In this document: positions 1 through 64,000 of the stretch, one piece after another | Numbering within the stretch: the first letter of the stretch is position 1 | Layout of the letters: every line of letters starts with the position of its first letter | Assembly: GCA_964512095.1 (NCBI GenBank) | Contig: CAZEIH010000001.1 | Location: 126,091 to 190,090 of the forward strand | Direction of reading: 5' to 3' | DNA length: 64,000 bases | From: an uncultured Oscillospiraceae bacterium | Lineage (GTDB): Bacteria > Bacillota > Clostridia > Acetivibrionales > DTU013 | Made by a program: the position numbers and the translations under genes | The notes under the pieces: model-generated | Told to the model about the DNA's origin: nothing | Seen by the model: only the letters and a program-made list of their open reading frames with translations | Databases searched by the model: none

Positions 1-3000
1 GTCAAAGGGATAAACAGGTAGGCTTATTCTTGCATATTTCCGGTTTCCATAAATCCGCTCCCAATCTACAGCTCCACCCTGCACATAAAGACTGCATAAT
101 TCTTTTCCAAGCCTGCTATTTGCACAATTGGAAGCTATAAACCTCTCGGTTATATCTGCAGTCTGTCTATTAATCTCTGCTCTCCTTTCCTCCAGCTCCA
201 TCACTTGTCCAATATCCTGCACCCTGGACTGCATATCTGTTTCGCCAAAGAAAACATCCTCCATATTTACTTTATTGAGATTAGCCATGTTTAAAGCACT
301 TATCTTTTTGCAAATATCCTTATAGCCATCGAATAGAATAGCAAGCCTTTTGACATGATGTCCTCTTCCTGTGTTAGCCGTAAAACAGATATTACCAAGC
401 ATATTACTGTCCATAACCTTACTGTTAAAAAACTCGTCATATTCGGACACCAGCTTTTCTAAGCTCTCAAGTTTTCCAGCTGATAATGTTAATATATAAG
501 GCATATCTGTCTTTATTTCAGAACTGTAGCTGTCGGGTGCATCCTCCAGAACAAAATGACAATTGGTTCCACCAATACCAAAGGAGCTTACTCCACAGCG
601 TATTGGTGTATTGCTTCCCTTTATACATTTTGATTTTGTGTTTACATAAAATGCTGTTTGAGTAAAGTCAATCTTATCATTAGGCTCGTTAAACTCAATA
701 GAAGGCGGAATTTCTTTATTTTTTAGTGATAAGACCGCCTTTATCAGTCCAATCAGACCAGCACTTTCATACAGATGACCAAAATTCGATTTGACAGAAC
801 CTATAGCACAAAACTGTTTTTTTGATGTAAATTTTGACATTGCTTCCTGAAGACCTTCAACCTCAATGACATCGCCGATTTTTGTTCCTGTTCCATGGGC
901 TTCTATCCATGACAGAGTTTCAGGATTAATTCCCGCATTTCTCCATGCCTTCAAAATAACCTCACTCTGATATCTTGCACTGGGTACAGTAATCCCAACT
1001 GATGCACCATCCTGGTTTACAGCGCTACCCTTTATCACTGCATATATATTGTCTCTATCTACCAGAGCCCGGTTCAAGGGCTTTATCATAACAGCTATAA
1101 CGCCCTCTCCAGTACCTGACCCGTCTGCGTATTTGTCAAAAGTTCTGGTCATATTATCCGATGATTCTATACCAATTTTGTAGTAATCTTTATCACAGGG
1201 AATATAATTGATTCTTGAACTACCCACTACAGCAGCATCACAGTCTCCGTTTTTAATTGCCTGGCAGGCCATATGCAAGGCTACAAGAGATGAAGAGCAC
1301 GCCGTATCTATAACCATACTAGGCCCTTTAACATCCAGAGTGTAGGAAACCCTGTTAGGGATAAGTGCAGAAATGTTTCCAATTGCACAAATGGGAAGTG
1401 ATTCCGGATCTGTATCATGAATCATTTCTTTATATTTATAAAATTCAGAATCGCTAATCTGTCCTACAAATACGCCAATATTTTCTCCCTTAAGCTTATC
1501 TCCGCCATATCCAGAGTCCTCTACTGCATGGATTACAGTTTCCAAAAACATTCTCTGGGCAGGATTCATAAGACCTGCTTCCCTGGGTGAAATCCTGAAG
1601 AAGGAGTAATCAAATTCATCAATGTTTTTCAGGTATGCTCCCTCATAAAACTTAAGGTTTGTATTTTTCTCATCTTTGAACTCCAGGTATCGTTCAATAT
1701 CAGCCTTTCTTGACATAGGAAACTCTGTAGCAAAGCAGATACCGTTGCGTATGCCCTCCCAGAATTCATCAAGCTCATCTACGATAGGCAATGCAGCATT
1801 AATACCAATAATTGCAATGTCCTCATGAGATAACTCTGAAGTATAGCCGCAGGCTGCCACTTCTTGAGACACATCAATATTTTCAGTGTTATTGCTTAAT
1901 CCTCTGATATACTCAGCCAATTTTCTGACTGTTGGATATGTAAACAAATCAGATATCTTTATTATTCCCGGGTAAATATCATCAAGCCTTGAGTGAACAT
2001 TGGTCAGTAATATGGAGTTGCCGCCAAACTCAATTAAATTGTCATCTAAGCCAATACTATCAGTTCCAATAACATTTCTGACTATATGTATTAGAGTTTC
2101 TTCAATCCTATCCTTTGGAATATCCTGATGACCAGCTGATTTAGCAATATCCTTTTCCAATACAGCTATATCATTTAGAACCTTTTCAAATTCATTATTC
2201 CCATAATTGTCAGCAAGCTTATATCTTTCTATTTTACCGCTGGTAGTCTTTGGGATCTTTTTCAAAGGAATTATACTGTCTATTTCCAATCCCATAATCA
2301 AACGAATATGTCTTTTTAGTTGTATAGCCAGAGGAACAAATGCATCCAATGACTTTTTAAAATATACAAAAAGAATGACTATATCTCTGGCCTTTTCAGT
2401 GCTATAGCAGCTACATGCAGCAGTTTCTCCAGGCTTGGTGCCCTCTACCGCTTCGGCCACTCTTTCAATATCATGTGCATAGTAATTCTGACCATGTACA
2501 AATATTACATCCTTTGCCCTGCCTGTGATAATTAGCCGTCCATCCCGGACAAATCCAAGATCTCCGGTATTCAACCAGCCCTCTGAAGATATAGTACCAG
2601 CGGTGGTATCAGTGTCATTATAATATCCCTTTGTAACATTAGTACCCTTGATCTGAACATATCCCACCATGTACTCTCCAAGGACATTATTATACTCATC
2701 ACATATCCGAATGTCACAAAAATCTATAGGGAATCCAAGGTCTACAAATGCCACTGATTGGTCATTCTTTGTATCTGAAACCCTTGCCCTGTCACCAACA
2801 CTTAATGATTTTCTGTCAATATTGACACTAACGAACTTCTCGTTAACAGGCGGGAAGGTAACTGCAAGACTGGCTTCGGCCAGTCCGTATACTGGAAATA
2901 TTACATTGCCTCTAAGCCCATACCTATCCATATAATTTAGAAACTTCTCACATACATCAGTCGAAATAGGCTCTGCTCCATTTAGGATTAGTCGAAGATT

Positions 3001-3879
3001 ACTTAAATCCCAGGTGTACTCATCCTTATTTTCTATCATTTTAATAAGGTACTGATATCCAAAATTAGGAGAAACGGTTATTGTTATTTTATGCTCGCTA
3101 GCCTTTTCCATCCATAGCCAAGGACGTCGAACAAACAAGCTTGTAGGCATGATGTAATGATTTATGGCAAATGACAGAGGTACAAGATGACATCCTATTA
3201 AACCCATATCATGAGTTAGAGGCATCCAGCTTAGCGCTACATCCTCATGTTTCAATTCAATGTTTTTCATAATAGAGAATATATTGGTGGTCAAATTGCT
3301 GTGAGTTAAAACCACACCCTTTGGTGAGCCTGTGGAGCCTGAGGAAAATTGAATAAATGCTATATCATCAGTACTGATTTTTGCTATCTGTCCCTTACTC
3401 TCAGAAGCTTCCAGCTCACTCAACATTATCACACCAGCTTTTATCTGTTGAAAACTACAGTTAATGTCGCAAATCACATCAAAGCTCTCAAGTGCATCTA
3501 ATACATCTGGTGTTGTAACCATGTGAGGATTATTCAGCTTATCCCATACCTTGTATAGTTTTAACTTATGTTCATTATTTTTTCCTACTGTAATTGGAAC
3601 AGGTATAATCCCTCCAAGAATACACGCCCAAAATAGAACAACAAAGGATTCTACATGATCAATCTGCAGAATCAATTCATCACCCCTGGCTACTCCTTTT
3701 GCCTGTAGACCATAAAGGACGCGTAATGCTTTTCTATACAAATCTTCATATGAAATAAAGTGCTCCTCATTCTCACCAAAAATAGAGGTTATACCTTTTC
3801 CCGGTACACCTCGAGCACTTTCAAGAGCCTCAATCAGAGTTGAAAATTTAACTATTTCTGATCCCGCCTTTATTAAAAT
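1..3879 (-). CDS. Hybrid polyketide synthase, N-terminal part: fatty-acyl-AMP-ligase-like adenylation domain, carrier protein, ketosynthase, short post-KS linker. The 3' end runs off the left edge of the window.
   Basis: Own translation of the minus strand; absent from the ORF track because there is no stop in the window. Adenylation motifs FIQFSSGSTGSPKGVVLTH, GWLNTGDLGF, IPKTTSGKIERY. Carrier motif LIEFGGNSILL (Ser codon at 2014-2016). KS motifs VIDTACSSSLVALHMA (Cys codon at 1297-1299), EAHGTGTKIGD, KSNFGHL, GGTNCHFVLED. Ends with ISLPVYPFD at the window edge. The start is ambiguous (ATT 3879 or CTG 3837). Confidence 0.85.
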   Translation of the reverse strand, partial: MLIKAGSEIVKFSTLIEALESARGVPGKGITSIFGENEEHFISYEDLYRKALRVLYGLQAKGVARGDELILQIDHVESFVVLFWACILGGIIPVPITVGKNNEHKLKLYKVWDKLNNPHMVTTPDVLDALESFDVICDINCSFQQIKAGVIMLSELEASESKGQIAKISTDDIAFIQFSSGSTGSPKGVVLTHSNLTTNIFSIMKNIELKHEDVALSWMPLTHDMGLIGCHLVPLSFAINHYIMPTSLFVRRPWLWMEKASEHKITITVSPNFGYQYLIKMIENKDEYTWDLSNLRLILNGAEPISTDVCEKFLNYMDRYGLRGNVIFPVYGLAEASLAVTFPPVNEKFVSVNIDRKSLSVGDRARVSDTKNDQSVAFVDLGFPIDFCDIRICDEYNNVLGEYMVGYVQIKGTNVTKGYYNDTDTTAGTISSEGWLNTGDLGFVRDGRLIITGRAKDVIFVHGQNYYAHDIERVAEAVEGTKPGETAACSCYSTEKARDIVILFVYFKKSLDAFVPLAIQLKRHIRLIMGLEIDSIIPLKKIPKTTSGKIERYKLADNYGNNEFEKVLNDIAVLEKDIAKSAGHQDIPKDRIEETLIHIVRNVIGTDSIGLDDNLIEFGGNSILLTNVHSRLDDIYPGIIKISDLFTYPTVRKLAEYIRGLSNNTENIDVSQEVAACGYTSELSHEDIAIIGINAALPIVDELDEFWEGIRNGICFATEFPMSRKADIERYLEFKDEKNTNLKFYEGAYLKNIDEFDYSFFRISPREAGLMNPAQRMFLETVIHAVEDSGYGGDKLKGENIGVFVGQISDSEFYKYKEMIHDTDPESLPICAIGNISALIPNRVSYTLDVKGPSMVIDTACSSSLVALHMACQAIKNGDCDAAVVGSSRINYIPCDKDYYKIGIESSDNMTRTFDKYADGSGTGEGVIAVMIKPLNRALVDRDNIYAVIKGSAVNQDGASVGITVPSARYQSEVILKAWRNAGINPETLSWIEAHGTGTKIGDVIEVEGLQEAMSKFTSKKQFCAIGSVKSNFGHLYESAGLIGLIKAVLSLKNKEIPPSIEFNEPNDKIDFTQTAFYVNTKSKCIKGSNTPIRCGVSSFGIGGTNCHFVLEDAPDSYSSEIKTDMPYILTLSAGKLESLEKLVSEYDEFFNSKVMDSNMLGNICFTANTGRGHHVKRLAILFDGYKDICKKISALNMANLNKVNMEDVFFGETDMQSRVQDIGQVMELEERRAEINRQTADITERFIASNCANSRLGKELCSLYVQGGAVDWERIYGNRKYARISLPVYPFD

Positions 3880-3884
3880 TTTTG

Positions 3885-4772
3885 TTATCCTTTGATACCG
3901 GAAAGCTGAAGTCCTTCCACTAGATAATTTTCACCATATAGAAATATCAAAAGCATTGGTATCATGTAAAGGGCTGAGGATGCAAATGCAATACCCAGCT
4001 CATTCTTATTTATTGAAGAAAGCATTATGGATAATGGATAATCCTTCAATTCCCTGAGAAAAACCAAAGGCTGCTCAACAATATTCCAATTATCAATAAA
4101 CAGCAAGATTACTAATGAAGCAATACCTGTTTTAGTCATAGGGAGAATAATACTGAAAAATATGTTTAAGTGACCTCCCCCATCTACCTTCACTGCTTCC
4201 GAGTACTCATCAGGGATGTACATCATGAACTGCCGCAATAAAAAAACTCCAAAGGTAGAGAAAACACCAGGTAATATTATTGATGATAAACGACCTATTA
4301 ATCCAAGCTTATCCGCTACGATATAGTTAGGCACAAGCGTCACCTGGAAGGGCATCAGCATGGTAACGATATAGATGAAAAACAACTGATCCCTAAATCT
4401 AAACTTGAATTTGGAAAATCCATATGCCGCCATTGATGCAATTAATAGCTGTCCTAAAATTATTGGAACCACTATTTTTACAGAATTCCAAAAATAAAAA
4501 AGATAATTATTGTTTTTTATCATAATGTCATAGTATTGCTCTATAACAACAATTTGAGGTATAAATTTAAATATACTGAAATCATCAGCCTTAATGTCGT
4601 CCCCCCCCATATATACATTGGAATTGACAGCTTTATAGGCATCAAATATCTCATCCTCCGACATAAAGGAATTAGTCATTGTAACTATTATTGGCAATAG
4701 AAAGGCCAGGGCAACGATACCTATAACAAATGTTAATGCTGCTTTTTTAACTTTTCGTTTTGCATTACGCAT
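3885..4772 (-). CDS. Carbohydrate-type ABC transporter permease (MalG-like, CUT1 family)
   Basis: 295-aa ORF with multiple TM segments and an EAA-loop-like motif SEAVKVDGGGHLNIFFSIILPM. Adjacent to a second permease and a binding protein. Confidence 0.8.
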   Translation of the reverse strand: MRNAKRKVKKAALTFVIGIVALAFLLPIIVTMTNSFMSEDEIFDAYKAVNSNVYMGGDDIKADDFSIFKFIPQIVVIEQYYDIMIKNNNYLFYFWNSVKIVVPIILGQLLIASMAAYGFSKFKFRFRDQLFFIYIVTMLMPFQVTLVPNYIVADKLGLIGRLSSIILPGVFSTFGVFLLRQFMMYIPDEYSEAVKVDGGGHLNIFFSIILPMTKTGIASLVILLFIDNWNIVEQPLVFLRELKDYPLSIMLSSINKNELGIAFASSALYMIPMLLIFLYGENYLVEGLQLSGIKG

Positions 4773-4807
4773 TTGTACTCCCCCCCTCTAATCTCAACCT
4801 ACATTTA

Positions 4808-5683
4808 CTATATTATTGCTTTGCTGATTTTTCTCTCAGCCCTAAACAGTACAAATACTAGTATATAAATAACAAATCCCATTACAAACGCCGCCGACGT
4901 CAGCTTTTGATAGTCTAAAGCCGCAAAGGTGTTATTCATATAATGCTGAAGCATATAGATACTATCATGGGGGTAATCCCCTGACGTTAGATATATCTCC
5001 CTGAAAACCTTGAATGAATTAATAATGGACATTATAAAAACAAAAAATGTCGTAGGTGTTAAATATACCAAAGTAATTTTTGTAAACTTTTTAAATGAAC
5101 TGGCACCGTCTATATCCGCGGATTCATAGTACTGCCTGGGGATATTCTGCAATCCGGCAAGAAAAAGGACTAGATTATACCCGATATTTTTCCACAAATA
5201 TATAACCAGAACAACTACAACAGACCATTTGGTATTCATCCAATCAACTGCTTCTACTTCGAAAGCCGATAGTATGCTATTTGCCATTCCCTTCTCATGA
5301 AATAATATCTGCCAAAACATAACGACCGATGCCACCGGAACAACCAATGGCGAAACTAAAACGGTTCTGAGTACATTCCGAAAATGAATATCCTTATTGA
5401 TTAGTAAAGCCAGCATCAGCGATATAAGCATAATAGAAGGTACACAGATGCCAGTGAAAAACAATGTGTTGGATGCCGCCTTTCTAAAGCTTTCGCTTTG
5501 AAACAATTGAATGTAGTTTGCCACGCCAACAAAGTTTCTTGAGAAGGCATTGTCAATAAATGAATAGTATATGCCTAAAATGTACGGGAGCAGATAGAAT
5601 ACTAGAAAACCCGCAACACTGGGACCTATAAATATAGCCAGCCAAATCCTATTCTGCCATTTTGAGCCAATGTTCAAAATCAC
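4808..5683 (-). CDS. Carbohydrate-type ABC transporter permease (MalF-like)
   Basis: 291-aa polytopic ORF. ESADIDGASSFKKFTKITLV is an EAA-like loop. Confidence 0.8.
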   Translation of the reverse strand: MILNIGSKWQNRIWLAIFIGPSVAGFLVFYLLPYILGIYYSFIDNAFSRNFVGVANYIQLFQSESFRKAASNTLFFTGICVPSIMLISLMLALLINKDIHFRNVLRTVLVSPLVVPVASVVMFWQILFHEKGMANSILSAFEVEAVDWMNTKWSVVVVLVIYLWKNIGYNLVLFLAGLQNIPRQYYESADIDGASSFKKFTKITLVYLTPTTFFVFIMSIINSFKVFREIYLTSGDYPHDSIYMLQHYMNNTFAALDYQKLTSAAFVMGFVIYILVFVLFRAERKISKAII

Positions 5684-5703
5684 TCATCCCTTCTGCTTTA
5701 TAC

Positions 5704-7080
5704 TTATTCATCAAGATATAATTGTACCTTCCTTTGAATATTCCTTGCGATATCCTCCGCATCTTTCTCACTAAATAAAAAGCTTTTTGAAAATAAAGGT
5801 CCAATTTCTTTTATAACAATAGACTCTATGCGCATGTCACTGTACTGGTACGTATTTATATTATTAATATAGTTATCAATGAAATTTAGTTCATCCTCTG
5901 TAAACCTGATAGCTATCCAGCCCGCCAACTCATCACGTACTCTCCAGTCAAGATTCAATGTTGACTCTTCCTGTCTCTCCATGGCTTCACGGTGTATTGG
6001 GAACCCGGAAGTACCGGCAAAATTCGCATATTTGAATTGAATATCTCTCGACAACAGAATCTTAACAAAATCCCATGCCAGCTCTTTATTTGGCGATGTG
6101 TTGATAATACCAAGCATCAGGTTTGAATCAAAGGAATACTCATCATTTTCTCCTAAGGCAGGAAGTCTAAAAAACACCCGATCACCGCCGCCCAGTGAAT
6201 ATTTGAAGCCTAGTAAAGCTCTATAGCCTTCAAGGGGTCCTCCACTAAATGCAACCTCCTGTGAGTTCTTGTATGGAATCTCCTGAAATAGCTTAATTTG
6301 CGTATGTGTGAGATTATCATCGGAAATACTTTTTAGTGATCTTAAAAGCTCAATAAATTCTGGAGTGTCAAAATATGCCTTCTTATTTTCATAATCAATA
6401 AAGTTCCCTGTATTTATGAAAAGCTTTGCAACACCATCCATGGGCATTTGGGGAAGAGCATACCTGTCCATTGTTCCATCACCATTCAGGTCTTTAGTTA
6501 CTTGTCTTGAAATATTAATAAAATCAGATGCCTTCCATGTATCATCATCTATTACAATACCCTCATCATCCAGGATTTCCTTGGAACCGATTACACCGGC
6601 TAATGAGAATTTGAAGGGTATTGCATACAAGGTTCCATTATATCTACCGGCTTCCACAACATTTGTAATCAGTGAGTCATAATCGAAGCTTTCATCTGAC
6701 TCTATCATTTCTCCTAAATCAGCAAAGATGCTTTTTCTATAGTATTTCATAGCAGGTAAGTATGTAATGGGGACTATGTCAGGACCCTTCCCTGCCATTA
6801 GCTCAGTGTTTATAACACTTACATATCTCTCGATATCATAACCCATTTTAGACATATCATTTATGTCCACTGTTGCATCAGGATGCATTTTTTCAAATAC
6901 CTTAACAGCATTATTTATTATACCTTCATCTGTTTTTGACAAATAAGCACAGGTGAAGGTAATCACATTTCTTCCTTGTTCGTCTACTCTTCTTGTGTTT
7001 AGTTCCCCCTCACCGCATGAAGTTAGTAATGTTACAAATACAAGTAATACACTAAAAATACACATTTTCTTATAAAGCAT
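5704..7080 (-). CDS. Extracellular solute-binding lipoprotein (family 1-like)
   Basis: 458 aa with a signal peptide and lipobox LLTSC. RBS GGAGGAGGGG upstream. Sits in an SBP-permease-permease arrangement. Confidence 0.75.
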   Translation of the reverse strand: MLYKKMCIFSVLLVFVTLLTSCGEGELNTRRVDEQGRNVITFTCAYLSKTDEGIINNAVKVFEKMHPDATVDINDMSKMGYDIERYVSVINTELMAGKGPDIVPITYLPAMKYYRKSIFADLGEMIESDESFDYDSLITNVVEAGRYNGTLYAIPFKFSLAGVIGSKEILDDEGIVIDDDTWKASDFINISRQVTKDLNGDGTMDRYALPQMPMDGVAKLFINTGNFIDYENKKAYFDTPEFIELLRSLKSISDDNLTHTQIKLFQEIPYKNSQEVAFSGGPLEGYRALLGFKYSLGGGDRVFFRLPALGENDEYSFDSNLMLGIINTSPNKELAWDFVKILLSRDIQFKYANFAGTSGFPIHREAMERQEESTLNLDWRVRDELAGWIAIRFTEDELNFIDNYINNINTYQYSDMRIESIVIKEIGPLFSKSFLFSEKDAEDIARNIQRKVQLYLDE

Positions 7081-8557
7081 GATACCCCTCCTCCACTAAC
7101 GCTGCTTTCTTTATTTGTGTCTTCAGAAGACGCTGACCTCTATAGGTCGGCGATGAATGAAGACGAATATATGTATAAACCACACTGGTAGATATATAGC
7201 CCCATATCACACAAATACTCTTAAGCTTTACTTGATATGGCAGTCCCATCATAGCTGACAAAAGAATTGCTAGAATTATTGATGCAACGAAAAAGCAACT
7301 ACTGAGGACAGCTACCCTGGTAACTTGTGTATTTCCCTGAAAGAATTGATAGATACCTATATGAAACCCAGGGATTCCAATAATGATAGCAAGAAAGAAG
7401 AGTACATTTGTTAGCTTTTCTGATATTTCGTACTCAAGCTGAGTATGACTCTTAAGAACATTCAGCTCCTGATTATACTCATATATTTTGCTATCTATTA
7501 AATCCTCATAATACTTAGTATCAATTAGATCATCATGTAAATACTCCTGTGGTATATACAAATCAAATCTCACAGCAAGAATGACCACCACTACTAGCAA
7601 AAGACCAACTAGAGTTTTTATTAATTGTATAGCCAACAGGCGCTTGTTTCCGGAAATGATATCGGATAAATAATTACTTGCTGTCATTGCTTTAATAGTC
7701 TTAAATGTGTTAACCAATGTTCTTTTTATATATGAAACTATGAGTAATACGGTTATAATCCCTATTATTAACAAAATAATCTCAGGCTTTTGCTTAAGCA
7801 TTGTCATATTCTTATTAAAATCAGATATAACATAATTTGGTGCCCATTTTCCTATTGAATAAAGTGCATCACTAACCATATTTTCATTTTCACCTACTAG
7901 AATTTCTGTATCAGTTTTTATAAAAATAGTATCAATCAGTATGCCTTTATCAATCTCCATTAATGTGTTAGCAGGAATGTATATGCTACTCAAGCCATCA
8001 CTTGAGAGCCTTTCAATGATATTCTCATTGCTTCGGTCATCAAGAATCTTGTACTTTTCATACACGCCTACCACTTCAAAGTCTTTGTCGTAAAGTTTAA
8101 CCTCCTGCCCCACAACGTCAGTGCTGTTAAATATCTCCAATGCCAAATTTGCATCTAAAACTACCACATATTTGAGCTCCTCTCCCTTATAGCTAAAGAG
8201 GCTTCCAGATACCATGTCAATATTAACAAAGTTCTTATAATAAGGATTTACACCATATACCTTTGTGTAATAATTTCGGTTGTCTTTTTCTATAGCTGCA
8301 TTAGTTAATGCATAATACCCGATTTCCTCTGTCTCAAGCTCTTCCTCAAGATTTTCTATGTCCCGGGACGAAAAGAGAAGGGCAGGCGTTTTATTTTTAG
8401 CTGTAACACTAGCTTTGCTCATCCCATTGAACCCATTCATATTTAGAATCGCATTGCTTATATTGATATTGATTAATATCGCAGCTACAAGGACGGCTAT
8501 CCCCAGGAATATGAGCAGTATCGGTAACTTTTTCATTCCAGGATTCCTCTCATTCAT
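7070..8557 (-). CDS. Membrane permease, MacB/FtsX-like (tentative)
   Basis: 495 aa: N-terminal TM, a large extracytoplasmic domain, then C-terminal TM bundles. Its start overlaps the HlyD-like gene by 4 nt. The last ~30 codons run through a 46-bp palindromic repeat. Confidence 0.5.
   Translation of the reverse strand: MNERNPGMKKLPILLIFLGIAVLVAAILININISNAILNMNGFNGMSKASVTAKNKTPALLFSSRDIENLEEELETEEIGYYALTNAAIEKDNRNYYTKVYGVNPYYKNFVNIDMVSGSLFSYKGEELKYVVVLDANLALEIFNSTDVVGQEVKLYDKDFEVVGVYEKYKILDDRSNENIIERLSSDGLSSIYIPANTLMEIDKGILIDTIFIKTDTEILVGENENMVSDALYSIGKWAPNYVISDFNKNMTMLKQKPEIILLIIGIITVLLIVSYIKRTLVNTFKTIKAMTASNYLSDIISGNKRLLAIQLIKTLVGLLLVVVVILAVRFDLYIPQEYLHDDLIDTKYYEDLIDSKIYEYNQELNVLKSHTQLEYEISEKLTNVLFFLAIIIGIPGFHIGIYQFFQGNTQVTRVAVLSSCFFVASIILAILLSAMMGLPYQVKLKSICVIWGYISTSVVYTYIRLHSSPTYRGQRLLKTQIKKAALVEEGYHAL
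7119..7164. repeat. 46-bp palindromic element, copy A (GTCTTCA...TGAAGAC outer stem, inner stem CGCTGACC/GGTCGGCG)
   Basis: 41 of 46 positions identical to 9942-9987 by manual alignment. Internal dyad symmetry. Confidence 0.7.
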
Positions 8558-9891
8558 TCTTCCATTTGATATTCTAATAATATACGTCCTTTATCTTTCA
8601 AGGGCTTATCCGTTTTTACTACTATCCGATCATCGGGAGTAATTCCTCCTTCAATGGCTGTTTGATTGTTGTCGGAATCCAGTATATTTACATCTAGAAT
8701 TTCTATATAATTTTCTTTTCCAAGGAATCCATTTCTCTCCATAACCACCCATACATAACCTTGCTCTTCATCAATACCAGGTATTACAGCTGAATTAGGT
8801 ACAAGATAGGTGTAATTCAATGTATCCCTTTCAATGTATATCTGACCCTTTTCCCCGCCACTGATTCTGTCTATCAGCATTTTCACATCTTCAGTATTAG
8901 CTTCAGCATTTTCATCAGTAATCTCTGCGACAATTTCCTTTTTGACACCTTTGAAATTTTTACTCTCTCCAACCCGAACGACCGTCCCAGTCAGTAGATC
9001 CGATCCAAGCGCAATAACCTTAACTGACACCTTATCATCGACTTGAACAAGATCTGCACTATCGATGTCAATGTCTGTAACGAATCTGAAAGAACTATCC
9101 TTGTGTGTAATCGTTAATAGCTTCGTTGTCTTACTGACCCAGTTACCATTGGAGGCATGTATATCCTTTACTACACCATCCACTGGTGAATATATCATGT
9201 AGGAATCATCATCTCCCATTTTCTCCTTATGTATTTTCATGTCCAGCTCAAACCTCTTAATGCTGGACAACTCTTTATTTCTTGATATCTCATACCCCTT
9301 ACTTTTAGTATCATATTCCTTTTTAGCAATCTCATAGCTCAATTCAACATTCTTGTAATTTTCCTGTGATTCTGCGCCAATCTCAAAGAGCTCCTTAACA
9401 GAATTCATTCTTCTTTCTGCCTGCTCATAATTTTTCAATGCAATATCTATCTCAGCCTGAAGACTTAATTGATTTACACCTGCATTATAATCATCCAACA
9501 TTTCCTTATATGCAAGCTCCATTTTCTCATATGTTAGCTCGTCAATTTTTTTCTGTCTTGTCGCCGTATCTCCGTCCACAGGTTCCACTATTGCCAGAAG
9601 ATCACCCTTTGAAACCATATCGCCATATTCTACTTTAATTTCTTTAACCTTGCAGCTTACATCAGAGTCCATATAAATATCAGTAAAGCTTACTGCCTCA
9701 ATATATCCGTCTCCAGTAATCTTTTTCATCAGAGATCCTTCTATCGGATTTTCAGCAGTGACTTTTGGCAACAGAAAGTTATTAATAGTATTAGAAAAAA
9801 ATGTAAGCAAAAAAATCGTTCCAAAAAAAATCAGTATTAGCCTACTAATGGTCTTTTTTTTCATATTATTCGCAACATCAACGTTTGCCAT
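8554..9891 (-). CDS. HlyD-family / efflux adaptor (membrane fusion) protein
   Basis: 445 aa: N-terminal TM, a lipoyl-like segment (VKEIKVEYGDMVSKGDLLAIVEP), a long coiled-coil-like region, and a C-terminal beta-rich domain. Confidence 0.7.
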   Translation of the reverse strand: MANVDVANNMKKKTISRLILIFFGTIFLLTFFSNTINNFLLPKVTAENPIEGSLMKKITGDGYIEAVSFTDIYMDSDVSCKVKEIKVEYGDMVSKGDLLAIVEPVDGDTATRQKKIDELTYEKMELAYKEMLDDYNAGVNQLSLQAEIDIALKNYEQAERRMNSVKELFEIGAESQENYKNVELSYEIAKKEYDTKSKGYEISRNKELSSIKRFELDMKIHKEKMGDDDSYMIYSPVDGVVKDIHASNGNWVSKTTKLLTITHKDSSFRFVTDIDIDSADLVQVDDKVSVKVIALGSDLLTGTVVRVGESKNFKGVKKEIVAEITDENAEANTEDVKMLIDRISGGEKGQIYIERDTLNYTYLVPNSAVIPGIDEEQGYVWVVMERNGFLGKENYIEILDVNILDSDNNQTAIEGGITPDDRIVVKTDKPLKDKGRILLEYQMEE

Positions 9892-9941
9892 ATTGCTATG
9901 ATCCCCCAGTCACACTAAACCTCGTATTGTGTTTTACCTAT

Positions 9942-9987
9942 GTCTTCAGAAGAGGCCAACCTCTTTAGGTCTGCGATGAATGAAGAC
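9942..9987. repeat. 46-bp palindromic element, copy B
   Basis: Intergenic. On the minus strand it starts 3 nt after the stop of the ABC-2 permease gene and ends 51 nt before the HlyD-like start. Confidence 0.7.
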
Positions 9988-9990
9988 GTA

Positions 9991-10779
9991 TTAATTAACT
10001 TCCTCCTCCTGACTCCCTGAGCGAAGCGAATTGACTTTAGAATAATATACTGCATTAAAAATCGCCGGCACAATAAAGGTCAGTAAAGATGACAATATAT
10101 ACGGTACATAATTCCGAATTCGAAAAAGCACAAATCTTGGATCCAAATCCAACTGCATCGACTGTATGATGTAGTATGGCACATTCCACGGTAGTATCCT
10201 CAAATAATCAGCCCCTGTAAGCTGGGGATTCATTATGTAAATCAGGACTGACAATGCAACAGGTAGCACATAGGTTCTACTGACAATACACACCATAACG
10301 CAGATTGGTACCACTGAAAAAAACAGTAGAATAACTGCTAAACAAACTTTAAAGTGATAATATATTAATTGCCAGTTCATCTTCCCCCCAATGACCAATA
10401 TGCCGAACAAAATAGTTAGAAAAAATACGGCAAGTACCATAATAGAAGTAATAATAAGAATCACAACATGCTTTGAAATCATGAACATTGGCCTTGCATA
10501 TGGATACATAAACTGATTCACGATTTCACTATTCTTATACTCCGTTACAAAAATCCAAATTGCTATGAAAATAATTGACATCATCAATATTCCATTTGAC
10601 ATTTCTAACTCAACAAAAGGAAGTAGATAATTCATATCAATTACATTACCGTAACTATTCCGAACACGAATCCAGTTTATAATGCCCAGCGTAACAGGAA
10701 CAACAATACCGACAGGGATCAGCAATAATATTTTTGTCCTCTTCAATTTCATGAATTCAGTAAAAATCAAGTTGTGCAA
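9991..10779 (-). CDS. ABC-2 type permease (lantibiotic-immunity-like)
   Basis: 262 aa with about 6 TM segments, directly downstream of the ABC NBD gene (2-nt gap). TTG start. Confidence 0.65.
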   Translation of the reverse strand: MHNLIFTEFMKLKRTKILLLIPVGIVVPVTLGIINWIRVRNSYGNVIDMNYLLPFVELEMSNGILMMSIIFIAIWIFVTEYKNSEIVNQFMYPYARPMFMISKHVVILIITSIMVLAVFFLTILFGILVIGGKMNWQLIYYHFKVCLAVILLFFSVVPICVMVCIVSRTYVLPVALSVLIYIMNPQLTGADYLRILPWNVPYYIIQSMQLDLDPRFVLFRIRNYVPYILSSLLTFIVPAIFNAVYYSKVNSLRSGSQEEEVN

Positions 10780-10781
10780 GA

Positions 10782-11705
10782 TTACCCTCCGGTCAAACTC
10801 AAAAAATGATCCTCCAGCGTATTTGTTTCAATCCTAATCTCTATTACACTAATACCCTCCTGCATAAGCGTACGGTTGATGTCAGCTGTGTTTTCATTGC
10901 TGTTATATATTTGGAATAGATTGTCTTGAACAATCCTGTAATCACGGATTCCCATTTTCTCTTCAAAAACAAGCGATGCCTTTCTGCTATCATTTACTCT
11001 AAGCTCAATATAATTTCTGTTTGCTTTACAAAAATCTAATGGATCAATTTCATCCACAAGACTCCCCTTATGTACTATCCCAATCCTGCTGGCAATTTGA
11101 TCTGCCTCGCTCAATATGTTTGTAGATAAAATCACTGTAACACGCTGATATAACGAGAGATCCAGTAATAACTTCCTAATATCACGAATCCCCGCCGGAT
11201 CCAGCCCACTTAAGGGATCCTCTAGAATCAGTAAATCCGGATTGTGTACCAAAGCTCTAGCCAAGGATATCTTTTGTTTAGTCGCAAACGATAGATTCTT
11301 AACAAGGTGGTGCTTGTATTCATATAAACCTAGACGTTTTAATGCCTGCTCCACATATGAGGAATCAGGAATACTCATCAATCGCCTATGGAGCTCCATA
11401 TTCTCAAAAACTGTCAGGTTGGGATATAAGCCGGGTTCTGTCAAGGTTGAGCCGACTCGCCGCAGATACCTGTATTCTGAGGTGTTCACCTCTCTTCCAA
11501 ACAATTCGATTGAGCCTGATGTAGGCCTTACTAGTCCGGTAAACATTCTAATAATTGTATTAACACCTGAATCGCTACGTCCCAGTAAAGTATATATCTC
11601 TCCTCTTTTAACGCTAATATTAATTTTATTAATACTATGGCAGTTCTTAAAATCCTTTGACAGATTGTATGCTTTTAGTACTTCCGAAATCATACCCTCC
11701 TTCAC
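10782..11705 (-). CDS. ABC transporter nucleotide-binding-domain protein with degenerate catalytic motifs
   Basis: 307 aa with overall NBD layout. Walker A is GRSDSGVNT (Lys absent), the signature is LSFAT, Walker B is LLILEDP, and the switch region is STN instead of SSH. Confidence 0.8.
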   Translation of the reverse strand: MKEGMISEVLKAYNLSKDFKNCHSINKINISVKRGEIYTLLGRSDSGVNTIIRMFTGLVRPTSGSIELFGREVNTSEYRYLRRVGSTLTEPGLYPNLTVFENMELHRRLMSIPDSSYVEQALKRLGLYEYKHHLVKNLSFATKQKISLARALVHNPDLLILEDPLSGLDPAGIRDIRKLLLDLSLYQRVTVILSTNILSEADQIASRIGIVHKGSLVDEIDPLDFCKANRNYIELRVNDSRKASLVFEEKMGIRDYRIVQDNLFQIYNSNENTADINRTLMQEGISVIEIRIETNTLEDHFLSLTGG

Positions 11706-11767
11706 ACTGCTATTCTATTATATAATGTCTTATCTTAAATAATCATGACTTAATTATTACAAAAGTC

Positions 11768-12682
11768 TTAAATTGATTTTTTTAGAAAGAAGCTAAGTGT
11801 TGTCTTTTCATTCGGTACAATACTAACACCGATTTCACCATTCATATTCTGCACTAACCTTTTTGCTATAGGCAGGCCAAGTCCGCTGCTTCCCTCACAA
11901 TGGTTTCGTGCAATATACAGTCTGGAAAATACGTCCTTTATTTCATCCTGACTGATTCCCTCTCCCTGATTCCATACATCTACCCACACCCTTTCTGGCT
12001 CCTCTCTCAAAGTGATGCCAAAGTAGCTCCCTGGTTTTCCATACCGCAATACATTAGATAGAAGGTTTTGAAGAATCCTATTGATACTGGTTTCATCTCC
12101 CCATACATACAAATCCTTTTCAGGAATATCGATTACAGCAGAAAGCTCTACTTTTATCAGATCCTGATACATAAAGCAGAGCATTTTTTTAACTAGTTCT
12201 GATAGATTCTGTTTTGTTAGTCTTACGTCAGTGTTGTCCGCTTCAAGCTTAGCGTACTCAAACATATCGTCTATGAATTTGTGTAGCCTTTCTCCCTTAC
12301 ACGCAACAATTTCTATATATCGATTTCTATCCCTCTCCACTAATGATGGCTTACTACTCAACTCATCAATATAGCCTAAAATAGATGTTAAAGGTGTTCT
12401 TATGTCATGGGACAAGTCTGAAATGAATTGTTTTGTCATAATTTCATTTCTTTTGATTTTCTCAACTATACCCTGATATTCTTGAATCAATGAGTTTATA
12501 CGTTGAGCTAGGGCACATATGGATTTTGAGTTATTGGAAACGTAGCATATTCTGCTTTTGTTTTCCAAAAGAATATCATCCAGAGTAACGGTGACCTCTC
12601 GCAGGCCTTTTATCAGTAGGTTAAGCTTTATGGACAATAACAAAACTGTAGTGCACAATAGCACAATAACAACATAAATCAT
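11768..12682 (-). CDS. Sensor histidine kinase (single N-terminal TM, HisKA + HATPase_c)
   Basis: H-box FISDLSHDIRTPLTSILGY. C-terminal ATPase motifs (NLLSNVLRYG, GSSGLGLPIAKRLV). Confidence 0.85.
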   Translation of the reverse strand: MIYVVIVLLCTTVLLLSIKLNLLIKGLREVTVTLDDILLENKSRICYVSNNSKSICALAQRINSLIQEYQGIVEKIKRNEIMTKQFISDLSHDIRTPLTSILGYIDELSSKPSLVERDRNRYIEIVACKGERLHKFIDDMFEYAKLEADNTDVRLTKQNLSELVKKMLCFMYQDLIKVELSAVIDIPEKDLYVWGDETSINRILQNLLSNVLRYGKPGSYFGITLREEPERVWVDVWNQGEGISQDEIKDVFSRLYIARNHCEGSSGLGLPIAKRLVQNMNGEIGVSIVPNEKTTLSFFLKKSI

Positions 12683-12745
12683 TGTTGGACCCTCACGAAG
12701 CTGATATTTGGTATCTTAAAAAGCATTTTCCTTCTGATGTCACAA

Positions 12746-13465
12746 TTAGGACCACAAAACAATTTCATCACAAAGCTCGTCCATGTCAATAATTTGAACA
12801 TCTTTACAAAACTCGCCACTTAATGAGCATGCTGCCACTTTATATTCCGAATCAATATGATACTGCCTAAAATAATAATGGCGTAGCAAATCCTCTGTAG
12901 CTAGACTAATAACCTGACTAGTATTATCTATAGAGATTGTAAAGGAATCCAACGGGATGGATAGCCCTCTGCCCACAGCTTTAACATAGCTCTCCTTCAA
13001 CGTCCACAAATCGTAGAAAAAAGCTTCTCTTTCATGTGTATCCTTTTGCATTATTGCCTCAGCCTCACGCTCTGAGAAAAAGCGATCTACTATACTGATA
13101 TCAATAGGCTTTATTTGTTCCACATCAATTCCCACCGGCAAATAGTCAATACCGCAGATCACCCATTTACCGGCATGCGAGATATTGTACTCAATTCCAT
13201 GATTACCTGTAAGAAATGGTTTGCCATATTCATTTTCACGAAACACCAGCTCCTGATTTTTGATTCTTAGCTTACTGCAAATCAAATATCTAGTTAGCAC
13301 ATCACCCATTAGGGTTCTTTGTGCATCCTCGTACTTGTAGAACCTTTGCACTCTCTGTCGTTTTTCCTCTGAAACGACTGATAGGAGCCGGATAAATATA
13401 TCATTTTCAAGTAAATGGTCCAAATTAATCCCATAAATTCTCAAACCCATATTTACTTCTTTCAT
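12746..13465 (-). CDS. Sfp-type 4'-phosphopantetheinyl transferase
   Basis: Motifs GKPFL, YNISHAGKWV, VGIDVEQI, WTLKESYVKAVG. The true start may be the internal MGLRIYG (13450). Confidence 0.85.
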   Translation of the reverse strand: MKEVNMGLRIYGINLDHLLENDIFIRLLSVVSEEKRQRVQRFYKYEDAQRTLMGDVLTRYLICSKLRIKNQELVFRENEYGKPFLTGNHGIEYNISHAGKWVICGIDYLPVGIDVEQIKPIDISIVDRFFSEREAEAIMQKDTHEREAFFYDLWTLKESYVKAVGRGLSIPLDSFTISIDNTSQVISLATEDLLRHYYFRQYHIDSEYKVAACSLSGEFCKDVQIIDMDELCDEIVLWS

Positions 13466-13672
13466 ATCCAGTTTTTAAGTAACATGTAATTTCGATGGGC
13501 ATAGCGTCGCCATTTAGCATATGTAGTAAGATAAGCTGTCAAGATTTATCATTGTGTTCCTCGCCTCTTGCCAACGTGTCCCACCATCGATTGGCCTTAA
13601 TCGAGTGCCTAATAAACAAAAACTTTGCTTAGTAACACTTGCTTACATTTGTATCAAAAATCGTCAAACAAT

Positions 13673-13701
13673 ATTTTACTTGAATATATCGGCTATGTCA
13701 A
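13673..13701 (-). promoter_or_regulatory. Sigma-A-type promoter: TTGACA, 17-nt spacer, TAAAAT
   Basis: Minus-strand TTGACA at 13701-13696 and TAAAAT at 13678-13673, with an exact 17-nt spacer. About 200 nt upstream of the PPTase start. Confidence 0.5.
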
Positions 13702-13859
13702 CAATTTTTTACATAACCTCCCACGAAGGGAGATTGTACTCGCCACTGAGTTTCATACCCGCTTCTATATCCACTGAATTTTCAGATTTTCTTTCCACCT
13801 GCATAAGGTTGTTGAGATCGTAGCTTTCTTCAGCATCGTCGTTCCTGTAAACGTTACCT

Positions 13860-15263
13860 CTATTGATTCTTTATAGATTTAATGACGCTATCTATGTCTC
13901 CATTACTATCCGATTTGCTAATTTCATGATCCAACTTACTATCATTTATAAATCTACCATCATCATTCTGGAGGTAAACCATTACAAACTTCAAAATGTC
14001 ACCTTTATAATCCTCAACCTCATAAATTATTATAACATCCTTCAACTTATCACTATTTACGTCCTCACATGCAATATCTGATAAATCAACACCGATAGGC
14101 ATATCCGGCAGAAATCTGTAAATTATGTCATCAGTATTGTCAGCCAGATATAATGCAATAAGCGGCTCACGAGAGCCACCAGATAACTTCAAAGGTATAA
14201 GTCTGATGTCTTCACGGGAACCCAGCTCTATACTAACAATATGTTGGTCGATAATAGTATTGTCTTGGCTATCCATATCCTCCAAATTAAATGGTCTGAA
14301 TAGATATATTCCTTCCTGCGGTTCAATATATTTCGATGTCTTTGTAAAATCGATATCTGCTTCGATCTCACCGTTTTCCATAAATATTAGTTTTATTGTC
14401 CCTTCATTACCAGTGCTGTCACTAAATTGACATTCAGCTATATTACCATTAACTTCTCCAGTTAGGTTTCTTATATCATAGCAGGAAGGTATAGCCAAAA
14501 CATTGGTACTTAACTGCCCGAACAATTCTGTACCTATAACCTTATTGATAGAGAAGGATACGATATTGTCATTGCTTTTTCCAATCCACGTTTTTCCAGT
14601 ATATCGTTCATAGTTAAAAACACTTTCTTGCACCGTGTCTTTGTTTTCAAGCACTTTCTCAAAATCCTTGATTAGCATTTTGTACTCAGCTCCATCTGTA
14701 TCGCTGAGTGTCTCTAAAACATTACTATATTTGCAAACTTTGCCGTCAATGACTATGTATTCTTCCTTGGTTTCCTTAATTATGTTATAGCCATCCTCAT
14801 AATATATCGGGTTGTCATATTGGATAACTGTTTCAATAAAGTATGTCATGAGTTCATCAATGTAGTAAATATTGTAACATTTTCTTCCCATTTCCCCATA
14901 AATATTCACTTCAATATACTTCAAACTGCCATTATCATAATAGCCCTCTATCGTCCCACCTTCAGCTGAAACAAAATAATCCCCTTGCTTTACAACATAA
15001 TTTCCTCTGTACTCATTAAAATCATGCATATAAGTTTGAATATCATGCTCAATGCTGTTAAAATCAGGCAACTCCGTATTCTCTTTATTGGGATATGGAT
15101 CTGAGTCATTATTGCTGACTGTGTTATCAATGTCTGCATTTTTATTTGCATTGTTGGCTGTGGTACCATCTGTGTCCACAATAAAATCAGGTCTAATGAT
15201 CCCGTAGGATGCAATAATTACAGAAAACACTAAAATTGATATAAATATAACGATTTTCTTCAT
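13860..15263 (-). CDS. Hypothetical membrane-anchored / secreted protein
   Basis: 467-aa ORF with an N-terminal hydrophobic anchor (IVIFISILVFSVIIASYGI). No recognisable domain. Confidence 0.55.
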   Translation of the reverse strand: MKKIVIFISILVFSVIIASYGIIRPDFIVDTDGTTANNANKNADIDNTVSNNDSDPYPNKENTELPDFNSIEHDIQTYMHDFNEYRGNYVVKQGDYFVSAEGGTIEGYYDNGSLKYIEVNIYGEMGRKCYNIYYIDELMTYFIETVIQYDNPIYYEDGYNIIKETKEEYIVIDGKVCKYSNVLETLSDTDGAEYKMLIKDFEKVLENKDTVQESVFNYERYTGKTWIGKSNDNIVSFSINKVIGTELFGQLSTNVLAIPSCYDIRNLTGEVNGNIAECQFSDSTGNEGTIKLIFMENGEIEADIDFTKTSKYIEPQEGIYLFRPFNLEDMDSQDNTIIDQHIVSIELGSREDIRLIPLKLSGGSREPLIALYLADNTDDIIYRFLPDMPIGVDLSDIACEDVNSDKLKDVIIIYEVEDYKGDILKFVMVYLQNDDGRFINDSKLDHEISKSDSNGDIDSVIKSIKNQ

Positions 15264-15660
15264 TATTGTACACTTCCAATCTTTTTATAAATCTCTTTTT
15301 CCCATTAATTTTTTAATGTTATTGGTCCACTCACTTGCTTTCCTGCAAAAGCACTAGGTATGGAGTCCCCTGGCCAAGATATTTCATATTTGGTAATGAT
15401 TAGAGCCGAATCGAAAGTAAGAGTCGCGCCTAAACTATCTTTTCAAACCTTGTATTAATTTGCATACCCGCCCTGTTAAGATTGTCTTCAGATACATAGA
15501 GCTTTATAGACTCAGCAACGCTTTAGACAATTGTTATTGGCTATCATAATAATACATAATCACGTATAAACTTTCAACCTTTTACTAGGAATGCCCTGGT
15601 TTACTAAAACAACTCGCCTCTTTTGGACTTTCACCACAGACTGATGGTATGCCCGACACA

Positions 15661-15695
15661 CCAAAAGCCGGAACAGCTCATTTTGCTGTTCCGGC
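15661..15695 (-). terminator. Rho-independent terminator downstream of the spoIIID 3' segment
   Basis: Stem GCCGGAACAGC / GCTGTTCCGGC (15667-15695), followed on the minus strand by TTTTGG. Confidence 0.65.
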
Positions 15696-15730
15696 TCATT
15701 ACCAGGGCTATATTGGTACAACATCTCCAT

Positions 15731-15886
15731 TTATACCGCTTTTGAGTTGCTCCCCTGATATTTTGCTTTTGTTGCTTCCCCTCCCCTGATATGCCTTTCT
15801 GCTTTGTTTTCCTCCAGAATGACCCTCACGTCTTCAGCAAGCTCAGGGCTCACCCTTAGCAATCGTTCCGTTACATCCTTGTGCAC
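15731..15886 (-). CDS. spoIIID: spoIIID 3' segment (C-terminal 49 codons plus stop) of a split gene
   Basis: Encodes VHKDVTERLLRVSPELAEDVRVILEENKAERHIRGGEATKAKYQGSNSKAV*, colinear with the C-terminal half of SpoIIID (KSTVHKD...RGG.GGE motif region). The upstream part of the 95-aa track ORF is element DNA. Confidence 0.85.
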   Translation of the reverse strand: MHKDVTERLLRVSPELAEDVRVILEENKAERHIRGGEATKAKYQGSNSKAV

Positions 15887-17489
15887 GGTTGTCAGTATCG
15901 GCGACGCTATTTTCAACAGGCGACATGAGGAATGTTCCCGACAAAAGAATAGGGAAGTTAAGGCCTTCCACGTCCTCGCTGATGTTGAAATAAACGTAGA
16001 TCTCATCCACAGACACAATTTTAATCTCTTTGATTATTTTCTTTAAGTCAGCATTCTCAATGCTTTCAGTAAAACTAAATTTATCAAAAATCTCAATAAA
16101 CTGCTTTAGACTCTCCCTGATCTGACGATTCAGTTCTCTGGTCTTGTCGGTGCTATCCAGCTTGAATGATAACCTTTCAATTTCGGCATTGATGGGAACC
16201 ATATCCTGCTTCGCTTCATCCATGGTAATAAGACCATTCACAGCCAATTCCTTTAGCCTGTCACGTTTGCTATGCAACTCACTTAGGTCTGCTTTCGCCT
16301 CATCAAGATCAATGCCATTGTTATCCCTGATATACTCCCTGATTAAACTATTGCACTTGCGCTCAACCTCATCAAAGAAAGATACTTTTCCCTCTACCAG
16401 ATAACTAAAAAGACTGTCCAATCCTTCTTTAAGCCAATCTTCATTTATTCTGGTGTATTCAGATTCGCAGCGGTTTTTGCCATAGGCACTTCTTTTAGAG
16501 CATGTCCACCAAACATACAACGGGCCATCTTTAGAGTGCCTTCTTTGATAACGCCTGTAAGAAAAACCGCATGAACCGCATTTAATTAAGTTGGAAAATA
16601 AATGCTTATTGCTCCTGCGTGAAAATATGTCTTGATAGAGTTCAGCGTTTTTCTTCGTCTGTTCCAGAGCCTTATAAAATTGCTCATCAGATATGATTCT
16701 AAACTCCGGTCTGTCCACCACATACCACTCTTCTTCCGGGTTTTCCTTGCGCTTGTTGGTAAATATATCTGTACTGCTCTCTTTGCCATTGATGACTTGG
16801 CCAATATATATTTCATTTCTCAAAATATTACCCACCGTGTTTTGCGACCAATTATAGTTGGGCTGTCCGTCTTTCAGTTTTTTGGTCTGCACTCGGTTCT
16901 CAAATAAATAGGAAGCGATTCTTGCCATGCCCCATTCTTCTTCCGTATATAAGTCGAAAATTTTCTTGACCCATTCGCTTTCTTCAGGGTTAGGCTCTAA
17001 ATTATATGCATCTATCCTATCATAGCCAAAGACGAAATTAGGCACACGGCCTTTTTCTTTGCCGAATTGCTTTCCAAACTTCACTTTTTCTGAGATGCGC
17101 TGGGATTCACTTTCAGCCAGCATAGCCATAAGATTTAAAGTGAAACCATCAATATCCTTGCCTTCGCCCATATTGACAAGATGCAGATTCACTCCATACA
17201 AGCTCAATTCTCTAGTAACGGTGATAAAATCAAGTGTGTTTCTAAAAAGCCTGCTGATATCTTTAACATAGAGCTTTTCAAATTCTCCACGCTTGGCGGC
17301 TTTTCTCAATCGCTGCAAATCTTTTCTGTTTTGCATCTTTGTAGCAGACTTGCCCTTATCACAATAAATCGCTACTAGTTCATCTCCCCTTTTGGGAATA
17401 TAGCTTTCAAAAAACTCACGCTGATTTTCCAGCGAGCTTTGTTGTTCTTCTTTATCTGTACTAACCCTAATATAAGCGACAGCCTTCAT
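15843..17489 (-). CDS. Large serine recombinase (rec1)
   Basis: 548 aa. N-terminal resolvase catalytic motif AVAYIRVSTDKEEQ, a recombinase domain, and a Cys-rich zinc-ribbon (CGSCGFSYRR...WWTCSKR...C). RBS GAGAGGTG. The ORF reads across attL into host DNA. Confidence 0.9.
   Translation of the reverse strand: MKAVAYIRVSTDKEEQQSSLENQREFFESYIPKRGDELVAIYCDKGKSATKMQNRKDLQRLRKAAKRGEFEKLYVKDISRLFRNTLDFITVTRELSLYGVNLHLVNMGEGKDIDGFTLNLMAMLAESESQRISEKVKFGKQFGKEKGRVPNFVFGYDRIDAYNLEPNPEESEWVKKIFDLYTEEEWGMARIASYLFENRVQTKKLKDGQPNYNWSQNTVGNILRNEIYIGQVINGKESSTDIFTNKRKENPEEEWYVVDRPEFRIISDEQFYKALEQTKKNAELYQDIFSRRSNKHLFSNLIKCGSCGFSYRRYQRRHSKDGPLYVWWTCSKRSAYGKNRCESEYTRINEDWLKEGLDSLFSYLVEGKVSFFDEVERKCNSLIREYIRDNNGIDLDEAKADLSELHSKRDRLKELAVNGLITMDEAKQDMVPINAEIERLSFKLDSTDKTRELNRQIRESLKQFIEIFDKFSFTESIENADLKKIIKEIKIVSVDEIYVYFNISEDVEGLNFPILLSGTFLMSPVENSVADTDNRAQGCNGTIAKGEP
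15880..15886. other. attL core: left copy of the 7-bp direct repeat TGTGCAC
   Basis: Identical heptamer at 38024-38030. It lies exactly at the point where SpoIIID-like coding breaks off. Confidence 0.75.
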
Positions 17490-17534
17490 ACGGATTCACC
17501 TCTCTGTCATATCTCCTATATATTTAATGGTTCT

Positions 17535-17563
17535 ATTATAACGAAATGAATTTTTTTGGTCAA
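17535..17563 (-). promoter_or_regulatory. Near-consensus sigma-A-type promoter for rec1: TTGACC, 17-nt spacer, TATAAT
   Basis: Minus-strand TTGACC at 17563-17558 and TATAAT at 17540-17535, with a 17-nt spacer. About 45 nt upstream of the rec1 ATG. Confidence 0.55.
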
Positions 17564-17564
17564 G

Positions 17565-17599
17565 AAATGAAAACAGGGCAGCTTATGCGCTGTCCTGTT
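17565..17599 (-). terminator. Hairpin plus T-rich tract between the small ORFs and the rec1 promoter
   Basis: Stem AACAGGACAGC / GCTGCCCTGTT (17572-17599), followed on the minus strand by TTTCATTTC. Confidence 0.5.
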
Positions 17600-17750
17600 C
17601 TGTGTATGTACTATCGGTTGAGTTAATGGATTTTATCGCCGCCGCTACGATGCTTTTGGCAACCCCTTGAGACAGTGCATCTAAAATATAACTTAGGATA
17701 GCGGGATCCAGGTTGCTTATTTCACTTTTTTTCTCTAACACCCCTTGCAC
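17583..17750 (-). CDS. Small ORF (55 aa, GTG start), candidate accessory or directionality factor
   Basis: VQGVLEKKSEISNLDPAILSYILDALSQGVAKSIVAAAIKSINSTDSTYTEQDSA. RBS GGGGGTGAG. A similar small ORF lies upstream of rec2. Below the ORF-track size cutoff. Confidence 0.4.
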   Translation of the reverse strand: MQGVLEKKSEISNLDPAILSYILDALSQGVAKSIVAAAIKSINSTDSTYTEQDSA

Positions 17751-17860
17751 TATCTCACCCCCTTTGACCCTGTCCTCTTGCTAATGTATATTGCGGCTTG
17801 GGTGGTTTTATTCCCCTTATTTGGGCGAGCTGTATCTTTGTAAATAAATGGATTTTCCAT
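17750..17860 (-). CDS. Small basic ORF (36 aa)
   Basis: MENPFIYKDTARPNKGNKTTQAAIYISKRTGSKGVR. Strong RBS GGGAGGAAAACT before the ATG. Its stop overlaps the next GTG start (TAGTG). Confidence 0.35.
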   Translation of the reverse strand: MENPFIYKDTARPNKGNKTTQAAIYISKRTGSKGVR

Positions 17861-18015
17861 AGTTTTCCTCCCTATTCGGTTATCTACTATGAAATATCCA
17901 CACGCTCTGTCGCTTAGATTCGGCTAAAACCACCCATGATTAGACCGCCATACATACACGATTAGATGGCTAAATGACGTTCTGCAACAATTCCTAGAAC
18001 ACCAACGACCAAATT

Positions 18016-18394
18016 TTATCCCCCGGCACAACACTTCACAGATAGCAGTTTCCCATTGGCCATCATAAACACTTCAGGATATTTGAACATTTCCAGATAC
18101 TTGCTGGCCAACTCATCTGTAAGACCTTTAAAAATTTTCGCTATCTGGCCTTGCCAAGCAGATAAAGAACGTGCCTGCTATGATTTCATATAAATCGCCC
18201 TTGTCATCGGCAAGTCTCCTGTTTAAGTCCAGCCCATTTATTTTTCCTTCCTCGTTACACACAATTGCTACATGGTCAGCAAAAGGATAGATCGCCTCAA
18301 TATAGCCACCTACAACCTTTTGCATGGCCTTAAGCCCCGAATCTATCTGCCTAATCTCTGCCACCTTGTTTGGCTCTACATAAACCACTTTCAC
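18016..18394 (-). pseudogene. DUF3846-like gene, frameshifted
   Basis: GTG start at 18394 with RBS AGGAGGGG. VKVVYVEPNKVAEIRQIDSGL...AGTFFICLARPDSENF stops at 18128. The expected C-terminus KGLTDELASKYLEMFKYPEVF... continues in the +1 frame to 18016. The shift lies in an A/T homopolymer run. Confidence 0.55.
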
Positions 18395-18618
18395 ATAACC
18401 CCTCCTATACCGACAGCTTACATATTTATCCACCAACTTTAGAACCCCTTGGGTCACTTTGGGTCAACATTGGCACCAAATCCATACCTAATCCTTAGAA
18501 CCACCCTAAACCCCTTTTAAAACCCCTTGGGTCAACCCTGGACACTACTCAAACCATACTTGCGACAACCGACAACCTCCATATTCGCAAAATACATTTT
18601 CCTCGGTTGCGATATGTA

Positions 18619-19194
18619 TCACATCTGATTTTTAAGAATCTCCAAGCAAAGCGGGTCTATGTCGCTTTCTTGGATTCTAGTAACTTTGAGCACCATCCGA
18701 TCAATCCCAGAATCAACAATGGAATAATAACTGCCGTTAAAACAGTACCCGGTGCCGTCAAAAATAATATGGGGGATATCCATACAGCTCAAAACCTCGG
18801 ATAAACTGTCACAATTATCCGTGATGGGGAAGAAGTCTCCAATGTCGTCAAATTCAAATTCCGGCTCTTTTTCCTTTGCTGGCTGATCGGAATCATCGTC
18901 ACCGCAGTATAATTCACCAATATGCTCGTCTGCATAGAGTTGATTATTCCGCTCACTTTTGATGAAACGGTTTACCATCTCTTCCATCTGGGATATTTGA
19001 TATGCTATATCGCTGGCCAGCTTTTGATCATCCAAGCTAAACCTTGTATAGTCAAACACATATCCTTTTCCTGTAATCTGATTTAATATTTTCGCACATA
19101 GAATTAAATCTCTGTTATAGTTCTTCATATGGCTATTAACCATATTTTTGATTGCTACTTCAATTGTTTTCTGCTTCTCGATCATGCAGCACAC
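18619..19194 (-). CDS. Hypothetical protein (acidic middle region)
   Basis: 191-aa ORF with no recognisable domain. Its start may be the internal MIEKQK. Confidence 0.45.
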   Translation of the reverse strand: MCCMIEKQKTIEVAIKNMVNSHMKNYNRDLILCAKILNQITGKGYVFDYTRFSLDDQKLASDIAYQISQMEEMVNRFIKSERNNQLYADEHIGELYCGDDDSDQPAKEKEPEFEFDDIGDFFPITDNCDSLSEVLSCMDIPHIIFDGTGYCFNGSYYSIVDSGIDRMVLKVTRIQESDIDPLCLEILKNQM

Positions 19195-19381
19195 CCGCCT
19201 CTCTTAATTCTTTAAGTTTTCTGCCCATGGCACATTGACTGAATCCCTGCATTCTGGCTAAATCCTTGACCTTGACTCCCTCGTTGCGAAGTTTAACCAG
19301 CTCATGATTAGTCAGTTTCTTCCTGCCTGGGTCTACACCGCCAACCAATTCAATTAGGATCCTGCAAATATGATTGGTCAT
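19160..19381 (-). CDS. Small helix-turn-helix protein (sigma-70 region-4-like)
   Basis: 73 aa. LTNHELVKLRNEGVKVKDLARMQGFSQCAMGRKLKEL resembles an HTH. Confidence 0.45.
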   Translation of the reverse strand: MTNHICRILIELVGGVDPGRKKLTNHELVKLRNEGVKVKDLARMQGFSQCAMGRKLKELREAGVLHDREAENN

Positions 19382-19497
19382 TTTTCACCGTTGATTTGAT
19401 GTCAGCGATGGGGAGTTTCTATTTTTGTTTCATGTACCAGAATTTCTGTACCTTCCTTCCTCGTTCTTGAAGTAAATTGAATTTTCCATGAACTGTA

Positions 19498-19526
19498 TTG
19501 ACATTTTTACTCTAACCAGTTAGACT
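19498..19526 (+). promoter_or_regulatory. Sigma-A-type promoter for the blaI/blaR1-like operon: TTGACA, 17-nt spacer, TAGACT
   Basis: TTGACA at 19498-19503 and TAGACT at 19521-19526. Directly followed by the repeated ACTCTAT half-sites, a possible operator. Confidence 0.45.
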
Positions 19527-19566
19527 CTATGTGTACTCTATTGCATTAGAGAAAGGAGCGGTTAAT

Positions 19567-19941
19567 ATGGAAACACCTAAAGTATTTGAGAGCGAATATC
19601 GCTTTTGTCTTATTCTGTGGGAGCACGAGCCTATTGGAAGCGGCGAGCTTGTAAAGCTGTGTAAAAAGCAGCTTGACTGGAAGCCAACCACCACATATAC
19701 GGTCATCAAACGCCTTTCCGAACGTGGTATTCTGAAAAACGAAAACTCAATCGTATCTTCGTTAATTTCAAAGGATGAAGTGCAGGCTGCCGAGATCGAT
19801 GAGCTTGTGGAAAAGAAATTTGAGGGTTCTCTACCGGCTTTTATCACTGCATTTACAAAGCACCAGCAAATTTCAGATAAGGAGATCGATGAAGTACAGA
19901 AAATGATTGACCGATATAGGAAGGGGAATCGCAATGGCTGA
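19567..19941 (+). CDS. BlaI/MecI/CopY-family transcriptional repressor
   Basis: Winged-helix N-terminus (LILWEHEPIGSGELVKL...TTTYTVIKRLSERGIL) and a C-terminal dimerisation helix. RBS AAAGGAG before the ATG at 19567. Its stop overlaps the next gene start (ATGGCTGA). Confidence 0.8.
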   Translation: METPKVFESEYRFCLILWEHEPIGSGELVKLCKKQLDWKPTTTYTVIKRLSERGILKNENSIVSSLISKDEVQAAEIDELVEKKFEGSLPAFITAFTKHQQISDKEIDEVQKMIDRYRKGNRNG

Positions 19942-21796
19942 TATATTCTTGAAATTTATCAACATGAGCATATCCGCAAGCTGGCTTGTGCTTGTTGTTG
20001 TCATTCTAAGATTATTACTAAAAAAGGCACCAAAATGGCTGAACCCTGTGCTATGGGGAATCGTCGGTCTCCGGCTCATTTTGCCCTTTTCCATTGAAAG
20101 CATCCTGAGCCTGATCCCCAGTGCTGAAACAATCAGCCCGGAAATTATTTACTCTCAGGAGCCAGCAATCCATAGTGGTATTCAGGCATTAAACAGCGTG
20201 GTCAATCCCATCATTATGGAATCTTTTACCTCTAATCCTACGGCCAGTATAGATCCATTGCAAATATGGATTCCAATAGCTGCTATTGTTTGGACTGTTG
20301 GTATCGCCGCCATACTTATCTACACGATTATCAGTTATCTGCATCTGAGCAGGCTGGTAAAGACTGCTGTGTTGCTCCGGGATAATATTTATCAGAGTGA
20401 AAATGTTGTATCACCCTTTGTACTCGGCATACTGCGCCCCCACATCTATCTACCATTTAATATGAACGAGAAAGATATAGCTCATGTGATTGCTCATGAA
20501 CAAACGCACATCAAGCGGCGCGATCACTGGATTAAGCCATTTGGCTTTTTAATGCTTGCTTTGTACTGGTTCAATCCTGTGTTGTGGGTGGCGTACATAC
20601 TTCTCTGTCGGGATATTGAGCTTGCCTGTGATGAGGGAGTGATTAAAGAATTGTGTGCAGATCAGCGAGCGGATTATTCGGATGCTCTACTTTCATGCAG
20701 TGCGCCACGACGTATGATTGATGCATGTCCGCTTGCTTTCGGAGAAATTGGTGTGAAAGAGAGGGTGAAAAACGTGCTGAATTATAAAAAGCCTGCGTTC
20801 TGGCTTATTATCGTTGCTGTTGTCATCTGCATCGTCGTAGCTGTGTGCTTTCTAACAAATCCAAAGAAGGCTCCGATCTCTTTAGGCACTATTCAGATAA
20901 CTTGGGCAAATGCATTGGATATGAGATCCAACGAGCCGACATCGTACAAATTGAATGGCGCAGAGCTTGGTGAACTAAAAGACCGTCTGCGGGATTTGGA
21001 GATTGGCAGAAAAAATAATGATTATGGCGGTTTTACGCCTGTGTATTCGCTGTCAATAAAAGCGCAAGGCATGGAGCAATTCATGATTGCAAGCTACAAC
21101 AGCGACGGCACTCATGTAGGTTTGAGGTATGAGGGTGAATATTACCGCATAGAAGATAACGATTTTTCAAGATACCTCAGCAACATTTGTGCTGGGGGCA
21201 ACAGAGCTGAAGCACTCGGTAATAAAATCAAGTTGTCTCTCGATGATGTAATTATGCTTTCTCAAAAAGGTGAAGATCTTTCGTGGGAAGATTTTGAACA
21301 ATTTTCTTATGTGGAAACCGGCTCTGGCCTCTATATCCATGTTTATGAAATCAATCCTTTGTTATCACTTTGGATAGGTGGAGGCAATCTCGACAATGAG
21401 CCAATGTATATCAGCCTTTGCATCAATACGGAGCCAGAGGATGCCATAGACATTCGAACAGAAGATTTAACCGCTTTTATCAGTAAGCATAGAGATGATC
21501 TACCGGAAGCATTTATCTCCCGTATATACAGATTCAACGATTCAGAGGACTTTATAAAAACCGCTGAGGTTGTTCTTAATAAAGATGAGACTTTTACCTT
21601 TAATTTTTCGCCTATCAGCAGTTATCTCGGACATGGTACTTATAAGATCGATGGTAATAGACTGACTTTGAATACAGATGATGGATATTATACCTATGTA
21701 TTTGACATGGTAGATGATACACTTGTTTTCGATGCCGATGCTTCCTCAGAACAGGTTTGGTTTTCTGGCATAACGGATGGTTCGGTGTTCAAGTAA
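19934..21796 (+). CDS. BlaR1/MecR1-like M56 metallopeptidase signal transducer with an unrecognised C-terminal sensor domain
   Basis: N-terminal TM helices, zinc motif HEQTHIKRRDH, then a further TM and about 300 aa extracellular region with no SxxK penicillin-binding motif seen. Confidence 0.75.
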   Translation: MADIFLKFINMSISASWLVLVVVILRLLLKKAPKWLNPVLWGIVGLRLILPFSIESILSLIPSAETISPEIIYSQEPAIHSGIQALNSVVNPIIMESFTSNPTASIDPLQIWIPIAAIVWTVGIAAILIYTIISYLHLSRLVKTAVLLRDNIYQSENVVSPFVLGILRPHIYLPFNMNEKDIAHVIAHEQTHIKRRDHWIKPFGFLMLALYWFNPVLWVAYILLCRDIELACDEGVIKELCADQRADYSDALLSCSAPRRMIDACPLAFGEIGVKERVKNVLNYKKPAFWLIIVAVVICIVVAVCFLTNPKKAPISLGTIQITWANALDMRSNEPTSYKLNGAELGELKDRLRDLEIGRKNNDYGGFTPVYSLSIKAQGMEQFMIASYNSDGTHVGLRYEGEYYRIEDNDFSRYLSNICAGGNRAEALGNKIKLSLDDVIMLSQKGEDLSWEDFEQFSYVETGSGLYIHVYEINPLLSLWIGGGNLDNEPMYISLCINTEPEDAIDIRTEDLTAFISKHRDDLPEAFISRIYRFNDSEDFIKTAEVVLNKDETFTFNFSPISSYLGHGTYKIDGNRLTLNTDDGYYTYVFDMVDDTLVFDADASSEQVWFSGITDGSVFK

Positions 21797-21825
21797 GATG
21801 TATAAACAAGCAGGTATTGATGAGG

Positions 21826-22160
21826 TTCGAAAAGTCGGAACATACCGGAAGGATCTCATCATACTAGACTTTCAAAGCCTCCATACACCTGTAATGGCTG
21901 TGAGGATAAAAGATCTTGCACGTTGGAAAAGAGGGTCTACTCTGCGGTTCATGCACAAAGAGAATACGAGGCAGTCCGTTCCGAGTCTCGTCAAGGGTTA
22001 CAGCTTACAGAGGAAGAGGCTTTGAGACTAGATTCACTTATTAGCCCTCTGCTAATGAAAGGCCAGTCACTCCACCATATATGTGCAAACCATGTAGATG
22101 AGATTATGCTCAATGAACGCTCTCTTTACAACTACGTGGATGATGGCATTTTTGCAGCAC
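21826..22160 (+). pseudogene. Transposase remnant (IS30-like family, uncertain), truncated at both ends
   Basis: Encodes ...LSKPPYTCNGCEDKRSCTLEKRVYSAVHAQREYEAVRSESRQGLQLTEEEALRLDSLISPLLMKGQSLHHICANHVDEIMLNERSLYNYVDDGIFAARD and then diverges. There is no start, no DDE domain and no terminal repeats. Confidence 0.5.
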
Positions 22161-22282
22161 GAGATACCATCTACAATACGGTTTCCTGTGGAATTTACTT
22201 TTGCAAACTGGAAGTTACCTTTTCAATTGACCCTTGCGCGACAACACTTTTTACAATACCTTATAATTTTGAATACTTTCGC

Positions 22283-23632
22283 CTAATATTTTGACCGTTC
22301 CAACGCCATCCCAATAATCTTATCCGCATGATCCGCCATAAACAACGGAATATTCAGCAGGTCATCATCCATGCGCAGGTTATTCAGTGAAAAGCGAACA
22401 CGCAGCTTTACCTTATCTTCAAATTTTTCCTTGTACTTTTTAAGGCTCCGGCTTTCCACATTGCTCTCGGATTTAACCTCTACCGGCAAAATGTCATTTT
22501 CTCTTTGGATAAGAAAATCAACCTCATACCTTGGGTTATCCATTGTCCAATAACGTGGCATAGCTTCAAACTGGTTTTGTAACGCTTGCAGGACATAATT
22601 CTCACTTAAAGCCCCTTTAAACTCTACAAACAGCCTATTACCTTCACCAAATGCCGAGGGAGCTAATAGAGATAATCTACGCAATAATCCTACATCGACC
22701 ATATATAGTTTAAATGCAGACAAATCGTCATAGGCGGAAATAGGCAGCCCCGGTGCGGTGCTGCGGTATATCTTATAAGTCAAGTTGGCATCACAAAGCC
22801 ATTGCAGAGCATCTTCGTATTCCCTCGCTCTGGCTCCTTCCTTGACAACCTTATAAATAAACTTTTTATTTTCCCTTGCCAGTTGTGAAGGGATTGATTT
22901 CCATATCATTGAGATTTTCGGAAAATCCTTAGGATCAGGGTGCTTGGCAAAATCTCTTTCGTATGCGCCTAAAATATTGGATAGCACCTGCTGCATCAGC
23001 TCCACATCTCGGTCTTGCACCCAAGAGCGAACAGACTCCGGCATACCGCCTGTTACAAAATACATTTTAAGCTTTTCGTATAATGGATTGAAAAACGCCT
23101 CGGGAATCGGCTCAATCCTGTCCACGCTTTTCATATAATCAGCAAAGTTACCGTCGCCATTGGCCATTAAAAACTCCGTAAATGTCATTGGCATAATTTC
23201 TAAAAAATCCACCTTGCCAACTGGAAAAGATGCTGGCTTAGACAATGCAATGCCCAAAAGTGATCCTGCGCAGGCTACATGGTAGTGAGGCGTGTTCTCG
23301 CAGAAATACTTCAGTGTGTTCAGTGCGTTAGGGCATTCCTGTATCTCATCAAAAACAATGAGCGTGTCCTCCGGATTGTCTTGTTTGATGACTTCTCCGC
23401 TGGCCATCATCAGATTTTGCAGAATACGCTCCACATCCTTGGTGCTTTCAAAAAACTGTTTATATTCTGGATGCTCGTCAAAGTTGAAATAGGCCATATT
23501 TTCATAATGGCGTTTTGCAAATTCCTTGAGTAGCCAAGTCTTGCCCACCTGACGCACCCCTTTTAAAATAAGGGGTTTTCTATATTTGGAGTTTTTCCAG
23601 TCCAGCAGTTTTTGCATAGCCAGTCTTTCCAT
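22283..23632 (-). CDS. AAA ATPase with DUF4143-type C-terminal domain (copy 1)
   Basis: Walker A GVRQVGKT and Walker B LIVFDEIQ. The likely start is MERLAMQK (23632) after RBS GGAGGTGG. About 25 substitutions versus copy 2, by eye. Confidence 0.8.
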   Translation of the reverse strand: MERLAMQKLLDWKNSKYRKPLILKGVRQVGKTWLLKEFAKRHYENMAYFNFDEHPEYKQFFESTKDVERILQNLMMASGEVIKQDNPEDTLIVFDEIQECPNALNTLKYFCENTPHYHVACAGSLLGIALSKPASFPVGKVDFLEIMPMTFTEFLMANGDGNFADYMKSVDRIEPIPEAFFNPLYEKLKMYFVTGGMPESVRSWVQDRDVELMQQVLSNILGAYERDFAKHPDPKDFPKISMIWKSIPSQLARENKKFIYKVVKEGARAREYEDALQWLCDANLTYKIYRSTAPGLPISAYDDLSAFKLYMVDVGLLRRLSLLAPSAFGEGNRLFVEFKGALSENYVLQALQNQFEAMPRYWTMDNPRYEVDFLIQRENDILPVEVKSESNVESRSLKKYKEKFEDKVKLRVRFSLNNLRMDDDLLNIPLFMADHADKIIGMALERSKY

Positions 23633-23929
23633 ACCGCCACCTCCAAGATAACACATTATTATACAACTTTTGCGTATGATAATCACATTTATATTGATAA
23701 GTATAGCTGAAATTCAAATTCTAGTCAAGAGTAATCACACTATTATATGAAATAGATAGATAAAAATCACATAATCGTGTAATTTTACTCTATAGTCTTT
23801 AACATAACAAAACCTGCCCCGATAAACAAGGCAGGTTTTGCTTACTTTCATGTATTCTTAATTTCAGCTTTTAAGCCGCATATTCAAACACCCAATGCAA
23901 CCGACACTGACTGTTACTACTGTTTGTAC
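22295..23929. repeat. Direct repeat copy 1 (right-end module of unit 1: ATPase gene, upstream region, hairpin, att arm)
   Basis: Collinear with 36353-38030. High nucleotide identity through the ATPase gene and lower identity in the upstream region. Similarity starts at CCG(T/C)TCCA...GCCATCCCAATAATC. Confidence 0.8.
23809..23839. terminator. Symmetric hairpin AAAACCTGCC-N11-GGCAGGTTTT (bidirectional terminator-like), copy 1
   Basis: Perfect 10-bp stem flanked by an A-run and a T-run. Lies 25 nt downstream of the rec2 stop. An identical hairpin is at 37900-37930. Confidence 0.6.
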
Positions 23930-25585
23930 CGTTGTTCCTATCGGTGTCGGTGTTTTCTTGCTTTTTAATGCTCTGCCTTTTATAGTGCGTCTGACTTCTG
24001 CATCGCAGTCGCTCTCTAGTATTATAGGAAAGAACAGGCCATTAATCTCGTCATCTACTTTAAAGTATACATGCAACTCGCTTGCACTTATGACTCTGAT
24101 TTCCTTAACCACACTCCTAAGACCATTATTTGTAAGACCATCTTTAAACGAAAAACTATCAAAGTTGCGAATAAAACCTTTAACATTTTCTTTGACTTTA
24201 CGTGTGAGTTCGGCGGTCACATCCTCTGCGTGAAGTATGGTTGATATACGCTTGATGTCAGCATCTAAGGCTGCCATATCCTTCTCGCCCTCATCCATAC
24301 CAATCATACCTTTTTTCACCATAGTTTTGACACGCTCACGCTGTGCTTGTAAGTCTTTCAGTTCTTTGTTCAACTCATTAAAATTCAGCCCTGTGGCGTT
24401 TTTGAGGTACTCTTTGATTACATCACTACACTTAGCCTCAATCAGCTTAAAAAAGGCTTCACGGTCTTGCACTAAACTGTCAAATAAAAGAGTTAAGCCT
24501 CTGAGAACATCTTCTTCTTCCACTCTTATATGCTCTGCTGTACACCTTGCACTACCATAAGCCTGTCGCTTACTGCACACCCACCAATAGTAGTACGGTC
24601 CCGTCTCACTATACTTACGCTGATAGCGTCTATACCCGCCACCACAGGAGGTACACTTTAATAGGTTTGAAAGGGTGTGGTCCTCACTACGGCGTGAAAT
24701 CTTTCGATGCCCGTGTTCATCAGATGGAAATTTCTCTGCGTTCTCTTCTATAATCCGTTGTGCTTTCTCAAATTGCTCATCAGATATGATACGAAAATCA
24801 GGTCTTTCTGTAACAAACCAATCTTCTGTATCCATCGTTACGCGTTCGCCCGTATAAATGGACTTTACATTCTCCTTGTTATTTATAATAAGCCCTGTAT
24901 ATAAGCGGTTTTTTAGTATACATGAAACAGTATGTTGAGTCCAGTTATAGTTGGGTTCACCGTTCTTTTTCTTTTTTGTTACTACTCGGTTCTTATATAA
25001 GAAGTCGGCTATACGGCTCATTCCCATATGCTCTACTGTATATAAATCAAATATCTTTTTGACCCAGTAGGCATCCTTATCTGGTTTTAAAGTATATTTA
25101 TCAACACGCTCATAGCCAAAAACGAAGTTAGGCACTATCCCTTTTTTCTTACTGATGTTTTTACCGAACTTGACACGCTCACTCATTTTTTCAGACTCGT
25201 TTTCTGCCAATAAAGCCATTATACTGAGTGATAAGGAATCCACATCTTTACCTTTCTCGCCCTGACCGGCTAAGTGTAGTTTAATCCCTAACCCGTCCAA
25301 CAACTCTCTCGTAAAGGTTATATAATCGAGTTGATTTCGGAATAACCTTGATATTTCCTTTGCGTAAATCTTTTGATAACACCCTTTTTTACCATCACTT
25401 ATTAACCTCTGTAATTCCCTTCTATTTTTGGACTTAGTTGCACTCATACCCTCATCGCAGTATATTTCAACTAACTCGTCACCCCGGTCTGCTATGTATT
25501 TCTCAAAGAACTCCCGCTGGTTCTTCAGCGACAGGGCTTGTTCTTCTTTATTTGTACTAACCCTTATATACGCAACAGCCCTCAT
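23864..25585 (-). CDS. Large serine recombinase (rec2)
   Basis: 573 aa. AVAYIRVSTNKEEQ catalytic motif and a zinc-ribbon (CTSCGGGYRR...WWVCSKR...C). Roughly half the residues are identical to rec1 by eye. The ORF spans the internal attP-like site. Confidence 0.9.
   Translation of the reverse strand: MRAVAYIRVSTNKEEQALSLKNQREFFEKYIADRGDELVEIYCDEGMSATKSKNRRELQRLISDGKKGCYQKIYAKEISRLFRNQLDYITFTRELLDGLGIKLHLAGQGEKGKDVDSLSLSIMALLAENESEKMSERVKFGKNISKKKGIVPNFVFGYERVDKYTLKPDKDAYWVKKIFDLYTVEHMGMSRIADFLYKNRVVTKKKKNGEPNYNWTQHTVSCILKNRLYTGLIINNKENVKSIYTGERVTMDTEDWFVTERPDFRIISDEQFEKAQRIIEENAEKFPSDEHGHRKISRRSEDHTLSNLLKCTSCGGGYRRYQRKYSETGPYYYWWVCSKRQAYGSARCTAEHIRVEEEDVLRGLTLLFDSLVQDREAFFKLIEAKCSDVIKEYLKNATGLNFNELNKELKDLQAQRERVKTMVKKGMIGMDEGEKDMAALDADIKRISTILHAEDVTAELTRKVKENVKGFIRNFDSFSFKDGLTNNGLRSVVKEIRVISASELHVYFKVDDEINGLFFPIILESDCDAEVRRTIKGRALKSKKTPTPIGTTVQTVVTVSVGCIGCLNMRLKS
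23899..23951. other. Internal attP-like dyad site at the unit 1 / unit 2 junction
   Basis: AACCGACACTGACTGTTACTACTGTTTGTACCGTTGTTCCTATCGGTGTCGGT, with outer inverted repeat ACCGACAC/GTGTCGGT. 38 of 53 positions match the attP reconstructed from the element-side arms of attR plus attL. Confidence 0.6.
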
Positions 25586-25687
25586 AACATCAATCCTCTC
25601 CGTTACATTTGCATAATTAAAAGCACCCGATAAAACCTCACAGAGAGAATTATTTCAGATGCCTCCTGCTTGTTACAATGCATAATA

Positions 25688-25807
25688 TCACGCTGTTTCT
25701 GAGATTTGTATTGCTTCGGCCGACTCAGCCACTATCTTTCGAGCGATATTTAGTGCAAGAGTCTCTGCTATCTTTTGTAGGATGTCATCGGGTAGTTTGA
25801 CCTCCAT
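25688..25807 (-). CDS. Small ORF (39 aa from the ATG), homologous to the small ORF upstream of rec1
   Basis: MEVKLPDDILQKIAETLALNIARKIVAESAEAIQISETA. The same frame stays open upstream (…KRISIRYNANGQGVKG) with no canonical start, and that stretch resembles the 36-aa ORF of unit 1. Confidence 0.35.
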   Translation of the reverse strand: MEVKLPDDILQKIAETLALNIARKIVAESAEAIQISETA

Positions 25808-26032
25808 ACCTTTGACTCCTTGTCCATTTGCGTTATACCTTATGCTTATTCTCTTTTTAGCTTGTTTATGTTTGTTAAATTGCTTTATAGTAACCGCAGT
25901 CCTTCTTGTCTTAATGACCTGTTTGTCATTGTGCCTAACCGGCTCTAAGCTCTTTATTTATGCATAAAAATGTTGGAGAGCTAAAATTTATCTCTTTAGC
26001 CACCCCAACATTAATTATAGAACCAATATATA

Positions 26033-27397
26033 TCAGAACTTATCGCCCAGCTTGTAATCGGCGATCAGCTCCAGACGGCTGCTGCGGCCGGTTTTCTTGA
26101 AGATGTTGCCGGCATGGAATTTTACCGTACTTTCTGTGATATACAGTGCGTTGGCAATCTCTGAATTGGACATGCCCTGTATAATAAAATTGAAAATGTC
26201 CTGTTCTCTAACCGATAGTCCAAAGTGGTTTACATACTCGGTCAGCCGCCGCTTTTCCGCCGCCTCCGGGCTTGTAATGGAAATGTACAGTTTCTGATAC
26301 AGCAGGAAGAAAAGTACGGTTACAAGCATGTAAACAACACTTGAAAGCACAATGAGGGGAATGCCTGTAAGTACGTCGGCGCATAACGTTCCGACTGCCT
26401 CTCCAAGACGTCCCACCAACAAACCGAACACAGCAAGAGCCGGCATACCCATCTTGTCGGAAATGTCTGAGAAAACCAGAATACGGTGCACCGACCAGAA
26501 ACCCAAGAACAGATAGGCCAGCATCCACATAGCTGTTTCTCCGGCAGAGTTACTGCCAAGTGCCAATGCCGCAAATGGAAAAGCAAGCGCTGCCAGACAA
26601 CAGATTGCTCCCCAACGTCGGTTTCTGTCGCTGACAACTCCGGCGATAATAAGACCAACGCCATAAAATGCGCGTGTGAACTCTATATAGACACTGCCCA
26701 TTGCTCCTTTGAGCGGGAAGGAGAAGCCGAGTGTGTTTTCCATCGATAACAGCAATAGCACAACTGCGGCTAGCCAAACAGTCTTTTTTTTAAAACCGGC
26801 ATGAAAATATCGGCTTTTTTCAGCCGCAGGAGGTGATGGAAGCCAACGCAGGAGTAATAATGACACAACTGCGAGCAACACTATGGCAAAGAAGCTATTG
26901 CTATGCCACAGGAAACGTTTACCCATCGGAAGAGAAATAAGCCATGTACAAATACTGCCAAAGGCGTATGCAGAGCCAAACACCAACCCTCGGCGCTGCT
27001 GCGGAATATCCGTGGAAAGCCTCGTCAGATAGCATCCTGACAAGATTCCGATTGATATGTTGAGCAATGCACCGGCAGCAATAATAACCGCTAAAGATGG
27101 TGAAAAAAATGACGCTGCTGTGCAGATTAATGCGATTATGGTAGTCAGGAGGGGGAATAACCGACCGCCGCCAAGAGAGGAGCGTTTTGCGAAAAGCAGT
27201 CCGGCCGCGCCGATGCCGGCAGCTTGGCAGACATAGTATGCCCCGCATACCAGCAGATTCACCGTTCCTCCATCCAGCATACTGAGCATCCGGTACGCTT
27301 GTGTAATATATGCCGTACCCGTCCAAAGAAAACCAAGACCGATAAGTGCAACAAAATACGGATACCTGCTTCTTATCTGGATACCATTTTTTATCAT
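26033..27397 (-). CDS. Polytopic membrane protein fused to a C-terminal LuxR-type HTH
   Basis: About 380 aa with 10 or more hydrophobic segments, then LSVREQDIFNFIIQGMSNSEIANALYITESTVKFHAGNIFKKTG. Lies in GC-richer DNA. Confidence 0.75.
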   Translation of the reverse strand: MIKNGIQIRSRYPYFVALIGLGFLWTGTAYITQAYRMLSMLDGGTVNLLVCGAYYVCQAAGIGAAGLLFAKRSSLGGGRLFPLLTTIIALICTAASFFSPSLAVIIAAGALLNISIGILSGCYLTRLSTDIPQQRRGLVFGSAYAFGSICTWLISLPMGKRFLWHSNSFFAIVLLAVVSLLLLRWLPSPPAAEKSRYFHAGFKKKTVWLAAVVLLLLSMENTLGFSFPLKGAMGSVYIEFTRAFYGVGLIIAGVVSDRNRRWGAICCLAALAFPFAALALGSNSAGETAMWMLAYLFLGFWSVHRILVFSDISDKMGMPALAVFGLLVGRLGEAVGTLCADVLTGIPLIVLSSVVYMLVTVLFFLLYQKLYISITSPEAAEKRRLTEYVNHFGLSVREQDIFNFIIQGMSNSEIANALYITESTVKFHAGNIFKKTGRSSRLELIADYKLGDKF

Positions 27398-27617
27398 ACT
27401 TTATCTCCTGTGATTAGGATTGCAAATACAAATATTAGTCCACATATATTGACATAATTATAGCATACGCCAGCAGTAAGTATAAAGAAAAAAGTCAAAA
27501 AAGAGAGAATAAAGTCCACCTATACTAAAACTATACCGCTCTTTTAGCCCGTCTGTACCCTATCTGGACTGTCCATGCAGAAAATTGACGTTTATGCTGA
27601 TATTGGAGGTGATCGAC

Positions 27618-27944
27618 ATGACATCACTGAGACGATGTTTTGCCTATGAGAAGAACATCGTTATAAATGCCCTGTACGATACCATCGAGGCATTGGGGCT
27701 ATCTCTTGACAGCTCAAACAGCATGCGTGGCACGTTGATAGTTTCCGACACGAACCATACCGGTAAAATGCGTATCGCACTCAGCTTTGACGCAGTTAGG
27801 AAGCAAACTCAGGTAGAGATCTATCCTGTGGACTCCGGAATAAACATTACTGAAGACTGGAGTACTGTTATTTTGGATGAACTCTCGGGAAGAATGGAGT
27901 ATTTGCACCAATTCGTTCGTGAAAGCAGCAACGGGTTATATTGA
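27618..27944 (+). CDS. Hypothetical small protein
   Basis: RBS GGAGGTG before the ATG at 27618. First gene of a co-oriented cluster divergent from the LuxR gene. Confidence 0.5.
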   Translation: MTSLRRCFAYEKNIVINALYDTIEALGLSLDSSNSMRGTLIVSDTNHTGKMRIALSFDAVRKQTQVEIYPVDSGINITEDWSTVILDELSGRMEYLHQFVRESSNGLY

Positions 27945-27977
27945 ACGAAGCACTAAGATATGAGAGGTGGAGTTTAA

Positions 27978-29474
27978 ATGAAAAAAGCACAACGTATTTT
28001 AGCAGCCATATGTATAGTCTTTATCACACTTACAGCATTAACGTTTAATGTCTACGGCGCAGAGCCTTCAATGACAAACTTTGATAAAGCGCAAAGCTAC
28101 AAGCCGGGGCAGTTTCCTGATATTACCGAAAATGAATGGTTCGGCTATAATAAGCAGCGTGTTGTTTGCAAGGCGTATGAATTGGGCCTGATGCAGGGAA
28201 AGGGCACCATGTTTGACCCAAATGCCGGAGTTACCTTAGCTGAAGCAGTTACAATGGCCGCAAGATTAAATAATATCTATAGCGGCGGCGATTGGGAGTT
28301 TCACCAGAGCTCCCCATGGTATTATACATATCTGGAATATTCCGTTTATAAGGAAATAGTCCAGGTTGACACTTTTGAAGATCTGACAAGACCAGCCACC
28401 AGAGCGGAAGTGGCTTACATATTTGCCCGTGCCCTTCCCGAAGGTGAATTTGCCGCTATTAATAAAATAGATGCCTTGCCTGATGTTAATTCCGGTACAC
28501 CTTACCAGAGCGAAATCTTTAGGCTCTACAAATCGGGTATTCTTACCGGTAACGATGCATATGGCACTTTTGGACCAAATGAGACGATTACCCGCGCACA
28601 GGCAGCAGCTATCATAACGAGGATAGCCCTTCCCTCGGAAAGAGTATCATTCACTCCAGCAAAAAAGGATGAACCGGCAGATAAAAAAGAAACAGTGAGC
28701 GAAGAACCCGCCAGTGTAATACCTGTCTGGAGTGAGGTCTATACTGAGGGCATGACCGTAAAAACAAAGGATGAATTAGCTGATCTGGTCGATGCTGCAT
28801 TCTATAACCTTGTTCCGAAATTCGAAATCTTGCTCGAAAATGCCGCATACGATGAATACTTTGACGACGTTGATTTTTCGGTGAGGCATTCGAATTTAGG
28901 CTACACTAGTTCGAATTATGATTATCAAACCAAAGTGTTTAGTCAAGAAATTAAGTATCTCCTGTTTCACCAAATGAAGGCTCTCATATTCAACCGGAAA
29001 GCTATTGAACTGTATGTAACAGAGGAAATGCGTGATTATGATACAAAAATGAATGCAATACTGGACAAAATAATTAAAACTGGCATGACTGAGAAAGAAA
29101 AGGTCAAGGCCGTTCACGACTATATGGTCGTTAACTACAGATATGACGAAAATTTTGAGGTAGGCTTATACGGCACTGATACCTATGCCTTTCACGGGCT
29201 TTTGAATTACGGGACCGGCGTCTGCCAAGCATATGCGGAATTGTTCTACCTTTTTATGAGCTATGTAGATATCGAATGTATCTTTGTGGGAGGCTGGGCG
29301 GACGGCGGAACCGGCGAGTATGGACTTCATGCATGGAATGTTGTCTATGCTGACGATGGCTACTATCATGTTGATGTGACCTTTGATGACACGCTGCCTG
29401 ACTCAGGCAGCAAAATCTCATATGATTATTTCCTGAAAACAGATGATGAAATGGCAATAGATCATGATTGGTGA
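27978..29474 (+). CDS. Secreted protein with SLH-like repeats and a C-terminal transglutaminase-like cysteine protease domain
   Basis: Signal peptide. SLH-like segments (…TRAEVAYIFARAL, ITRAQAAAIITRIA). Transglutaminase core GVCQAYAELF…GLHAWNVVY…HVDVTFDD. Confidence 0.7.
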   Translation: MKKAQRILAAICIVFITLTALTFNVYGAEPSMTNFDKAQSYKPGQFPDITENEWFGYNKQRVVCKAYELGLMQGKGTMFDPNAGVTLAEAVTMAARLNNIYSGGDWEFHQSSPWYYTYLEYSVYKEIVQVDTFEDLTRPATRAEVAYIFARALPEGEFAAINKIDALPDVNSGTPYQSEIFRLYKSGILTGNDAYGTFGPNETITRAQAAAIITRIALPSERVSFTPAKKDEPADKKETVSEEPASVIPVWSEVYTEGMTVKTKDELADLVDAAFYNLVPKFEILLENAAYDEYFDDVDFSVRHSNLGYTSSNYDYQTKVFSQEIKYLLFHQMKALIFNRKAIELYVTEEMRDYDTKMNAILDKIIKTGMTEKEKVKAVHDYMVVNYRYDENFEVGLYGTDTYAFHGLLNYGTGVCQAYAELFYLFMSYVDIECIFVGGWADGGTGEYGLHAWNVVYADDGYYHVDVTFDDTLPDSGSKISYDYFLKTDDEMAIDHDW

Positions 29475-29594
29475 TGCGAGATATCCGGCGCCCAAACGAT
29501 GGTGACCGAAGAATTGAATGGTGTGATAGATAAAGCTGTCACTCAGATTCCATTGATAGTGTTGTCAAGATATTGAAAGGGGTGGATGTAATAA

Positions 29595-31244
29595 ATGAGA
29601 AAAAGCAAATTGTGTATTTTTCTTCTATGCGCTATGATGCTTATGGCGCTGATGCCAACAGCAGCGTTGGCCACAGAACCTGCGCTAGCGGTGGACATTG
29701 TCACGGACGTTTCAACGGTTACAGAACTGAGGACAGCGCTGGAAAATAATGCGGGCGCTCATATCAGGCTGACAAAGAATATCACCTTCACCAAGGCAAA
29801 CGCAGCTGACAGGGATATCGGTGTTTATCTCGGCGAGGGCTGCTATACCATTGATTTGAACGGTTTTACGCTGAAATATCATTACATGACGGGCGGTGAG
29901 TTCACTGACCAAGGCTCGCCGCTGGCAAGCGGTAAGGCCAAGCTGCTCGTTATTAACGGCCCCGGTTCACTTATTGGAGGCAGCCATGGTTTTGAGCAAC
30001 TCGACCAGTTCGGCACTTTAATCGTCAATGGCGGCACGTTCAAGGGGGTCATGGGCTTCGGCATCCGCATGACCGGCGGCATTACTTATATGAACGGCGG
30101 GACTGTGACAGGTAATTTCGGTGGAATTGAACACGGGGACGGTATTGTCATAATGAACGGCGGAAACGTGAAAAGCGTGGTTCATAACCCTAGGGGCAGC
30201 ATAACGCCGAAAAAATACGGTTTGATCAAGGACGGCGTATTTACCGGCAACACTGTTCTTGAGGATATAATTCTGATTGTCCCCGATCTCACTATAAAAG
30301 CGGGATCGTCCATTAAGTTAATACGCGGCGGAGGGCTTGTCGTCAAGAACAGCTTAGTCAACAATGGCACGTTCACTTATGAATCGGGACTGAAATCCAT
30401 AGGTGGCAAGGCAGTGATAAGCAAGGATTTTCAGGTTACTATTGCACAGGATGTAACATTCAGCTCTCTAAAGATGCAGGAGCGTGCTCGGCTGATCATA
30501 GAAAACGGAGCGACTGTGGCCGTCAGCGACACTTTTGTCACGGAGCAGGACTGCTCTATCATAGCTAAAAACGGAACCCTCAGGCTTTTGGGCAGCATTG
30601 ACCATAGTGGATATGCCGAGGGCGTTCCTGAGCTTGAGGCGCTTCAGGACGGTAACGGCGGCGGAGGTCAAGGTCCAGGGCCGGAGCAGCGTGACTTCAT
30701 TGCTGAAACCGCTGCTGCCGAAAAGCTCAAGGCACTGGGGCTATTTCAAGGCGTTGGAACCAACCCGGACGGCAGTACAAACTTTGACCTCGCTCGAAAA
30801 CCCTCGCGAACAGAGGCGCTGGTCATGCTCATACGGCTGCTCGGCAAGGATAACGAGGTCATATCCGGAAGCTGGACTCATCCCTTCACCGATGTTCCGA
30901 AGTGGGCGGACAATTATGTTGGATATGCCTATGAAAACAAGCTCACAAACGGCATCTCCGCAACCGAGTTTGGTACAGGAACGGCCTCCTACAAGACATA
31001 TCTGACCTTCGTTTTGCGCGCGCTCGGCTACTCGGATAAGGGAGGTGTCGATTTCACATGGGACATGCCTGATGATCTGGCGCTTTCCATTGGTATCATG
31101 GCTGCGGGTATGCACCATGAAAATTTCCTCCGCGCCGACGTGGTGCTGGTTTCAGAAGCCGCATTGTCGGCAAGGCTCAAGGATGGCAGTGATTTGCTGC
31201 TTGATAAGCTGATTGAAGATGGAGCTGTCACACAGGTGCCATGA
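29595..31244 (+). CDS. Secreted repeat protein (NGG-type beta-helix-like repeats) with C-terminal SLH-like anchoring region
   Basis: Signal peptide. Repeats VNGGTFKG / MNGGTVTG / MNGGNVKS. A Gly-rich linker GNGGGGQGPGPE. C-terminal HPFTDVPKWADNYVGYAYENKL. Confidence 0.6.
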   Translation: MRKSKLCIFLLCAMMLMALMPTAALATEPALAVDIVTDVSTVTELRTALENNAGAHIRLTKNITFTKANAADRDIGVYLGEGCYTIDLNGFTLKYHYMTGGEFTDQGSPLASGKAKLLVINGPGSLIGGSHGFEQLDQFGTLIVNGGTFKGVMGFGIRMTGGITYMNGGTVTGNFGGIEHGDGIVIMNGGNVKSVVHNPRGSITPKKYGLIKDGVFTGNTVLEDIILIVPDLTIKAGSSIKLIRGGGLVVKNSLVNNGTFTYESGLKSIGGKAVISKDFQVTIAQDVTFSSLKMQERARLIIENGATVAVSDTFVTEQDCSIIAKNGTLRLLGSIDHSGYAEGVPELEALQDGNGGGGQGPGPEQRDFIAETAAAEKLKALGLFQGVGTNPDGSTNFDLARKPSRTEALVMLIRLLGKDNEVISGSWTHPFTDVPKWADNYVGYAYENKLTNGISATEFGTGTASYKTYLTFVLRALGYSDKGGVDFTWDMPDDLALSIGIMAAGMHHENFLRADVVLVSEAALSARLKDGSDLLLDKLIEDGAVTQVP

Positions 31245-31286
31245 ATAATAGTAGTGTCAATATATTGAAAGAGGAGTGAAGTTGAA

Positions 31287-34200
31287 ATGAAAAAAATGAA
31301 ATTGTTTGCATTTGTTATGTGCGTCGCGATGCTTGTGACGCTGATACCCACGGTAGCCTTGGCAGCAGATCCTCAAATAGTAGGGTATATCGATCACGAT
31401 ATTACGGTAGATACGACATGGCCTGTCGGAGAATACTATATCTGCAGGACAGAAGACAACAACGAACCAATAGTGGCAAGCGGTGTTACGTTGACAATCG
31501 AGAGCGGTTCAAAAGTATATTTTGGTTATCGCACTAATGTGCCAATACCAAGTACTGAAACGATTCCCTATTCATGTCTGACAGTAAACGGTACCCTGAA
31601 TGCAACCGGTGTAACATTTACTACCATTCCCGACGTCGGAGATCAGACCGATTGGCGGGATGCCGGATGGATGGGCATAGAGGCCAGGTCTGAAGACTCG
31701 TCAAATGCAGCAAGCCTTTCGTTTACCAATTGCATATTTGAATACTGCTGCGGCTCAGGAACTCTGTGCGGAGCAGATTCCAACGACGGTGGAGATAATC
31801 AAAGGGTTGATATAACTGTGTCGGGCTGTACGTTCGAAAACCCGATAAAAGAGGTAACAGATGGACTCTATGCGGCCATCCGTTATAACAACGGGTATCA
31901 TCTGGCCGGAACAGGAACACTTTCCGTCTCTGGCTCTAACTTTACAGACTATAGTCACGGTGTTCTGGTAGAGGGAAACTCCCGGGACGATATCGATGTA
32001 TCCGTCAACGGCTGCACGTTTACCGATATAGGCATAATGCCGGTGACAATTCACAGTGGTCGGTCAGCAAGCGTGACAAACTGCACATTCAACAATATAG
32101 AAAGTATACGGGACGGTGCAGCTCATATATTTACCGACTATGAAGCAAGTAATAAGGTTCAAACGGTTACGCTGACGGGCAATATCTTCAACGGGGCTCC
32201 CACAACGACCAAATACCCGGTCGTAGTTGGAGCCAATGTAAAAATTAACGAAAATGTAACTAGCGATACCAGCACATTCAGTGCAGATTATCCTGCGGTA
32301 TACCGGTATATAAGATTTTCAGGCGGTATCGGCAGCACCAGTACAACCAACCCCTCTGTTGAGCATGCGGTTTGGGGCTTTACGGGCATTCCGTACCTGA
32401 TGACTAACGGTGTGAAGGTCTCAGGAAATGGAACTAAAGACGATGGCATCCACAGCTCTCTTGAAATAAAACCCGGCGTTACTGTTAACTTTGCTGCAGG
32501 AGTAGGACTTACAATAGACGGAGCATTAACAGCTGAAGGTGAAAACGGTAACCCCATCACTTTCCAAAAACAACAAGGCGCGGATTGGTGCTTTGGACTT
32601 GAAGCCGACGGTGCTCTTGAGGGTCCTATCAGCTTAAAATACTGTAACGTTAATGACTTAAACAGCGGCATTAACGTTAAGGCACCAAGTACAGCTACGA
32701 CGCCTCCCACCATTGCGATTGAAAACTGTACAATTCAAAGCGTGAACCACCAAACTGCTTTAAAAGGCAAAAACATAACGGTCACAGACTCCGGCTTCAC
32801 AGGTCTTGGCGTTGATTTGGCCAACAGCCGTAATGTGACGATAACAGATTGTACAATCACCATGAACGCAGGAAGCTGGACCGAAAACGGCGTAAAAATA
32901 GAAAACTGTGATAACATTACGCTGCAGGGCTGCGATATTACATCAAATGGGGTACTGGGCGGAAATGGTGTTGACATTTACAATTCAAAATCTGTTTTAC
33001 TAAAAAACTGCCTCGTTACAGAGTTCCCCGAATATGGGGTCAGCCTTAATCGAAATCCTTATGAGACTATAGAAGAGGGTGCACCACTTATTGAGAACTG
33101 TACCGTAGTCTCTAACGGATACGCCGGTGCTATTTTCAGGTATTCCGGCAATGTCAATAATCCAGTTGAATACAGTTCTTTTATCAAGAATAGTATCATC
33201 ACTAATAACGGGGTCGCCTTACCAGAAGATGATCCAAAGCTGGATATAATCCGTTTAGCTGGCTATGCAGTTGCCATCCCTGAGGGTAGTATCTTGTATT
33301 CACTTATAGGTAACGATGACGCACCATTTGGCGTCTATTATTATTCTCACCCCTCATTATTGAATGCTGGATATCCAATGAGTATTTATCCGATCCCAAC
33401 GACTGCCTACTCAAACCGTGTTAGCGGTCCTGCAAACTTTACCGATGCAGAAAATAATGATTACCATTTAAAATCTGCAGAGGGCAGATGGGACGGAAAC
33501 GGGTGGGTCAATGACGACGTTACGAGCAATTGCATCAATGCAGGCGATCCGAACTCCTCATTTGCTAACGAGCCGGCTGACAACGGGGACCGAATCAATA
33601 TAGGCCGTTACGGCAACACGGCAGAAGCCTCAAAACTAGCCACCACCAATCCGTCCTATTTGCAGTACATTAATCTACCTGACGGAAAGGTTGGCCAATA
33701 TGATGCTTATACAATTACGCCGGAGAGTAGCTCCGTTTCACCTGTGGTTTCTGGCGAAAGCTACAGCTTTACCGTTACAGTAAACAGTTATCATTATAAG
33801 ACCGGTGGCTTTGCGGTTAAGGTCGATGGCGTAGAGCTGAGTTCGGTGGATAATATTTACACCATCGAGAATATCACAGAAGACAAAACAATAACCGTGG
33901 AGGGCATTGCGCTGATACAAGGTCCAACATTCCTCGCTCAGCCTCAAGACTTAACTGTTGCTCCGGGAGCACCGGCGTCCTTTAGTGTCGAAGTAGAAAC
34001 GGAGGGCTATGAGCCTACATATAAATGGAGAGTGAGCGAAGACGGCGGAGAAAACTGGGTGGACGCAGGAGATACTGACGCACAGCTTAATATTGCATCA
34101 ACCACTATCACGCAAAGCGGTTGGAAATACATCTGCTTTGTATACTATCCGTACGGGGGCAATTCTTATTCCGTTGCAAGCGAAGTGGCAACGCTTACAG

Positions 34201-35516
34201 TTGTAGATGATGAGACCCAGTACAGTATCGCTGTCAGCGTAAGCCCCGCAGCGGGCGGTGCGGTAAGCGGCGGAGGCAGCGTCAATGCGGGTGCATCCGT
34301 CACTGTTACAGCCACACCTAACGCAAGCTACAACTTTGTCAAATGGACGGAGAGCGGAGCGCAGGTCAGTACCAGTGCGAGCTATACATTCAATGTTACT
34401 GGGAACCGTACACTTGTCGCCGTTTTTGAGAGCGCAACACCACCACCGCCGCCGCCACCACCACCGCCATCCGATCCGCCTGTCACTAATCAACCAGTCA
34501 TTACTCCTCCAGTCAACGAGATTGGCAACGGCGAAAGCATCACAGCCTCAAACCTCGCGAGTCTTATCTCGGAAGGCAAGGATCTTATCGTGGAGGATGA
34601 TGATGGTGCAAAGCTGGTATTTAATGCTGAAGCCCTCAAAGGCATCAGCAGTCAGGCAATCGGTAGTGTCAAGGCTGAAATTTCAGACGTGTCGGATGAA
34701 TATCAGGAAACTTATCCCGACAAGCTGGTGTTCTCATTGACAGTAACTTCCGGTGACAAGGTCATCACCAATTTCGACGGTTCTGTCACAGTATCTCTGC
34801 CCTATGAGCTGAAAGAAGGCGAAGACCCTAAGAATGTCAAGGTCTGGCATCTCGCAGCGGACGGCTCTATGACAGAAATTCCCTGTACCTATAATCCCTC
34901 GACTAAAAAGGTAAGCTTTGTTGTCAGCCACTTCTCCTTGTATATGGTAGGTGTCGCTTCTACACATGTCAATCCTTTTACCGATGTGAATGAGAAGGAT
35001 TGGTTCTATAACGCGGTTAGTTTCGCCTACAAAAACGGTTTAATGACCGGCACAGGCGATACGACCTTCAGCCCGCAGGCCAACACCTCCCGGGGCATGA
35101 TAGTCACCATCCTCTGGCGGTTGGAAGGCGAACCGGATACGGCAAATCCCATTGCCTTCACAGACGTTGATGAGGGTAAATGGTATCACGATGCCGTGGC
35201 ATGGGCTTCGGAAAAAGGCATTGTTGACGGTTACTCTAAAGATAAATTCGGGCCAGAAGACAACACTACCCGTGAGCAGATGGCCAAGATACTTTGCTCA
35301 TATGCGGCTTACAAGAGCTACGATGTAAGCGCCCGCGGCGATCTATCAGTATTCACCGACAGTCCATCGAACTGGGCGTTGGAGTATATGCAGTGGGCAG
35401 TTGCCGAGGGTCTGTTTCAAGGCAAGGGCAATGCTATCCTTGACCCGCTGGGCAATACCAAACGCAGTGAGTGCGCAGCCATTTTACAGAGATTTATAGA
35501 AAAGTATAACCCATAA
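31287..35516 (+). CDS. Giant surface protein: parallel beta-helix repeats, Ig-like and Listeria-Bacteroides-type repeat, poly-Pro linker, three C-terminal SLH domains
   Basis: 1409 aa with a signal peptide. Repeated NCT/GC..T.NG right-handed beta-helix-like motifs. SVSPAAGGAVSGGGSVNAGASVTVTATPNASYNFVKWT repeat. A PPPPPPPPPSDPP linker. SLH motifs FTDVNEKDWFYNAV, FTDVDEGKWYHDAV, FTDSPSNWALEYM. Confidence 0.8.
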   Translation: MKKMKLFAFVMCVAMLVTLIPTVALAADPQIVGYIDHDITVDTTWPVGEYYICRTEDNNEPIVASGVTLTIESGSKVYFGYRTNVPIPSTETIPYSCLTVNGTLNATGVTFTTIPDVGDQTDWRDAGWMGIEARSEDSSNAASLSFTNCIFEYCCGSGTLCGADSNDGGDNQRVDITVSGCTFENPIKEVTDGLYAAIRYNNGYHLAGTGTLSVSGSNFTDYSHGVLVEGNSRDDIDVSVNGCTFTDIGIMPVTIHSGRSASVTNCTFNNIESIRDGAAHIFTDYEASNKVQTVTLTGNIFNGAPTTTKYPVVVGANVKINENVTSDTSTFSADYPAVYRYIRFSGGIGSTSTTNPSVEHAVWGFTGIPYLMTNGVKVSGNGTKDDGIHSSLEIKPGVTVNFAAGVGLTIDGALTAEGENGNPITFQKQQGADWCFGLEADGALEGPISLKYCNVNDLNSGINVKAPSTATTPPTIAIENCTIQSVNHQTALKGKNITVTDSGFTGLGVDLANSRNVTITDCTITMNAGSWTENGVKIENCDNITLQGCDITSNGVLGGNGVDIYNSKSVLLKNCLVTEFPEYGVSLNRNPYETIEEGAPLIENCTVVSNGYAGAIFRYSGNVNNPVEYSSFIKNSIITNNGVALPEDDPKLDIIRLAGYAVAIPEGSILYSLIGNDDAPFGVYYYSHPSLLNAGYPMSIYPIPTTAYSNRVSGPANFTDAENNDYHLKSAEGRWDGNGWVNDDVTSNCINAGDPNSSFANEPADNGDRINIGRYGNTAEASKLATTNPSYLQYINLPDGKVGQYDAYTITPESSSVSPVVSGESYSFTVTVNSYHYKTGGFAVKVDGVELSSVDNIYTIENITEDKTITVEGIALIQGPTFLAQPQDLTVAPGAPASFSVEVETEGYEPTYKWRVSEDGGENWVDAGDTDAQLNIASTTITQSGWKYICFVYYPYGGNSYSVASEVATLTVVDDETQYSIAVSVSPAAGGAVSGGGSVNAGASVTVTATPNASYNFVKWTESGAQVSTSASYTFNVTGNRTLVAVFESATPPPPPPPPPPSDPPVTNQPVITPPVNEIGNGESITASNLASLISEGKDLIVEDDDGAKLVFNAEALKGISSQAIGSVKAEISDVSDEYQETYPDKLVFSLTVTSGDKVITNFDGSVTVSLPYELKEGEDPKNVKVWHLAADGSMTEIPCTYNPSTKKVSFVVSHFSLYMVGVASTHVNPFTDVNEKDWFYNAVSFAYKNGLMTGTGDTTFSPQANTSRGMIVTILWRLEGEPDTANPIAFTDVDEGKWYHDAVAWASEKGIVDGYSKDKFGPEDNTTREQMAKILCSYAAYKSYDVSARGDLSVFTDSPSNWALEYMQWAVAEGLFQGKGNAILDPLGNTKRSECAAILQRFIEKYNP

Positions 35517-35589
35517 TACAACAAGGTTACATAATGTCACCGGACTTACAGGTGTCTGGTTTACTCTGAACACATATGATAACAAAAAA

Positions 35590-35628
35590 CAGCCCAAAAT
35601 CCATTACACTTGGATTTTAGGCTGTTTT
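35590..35628 (+). terminator. Rho-independent terminator after the surface-protein operon
   Basis: Stem CAGCCCAAAATCCA / TGGATTTTAGGCTG (one mismatch), followed by TTTT. Confidence 0.65.
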
Positions 35629-35688
35629 GAATTGTTTTGATAATAAACCATGGTATCAATTACTTTGTTCACTCTTTGATGTGATATA

Positions 35689-36116
35689 TTAAAACAGTGA
35701 TATTTGAGTTAGTTTAATGCTTTTTATTTTTCGGTCTGTTATCTTATCTGATGGTTCAATACCGTATTCGTCTAGGTCAACTTCTTCGGCACATGTTTTT
35801 AAAGTAATGGCATTGGCATGGGCAATTCCAGAAAATTCTCGTGCAATAATATTAATTTCATTTTGAGTATGCTGAACTACATTTTCAGCCTTCAGATTAT
35901 TTTTCACTTTATCATAAATGTCAACAAAGCTAAAAACACAGCTGCTCGTAAATCATTTGTAATTAGCTTTGCTCCAAGTGATTTAAACATTTCTGCCACA
36001 ACAACTGAACCTGAAAATAAATCAGCTACAGTAGATCCAGAAATATCCCCATATGTTTTACTAACTATATCTTTGATGAATTCAAGTGCTTTAACTTTAG
36101 AACCCAGATATCGCAT
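35689..36116 (-). pseudogene. DNA adenine methyltransferase remnant (N-terminal motif only, frame-disrupted)
   Basis: MRYLGSKVKALEFI...VADLFSGSVVVAEMFKSLGAKLITND matches the N-terminus and AdoMet motif of D12-class methylases. The frame then breaks at 35904-35907, and no DPPY-type motif was found. Confidence 0.5.
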
Positions 36117-36343
36117 TTATATGTTCCTTTATTCTTTACATTATTTTCAGTGACTTAGAGATACTATTTGGTTTGCAACAACTTCAGATTGCCCTGTTTA
36201 GAATCTCTATTCTCATTTCTTTCAGGTATCTTTTCCATGATGTCACCAAATTGTATCATAAATTATGGTGATATTGTTTGTTCTTTGCTTAGTTAAAAGA
36301 AGTCTGATAAGCAACAAAAGCTACCACCGCTAAGAAAAAACCG

Positions 36344-37690
36344 TCAACCCATCCGCTCCAGTGCCATCCCAATAATCTTATCAGCATAATCCGCCATAAA
36401 CATCGGAATATTCAGCAGGTCATCATCAAGGCGCAGGTTATTCAATGAAAACCTAACACGCAGCTTTACCTTGTCTTCATATTTCTCCTTGTACTTTTTA
36501 AGGCTACGGCTTTCCACATTGCTCTCGGATTTTACTTCCACTGGCAAAATATCGTTTTCTCGTTGAATCAGAAAGTCCACTTCATATCTTGGGTTTTCAA
36601 CAGTCCAATAGCGTGGCATGGCTTCAAACTGGTTTTGTAGTGCCTGCAGGACATAATTCTCACTTAACGCGCCTTTAAACTCCACAAACAGTCTGTTTCC
36701 CTCGCCAAAAGCCGAAGGAGCCAAGAGAGATAGTCGGCGCAACAATCCTACATCTGCCATATACAACTTGAATGCAGACAAATCATCGTATGCTGAAATA
36801 GGCAACCCCGGTGCGGTACTGCGGTATATCTTATAAGTCAAATTGGCATCGCACAGCCATTGCAGGGCATCTTCATATTCCCTTGCTCTGGCACCGTCTT
36901 TAACAACCTTATAGATAAATTTTTTATTTTCTCTTGCAAGCTGCGAAGGGATTGACTTCCAGATCATAGATATCTTTGGAAAGTCTTTAGGTTCAAGGTG
37001 TTTTGCAAAATCTTTTTCATATGCCCCTAGAATGTTGGACAGCACTTGTTGCATCAGCGCCACATCCCGGTCTTGCGCCCAGGAGCGAACAGACTCAGGC
37101 ATACCGCCTGTTACAAAATACATTTTTAGTTTTTCATAAAGGGGATTGAAAAAGGCCTCTGGGATAGGCTCAATACTATCCACGCTTTTCATATAATCAG
37201 CTAAGTTACCGTCACCATTAGCCATTAAAAATTCAGTAAAGGTCATTGGCATAATTTCTAAAAAATCTACTTTTCCAACTGGGAAGGACGCTGGCTTAGA
37301 CAATGTTATCCCCAATAACGATCCTGCACAGGCCACATGATAAATGGGCGTGTTCTCACAGAAATATTTCAATGTGTTCAATGCATTAGGGCATTCCTGT
37401 ATCTCGTCAAAAACAATGAGCGTTTTCTCTGGTCTGTCTCGTTTAATGATTTCACCACTGGCCATCATCAGATTTTGCAAAATGCGATTGACATCTTTGG
37501 TACTTTCAAAAAACTGCTTGTATTCAGGGTGCTCATCAAAGTTAAAATAAGCCATGTTTCCATAGTGGCGTTTTGCGAATTCCTTGAGAAGCCAAGTCTT
37601 GCCGACTTGACGTACCCCTTTTAAAATAAGGGGTTTTCTATATTTGGAGTTTTTCCAGTCCAGCAGTTTTTGCATAATCAGTCTTTCCAC
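36344..37690 (-). CDS. AAA ATPase with DUF4143-type C-terminal domain (copy 2)
   Basis: Near-identical paralog of 22283-23632. Likely GVG start VERLIMQK at 37690 after GGTGGTGG. Confidence 0.8.
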   Translation of the reverse strand: MERLIMQKLLDWKNSKYRKPLILKGVRQVGKTWLLKEFAKRHYGNMAYFNFDEHPEYKQFFESTKDVNRILQNLMMASGEIIKRDRPEKTLIVFDEIQECPNALNTLKYFCENTPIYHVACAGSLLGITLSKPASFPVGKVDFLEIMPMTFTEFLMANGDGNLADYMKSVDSIEPIPEAFFNPLYEKLKMYFVTGGMPESVRSWAQDRDVALMQQVLSNILGAYEKDFAKHLEPKDFPKISMIWKSIPSQLARENKKFIYKVVKDGARAREYEDALQWLCDANLTYKIYRSTAPGLPISAYDDLSAFKLYMADVGLLRRLSLLAPSAFGEGNRLFVEFKGALSENYVLQALQNQFEAMPRYWTVENPRYEVDFLIQRENDILPVEVKSESNVESRSLKKYKEKYEDKVKLRVRFSLNNLRLDDDLLNIPMFMADYADKIIGMALERMG

Positions 37691-37899
37691 ACTACCACCA
37701 CCAAAATAACACATTATTATACAAGTTTTGCGTATGATAATCACACTATATTGATATAGCATAGTCCAATTTCCAATATAAGTCAAGTCTAATCACGTTA
37801 TTATAAATAAATTGCTGCAAAAAATCACATTCTTATGTACTTCCTTGTCGATAGCCTACTCTGCATTATCGTATTTTAATCTACATCCTGCTGCAAAAC

Positions 37900-37930
37900 A
37901 AAACCTGCCCCGATAAACAAGGCAGGTTTT
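37900..37930. terminator. Symmetric hairpin AAAACCTGCC-N11-GGCAGGTTTT, copy 2
   Basis: Identical to 23809-23839. On the minus strand it lies about 60 nt downstream of the stop of the truncated spoIIID 5' fusion ORF. Confidence 0.6.
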
Positions 37931-38023
37931 CTTCGCTTTATGTTTCACTATTTTCCTTATGGTTTCAGCCCTTAAGCCACATATTCTATTATCCATTTAA
38001 ACCGACACCGATTGTGATAACTG

Positions 38024-38030
38024 TGTGCAC
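38024..38030. other. attR core: right copy of the 7-bp direct repeat TGTGCAC
   Basis: Identical to 15880-15886. It is the point where SpoIIID-like coding switches to the unrelated tail TVITIGVGLNG*. Confidence 0.75.
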
Positions 38031-38148
38031 CGTACTTTTACTAATACCAAATCTTTTAGCTGCTGCTCTTACTGTAGTCTTTTTATCAATAATGTAATTT
38101 GCAAGTTCTATTGCCCTCTCTTCAATATATCCCTTCAACTGTATATAC
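38025..38148 (-). CDS. spoIIID: spoIIID 5' segment (N-terminal 38 codons plus shared VH codons) of a split gene
   Basis: TTG start at 38148 with RBS AGAGGGGGT 8 nt upstream. Encodes KGYIEERAIELANYIIDKKTTVRAAAKRFGISKSTVH, colinear with the SpoIIID N-terminus and HTH. The track ORF 37989-38204 is this segment plus an element-encoded tail. Confidence 0.85.
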
Positions 38149-38505
38149 CCCCTCTTCAAGTCATACTGTGGAAAATGTGTAAAATTACTCGTATATGAAG
38201 GCATTGGGAGCCTCTTGTCTTTCAGAGCTCAATCCAGATAGTCTGAGCCGTTAATTAATACAATCGAAACAAAAGCAGCCTCATGGATATACATCAAGTA
38301 AGTTCGGTAATATATGTACTGCGGGCTGCTAAGTATGTTTCACGCCTACAGTATATATATGCCCTTTACTCCATCTATATGAATTTGTTAGTACAATACA
38401 GCAAAAAACAGAGATGGTACAACTTCGTAAAGTAACGCAGCTGTTCTCATCCCTGTTTGATATAGACCGTTCTTCATACTGGCCTGTTGCGTTGTATCGG
38501 AAATT

Positions 38506-39345
38506 TTATCCTTCAGGAAGATATCCGTTGGGTTCTTGATTTACATCGTCCTTAAGTACCTCAAAGTGTAGATGAGATTGCTCAGCAGACTCGTCCATTG
38601 CAGTATTGCCAATGCTTCCGATTATCTCACCCTGCTTCACCTTTTGATTTACAATGACTACATCATCTGCTGCCAGGTTCCTGTAGAGGGTTTTTAACCC
38701 GTTCTCGTGATCAATAACTATAGAAATTCCATAGAACTGATCATTTCTCACATCGCAAACCACACCGTCGGCAACTACTTTTACCGGAGTTCCCCTGTCA
38801 GCTGCAATATCAATGCCCTGATGAGCTCGCCATTCCTCAAGGGTTTTGGAATACACAAGCTTATCCATTGCATATTCCAGCGATATCTCGCCATCAACAG
38901 GCATTATAAAGCTTTGTTTTTTAGGCTTTTCAGGAGTGGTTTTCGCAGGTGCATCCTTATCCTTTGGCGCAGCCTCCTTGTCACCATCATCTGGATTCAC
39001 TTTATTGTCCTTGCTAACAGACGCTGGACTTCCAATATCTGAGTCCTCTTCAGGTGTTAAAGCTACAGGGTCTGTATTTAGCTTTTCCGACAACTTTTCA
39101 GCTGCATTCAGTGCCGCATCCTGTGCGTCAAGACCATCGATAGAACCATCAGAAAGATTTTTCGCTTCATAATCAGGGACCCTGGTAACAGCATTACGAG
39201 TAGTGACAAAAACATAGGTTCCAGCCACAACCGCTATACACAGCAACAGGACGATATAAAAGCCTCTCTTGTCTAAAAAATCCTTAAATTTCTTACCTTT
39301 TTCCTCTGGAAATGATTTCTTCATATTCACATGTTCCACCTCCAT
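38506..39345 (-). CDS. M23/LytM peptidase-domain membrane protein (SpoIIQ-like by position)
   Basis: N-terminal TM, a low-complexity linker, and LytM motifs HQGIDIAADRGTPV and HLHFEV. Located between spoIID and spoIIID as in other clostridia. The exact start is uncertain. Confidence 0.7.
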   Translation of the reverse strand: MEVEHVNMKKSFPEEKGKKFKDFLDKRGFYIVLLLCIAVVAGTYVFVTTRNAVTRVPDYEAKNLSDGSIDGLDAQDAALNAAEKLSEKLNTDPVALTPEEDSDIGSPASVSKDNKVNPDDGDKEAAPKDKDAPAKTTPEKPKKQSFIMPVDGEISLEYAMDKLVYSKTLEEWRAHQGIDIAADRGTPVKVVADGVVCDVRNDQFYGISIVIDHENGLKTLYRNLAADDVVIVNQKVKQGEIIGSIGNTAMDESAEQSHLHFEVLKDDVNQEPNGYLPEG

Positions 39346-39420
39346 ATATTATTGTTACCGCATATGGCAACTATATACATATGGAAGTAAAATTAGTTGT
39401 GGCAGGCGACATACAAACAA

Positions 39421-40431
39421 TTAGTCCGGTTTTATCATAGCTTCGTAGTCAGACATAGAAATGATGTCTACTCCTGTATAGTAATGCCGTAATATCTCCT
39501 TGTAGGTACCACCGGTCTTAGCAAGGCTGTTGGCCCCCCACTGGCTCATCCCCACACCATGGCCATGTCCGGTGGTTGTTATCCTCAGCAGGTCATCCTC
39601 AACAAATTCTATATTAAAGCAGGCTGACCTGAGACCCAGGATAGATCTAAATTCTGTGCCCTTAAGAATAACATTACCGATTTTCAATGTTTTTACCCTT
39701 CCGCCTGTAGTATAATCAACTATACCAATTTTATCCATTACATCTAGCTCCAAATCCGTATAAACCTTTGATAGCTTATCAATCAGTTCCTCCCCACTAA
39801 TTGAAATTGTAGCAGTATAGCCCCTTGAGGCTTCATCTCCACTGCTTTCAACACTTTTAAGATAGGGTACACTGGTACCAGCCCATACATCCTCTGCATT
39901 CTCTGTCCTTCCGGAGCTGCTTGCATGAAAAAGAGTGTTTGCTACCTTGCCTTGGTATACTACTATCATTCCCCTAGTTTCATCCACCGCTTTACTGATT
40001 TTACTCCAGTTTCTTGAGGCGAATAGCACATTCCATTTTTTCATCGCATCTTCCCTGCTAACCCATGCCTGACAATGGGTAGAGTCAGTGCATATTTCTA
40101 CGCCATCATGAACCCCCTGTTTGGATCTATACGTCTCAGACATACGTCCGTATGCAAAGGTCCTGGCCGCAACAGCCTGCGCCTTAAGTGCTTCTAAATC
40201 AAAATCAGCAGGCATTTCAGCTGCTACTACACATTTTATGTACTCCTCTAAATTGACCTTTTTACTTGCTTCAGTTATATGGTTATAAACTGTTATTTCA
40301 TAGTCCCTGGCCGGCTCCTTTATATCCTTTAGCTCTTGCACGGGATCGGGACCACAGCTTCTTACAATAATCATGGGAAGCAGAATAACGATAAGGATCA
40401 TTACCCCCGCATAGTAAATGAGCTTTTTCAT
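39421..40431 (-). CDS. spoIID: Stage II sporulation protein D (SpoIID/LytB-domain lytic transglycosylase)
   Basis: N-terminal TM. EALKAQAVAARTFA, NTLFHASSSGRTENAEDVW and GHGHGVGMSQWGAN motifs. Likely start MKKLIYY at 40431 after GGGGGG. Confidence 0.85.
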   Translation of the reverse strand: MKKLIYYAGVMILIVILLPMIIVRSCGPDPVQELKDIKEPARDYEITVYNHITEASKKVNLEEYIKCVVAAEMPADFDLEALKAQAVAARTFAYGRMSETYRSKQGVHDGVEICTDSTHCQAWVSREDAMKKWNVLFASRNWSKISKAVDETRGMIVVYQGKVANTLFHASSSGRTENAEDVWAGTSVPYLKSVESSGDEASRGYTATISISGEELIDKLSKVYTDLELDVMDKIGIVDYTTGGRVKTLKIGNVILKGTEFRSILGLRSACFNIEFVEDDLLRITTTGHGHGVGMSQWGANSLAKTGGTYKEILRHYYTGVDIISMSDYEAMIKPD

Positions 40432-40482
40432 CAGGACCCCCCCTATAGCCATAAACTGCTGTTTTGATAATATATATTCGCA

Positions 40483-40513
40483 TAAAAAAAAAGTATGCGA
40501 ATGCCCGCATACT
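40483..40513 (-). terminator. Rho-independent terminator after murA
   Basis: Stem AGTATGCG / CGCATACT followed by a 9-nt T run on the minus strand. Confidence 0.7.
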
Positions 40514-40556
40514 CTGTCCTATACTCTATCGAAGACGGCCTCTTTAGGTTGACTAC

Positions 40557-41819
40557 CTACTCTTCTCCTGACCTTGTGATAACCGCTCCAAGCTTCCTCA
40601 GCTTCTCGTCTATTTGTATATAACCTCTGTCTATGTGCTCGATATCCGATATTTCGGTTATCCCTTCGGCACAAAGCCCCGCAAGAATCAGAGCGGCTCC
40701 TGCCCTGAGGTCTGTAGCCTTCACCTTAGCCCCGGTTAGACCGGCACACCCTTCTATTATAGCACTTCGGCCCTCAACCTTTATATTTGCACCCATTCTT
40801 TTCAGCTCGCAAATATGCATGAAGCGGTTTTCAAATATGGTTTCTATAACCATACTGGTACCAGCCGCCATGCTGAGCAATGAAGTCATTTGCGACTGCA
40901 TATCCGTAGGGAATCCCGGATATGGATGGGTTTTTATATCAACAGCGTTAACCCTACTTCCTCTTACCCTTATGGAGGTAAGCTCCTCCGAAACCTCTAC
41001 CCCGGCTTCCCTAAGCTTTGCGGTGACAGGCTTCAGATGATCTGTAACAACATTTTCAACAACAACATCTCCCCCGGTAATAGCAGCTGCAACCATAAAA
41101 GTCCCTGCTTCTATTCTATCAGGTATGATTGTATGGCTGGCTGCTTTGAGATCGCTGACGCCATGAATCTTTATCGTATCTGTTCCAGCTCCCTTGATTT
41201 CAGCCCCCATAGATATCAGATATGTGGCCAGGTCCACTATTTCAGGCTCTATTGCTGCATTTTCTATGACAGTATATCCCTGAGCCAAGGTAGCAGCCAT
41301 CATTATATTTTCAGTTGCTCCCACACTGGGAAAATCCAAATACACCTTTCCTCCAGTAAGCCGGCCTTTCATTCTAGCTTCAATATAGCCATGTCCCTGT
41401 GTAATAGACGCCCCAAGGGCCGTAAACCCCTTCAGATGCAGATCTATGGGTCGAGAGCCTATAGCGCACCCTCCGGGCAGAGATATCCTCACATGCCCTG
41501 TCCTAGCTAGCAATGGGCCGGCAACCAAAAAAGAAGCCCGCATCTTATTAACCAGCTCATATGGTGCTGTTGTATTTGTCAGAGAACTACAACAAACCTC
41601 CAGCCTGCTCTGGTCATTAGACAGAGTAATGGAAGCACCCAGTGACTTTACAAGATCACACATTATTCTTACATCATTAAGATAGGGAATTTCATCAATG
41701 AGACTACTGCCATCGGCTAGCAATGCCGCCGCTATGATTGGAAGCACCGAATTCTTTGCTCCGCTGATACGAACATTGCCCTTAAGCGGCTTGGTATCCG
41801 AAATTATCAGTTTGGACAA
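40557..41819 (-). CDS. murA: UDP-N-acetylglucosamine 1-carboxyvinyltransferase
   Basis: 420 aa. SGAKNSVLPIIAAALLA, LPGGCAIGSRPIDLHLKG (catalytic Cys) and FPTDMQSQ motifs. Confidence 0.95.
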   Translation of the reverse strand: MSKLIISDTKPLKGNVRISGAKNSVLPIIAAALLADGSSLIDEIPYLNDVRIMCDLVKSLGASITLSNDQSRLEVCCSSLTNTTAPYELVNKMRASFLVAGPLLARTGHVRISLPGGCAIGSRPIDLHLKGFTALGASITQGHGYIEARMKGRLTGGKVYLDFPSVGATENIMMAATLAQGYTVIENAAIEPEIVDLATYLISMGAEIKGAGTDTIKIHGVSDLKAASHTIIPDRIEAGTFMVAAAITGGDVVVENVVTDHLKPVTAKLREAGVEVSEELTSIRVRGSRVNAVDIKTHPYPGFPTDMQSQMTSLLSMAAGTSMVIETIFENRFMHICELKRMGANIKVEGRSAIIEGCAGLTGAKVKATDLRAGAALILAGLCAEGITEISDIEHIDRGYIQIDEKLRKLGAVITRSGEE

Positions 41820-41866
41820 GTCATTCTCCCCTTTATCATCATTTGTATTTTTGTCAAACTACTCTG

Positions 41867-42622
41867 TCAGTACACTGTGGTTATGACCGGTGTTGCAAGC
41901 CATATGTAGGTTTTGCCTTCATATGAGTTATATCGGACTGCCATGTTCATATTAATGCTTTTTCCGTTCACATTCACAGTCTCGCTAATAGATGGCGAAA
42001 ACGCCGAAACACTAACAAGACCGTTATCATGAATTCCTTCAACCTTATTAGCACCAATGCTTTCAAAAGCTCTTATGTACAAATCCTCAATGGCATCCTC
42101 CTCCAATTTGCCAGCAATACTACCCGCCAAAGATATATTAGTCTTATAATCAATCCCTCGTTTATCCAAGCATGCTACTATAGCCGCTACATTCTTTTTA
42201 ACAGAAGGCTTGGTAGATGTATCAAAAAAGCTAATGACTACATTACTCTTATCCTTATCCTTTTTTGATCCTGATACTGAAAGCAATATGGTTTTATTTC
42301 CATCTATTATGTAATTAATCTCCACTCCCTGTGTATAGTCATTTTCGATGGTATTAAAAACCGGAACCTCTTTTGAATACACAGCTCCGATACCACGAAC
42401 AATTTCTTCAAGGAGGATGGATGCTGTACCCTCGTCCATAACCTTCCTTTCCGATACTCCTCGTACATATATCTCTGAACTGACAGCAGCTGCACCAGTT
42501 TCGTAAAATGCCTTATATATGGCATCAGCCCCAGAACTAAAATCATTCTCCTTCTGTATCATTATTGTTAAAACGGAAATAAATAAAGCAATAGCAAATA
42601 TAAGCAGACAAATTTTTTTCAT
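41867..42622 (-). CDS. Hypothetical secreted / membrane-anchored protein (same position as ywmB upstream of murA in Bacilli)
   Basis: 251 aa with an N-terminal hydrophobic anchor. The assignment rests on synteny only. Confidence 0.4.
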   Translation of the reverse strand: MKKICLLIFAIALFISVLTIMIQKENDFSSGADAIYKAFYETGAAAVSSEIYVRGVSERKVMDEGTASILLEEIVRGIGAVYSKEVPVFNTIENDYTQGVEINYIIDGNKTILLSVSGSKKDKDKSNVVISFFDTSTKPSVKKNVAAIVACLDKRGIDYKTNISLAGSIAGKLEEDAIEDLYIRAFESIGANKVEGIHDNGLVSVSAFSPSISETVNVNGKSINMNMAVRYNSYEGKTYIWLATPVITTVY

Positions 42623-42776
42623 GTTGAACCCCCTTTTTCTTCGGCAATTGGTTGTTTACCGTAACATGATTACATTACAGTCACAATAAAATTATTGCCT
42701 CATAAAAGTGAGCCTATACATGAAAAATTTCTATATCCTTCACCATTAATGGATGATAAGCATGTTTTTTGAAAAA

Positions 42777-45700
42777 TTAAAGCTCTCCCGCAAAACGCAG
42801 TACCTTTTCCAAAAGCACCATAGCCTCAGCCCGGGTAACAGTATCTCCGGGGCCCAGTATATCAGAAAATCTGCTGGTTATTATCCCGTTATCCTGCGCA
42901 TAGCGCAGCCTTGGAAGCAGTGACGCACTGGCCTGACCAATGTCCCTGTAAATAGACATATCAGCCGTGTCCGATGTGGCCTTCTGCCCAGTTTTTAACT
43001 CACACACCCTCATTGCCATAGAGATAAGCAATTCTCTTGAGCAATAGGAACCGGCTTTGTCTTTGTCCACGCCTTTTATTATACCTGCCTTTGCTGCTAA
43101 TGTCATATAGTCTGCTCCATAATCTTCGTCCATAACATCTAGCATAAATTTCACACCATCACCTATCGTAAGGTTCTTGGATGGCTCAAAGCTACTTCCC
43201 TTAACAGACTTGAGCTCATGAGTCGCTGCAACATTTCCTATGGACCTTGCAGCATAGCTCCTTGAAGTATCATCATAGAATTCATGCCCCTGGTCTACAG
43301 CCGCCATCCTTCCAGGGACGGGCATTTCAAAGGAAAGTAGCCCCTTCTTGATATCCGGATTAAAGCTACCGACTCCAATTGTTTTCTGCCAACTATCATC
43401 ACCATCAGGTAAATAGTATCCAAATGTAGTTCCTGGCTTATACCAGCTTGCTTGGCTGTAATCATATACAATCTTTAGTGGCTTTTGGAATTTTGCAATA
43501 CTAAAGGTCATCCCATCAAGTACGCTTACATCCACTTTTGAAACCGGCGTTTTAAAGGTCATATTACTGACATTGCCTTCAATAGTGCTTTGAGGAGTTA
43601 TCTCTATTACAAAATCGCCGCCATTGGTACCATGGACGTATGCTCCATTGGCGTTAGCTAAAGCACCGGGCCTTACTATGTAGGTATTTGAGCTAGTCCT
43701 TAGTATGAGGTTCTCTCCAAGCATACCCAGAGCCGTAAATACCTTCTGGGATATCCTGATTGAAATTATCTTTGTACCAGAAGGTTCCTTTTTCATATCT
43801 ATAGTATGGTCAAGGTTGTTATCAGTTTGAACATGTTGTATGAACCGGTCAGCATTGATCCCTGTTATTCTGATATTCCAGACTCCATTTATGGCTGCAT
43901 TGTCCTTAACTATATAATCCCCGGAGATAACACCGCCGGTATCTTCACTGGAATCATAATCATCGCTTGAGCGCAGTGTTCTTACAGTAACGCTTTGCGT
44001 TGGTGCCGAAAATAAATCCTTATCAGGGTCATATGCATATAGTCTAGCATAATATCTGAAATTGGACCTGAGATCTTCCACTGTAAACTCTGAAGCATTA
44101 CTTATTTCATGCCTTATACTATCTGAATAGCTTATATCCTCAGCAATTTCCAGTGTGTAATCCATTCCTTCCTGGGTGAGCCACTCATATGTGATGCTGT
44201 TTTTTGTAATGGCATTAGAGCCGCCCTTTACCCCAAATCCCAGAGGGGTGTCAGGAGGTATATCTTTTAATGTTCTCACTATATATGAGTCACTGAAATC
44301 AGAACGCCTTTTTTCACCTGATGCATTTGATGCTTCAGCCTGTATCCAGAAATAATAAACAGTATCCGGGCTCAGATTGTTAACCCTGTAATACGTAGCA
44401 AATTCAAGTTGATCTGGGGTTATTTCCAATCTGTTTGTACTTGCGTCCAAGCGATCAACGGTTCCGTATTCCAGGTAATATACATACTCACTTCTAAAGT
44501 CCCACCCCAAATCAATAAATGTATCCCCAGTATGGAAATAATTAAATACTGGGACAGTAGGCTTCTCAATTACTTCAGGTAATTCGGGTATTGTAGTGAT
44601 GATAATGGGATCCGAAGGTCCTGAAACCAGATTTACGCTACGCCTTGAGGCTCTTACCCATACAATATATGTTTTATTTGGCTCAAGATCAGTGAGAGTT
44701 ATGTCAATATTATGTCTGCGTTTGTCCTGTACGGCATCAACATCATTTATATCTTCTTCTGTATCGTTAGGAAGTGATGGAAAACCAATAATTTTGTTTG
44801 CCGGCAAATTCTCAAGATCATTGTAATCAATGTCCGGAGAATATTCCACACACCCCACATCAATGGTCACACCGCTGTCGTATTCAACCTTTCGGAATCT
44901 CAGCGGGTCAATTGTCTCTATGTCATTAGTCTGGTCATTATCATAATTCTTTTCCAGCTCTACTGCGTTGAAGGGAGGAAGCTCCAATGCTCCAGCAGCA
45001 TCTATTTCGCTGGTTGTTCTATAATACCAAGACCATCTTTCCCCATCTACAGGGCTCGAATCAGGTCTAGGCGTATTCGAATATTCCTCATACCATGCAT
45101 TTTGCACTGTAACTACTGCAGATGTATTTGTTATGCTATCCTTACCCTCTGAGTCCTTCTTGATTCTAAATGGCGGAGTACCTGGAACTAAGGGCTGATC
45201 AATGGGACCTGTTGTAGGCGTTATGATAACCTTCATCGCCGCATCAGACTCTAGTGTTATATGTTGAAGCTCACTTTCGATAAATTCCACATAATCCTTT
45301 TTTGCAACTATTTTAAAATAATAAGTGGAGTTTGGGATCAGATCCTTTACCTGGTACTTATAGCCAATCAGCTTTGTACCACTCATTACAAAGTTACTTT
45401 GATTCATTTTCACGGAGGCCGCTATCATTGTCCCTGATGGTGGGTCATCAATGAGATTTGGATCATTTATCAACCAAATGTCATACATCACATCTGTATC
45501 CACATCTCCATTGCCCTTTAAAGGTGTCCTCCACAGAATTACTGCACTATCAGCCTTCAATTCATCCTCATATGAAATGATGACCTCTCCAGCATTGCGA
45601 AAATCCGGGACAAGCTCAGGTACAGGCGGTATTGAAGGCACCTCAGATTCCTTTACATAAATTTTGGTGGACTGTATTCTTATTCCCGGATACACATCCT

Positions 45701-46790
45701 GTCCATTCTGTGTGATCATGGCTTTTATGACATAATACTTGTCTTCGTCGCCCGGCTGCAGTGTCAGAAAAAACGTGGTGTCATCTGTAGACGCCATATA
45801 CTCCTCAATACTGCTGCCGCTTCCGCTTCCCCTGTATATCTGGTAGGTTACCTTGATATTGCTTTCAGCTAATCCTGTGACAACAGGACTCCATTCCAAT
45901 CTCCAAATAGTACCCGCGTCAGTTACAGACATTTTTGTGGTTTTTGCCAGTATGTAGCTGCTTACCACTACCACCGGACTGCTTGATGATCTTTTAAGTT
46001 CACTTTCAGTAGTATCTGGTTCGATCCTAATATAATAAACTCTGCCTGGATCCCTTGCTGTATGTATATATTCAAGCTTCCCCGTTGCTTCATTAACAGT
46101 AACTGGCCCATTCTGGCTGATTTGCTCCTGCCCTATGTATATTGGAGGGCTATTTGCAAATGACTTGTTTTCAGAAATATAAAGCTTATAGTCCATCCTC
46201 TTTCCAGAATTCCACACGTCATCCCATTCAATTTTAATCTGATTGGGACCATATGAATACGCATTTATGGCAATATCCGTCATGAATTTAACAGTATTAG
46301 AGGAATTGGACTCACTACTGGTATATGTGACAGAATCAGCGGTATATGTATAGTAGGCCTTGGCATTAGCATAGTACACTGAGCCTGAGCTCAAATCCTT
46401 CAATCTAATCTCATTGTCAGTATCAGTACTGGCAGGAATATTTCCTTCCTTCAATACTGAAGGCCTGGCAGGCTTGTATGGCTTGTTGATTTCCTGCAAA
46501 TAGTAGTTCATATATATGCTGGACGAGGGAACACCTTCAGGCCGTTTGATGCTGTCGGTCTTTAGGTCAACGTAATACTTATCAAACTCATTGTAACCAA
46601 TACCGGGCTGTTCATTATGAACTTCATTATATATGGCCTCTACCCTTAATCTCTCAGGCGCAGGCTGTGGCTCAATGATTGCAGCTGCCAAAGGCAAGGT
46701 AACAAGATTTTGCACCAGCAAAAGTATCGCCAATATGGCAACCACCATTTTCACAGCCATTTTTTTAATTGTATTGTAGCCCTTTCGCAT
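42777..46790 (-). CDS. Giant surface protein with multiple fibronectin-type-III-like repeats and a C-terminal SLH-like anchoring region
   Basis: 1337 aa with a signal/anchor. Recurrent ~90-aa beta-rich repeats with W/Y..Y signatures (…YYFKIVAK, YIVWVRAS, YYFWIQAE, YYARLYAY). The C-terminus ends with TVTRAEAMVLLEKVL. Confidence 0.7.
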   Translation of the reverse strand: MRKGYNTIKKMAVKMVVAILAILLLVQNLVTLPLAAAIIEPQPAPERLRVEAIYNEVHNEQPGIGYNEFDKYYVDLKTDSIKRPEGVPSSSIYMNYYLQEINKPYKPARPSVLKEGNIPASTDTDNEIRLKDLSSGSVYYANAKAYYTYTADSVTYTSSESNSSNTVKFMTDIAINAYSYGPNQIKIEWDDVWNSGKRMDYKLYISENKSFANSPPIYIGQEQISQNGPVTVNEATGKLEYIHTARDPGRVYYIRIEPDTTESELKRSSSSPVVVVSSYILAKTTKMSVTDAGTIWRLEWSPVVTGLAESNIKVTYQIYRGSGSGSSIEEYMASTDDTTFFLTLQPGDEDKYYVIKAMITQNGQDVYPGIRIQSTKIYVKESEVPSIPPVPELVPDFRNAGEVIISYEDELKADSAVILWRTPLKGNGDVDTDVMYDIWLINDPNLIDDPPSGTMIAASVKMNQSNFVMSGTKLIGYKYQVKDLIPNSTYYFKIVAKKDYVEFIESELQHITLESDAAMKVIITPTTGPIDQPLVPGTPPFRIKKDSEGKDSITNTSAVVTVQNAWYEEYSNTPRPDSSPVDGERWSWYYRTTSEIDAAGALELPPFNAVELEKNYDNDQTNDIETIDPLRFRKVEYDSGVTIDVGCVEYSPDIDYNDLENLPANKIIGFPSLPNDTEEDINDVDAVQDKRRHNIDITLTDLEPNKTYIVWVRASRRSVNLVSGPSDPIIITTIPELPEVIEKPTVPVFNYFHTGDTFIDLGWDFRSEYVYYLEYGTVDRLDASTNRLEITPDQLEFATYYRVNNLSPDTVYYFWIQAEASNASGEKRRSDFSDSYIVRTLKDIPPDTPLGFGVKGGSNAITKNSITYEWLTQEGMDYTLEIAEDISYSDSIRHEISNASEFTVEDLRSNFRYYARLYAYDPDKDLFSAPTQSVTVRTLRSSDDYDSSEDTGGVISGDYIVKDNAAINGVWNIRITGINADRFIQHVQTDNNLDHTIDMKKEPSGTKIISIRISQKVFTALGMLGENLILRTSSNTYIVRPGALANANGAYVHGTNGGDFVIEITPQSTIEGNVSNMTFKTPVSKVDVSVLDGMTFSIAKFQKPLKIVYDYSQASWYKPGTTFGYYLPDGDDSWQKTIGVGSFNPDIKKGLLSFEMPVPGRMAAVDQGHEFYDDTSRSYAARSIGNVAATHELKSVKGSSFEPSKNLTIGDGVKFMLDVMDEDYGADYMTLAAKAGIIKGVDKDKAGSYCSRELLISMAMRVCELKTGQKATSDTADMSIYRDIGQASASLLPRLRYAQDNGIITSRFSDILGPGDTVTRAEAMVLLEKVLRFAGEL

Positions 46791-46826
46791 ATTTATATCC
46801 CTTTCCAGTCCACTGATTATGTATTT

Positions 46827-49800
46827 CTAGATATCTTCCGTTAGACGTAGCAGCCTGACAAACGCTTCTGCTAGCTCTGCTCTTGATACAGTCCCTCTAG
46901 GATTAAATTTGCCATTTCCATCAAGCCGCATAACATTAATGTCAACTACCATTATTACCGAGGCATAATATTCATCACTAATGTTGCTTTCATCCGATAT
47001 CACGACTCTTCCTGCTGGCTTGAGACTTGCCGCATCAATGCCCTTCTTGACACAAAAGAGTCTGCTTAGCACTGCTGCAGTCTGTTGCCTATCCGCATTC
47101 CTAACAAGAGAATTGGGAGGTATTATACCGTCAAGCTTTAGCCTTGTAAGCCTATTTCTAGCGTCAAGCCCTGTGTTTTCAGAAGATTTTCCTATAACCT
47201 TTTCATAAAGCAATATTACTTCAGTACAGGTTACCTTGTTGTTCGGCATAAAACTGGTTTGTACACCAGGAAATACATCCTCCAAATCATATTGCGATAC
47301 TAGGCTCATAATGCTGTTCTCAGCCCAGTGCCCTTTTACATCTCCCGTTGGGTTCTTAGGTGCAAGTATCACATAGCTGCCCGGTCCAATAACAGTGAAC
47401 CTGGCAAAGGACCCTGACTCAACTACACCTGATGTAATCTTTTGCCAGCTAGCTGAGCTGTCATACAGAACATAAGGCACTCTAACACCTTTAGCTGTAC
47501 CACTTACAGTAAGGTTAACCGCTAGAGGAGCATCAAAGGATGATACATCTCTAACTGCAAAGGTCAACCTGGACGACTTCAATGTGCTATCTACATAGGC
47601 AGAAAGCTCTTTCTCAATCATTTCCACAAGGTTCCGTGTATATTGGTCAATAAGCTCGGACGATCCGGTCCCTCCCCCAACATATGCGTTCTGAAGCATG
47701 CTGAGCATCTTACTGACCAACCCTGCATCCTCATCATACAGCTTCTCATAAAACATTCCAGCCATATCGCCGTAAGCCACCGAAAAGCCCTGGGCCTGTA
47801 CTTCCATTCTGTTCACTTCAGAAACGGGAATCTGATTTGAAGGAAGAGACGGATAGATATCGCCTCCACGTCCTAGGTTCAGTTTCACATAAATATCCTT
47901 AACCTCATTCCTCTCGTAAATATCTTTAGTTATTTCACTAAAGGATGAATCCAGGGTCCCTGGCCTCAATACCAGCTGTGTACCATTTGTCCTAATCGCC
48001 AAGCTCTTTTTCACTGATTTCATTGTATTAACTACGTTTAAAGGTATATATATCTCATCCCTACTTATATTGACTGAAAGGCTTGAGATATCAACCACAA
48101 ATGTATCACCTGAGGAATTCTTTAATGCATCCTCAACTCTGTCACCCTTTAGCAGTATGGTAGTGGTGCCTTTTCCCATGGCCACTTTCCAAAAATAACC
48201 TTTATCCAGATCCTTCATCCTGTCCAGGAAAACAGCCCTCTGCTGTTCCTCCCTATCCTTATTGTCATAGTCCTCTTGGTTAAATTCAGTTCTGAAGCTT
48301 ACCGGTCCAATATATTTAGAATATGATAAAAGATCTGTCTCCACAGGATCAACCTTTACAGCTCGAACCTTTATCAGATACCTAACATTTGAACGCAAGG
48401 GCTGCTTTATCACAACGCCACCAGGCAGGGCAACATTCATTGTCTTAATCCTAGCATAGTAATGTAGCTCATCAGTTTTAAGCGTTCTTGCTGCTTCGTC
48501 AGTATAATATGGCAGTATGGAGCCATTTTTATCAGCATAATGTTCCAGGTCACCAGTATTAAGTATCGTATATTCAGCAGAGCCCTCCTCCATAATGGCT
48601 ATCTCATATCGGGCATAATTGTCCAGAGGCTTGCCAATCCATTTTATCTCAAGCTGGTGAAAGCTATCCCTTGTCATTAGTCCAGCTTTTTCAAGCACTA
48701 CGGTATCATTACCCTTAGACACCTTAACATCGTAAGCGGTTCCAGACTTTAGTCCTGTTACCCTTCCATAATATGTTCTTCCGTCAGGATCCTTAATAAC
48801 ACTGGATTGGGCCCTTGTCATTAGCTTATATACAGCGTCAGATGAGGTCTTTATGTATATCCTGAAGTCATCTCCAGTCAAGCCAACAGTTTCATCATTC
48901 CACCAAAAGCCAAGCTCCGGAATCTGTATGACCTCTAATGATGAAGGGGGATCAATAAGGGCAGTAGTAACAGGAATCGAAACCCAAACACTTTCTGATG
49001 AAGGCTCCAGTAGATTTCTGTTATTATCCACTCTTATAGTCTTCAAGCTGAAATAGTACAGCTTGTTTGGAAACATTGCCCTATCCACAGTAAAGGTGCA
49101 CACTCCGTCAATATAGGTGAATCTTCCCTCATAAGAATTAGATTCATCGGCTGGATCAAGGTAAATAACCTTTCTGTCCGGAGCATCTGCTGCATGCCTT
49201 CCAAATTCCGCAAGTAGGCTAGTATACTCTGGGTCGTTTTCATATTCCGCCAGCTCGGCTGTTGGATTTACCTTACTTGTAGTCCTGATTAGCTGATATA
49301 GCACATCATCCTCCTGCCCAGGCCAGGTAAATGTTACACTACTTCCTGAAATCCGCCGGTTTCCGTTGCTATCAACTGCTATTGTAAAGTCTGTCGGCGC
49401 CAGAGGCTTTCTCTTACTATCATCAGGAGGAGTTATGACCAGCAGAACAGTCGTAACCGGAAGAATTGCCGTGTTCATTGATGTCTTCGTTTCAACCTGG
49501 TCCCCGTCAGACCTCCTACTCACAACCAGCCTGGTCCTTACAAGATAATAGTATGTAGTATTTGGCAGCAGTTCAGGACCGAAAACCGTACGGGGAGTTC
49601 TTGTTTCATCCTCCTGAAGAAGACCACAGCTGATAAGTCTATCAGTATTCTCCTGTGTAAACTGGCTTATCCTTGATATTACAGAAGTACTCTGCACATC
49701 ATCTGCTCCCGAAAAGCCAACATCCCCGTTTAAATCCTGTGTTGTACCAATGGGAATGAATTCAGTATTTGTCCTTGTATTCATGTAGATATCATAGTAG

Positions 49801-51884
49801 ATATCATATTTATACTCCAGTTCATTGTAATCGGTAGTGTAATTCTTCCAGTCCAGATTAGACACCTTGTCGAATCTTAGGCTAATATTATTACCCTCTC
49901 TGTTTCCGATAGTAAACTTTGAGTTTTCTTCAAGCTCAAAGCTCATGGGTAGCGGGACATCCAGCTCCACACCATTGAGAGTGGTAAAGCTGGTAATGAT
50001 GGATCTGTCAGACATTGCATCAGAGCCGGCAGCTCCCGCCTGTGATGCGCTATCTGCAATAGTCGTATACATTTGCATATAATATACGGTATTTGGAACA
50101 AGAAAACTCGGATATGTTTCATCACCGACAGCCCTGTCTATTGGGCCTGAGGATTCCGTGAACGTACTGTCATCTACATCGTCCCAGGTGAAAAGATCAA
50201 AAGCACTAATGGTGTATTCTAGCCTGTTTCCCACATCTGTTATATCCGGCGATATAGCACTTATATATTTGACCATTCGGTATTTGACATCATAGCCCTC
50301 GTCAGCACCCCACAGCTTACCATTTACATAGATTGGAGCCTTTGATGGTAACTCTGATTGATTGGTACTGATTAAAAAATGAAAATAGAGATCGTTCTTT
50401 ATGCTATCCCAATTACTAGGCTTCTCCCATGAAAGAGTAATATCTGACGACTTAACTGTAATATCCTCTGCTGAAGGGCTATTGACTGTACCAATATTAA
50501 GCTCTCTATTGATAACTGCAATGTTCATCGGCAGAGGAGGTCTGCTTGTATCAACAGTTAGAGTATAAGGCATTGCCAGTGACTCCAGCCTGTCTGTAGA
50601 ATTTTCAGACTTTACTACAATTTTATAATAGACTGTATTGTTTGGATTAATTCCAGATAAAACAGTAATGGCATAATCACCACTAAAATAGGAGTCATCC
50701 ATACTTTTCTTAACTTCCCAATCCCCATGCAACGAGGGATCGTCCGTGACCTGTACTTCATAATAAAGTCTGGGGAGATCCAGGCTACCCTGGTTTACCT
50801 TGTATATTTTTACATATATATTATTAGCACTATCCTTTGTCAGCTGAAATCGTATCGGAGTGTTTATATAGGATCTTTCACCTGAAAGCAGGCTACCGTT
50901 CTGATTTTCCGGGGAGCCTACGGTTACAACGGACACAAGTCCAATGTCATTATTGATATCCTTGTAAATAGGCTTAATGTTCATGTAGTAAACAGTACCA
51001 GGCAAAATTTCACTATCAGGCAAAATTTCGTCACTGGGGTCGTCTACCGGCATCTCAGAAGCAGTATCGGCCCTCCCCTCCAGTACAATACTTTGAAAGC
51101 CTTGAACATCGGGACCAGTCACAACCGCTCTTGGGTTCGTTGTGCCTGAAACATATGCTTCATATGTGCCGTCAGTATCCTGGTCGATGAGGATTGCAGC
51201 TTGGGAGGATCCTGAATTTAACAGGTTCATTCTACTTGAAATGTTGATTCTGAAATTCAAGGTGTTCAAATCCCGTGGATTGTCTATATATATATCATTT
51301 AGTGAGTTTTCCATGAAATCCTTAACGTCTGTAGCCGAGGCCTCCGCGAATACATCACCAAGAACAGGATCTGAGTAATAAGCCTTTGGTATCCTCCAAT
51401 TCAGCTTCAGCTTTGGTCGTGCACCTATTTCGCGGCCTCCGCCGGGAATATCGTAAAAAACCTGATCAGGTGTTGACGCAGTGAAAGTAATAGAGGTCAA
51501 GAAAAACAAAAGCCCTCTTCCTGTAGGCTCCCCTACTGGCTTGTTATCACTGTCTACTTCTCCATATAAAGTAACATTTATATCGTATATATAATCCGCC
51601 TTAAGGCCTTTGATAGGTGGAGAAACTGATTCACCCCTAACATATATTGCCTCAGCCCCTACAGCGTTATCAGCACCATCTGGCACATGGTATGTAATTA
51701 CTGCTAGCTGAGTGCCCGCAGGCTGATTCCATTTGACAATCAGCTCACCGTTTTGATAGCTAACCACCGATACAGTTACCGGCATCGCTGCCGCATATAT
51801 ATTTAGAGAAAGACCAGCAAACATGGTGCAAATAAATGCTATGGTAATGACCAAAGTAATATATTTCTTAGTTCGTATCATCAA
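46827..51884 (-). CDS. Giant surface protein with FN3-like repeats and C-terminal SLH domains
   Basis: 1685 aa with a signal peptide. Repeats ending …YYMNIKPI, YYKIVVKS, YYMQMYTT, YYYLVRTR, YYFSLKTI, YDVKVSKG, YLIKVRAV. SLH motifs GDVKGHWAENSIMSLV and TVSRAELAEAFVRLL. Confidence 0.75.
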   Translation of the reverse strand: MMIRTKKYITLVITIAFICTMFAGLSLNIYAAAMPVTVSVVSYQNGELIVKWNQPAGTQLAVITYHVPDGADNAVGAEAIYVRGESVSPPIKGLKADYIYDINVTLYGEVDSDNKPVGEPTGRGLLFFLTSITFTASTPDQVFYDIPGGGREIGARPKLKLNWRIPKAYYSDPVLGDVFAEASATDVKDFMENSLNDIYIDNPRDLNTLNFRINISSRMNLLNSGSSQAAILIDQDTDGTYEAYVSGTTNPRAVVTGPDVQGFQSIVLEGRADTASEMPVDDPSDEILPDSEILPGTVYYMNIKPIYKDINNDIGLVSVVTVGSPENQNGSLLSGERSYINTPIRFQLTKDSANNIYVKIYKVNQGSLDLPRLYYEVQVTDDPSLHGDWEVKKSMDDSYFSGDYAITVLSGINPNNTVYYKIVVKSENSTDRLESLAMPYTLTVDTSRPPLPMNIAVINRELNIGTVNSPSAEDITVKSSDITLSWEKPSNWDSIKNDLYFHFLISTNQSELPSKAPIYVNGKLWGADEGYDVKYRMVKYISAISPDITDVGNRLEYTISAFDLFTWDDVDDSTFTESSGPIDRAVGDETYPSFLVPNTVYYMQMYTTIADSASQAGAAGSDAMSDRSIITSFTTLNGVELDVPLPMSFELEENSKFTIGNREGNNISLRFDKVSNLDWKNYTTDYNELEYKYDIYYDIYMNTRTNTEFIPIGTTQDLNGDVGFSGADDVQSTSVISRISQFTQENTDRLISCGLLQEDETRTPRTVFGPELLPNTTYYYLVRTRLVVSRRSDGDQVETKTSMNTAILPVTTVLLVITPPDDSKRKPLAPTDFTIAVDSNGNRRISGSSVTFTWPGQEDDVLYQLIRTTSKVNPTAELAEYENDPEYTSLLAEFGRHAADAPDRKVIYLDPADESNSYEGRFTYIDGVCTFTVDRAMFPNKLYYFSLKTIRVDNNRNLLEPSSESVWVSIPVTTALIDPPSSLEVIQIPELGFWWNDETVGLTGDDFRIYIKTSSDAVYKLMTRAQSSVIKDPDGRTYYGRVTGLKSGTAYDVKVSKGNDTVVLEKAGLMTRDSFHQLEIKWIGKPLDNYARYEIAIMEEGSAEYTILNTGDLEHYADKNGSILPYYTDEAARTLKTDELHYYARIKTMNVALPGGVVIKQPLRSNVRYLIKVRAVKVDPVETDLLSYSKYIGPVSFRTEFNQEDYDNKDREEQQRAVFLDRMKDLDKGYFWKVAMGKGTTTILLKGDRVEDALKNSSGDTFVVDISSLSVNISRDEIYIPLNVVNTMKSVKKSLAIRTNGTQLVLRPGTLDSSFSEITKDIYERNEVKDIYVKLNLGRGGDIYPSLPSNQIPVSEVNRMEVQAQGFSVAYGDMAGMFYEKLYDEDAGLVSKMLSMLQNAYVGGGTGSSELIDQYTRNLVEMIEKELSAYVDSTLKSSRLTFAVRDVSSFDAPLAVNLTVSGTAKGVRVPYVLYDSSASWQKITSGVVESGSFARFTVIGPGSYVILAPKNPTGDVKGHWAENSIMSLVSQYDLEDVFPGVQTSFMPNNKVTCTEVILLYEKVIGKSSENTGLDARNRLTRLKLDGIIPPNSLVRNADRQQTAAVLSRLFCVKKGIDAASLKPAGRVVISDESNISDEYYASVIMVVDINVMRLDGNGKFNPRGTVSRAELAEAFVRLLRLTEDI

Positions 51885-52081
51885 TCTAGAACCCTCCGAT
51901 TATGAAAGCTAAATCCTCGCTATAACCATAATCCACTGAAAAACACTGTGGCTTAGCAGAGTTTAACGAGGTAGGAGATATCTATCACCTTGCTATATTT
52001 ATCGGCATCAAAGTAGCTTGAATTAATGCCTCCCAAAGATATAATCGGAGAAAACGGATAAATGTAATTGAACTGTAATGT

Positions 52082-52417
52082 TTACTTGCGCTTTGATGGT
52101 ATGTCCTTATAGTGTGCCTTGCTAACGAGTATCTGGTTTCTTCCATTTTTAAAAGACTTTCGCACATCATACCCACGCATGACAAGAGTATCATATATTT
52201 CATCAGTCTGATTATAGTAATTGTTCCCAATGTCTAACACAAGGGTTTCTCCAGGTCTAAGCTCATTTGAAATGTCATTTAAGGTTGTGTCAAACTGCAA
52301 GCTCTCGGCATTAATAACCTTGCTATCAAGCTCCTCATCATACATAGGCCTGTTCGCGCTTGTGTCAAATTCACTATTATCTCTATTACTTAAGCCCTTA
52401 CTCCTTGAATAATCCAT
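52082..52417 (-). CDS. Hypothetical small protein
   Basis: 111 aa. RBS GGGAGGA 8 nt before the ATG. Confidence 0.5.
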   Translation of the reverse strand: MDYSRSKGLSNRDNSEFDTSANRPMYDEELDSKVINAESLQFDTTLNDISNELRPGETLVLDIGNNYYNQTDEIYDTLVMRGYDVRKSFKNGRNQILVSKAHYKDIPSKRK

Positions 52418-52528
52418 ATGCTGTATCCTCCCGTATATGGTAGCAATATCTGAGCGTTCTCTATGTTTTGTTTGTATGATATAGTATTAGCATGAAACAT
52501 TATTTTTATCATTTACGGAGAAATCAGC

Positions 52529-53065
52529 ATGACAGAAAATAAAAATCTGGTTTTAATAGGAATGCCGGGGTCAGGCAAAAGCACTGTAGGTGTTTTGCTT
52601 GCAAAAGCGCTGAAAATGCCTTTTGTTGATACTGACTTACTGATACAGCGTCAAGAAAACAGTTACCTGCAGGAATTGATTGAATTAAACGGAATAGAAG
52701 ACTTTATAAAAACAGAAGAACGTATCGTATTGGGGCTTGATTTGGAAAACCACGTTATAGCTACCGGTGGGAGTGTGATCTACAGCCAGCCTGCCATAGA
52801 CCACCTCAAATCTGAAGGAGTGGTTTTTTTCCTTAATTCAAAAATGTATCAGCTTGAGCGCAGACTCAAAAATGCCCAGACTCGTGGTATAGCCATGCAA
52901 CCAGGCCAGTCTATAACAGATTTGTATGCGGAAAGAATGCCTCTATATAGAAAATATGCTGATATCGAAATAGACTGTTCAAAAAAGCATATTGAAACCA
53001 TAATTTTAGAAATAAAAGAAAAATATTTAAATCTATGTATAAAGAAATGCAAAAGAGGTCAATAA
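52529..53065 (+). CDS. aroK: Shikimate kinase
   Basis: 178 aa. Walker A LIGMPGSGKSTVG, then DTD and an ATGGS-type motif (ATGGSVIY). Confidence 0.85.
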   Translation: MTENKNLVLIGMPGSGKSTVGVLLAKALKMPFVDTDLLIQRQENSYLQELIELNGIEDFIKTEERIVLGLDLENHVIATGGSVIYSQPAIDHLKSEGVVFFLNSKMYQLERRLKNAQTRGIAMQPGQSITDLYAERMPLYRKYADIEIDCSKKHIETIILEIKEKYLNLCIKKCKRGQ

Positions 53066-53154
53066 TATAACTGACCTCACAAAATACATTTTGACCCCCT
53101 TTACATGGTTAGTCGCCAGACTAACCACTTTTTTTGCCCTTTTCCAGTTTATGC

Positions 53155-53676
53155 TTACCAGTTACCCGAATTAGCACTTCTATTTCGTCTTGAAACCAGT
53201 ATTAGTCCTCCAACAAGTAGTAGTACAGGTAAAAGAAGTCCTAAGTCAAATATACCCAAAATGAATCTAAATGCCATAACAATGAAGCAGGCTACAGCCA
53301 TACCACCAATTATTCCTATAGCTGTCATAAGCCCCCTTGGCTTTCCACTGTGCAGATAAAGCTGGAATAGTCCCACTGCTACACCCAAAAGGTAAATCGG
53401 CCATGTAATAGCAGCAAACCGCCAGTTTGTAGACACTTCAAAGAAAAAGAGTAGGCTATAGGTAGTCAGTATCCCTCCTGGTACAAGAAGTCCCGGAGCC
53501 TTCAAGCTAATATAGTAGGCAAGCTCAAAGCCCGCCCCCACTAGAAAAATGATAATTGGCCAAAAATCCCCTGAATCAAGTGACAATAAAGGCCTGTTAA
53601 ATAAAAAGCGAGCTGCTAGAAGCAAACCACCTGCTATTATAAGCAGTCCTCCCAGTGATGTATTATTCCTTCTCAT
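53155..53676 (-). CDS. Small polytopic membrane protein (LiaI/LiaF-like TM protein, tentative)
   Basis: 173 aa with about 5 TM segments. N-terminus SLGGLLIIAGGLLLAARF. Confidence 0.5.
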   Translation of the reverse strand: MRRNNTSLGGLLIIAGGLLLAARFLFNRPLLSLDSGDFWPIIIFLVGAGFELAYYISLKAPGLLVPGGILTTYSLLFFFEVSTNWRFAAITWPIYLLGVAVGLFQLYLHSGKPRGLMTAIGIIGGMAVACFIVMAFRFILGIFDLGLLLPVLLLVGGLILVSRRNRSANSGNW

Positions 53677-53870
53677 ATAATTACCTCCAATATGCCCGTA
53701 TTATTAATCCGACTATTCAAGCGATTAATAAAGGCAGATGACCAGTGACGTCACTAATTCTATTCATGCCTCCAGATACCTGATTAGTAGTGATTCTAAT
53801 TATTGATACTAAATACCGGGATATATGTCTGATATTTTGAGAGTAATAGATATCCTCAGAACACTCGTTT

Positions 53871-53946
53871 TGTGGAAATGTTTCTGTGGATAATGTTGAT
53901 AAGTCTGTGCATAACCTTGTTTTTTGGGACATACGGCTGTGGATAA
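53871..53946 (-). promoter_or_regulatory. Cluster of four co-oriented DnaA boxes
   Basis: Minus-strand TTATCCACA at 53893-53885 and 53946-53938 (both perfect), TTATGCACA at 53914-53906 (one mismatch), and ATTTCCACA at 53879-53871 (two mismatches). Confidence 0.6.
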
Positions 53947-53963
53947 CCCTCTATTTACCCATT

Positions 53964-56546
53964 TTAAATTATGTTTTGGATACCCTCTTCAGGAATCGGT
54001 CTTGAGCAGTAGTAGCCCTGGACCATATCGCAATTATGCATAGCTAGGTATTCGAACTGCTCCTTCTTTTCAACCCCTTCAGCTACCACAAGAAGATTTC
54101 TTTTGTGACCTATGTGGATTATAGATTCTATCAGGCTGTTATCATTTTCAGGGATATCATCGACAAAGCATTTGTCAATTTTTATTGTATTAATCGGTAA
54201 TTGCTTGAGATAGCTTAATGAAGAGAAGCCCTTCCCAAAATCATCTATTGAGAACCTAACTCCTATTGATTTAAGCTCGTGTAGCTTCCGTAGGTTAATA
54301 TCAACAGTCTCCACAAGCTTTGATTCTGTTATTTCCAATTCAAGTAAGGATGGCTCAAGCCCTGTACTTTTAATGATATCCTCTACCATATTGACAAAGT
54401 CGGTCTGCATTAGCTGTATAACTGATATGTTTACAGATATTCCAAACTTCTTGTTGTATCGATTGTTTAGATTTACCATAAACTCGCAAGCTGTTTTCAT
54501 TACCCACTTACCTATCTGCACTATCAATCCCGTCTCCTCAGCAACACTAATAAATCTAAGTGGTTGAATGAGGCCGCGTTCAGAATGCATCCATCTTAAT
54601 AATGCCTCAAAGCTAACGATTTTTCCTGTGGCGAGATCAACCTGGGGCTGGTAGTGAAGAACAAGCTCCTCATTTTCTATTGCACGCCTCAAACCATTCT
54701 CCATTTCTATCCTCTCAGCATACTCATCATTCATTTCCTTCCTGAACATGATATGCATATTTTTGCCCTCTTTCTTTGCATGGTACATAGCAACATCTGA
54801 ACTCTTCATCATATCCTCGATAGTAGAAGCATGGTCAGGATAAATACATATACCACAACTGGCCGAAACATGGAAGTGATTTCTCATGACATTGAAGGGC
54901 TCTTGGAATACACTCATAGCCTTTGTAACTTTATTGTCTAAATCCTCCATGGAATCTATTCGTCTAATAAACACAGCAAACTCATCACCTTCAAACCTGG
55001 CGACCATTTCATTGTCATTGAAAACTCCCTTTAGGCGCCGCCCTATCTCCACCAGTAGCATATCACCCATTGTATGACTAAAGAAGTCATTGATATACTT
55101 AAAGTTATCCAGATCAAGATACAGTAAAGCACATTTTTTAGCCTCCCCAATCCCAATGCCAGCAAGAACCTTACCCACCTCATTGAACAGCGCCGCCCTA
55201 TTTGGCAAGCTAGTCAGTTGATCCCTATATGCAAGCTGCCTAATGGTTTCTTCAGTAGCTGCCAGCTCATCGTACACAGCCGTCAGCTCATCGAAGCTGT
55301 CCTGAAGTATATTCTCCTGTGATACTCTTTTAGATATATCAATTCCCAGAATCTCAACAACTCCATCGTTATCCTTGTCCTCAATAGCATTACAGTAGAT
55401 ATGGATTACCTTACTATCTCCCCGACAAAGGGCAAGATCAAAGCTTATGTTGTCATTACGACCCTGTCCTTCAGCAAAGGCGCTTCGCAGTAGCTCAACG
55501 TCCTTTTCAGACAGCAATTCAAAAACGTTCTGAACCTTGGTGGCTCCGTATTTATCAAAGTAGACCAGGCTATCCTCTGCATTCCTGTTTGCAGTCAGTA
55601 TAGTCCCGTCTCTTTTAATTGTTAATGCAATTAGATTGGTAAAATCCGCAACTCTATAGGATTTCATCTGCTGCCTCAGCAAATCTTTTTCCAATCGTCT
55701 GGAACGGGACATGATAAAAGCAATAATGAATGACACAGCAGATATCACTATGAAAAGGATTGCAAAGACAATATTAAGCTTACTAAAAACAGCGCTTTTA
55801 GGCGCTGTCACTGCAATTGACCATGCTGTTCCATCAATAGGGCAAAAACCCATGTAGCGTTTCTCACCATTGTAATTATATTCACCAGTTCCGCTACCGC
55901 CTACAATCATAATTTTCTCAAGAGCTACAAGCTTCTCATTCTCAGGGTCGCTTAATGAGTTCATTATTTCATTCTCAATACCATATACTAGACGCCTGTT
56001 CTTATGTGCAACAATATTTCCCACATCATTAATAATGAATGAATATCCGCCATCACTAAGCTTTATTTTATCGGTAATAGTACTAAGTATATCAGCGTCG
56101 TATGTTGTATAAAGCACTCCTGATAATACTCCGTCATCATATATAGGAGCAGCAAAAACCAATACCATGGTCCCATCGGCACGGCTTTTAATCGGATCCG
56201 ATATGCTAGATTTTCCTTTTAGAGCATTTTGAAAGTACTCCCGATCTTTGACATTCAGCCTAAATCCATCGGTAGCAATAGAGTTTCCTTCTAAATCAGA
56301 TATACTTAACCTTTTATACCTGTCTAGGGGAAGCTGCTTTTCCAGCTCCTCTAGACGCTTTTCTATCGGAAGACTGGTATCACTGACTATACTGCTAGCA
56401 GCAACTGACCTTGTCTCCGACAAGCGTCCCTCTACATAGGTGCTTACAGTTGCTGCACCTTGATTAGCAAACCTTATAAGGGAGTTCTCCATATCATGTA
56501 TTAGTATCTTGGTAACGGCATAATAAAGCAGAATGCCAACAACCAA
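53964..56546 (-). CDS. Cache-TM-PAS-GGDEF-EAL signalling protein (c-di-GMP turnover)
   Basis: 860 aa from a TTG start. The GGDEF domain carries RFEGDEFAV. The EAL domain has FEALLRW, ELEITE and DDFGKGFSSL. The frame is open a further ~25 codons upstream with no canonical start, so the N-terminal TM may be incomplete. Confidence 0.8.
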   Translation of the reverse strand: MVVGILLYYAVTKILIHDMENSLIRFANQGAATVSTYVEGRLSETRSVAASSIVSDTSLPIEKRLEELEKQLPLDRYKRLSISDLEGNSIATDGFRLNVKDREYFQNALKGKSSISDPIKSRADGTMVLVFAAPIYDDGVLSGVLYTTYDADILSTITDKIKLSDGGYSFIINDVGNIVAHKNRRLVYGIENEIMNSLSDPENEKLVALEKIMIVGGSGTGEYNYNGEKRYMGFCPIDGTAWSIAVTAPKSAVFSKLNIVFAILFIVISAVSFIIAFIMSRSRRLEKDLLRQQMKSYRVADFTNLIALTIKRDGTILTANRNAEDSLVYFDKYGATKVQNVFELLSEKDVELLRSAFAEGQGRNDNISFDLALCRGDSKVIHIYCNAIEDKDNDGVVEILGIDISKRVSQENILQDSFDELTAVYDELAATEETIRQLAYRDQLTSLPNRAALFNEVGKVLAGIGIGEAKKCALLYLDLDNFKYINDFFSHTMGDMLLVEIGRRLKGVFNDNEMVARFEGDEFAVFIRRIDSMEDLDNKVTKAMSVFQEPFNVMRNHFHVSASCGICIYPDHASTIEDMMKSSDVAMYHAKKEGKNMHIMFRKEMNDEYAERIEMENGLRRAIENEELVLHYQPQVDLATGKIVSFEALLRWMHSERGLIQPLRFISVAEETGLIVQIGKWVMKTACEFMVNLNNRYNKKFGISVNISVIQLMQTDFVNMVEDIIKSTGLEPSLLELEITESKLVETVDINLRKLHELKSIGVRFSIDDFGKGFSSLSYLKQLPINTIKIDKCFVDDIPENDNSLIESIIHIGHKRNLLVVAEGVEKKEQFEYLAMHNCDMVQGYYCSRPIPEEGIQNII

Positions 56547-56750
56547 AGCAATCGCTGCAATCTGTAAGGTCTTATTAAGTACAAAATTTTTTTTAACCGC
56601 TTTCAGAAGATCACCCCAAAAAAACTAGCTGCATATATAAAATCGTTGTAACGACTAATTGAAATCTTACGAAGGAAGCAATCTATTCAGTAGTTATGAC
56701 TGAACAAATTGCTTCCATCATAAATTGAGATGTTTAATACTTAAGCTATC

Positions 56751-56990
56751 TCAGCTCTTAAGCTCCTTCATGCACACAGAGCAGATGTTCTTACCCTTGT
56801 AGTTAATTACGTCCTTGGCGTCACCACAGAATATGCAAGCTGGTTCATATTTCTTCAATATAATATTCGCTCCATCGATAAAAATCTCTAGTGCATCCTT
56901 TTCTGCTATGTCCAAAGTTCTTCTCAACTCAATTGGTAAAACAACTCTTCCTAGTTCATCAACTTTTCTTACTATACCGGTGGACTTCAT
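56751..56990 (-). CDS. AbrB/SpoVT-family transition-state regulator
   Basis: MKSTGIVRKVDELGRVVLPIELRRTLDI… is the classic AbrB N-terminal swapped-hairpin motif. RBS AAAGGGGGTG before the ATG at 56990. Confidence 0.85.
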   Translation of the reverse strand: MKSTGIVRKVDELGRVVLPIELRRTLDIAEKDALEIFIDGANIILKKYEPACIFCGDAKDVINYKGKNICSVCMKELKS

Positions 56991-57035
56991 ACATTCACCC
57001 CCTTTCAAGTTACAAATGTTGTTGCATTTAAGTAT

Positions 57036-57434
57036 CTATGTTTTAGATTTCCCATCATAAAGCACTTTTCTTATAACCTCCGGCAAATCTGTAATCCTAT
57101 CCTTAGACAGATAAGAATCACACCCCTTTTCGAAGGCTTCAGTCAGTTCATTTTGGTTCAAATCTTCAGAAACTATTACAAATGGGATATCGCTACATAT
57201 TCTATTTTTTATCTCCAGAGCATTTAAAGCATTGAATCCGGGCATCGCATTATCGCTAAGGATTATATCGTATTGCTCCTCCTTAAGCGCTTTCTGCAGT
57301 GCTGCTCCAGATGATACTATTTTACTATTCAATTTCAACCCGCTTCTCTTCAGTATCCTTACAGTTAAATCCGCAAAAAACGCTGAATCCTCCACAACGA
57401 TAACTGAAAGCATGGTACCATTGTCCATTCTCAT
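57036..57434 (-). CDS. Single-domain response regulator (CheY-like receiver)
   Basis: 132 aa. VIVVEDS…, acceptor region YDIILSDNAMPG and conserved K (VIVSED…). No output domain. Confidence 0.75.
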   Translation of the reverse strand: MRMDNGTMLSVIVVEDSAFFADLTVRILKRSGLKLNSKIVSSGAALQKALKEEQYDIILSDNAMPGFNALNALEIKNRICSDIPFVIVSEDLNQNELTEAFEKGCDSYLSKDRITDLPEVIRKVLYDGKSKT

Positions 57435-57568
57435 CCACCATTCTCAATATATAAGCTTGCTCAAAAAAAAATAAGGCGTCACATTTATCCTCTTATATGA
57501 TACCTTGTAAAAAAATATATATTAATGAATTATTTCTTGTGTTTACCCCGAATTTTGTCAGATTATGA

Positions 57569-58711
57569 CTAATCCGCTACCCTATTCCTATATTCACTTG
57601 GACTTAATCCCATATGCTTCTTAAATAATCTGCTGAAGTATTCCGTATCACGGTAGCCCAGCTGCAATGCTATCTCATAAGTCTTTAGTGAGCCTTGGAA
57701 TAGTAGGCGGGCAGCCCGTGCCATTTTTACCCTAGTGATATAGTCTATTAAAAGCTCACCCGTCCTCTGTCTGAACACTTCGCTGATATATTTACGATTC
57801 ATAAAAAGGGCCTTTGCAATTCCCCCAATTGAAACCTCATTATCTACGTTATCCAGAACAAAGTGGCATATCTTGTATTCTAGCTGACCTTCCGCATTGC
57901 CGTATTCAAGCTTGCCTATTTCATGTATCAATTCTCCAACAGCAGCACTGAAGCTTTCCAGTGCCAGTTGTATATCCTCCATTCCGATAAAGTCCAGGGT
58001 ACTATATTTGTTACAATCAACAAATCTGTGTAGCCAATCAAAATGCTCATTCAATTGTGATATCAACTCAGCCATTGATTTTTTCAAAGCTGCGCCAATC
58101 TTTATAGTATCGTTTTCAAAAAGTGCTGTAATAGAAATTCCAAGTCCGCTTGCGGCCACCGAAGCATCAGGTCGTTTCGCCATGATAGCATCTATTAAAA
58201 GCTCAAGCTCTGCAGATGGATATGCATCATCAATTTTCTCTTCTAGTCTTTCCTCCAGATTCTTAACCAGCTCATTCTCCTTGTCTTTCTTAATCAAAAA
58301 TTGCTCCACTCTGTTAAGCATATCAAACATTTTGTCGTATTCTGGCGGTTTTCCTAGATAATCAAAGGCTCCATGGAGGATTCCCTGCTTTGCAAACGAA
58401 AAATCCTCATAGTCACTTAGCAGTACTATACAGGGGCAAAGCTCACTCTCAGCAGCTTCCTTAAGTAACTCAATCCCATCAATTTTAGGCATTTTTATAT
58501 CAGTAATGAGTAGGTCAAAGTGCTCACGCTTAAGAAGATTTAATGCTTCATGACCATTTTGTGCTTCTGCTGCTATAGAAAAGCACGTCTCACCGTTCCA
58601 GAGATTAAGCCTTCTAACTTGTCTACGGCTTATTTCCATATCATCTACTAGTAATACTCTATACAAAGATCTCACCTCATTGTTCAATTTCCAATAGGGG
58701 CAGTCCCCCAT
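57569..58711 (-). CDS. Response regulator with AraC-type HTH output (YesN-like)
   Basis: Receiver domain (VLLVDDM…DLLITDIKMPKIDG) plus a C-terminal AraC HTH (…GYRDTEYFSRLFKKHMGLSPSEYR). Confidence 0.8.
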   Translation of the reverse strand: MGDCPYWKLNNEVRSLYRVLLVDDMEISRRQVRRLNLWNGETCFSIAAEAQNGHEALNLLKREHFDLLITDIKMPKIDGIELLKEAAESELCPCIVLLSDYEDFSFAKQGILHGAFDYLGKPPEYDKMFDMLNRVEQFLIKKDKENELVKNLEERLEEKIDDAYPSAELELLIDAIMAKRPDASVAASGLGISITALFENDTIKIGAALKKSMAELISQLNEHFDWLHRFVDCNKYSTLDFIGMEDIQLALESFSAAVGELIHEIGKLEYGNAEGQLEYKICHFVLDNVDNEVSIGGIAKALFMNRKYISEVFRQRTGELLIDYITRVKMARAARLLFQGSLKTYEIALQLGYRDTEYFSRLFKKHMGLSPSEYRNRVAD

Positions 58712-58789
58712 ACCCCCTCGCTACGGGCGAAATTTGGTTCACCTCTTGTCTAAAAATGCATTCTCATGGCGAGCCCTTATGTGGCGATA

Positions 58790-59944
58790 TTACTTTAATG
58801 CTTCGCTAACCTTCCCCAACCATTCGCTTATCTTTATTGTCTGCGGGCACTTGTCCTCACAGATTCTGCACTGTACACATTTGTCAGCATGTTCGGCAGA
58901 GTCAAAGAAATTGTTGTATGTTAACTTCGCTCCGGCAATATCTTCATGTATAGCACCATCGTTATATATGGAGAAGTTCCTTGGTATATTTACATTGTTC
59001 GGACAGGGCATACAATAGCTACAGCCTGTACAGGGTATTGCTGTCCTTTTATTATACCTTCTGCGAACCCGGTTTATTATATCAAGTTCTTTAGCGCTGA
59101 ATTTTCCAACTTCCGACCTATCAGCTGAGGCTATATTCTCCTTAACCTGTTCCATTGTACTCATACCACTAAGAACCACTGAGACTTCAGGCTGATTCCA
59201 AAGCCACTCAAGGCCCCAATCTGCCGGAGACCTTCCCGAGTCGCTTTCATCAAGTATTGCCTTAATATCCTTAGGTGGGTTAGCTAGCCTCCCCCCAAGC
59301 AAAGGCTCCATAATGACCACAGCAAGGCCTTTTGATGCAGCATATTTTAAGCCCACTGTCCCCGCCTGATTCTCAATATCCATATAATTGTACTGTATCT
59401 GACAAAAATCCCATTTGTCATAGCCATCAACTATTTCTTTAAATACATCTAAGCCATCATGGAAGGAAAACCCTATATATTTTATTTTACCGGCCCTTTT
59501 AGCAGCTTCTGCCCGCTGGAGAACATCATGCTTGAGAACGGTCTCTCTCCAATATTGTTTATTGAGTGAATGAAGCAGATAGAAATCCACATAATCTGTT
59601 TGCAGCTTAGCAAGCTGCTCATCTAACAGCCTATCGAAGTCCTCGGGCTTATTAATTAACCAGACCGGAGATTTAGTTGCCAGCCTTGTCTTGTCCCTAT
59701 AGCCATCCTTTAGGGCTTTTCCAGTAAGTATCTCACTATTACCTTCATGATATCCATATGCAGTATCAACATAATTAACGCCATTATCAATAGCGTACCT
59801 TATCATTTTTATAGCCTCAGCTTCATCAATATTGCTGTCTAGCCTATTACCAACACCCTGTATCACCTTAGTTGGCAACCTCATAGCTCCAAAGCCTAGA
59901 GCAGATAACCTGATATCTTGCTTTCCAAAATTTCTGTACTTCAT
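58790..59944 (-). CDS. Aldo/keto reductase with a C-terminal 4Fe-4S cluster-binding extension
   Basis: AKR motifs (LGFGAMRLP, VNYVDTAYGY, FYLLHSL) and Cys clusters CTGCSYCMPCP and CVQCRICEDKCP. Confidence 0.8.
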   Translation of the reverse strand: MKYRNFGKQDIRLSALGFGAMRLPTKVIQGVGNRLDSNIDEAEAIKMIRYAIDNGVNYVDTAYGYHEGNSEILTGKALKDGYRDKTRLATKSPVWLINKPEDFDRLLDEQLAKLQTDYVDFYLLHSLNKQYWRETVLKHDVLQRAEAAKRAGKIKYIGFSFHDGLDVFKEIVDGYDKWDFCQIQYNYMDIENQAGTVGLKYAASKGLAVVIMEPLLGGRLANPPKDIKAILDESDSGRSPADWGLEWLWNQPEVSVVLSGMSTMEQVKENIASADRSEVGKFSAKELDIINRVRRRYNKRTAIPCTGCSYCMPCPNNVNIPRNFSIYNDGAIHEDIAGAKLTYNNFFDSAEHADKCVQCRICEDKCPQTIKISEWLGKVSEALK

Positions 59945-60110
59945 ACTAGTGCCCCCTATATTTGTGACCTATTTACAAAATTATTTGTATATAGGTATTT
60001 TACTATCCTTATGCAAAGAAGTGCAACCCCTATTGGTTTAAATCATTGCTCCAGGGGGGTTATAAAAAAGGGTCTCAAAATAATTAGCCTTCTGAGTATG
60101 TTAGCAACTT

Positions 60111-60150
60111 ACAGAATAAGAGCCTATAAGCTTTTATTCTTATAGGCTCT
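60111..60150 (-). terminator. Hairpin downstream of tRNA-Arg
   Basis: 12-bp stem AGAGCCTATAAG / CTTATAGGCTCT (60119-60150) with a U-rich 3' side on the minus strand. Confidence 0.5.
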
Positions 60151-60162
60151 CATTCTGTGAGT

Positions 60163-60239
60163 TGGCGCGCCCAGCAGAGATCGAATCCACAACCTTCTGG
60201 TCCGTAGCCAGACGCTCTATCCAGTTGAGCTATGGGCGC
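60163..60239 (-). tRNA. tRNA-Arg (anticodon ACG), CCA encoded
   Basis: Minus-strand sequence GCGCCCATAGCTCAACTGGATAGAGCGTCTGGCTACGGACCAGAAGGTTGTGGATTCGATCTCTGCTGGGCGCGCCA. Acceptor stem GCGCCCA/TGGGCGC, anticodon loop CTACGGA, T-loop TTCGATC. Confidence 0.9.
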
Positions 60240-60360
60240 ACGTAACAACATATAGTTTTATGCACGGTTTAAGCAGTGCATATATTATGATAATACTTTC
60301 CCGCCAAAAAATCAACTGCAAATTGTTGTCTGCTTAATTGTTCTTATAGTACCCCCTGTG

Positions 60361-60369
60361 TGTTATAAT
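60361..60369 (+). promoter_or_regulatory. Extended -10 promoter element TGTTATAAT upstream of the DnaD-domain gene
   Basis: TGnTATAAT match about 75 nt upstream of the ATG at 60445. No clear -35. Confidence 0.4.
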
Positions 60370-60444
60370 AGATAAGGGAAAACCCCTGCTATGCATTATA
60401 CCGCGTAGATAACATAGATAGAGAAAGTAGTGAGGTTGTTAGTA

Positions 60445-61422
60445 ATGGTTTTTGATGCAAATTTATCCATGCTTTATTCAGATACACTTATACCTGACGT
60501 CTTTATTTCTGAATATATGCCGTCATTGGAAAGTGACTTTATCAAGGTATACTTGTTTTGCGTGTTTCTTGCTAAGCACAGTAAGAACCCAACCTCCGGC
60601 GATATTTCAAAGAAGCTGGAGCTTCCTTCCCCACGGGTAAAGGAGGCTTTTGTACGTCTTGAGGAGCTAGGTCTGATCACAAGAAGCGCAAATGAAAGAA
60701 CAATAAGCATTGTAGACCTTAAAGAACGGGAAATAAAGAAGGTCTACCGAGCTAAGATAACCTCCACTCCGGAAGAGGCCGATTTTAGCATGGAGCGAAG
60801 CAAGCAGCGCAGTCGCTTCATTTCCAGTATAAACAATGCATTTTTCCAGGGGGTTATGTCACCGTCCTGGTATACTGACATAGACTCTTGGTTTGACAAA
60901 TACAAATTTGAGGAAGACGTTATGTATGCCCTCTTTAAGCACTGTTATGATTACAAGGGCCTGTCCCGCCAGTACATTGCTAAGGTCGCTGACAGCTGGT
61001 ACAGCAAAAACATTCGTAATGGCTTTGATCTGGATAAGTACTCAATAGAGGCACAGAAGATGAAAGACATTCGCAGTATGATTATTAAGAAGCTTAGAAA
61101 GCAAGGATTACTTACGGTGTACGAGGAAGCCTATGTGGAGAAATGGGTGTGCGTATTTGGCTATGATTTTAAAATTATTGAAGAGGCCCTTAAGCGTACC
61201 ACCTCTGCTTTAAATCCTAGCTTTGAATACATCAATAAGATTCTGACCAATTGGCATGAAAAGGGCTATAAAACAACAGATGAAATCCTTACAGCAGAAG
61301 GAACAAGGAAGTCTTCAGATACTAGGTCTAAAACCCGGGGAAAGACCATACCCCAAAAAGGTAATTTCGAACAACGTCAATATGATGATGAGTATTTTGA
61401 TAAACTCTACAAGGATGTTTAG
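60445..61422 (+). CDS. DnaD-domain replication initiation / helicase-loading protein (DnaB/DnaD-like)
   Basis: N-terminal winged-helix-like region (IKVYLFCVFLAKH…ISKKLELPSPRVKEAFVRLEELGLI) and a C-terminal DnaD-like repeat (…WYSKNIRN…ILTNWHEKGYKT). Followed by a DnaI/DnaC-like gene. ATG at 60445 preferred over the track GTG at 60430. Confidence 0.7.
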   Translation: MVFDANLSMLYSDTLIPDVFISEYMPSLESDFIKVYLFCVFLAKHSKNPTSGDISKKLELPSPRVKEAFVRLEELGLITRSANERTISIVDLKEREIKKVYRAKITSTPEEADFSMERSKQRSRFISSINNAFFQGVMSPSWYTDIDSWFDKYKFEEDVMYALFKHCYDYKGLSRQYIAKVADSWYSKNIRNGFDLDKYSIEAQKMKDIRSMIIKKLRKQGLLTVYEEAYVEKWVCVFGYDFKIIEEALKRTTSALNPSFEYINKILTNWHEKGYKTTDEILTAEGTRKSSDTRSKTRGKTIPQKGNFEQRQYDDEYFDKLYKDV

Positions 61423-61485
61423 TGCACAATTATCATCAGTAACAAAGGGCAGATAATGATTTTCTGAAAGGATGAACAAAAAAGG

Positions 61486-62511
61486 ATGAGTCTTAATATA
61501 CACAAAGTCATTAGAGATGAATATGATAAAAGGCGCAAAAGGGCTCAAGAAGAGTTGGATGAAAGAAAATTGGCCCTTTATTATAGCATCCCCCGCCTTG
61601 AGGAAATAGAAAGAGAAATACAGGCATCAGGTATAAAATTCAACAAATCAATCCTTTTAGGAACAGTACCGTCTGACAGTGCGTCAGCTCAGCTCTACGA
61701 TACTATAGAAAATCTCAGTAAGGAAAGGTCTCAGCTCCTGTTATCCAATGGCTATGATGAAGCTTTCCTTAGTCCGGTCTATGAATGCAACAAATGCTCC
61801 GATACAGGTCTTGTTGATTCACAGGAGGGAGATGGTGATACACCTTGTATATGCTACCGCCAGATGCTTATAGACCATCTATATGATCAATCAAACCTAT
61901 GTATCACCGGCAATGAAGGTTTCTCATGCTTCAATACTGACTTTTACCCCGATATCATTAACGAGAAAAAGTATGGTATCAAAAAATCACCCAGGAGACA
62001 AATTACAGGAATACTGGAAAACTGCCGCCACTTTGCGGAAAATTTTAGCGACCCGGAGGTCAAAAACCTTCTTTTCTGCGGTCCTACCGGTGTCGGAAAG
62101 ACCTTCATGGCAAACTGCCTAGCCATAGAGCTTATGAAATCAGGGCGTACAGTGCTTTATCAAACAGCTCCTGCTTTGTTTAATGCCATATATGAATACA
62201 GGTATAATTCAAATAGTAATGAAGACTGTGACCCCACTTTATATAAAAGTATACTTGAAACCGAACTCCTGATAATAGATGATCTTGGAACAGAATCACC
62301 AACAGCAATGCGTTATGCTGAGCTACTGAACATCATTGATACCAGGATGTCCAATAATGTAAGAAGACCTTGTAAAACCATCATATCAACCAATATAGAC
62401 TTGAAAAATCTATTCGAGTACTATGACGAAAGAATCGTATCTAGAATAACAGGGGGTTTTGATATTTTCCGATTTGCGGGGGATGACATACGCATGTTAA
62501 AGGCCTGGTAG
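61486..62511 (+). CDS. dnaI: DnaI/DnaC-like helicase loader ATPase
   Basis: N-terminal Cys cluster (CNKCSDTGLV…CICY). Walker A FCGPTGVGKTFMANCLA. Walker B LLIIDDLGTE. Confidence 0.75.
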   Translation: MSLNIHKVIRDEYDKRRKRAQEELDERKLALYYSIPRLEEIEREIQASGIKFNKSILLGTVPSDSASAQLYDTIENLSKERSQLLLSNGYDEAFLSPVYECNKCSDTGLVDSQEGDGDTPCICYRQMLIDHLYDQSNLCITGNEGFSCFNTDFYPDIINEKKYGIKKSPRRQITGILENCRHFAENFSDPEVKNLLFCGPTGVGKTFMANCLAIELMKSGRTVLYQTAPALFNAIYEYRYNSNSNEDCDPTLYKSILETELLIIDDLGTESPTAMRYAELLNIIDTRMSNNVRRPCKTIISTNIDLKNLFEYYDERIVSRITGGFDIFRFAGDDIRMLKAW

Positions 62512-62524
62512 GAAATACACACAC

Positions 62525-63682
62525 TCACCCAACTGCTCCTATCATGATTCGGAATATATGAGTAAAACTATTTTCAATTCCTATAAAACCACACACCTGA
62601 GCATAAAACCACATTCCAATAACCAAAAATCCAGGAATCAGCCAAAGAAGCCCTTTTACACTGACAGCTGAAGTCCTTGGTGCCTTACCACCAGTTATGC
62701 TGGTTTGGCCAGTTACGATAGCTTGGCCCATTACGCTGGCTTGGCCGGCAATGTTGGTTTGGCCATTCCCGGCACCCGTCATCGGAGCTACTCCTACTAC
62801 CGGCTTTAGTGCCGTAGTCTTAGGATTCAGCTTTATCAGCGCATAAACTAGCAATACAAGCGCCATAGCAAAAAAGATAAACATGAACCCGTAGGTAACA
62901 ATGACTATTCGCAGCTGCTGAGGTGGAAAGGAAGAAAACATATCAAAAATGTCGCTGATATCGTTCCCTGTTTGTTGAACCAAGTCAGAGGATTTCTGAA
63001 AAATCTCCAGAAGCTTATTGGATACGTATCCCGCAGTAACTGCTATTGCGTTATTTGTAAAATGGGCAAACATACCGCAGAATAGCGAGTTGGTTTTATA
63101 TACGATAAACCCTATTATTACTCCTAGTACAAAGGTACCAAATATCCTTTGAATATCCAAATGCATAAGACTAAAAAGAAAAGCAGCCATAAATATGGAT
63201 TTTACCGGTCCTAAATCTTCAAAGCCCCTTTGAACAACACCCCGAAAAAGAAATTCCTCACAAATCCCTGCACTGCCTGCAATAACAAGTATGCTCAACA
63301 GGAGCCCAAGTACGTTATCGCCAACTGGCATCGCCTCTACAACTATTTTCCCAAATATCTTATCCACAATAAAAAGATTCAGTATATTAAATACGGCAGC
63401 CAAAGGGATAGCAAAAACAACAATCCAAAATGTTACGAAGAAATTCATAAATCTCGATTTATTTAACCTTAAAACTTCCTTCATCCTAACTCTTGAAAAT
63501 ATTAGGAATAATAAGGTCGGAAAGGATATTAATATAAACTCCGTAATAAGTATACCTGAATGGAACTCATTAGACTGAACTCTGTAGCCTAAAAGTACGA
63601 AAATTATAATGGTAATTGAAAACAGAATACTGGTTTGAGCTACACTGGGGTTTTTTGCGCTCTCTACTTTGAAATAATTCAA
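62525..63682 (-). CDS. CPBP-family intramembrane glutamic endopeptidase (CAAX protease-like)
   Basis: Motifs CEEFLFRGVVQ, FLFSLMHL and AHFTNNA. Polytopic, with a C-terminal G/Q/T-rich repeat region. Confidence 0.8.
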   Translation of the reverse strand: MNYFKVESAKNPSVAQTSILFSITIIIFVLLGYRVQSNEFHSGILITEFILISFPTLLFLIFSRVRMKEVLRLNKSRFMNFFVTFWIVVFAIPLAAVFNILNLFIVDKIFGKIVVEAMPVGDNVLGLLLSILVIAGSAGICEEFLFRGVVQRGFEDLGPVKSIFMAAFLFSLMHLDIQRIFGTFVLGVIIGFIVYKTNSLFCGMFAHFTNNAIAVTAGYVSNKLLEIFQKSSDLVQQTGNDISDIFDMFSSFPPQQLRIVIVTYGFMFIFFAMALVLLVYALIKLNPKTTALKPVVGVAPMTGAGNGQTNIAGQASVMGQAIVTGQTSITGGKAPRTSAVSVKGLLWLIPGFLVIGMWFYAQVCGFIGIENSFTHIFRIMIGAVG

Positions 63683-63808
63683 GGCTGCACCTCCAAAAAT
63701 AGGGGCTTCGCTTCTAAAAGCTAAACCCCTTACTGAGTCGTACTATAGATATTAACTCTTTATTCTGGAAAATGCAATTATTGTTATTATACTAAGTTAG
63801 GCCTGTGT

Positions 63809-64000
63809 CTACATGGTGAGTACTCCATTAGGCGTGTCAACTATCATCAATATATCTTCCTCTTCTCCTGTTTGAGCATTAATATATACTAAAAAATCCT
63901 TATCATTGAGCTTTCCCTTAAACTCATAACATAGCAACTCTTTCTTGTAGTTTGTCGGTATATAAGCCATGCCTGTGCTTACTACCTTCATTTTGCCATT
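63809..64000 (-). CDS. ypeB: C-terminal part of germination protein YpeB (PepSY domain); 5' end lies beyond the right edge
   Basis: The frame is open to the window edge. The C-terminus …FLVYINAQTGEEEDILMIVDTPNGVLTM* resembles YpeB ends. Confidence 0.5.
   Translation of the reverse strand, partial: NGKMKVVSTGMAYIPTNYKKELLCYEFKGKLNDKDFLVYINAQTGEEEDILMIVDTPNGVLTM

Follow-up and report, generated by a model that had tools for sequence, protein, structure and literature searches.

Control of replication initiation from outside the origin is understood in few models, the datA and DARS sites of Escherichia coli and the DnaA-box clusters (DBCs) of Bacillus subtilis. In E. coli, datA is a site of DnaA-ATP hydrolysis and DARS1/2 are sites of DnaA reactivation. 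These sites are non-origin clusters of few boxes in which the precise arrangement matters, and an IHF bend between the boxes is essential. In B. subtilis, two of the six DBCs measurably affect initiation, with effects that vary with dosage and position; a conserved array therefore need not control replication. DnaA of this organism is also an established transcription factor at sites of the sda, ywlC and yydA type, and at the sda promoter both proximal and distal boxes contribute. Both non-origin DBCs and DnaA-regulated promoters are already known, and the authors of the B. subtilis study stated that they found no structural features by which DBCs could be distinguished. The DBC downstream of gcp, which has abutting co-oriented pairs and a consensus box 43 bp upstream, was reported to be highly conserved in Bacillus. 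A cluster index, A, with a threshold of 0.3 for a DBC (Ishikawa et al. 2007, PMC2533591), separated eight DnaA-bound regions of B. subtilis, in which it ranges from 0.36 to 1.64, from the remaining genome (PMC2533591).

Here we describe an array of predicted DnaA boxes in the 64-kb window, which is the whole stretch of DNA that was analyzed. Like the B. subtilis DBCs, the array is intergenic and lies outside oriC, contains at least four close boxes within one mismatch of the consensus TTATNCACA, has a cluster index in the same range and is conserved in relatives, with copies that precede a promoter and copies that are flanked by convergent genes. Unlike them, the arrays described here belong to uncultured Clostridia, have other neighbor genes and are known from sequence; they also have a fixed 1 + 3 + 1 architecture, all co-oriented, with a phased outlying box, in many lineages and at many loci. 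We consider that the array is probably an evolutionarily maintained and autonomous non-origin DnaA-box cluster, a putative DnaA site that may also modulate the adjacent promoter.

Results

The box array in the intergenic region

The array comprises five co-oriented boxes on the minus strand and one weak inverted box (Table 1), and lies between a GGDEF-EAL gene and a membrane-protein gene, the same flanking genes that the earlier note on this DNA had named. The four minus-strand boxes of that note were all recovered at its coordinates and on its strand, but its count of four had left out box 3 and the weak inverted box 6. Box 1 sits 17 nt past the stop codon of the GGDEF-EAL gene. The start-to-start distances are 32 bp (3 turns) between box 1 and box 2 and 21 bp (2 turns) between box 2 and box 4. 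Box 6, the most doubtful of the predicted boxes, is found 12 nt beyond box 5 within the conserved segment AAAACGnnnGTTCTGAGGA; its end adjoins the predicted promoter of the membrane-protein gene at a distance of 18 bp from the -35 element.

Table 1 Predicted boxes, flanking genes and expression signals around the array
Feature	Position	Strand	Description
dCache-GGDEF-EAL gene	53964-56546	-	Upstream of the array, co-oriented
Box 1	53938..53946	-	TTATCCACA, perfect consensus; outlying box
Spacer between box 1 and box 2	53915..53937	-	23 nt, GCCGTATGTCCCAAAAAACAAGG; A6 tract immediately before box 2
Box 2	53906..53914	-	TTATGCACA; fits the classical consensus TTATNCACA
Box 3	53894..53902	-	TTATCAACA; 3 nt past box 2, abutting box 4
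Box 4	53885..53893	-	TTATCCACA, perfect consensus
Box 5	53871..53879	-	ATTTCCACA, two mismatches; 5 nt past box 4
Box 6 (weak, inverted)	53850..53858	+	ATATCCTCA, two mismatches; minus-strand reading TGAGGATAT
Predicted sigma-A-type promoter	53803..53831	-	-35 CAGACA 53831-53826, 17-nt spacer, -10 TATCAA 53808-53803; predicted transcription start near 53796
RBS of the membrane-protein gene	53688-53684	-	GGAGG
Membrane-protein ORF	53155-53676	-	173 aa, multi-pass; DUF5668 / LiaI-LiaF-like TM family

All the box variants have counterparts among the DnaA boxes of B. subtilis. The sequences of box 3 (TTATCAACA, p = 2.3E-05 in the B. subtilis DnaA PSSM table), box 2 (TTATGCACA) and box 5 (ATTTCCACA) are listed among the boxes of DnaA-bound regions with good to moderate PSSM scores, and ATTTCCACA is given as a predicted box in one bound region. 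The box 6 sequence, ATATCCTCA, is present in supplementary file 4 of PMC4447404, which we took as S2, the boxes behind the DnaA PSSM. For boxes 1-4, all of which lie within one mismatch of TTATNCACA, the cluster index calculated by hand is 10.5/9.67 = 1.09 (affinities 4 + 1.5 + 1 + 4 = 10.5; mean distance 9.67), well above the DBC threshold.

Perfect boxes number three in the 64-kb window, and two of them are inside the array. The third TTATCCACA (63360-63368, plus strand) is isolated within a CAAX-protease-family gene (62525-63682, minus strand) and, being without neighboring boxes, is probably a chance match. We generated 300 first-order Markov versions of the window and counted same-strand boxes within 80 bp. 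None of the 300 reached four boxes with at most one mismatch (the maximum was three, once), and none reached five boxes with at most two mismatches (the maximum was four). The background is not negligible, since the whole window holds 34 one-mismatch boxes compared with 21.5 in the shuffles; nevertheless, the simulations place the array far above chance.

Conservation of the array in relatives

A search of GTDB species genomes by protein homology alone gave 80 loci with a homologue of the membrane protein. The same boxes, in the same order and with the same spacing, are found upstream of about 20 orthologues, down to ~54% protein identity, and the array is next to the gene in every orthologue with 54% identity or more for which the upstream sequence is long enough, except one (L012; see below). 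The array is missing from all the more distant homologues among the 80 loci, which include those of Ruminiclostridium, Acetivibrio and Clostridium. In the alignment of 20 orthologous regions, the conserved blocks are the boxes, AAAACGnnnGTTCTGAGGA, the promoter core and the RBS, and the rest has diverged. The promoter core, TCAGACAT-N13-(G)AGTATwA, i.e. TCAGACAT-N13-(G)AGTATTAT, was found in all orthologues; a consensus promoter scan of the window had missed this promoter, which was later inferred from the conservation. Downstream synteny is kept as well (a convergent shikimate kinase gene, a 111-aa ORF and a giant surface protein gene), and the upstream gene differs.

The conservation extends to the individual boxes as follows. 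Box 4 is near-invariant, with TTATCCACA in 18 of the 20 orthologous regions and TAATCCACA in the other two (L015 and L020). Across the orthologues, box 2 changes at position 5 only (G/A), which is the N of the DnaA consensus. Box 5 is a better match in most orthologues, ATATCCACA or CTATCCACA, and box 6 reads TGAGGATAA, with one mismatch, in seven relatives. Four strains of the species of the window have eight variable intergenic columns, none of which falls within 53850-53946; the same-species contigs (L001-L003) were too similar to inform beyond this SNP distribution. The comparison with related genomes that had been proposed as a check came out in favor of the cluster, as the individual boxes and their spacing recur in about 20 species-level relatives, and the array is also found in relatives that lack the gene. 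In three orthologous regions (L016, L019 and L023), the stretch from array to promoter contains an insert of ~100 nt, at ~60-120 nt past box 5. These inserts contain further boxes, e.g. TTATCCACA and AATCCACAA, so the array is extended in these relatives.

Distribution and geometry of the array in Clostridia

A search pattern for boxes 2-4, GTTATRCACAGNNTTATCMACNTWATCCACA, in which box 1 was not included, matched at least 120 metagenome contigs, and gave no match in the viral contigs scanned. Together with the GTDB loci, the metagenome matches were sorted into at least 75 sequence contexts by a crude clustering, so that the contexts are not all phylogenetically independent; boxes 2-4 are present by construction in the metagenome matches. 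These matches are in the main not further copies of the locus in the window, as the membrane-protein gene lies downstream in three of the 120 listed (L158, L192 and L194), and they are not oriC, as none of the 120 listed has an adjacent dnaA.

The commonest context is a co-oriented hpf gene 140-600 nt downstream of the array (19 contexts among the matches listed); the membrane-protein gene is downstream in 20 contexts, a number inflated by the way those loci were fetched. The product in the hpf context is a long-form ribosome hibernation promoting factor (HPF), confirmed by Pfam, and secA is often the next gene. This context was seen in Coprococcus, Lachnospira, other Lachnospiraceae and Candidatus Metalachnospira / Christensenellales (L084, L087, L088, L092 and L121 are examples from Lachnospiraceae). 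MAGs with the array include JAEYRV01, CAZBEQ01 and JAEYOP01. In three further contexts among the matches listed, hpf is 3-4 kb downstream. Two arrays (L125 and L167) sit at the tsaD 3' end of a convergent tsaB-rimI-tsaD cluster, like DBC[gcp-ydiF] of B. subtilis at the 3' end of gcp. Other downstream genes account for 17 contexts among the matches listed, including those for YigZ, an amino-acid-binding protein, ATP synthase subunit a, a ProA-like dehydrogenase, HisD and a WecG-family transferase. None of yvyD, hpf, secA, liaF and liaI was found among the B. subtilis DnaA-bound regions in the Smith and Grossman supplements. Our literature search did not find DnaA boxes discussed together with hibernation promoting factor, and found nothing comparable for Clostridia apart from oriC studies. 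The phased architecture across families, the recurrent placement before hpf and the persistence of the array despite swaps of its neighbors appear to be undescribed.

A co-oriented box 1 is present in 67 of the 75 contexts, compared with 9.6% of random positions. Its distance from box 2 falls into discrete classes: 50 contexts have a gap of 21-24 nt, 15 a gap of 31-34 nt and two a gap of 43-44 nt, and there are no contexts with gaps of 10-20, 25-30 or 35-42 nt. Outside the clade of the window, the same three classes hold 23, 15 and two contexts, respectively. Because the gap grows in steps of ~10.5 bp, box 1 would be placed on the same helical face as box 2. This helical phasing, which we infer from the distances, suggests a defined DnaA complex and not sites that are loosely grouped. 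A tracts or T tracts of four or more residues are enriched in the 16 nt preceding box 2: 38 of the 75 contexts have one, compared with a background of 20.5%. In many lineages outside the clade of the window, the spacer after box 1 opens with a semi-conserved AAAAAG-nGC motif; either this motif or the A/T tract could bend the DNA intrinsically or be bound by another factor.

Separation of the array from the membrane-protein gene

The earlier note had suggested, as an alternative to titration, that the array controls a promoter of 53155-53676. In the strictest form of this idea, the array would be a dedicated DnaA operator of the membrane-protein gene whose sole function is a response to replication status, as at the sda, ywlC and yydA type of sites where B. 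subtilis DnaA is known to act as a transcription factor. The arrangement fits such an operator, given that the array is co-oriented with the gene, stops short of the predicted -35 element, and is found upstream of the gene in about 20 species; elsewhere in Clostridia, too, it typically precedes a co-oriented gene by 140-600 nt, most often hpf. The sda promoter likewise has several DnaA boxes upstream of the -35 element of a small gene, but its boxes are in mixed orientations, whereas the product here is a 173-aa membrane protein and the array here is separable from the gene. Sda is reportedly a 46-aa kinase inhibitor that is unrelated to this membrane protein.

The separability of the array argues against the operator as follows. 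First, the promoter core occurs without an adjacent array. In L012, the core is directly upstream of the gene and the array is 2.2 kb off, past two ORFs on the opposite strand. The core is also present in L038, L051, L052 and L056, which are distant homologues without boxes; the -10 element is a perfect TATAAT in L052 and L056. Second, the array is retained where the downstream gene is another one or is missing. The diagnostic signature of box 5 and AAAACGnnnGTTCTG occurs in metagenome relatives with other downstream contents: the array precedes a dCache-HAMP-MCP (chemotaxis receptor) gene in L090, L115, L133 and L179, and in L105, L109, L185 and L198 no gene intervenes before the shikimate-kinase terminator, which lies ~50-250 nt beyond the array. 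Third, no fixed distance separates box 5 from the -35 element: the values vary continuously, from 26 to 49 nt in fifteen species and from 90 to 155 nt in five, whereas the spacing within the array is quantized. Altogether, array and gene occur together in about 20 species, and arrays without the gene as well as genes or promoters without an adjacent array also occur.

Judged by these sequence comparisons, the conserved unit is the array and not the neighbor gene. Promoter control of 53155-53676 becomes less likely as the primary role, since the array persists with another gene or none and the promoter core occurs without the array; modulation of whichever promoter lies downstream is probably real as a secondary effect. 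The operator model is unlikely in our assessment, but it stays a serious rival because most copies of the array precede a co-oriented gene.

Discussion

An autonomous DnaA-binding role is favored here because the array is the conserved unit and some of its copies lie between convergent genes. Its primary role would most likely be that of an independent chromosomal site that takes up the initiator or modulates its availability or activity; candidate roles are titration, control of DnaA activity and local chromosome structure, as discussed for B. subtilis. This agrees with the earlier note, which had read the region as a putative DnaA-binding cluster of the B. subtilis non-origin type, and the conservation of boxes and spacing in about 20 relatives together with the cluster index strongly supports that reading. 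In the mechanism that we propose, DnaA would dock on the consensus boxes 1 and 4 and then fill the weaker boxes between them cooperatively, with boxes 1, 2 and 4 predicted to share one face of the helix. The occupied array may then act as a DnaA sink or modulator, as proposed for the B. subtilis DBCs and E. coli datA. Since 18 bp separate the array from the predicted -35 element, DnaA occupancy would probably also modulate the membrane-protein promoter, in a geometry resembling that of the activated sda promoter. Against a sink, most arrays precede a co-oriented gene 140-600 nt downstream, an arrangement that a transcription-factor role fits at least equally well.

Alternatively, a protein other than DnaA might bind the repeats, or the array might have a structural role as a roadblock or terminator substitute for the GGDEF-EAL gene or as a nucleoid-organizing site. 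The terminator scan detected no intrinsic terminator between the GGDEF-EAL stop and box 1 (53947-53963), so that upstream transcription may run into the array; several arrays are located between convergent genes, and the semi-conserved spacer with its A-tract could serve another factor. However, the motif is the DnaA consensus, the variants tolerated in it match those that DnaA tolerates, and a roadblock would still be mediated by DnaA. We know of no other regulator for the 9-mer of the array, and we regard an explanation of this kind as distinctly improbable.

There is far less to be said for a second or displaced chromosomal origin, or for the relic origin of an integrated plasmid or phage. 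Tandem co-oriented consensus boxes do look like the box arrays of origins, the abutting co-oriented boxes in particular recall the basal unwinding system of oriC, and genes for a DnaD-domain protein and a DnaI-like protein lie 6.5 kb away. In contrast to an origin, the GC skew is negative across the window with no switch in 64 kb, the genes on both sides are on the minus strand and run one way through the site where an origin would have a skew inversion and divergent genes, and neither dnaA nor dnaN was found among the scanned ORFs of the window. There are no adjacent replication or recombination genes and no conserved unwinding element. Runs of at least three DnaA-trios within 100 nt on either side are absent from all 20 orthologues, and a DnaA signature (DHTTV) is absent near 119 of the 120 arrays listed, the exception being one match in L100 that is ~3.9 kb away on the opposite strand. 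The lack of matches in viral contigs also speaks against a phage relic. Without dnaA, DnaA-trios or a GC-skew switch, the array is not an origin. The suggestion of the earlier note that the proximity of the DnaD and DnaI genes might be meaningful gained no support, as neither gene was found in the flanks of the relatives, which are mostly 3 kb long and fall short of the 6.5-kb distance. Finally, functionless chance clustering of A+T-rich 9-mers, for which the excess of one-mismatch boxes over the shuffles could be cited, deserves practically no credence, because tens of species and 75 contexts share the array down to the single box, with quantized spacing, and no simulation produced such a cluster.

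Going further than an autonomous DnaA-box cluster at this locus, it is conceivable, and we raise it tentatively, that the arrays form a class-wide Clostridial DnaA module of fixed geometry, placed at several loci across families, in which DnaA would assemble into a complex with a specific activity beyond that of a generic sink. It is the strictness of the geometry that suggests a specific DnaA nucleoprotein complex. The module might be described, with the same reserve, as an outlying box 3, 4 or 5 turns away from a triple with 12/9-bp spacing, usually followed by direct or inverted boxes. Its activity could be a datA-like inactivation of DnaA, a DARS-like reactivation, or a dedicated switch that ties the status of the initiator to ribosome hibernation through hpf. 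The likeness to datA and DARS is one of logic alone: the phased spacer and the A-tract suggest that the boxes must share a helix face, but the box arrangement differs and no IHF site can be claimed here. To our knowledge, Firmicutes are without IHF.

The at least 75 contexts of one phased array represent dominant organisms of anaerobic digesters and the human gut, and make up a natural data set in which two questions become testable: whether spacing and phasing define a functional off-origin DnaA complex, and whether DnaA ties replication status to ribosome hibernation through hpf in Lachnospiraceae. For annotation, the intergenic region is better described as a probable DnaA-binding site than as a promoter feature private to the downstream gene.

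Neighboring genes and the wider window

The 173-aa membrane protein has no significant match in Pfam or NCBIfam; its match to Pfam PF18917 is sub-threshold (E = 0.023). Many of its homologues hold precomputed PF18917 and PF22570 domains, and the family assignment is based on these because of the sub-threshold match of the protein itself. An Rfam gathering scan of the window yielded a tRNA only, and no RNA element in the intergenic region. A 16-codon ORF and a 71-aa ORF that overlap the region were dropped, as they are not conserved in the alignment, and readings of the conserved motifs by eye as sigma-H, sigma-K or sigma-E elements were dropped, as the spacing to their partner elements is not conserved. 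The 5' leader of the membrane-protein gene contains a perfect 12-bp palindrome, AGTGACGTCACT (53744-53755, minus strand), within a stretch of ~90 nt that is confined to the species of the window; the closest relatives (L004, L005 and L014) lack this stretch.

Farther away, a tRNA-Arg gene, the DnaD-domain gene and the DnaI-like gene are located at 60.2-62.5 kb of the window. The 111-aa ORF (52082-52417, minus strand), which is without a family match, is syntenic across the clade between the shikimate kinase and giant surface protein genes. A cluster of YwmB-like (DUF1779), MurA-family, SpoIID and M23 peptidase genes (38506-42622, minus strand) lies on the strand of the array, ~11 kb downstream. 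In B. subtilis, ywmB-murAA-spoIID is said to lie ~15 kb downstream of the ywlC-ywlB DnaA-box cluster, and the placement here is possibly the positional equivalent of that arrangement. Two large serine recombinases and two paralogous AAA_14/DUF4143 ATPases (15843-17489, 22283-23686, 23864-25585 and 36344-37786) flank the region at 26-36 kb, which has a higher G+C content, a positive skew and plus-strand genes for S-layer-homology proteins, and looks like inserted or mobile DNA.
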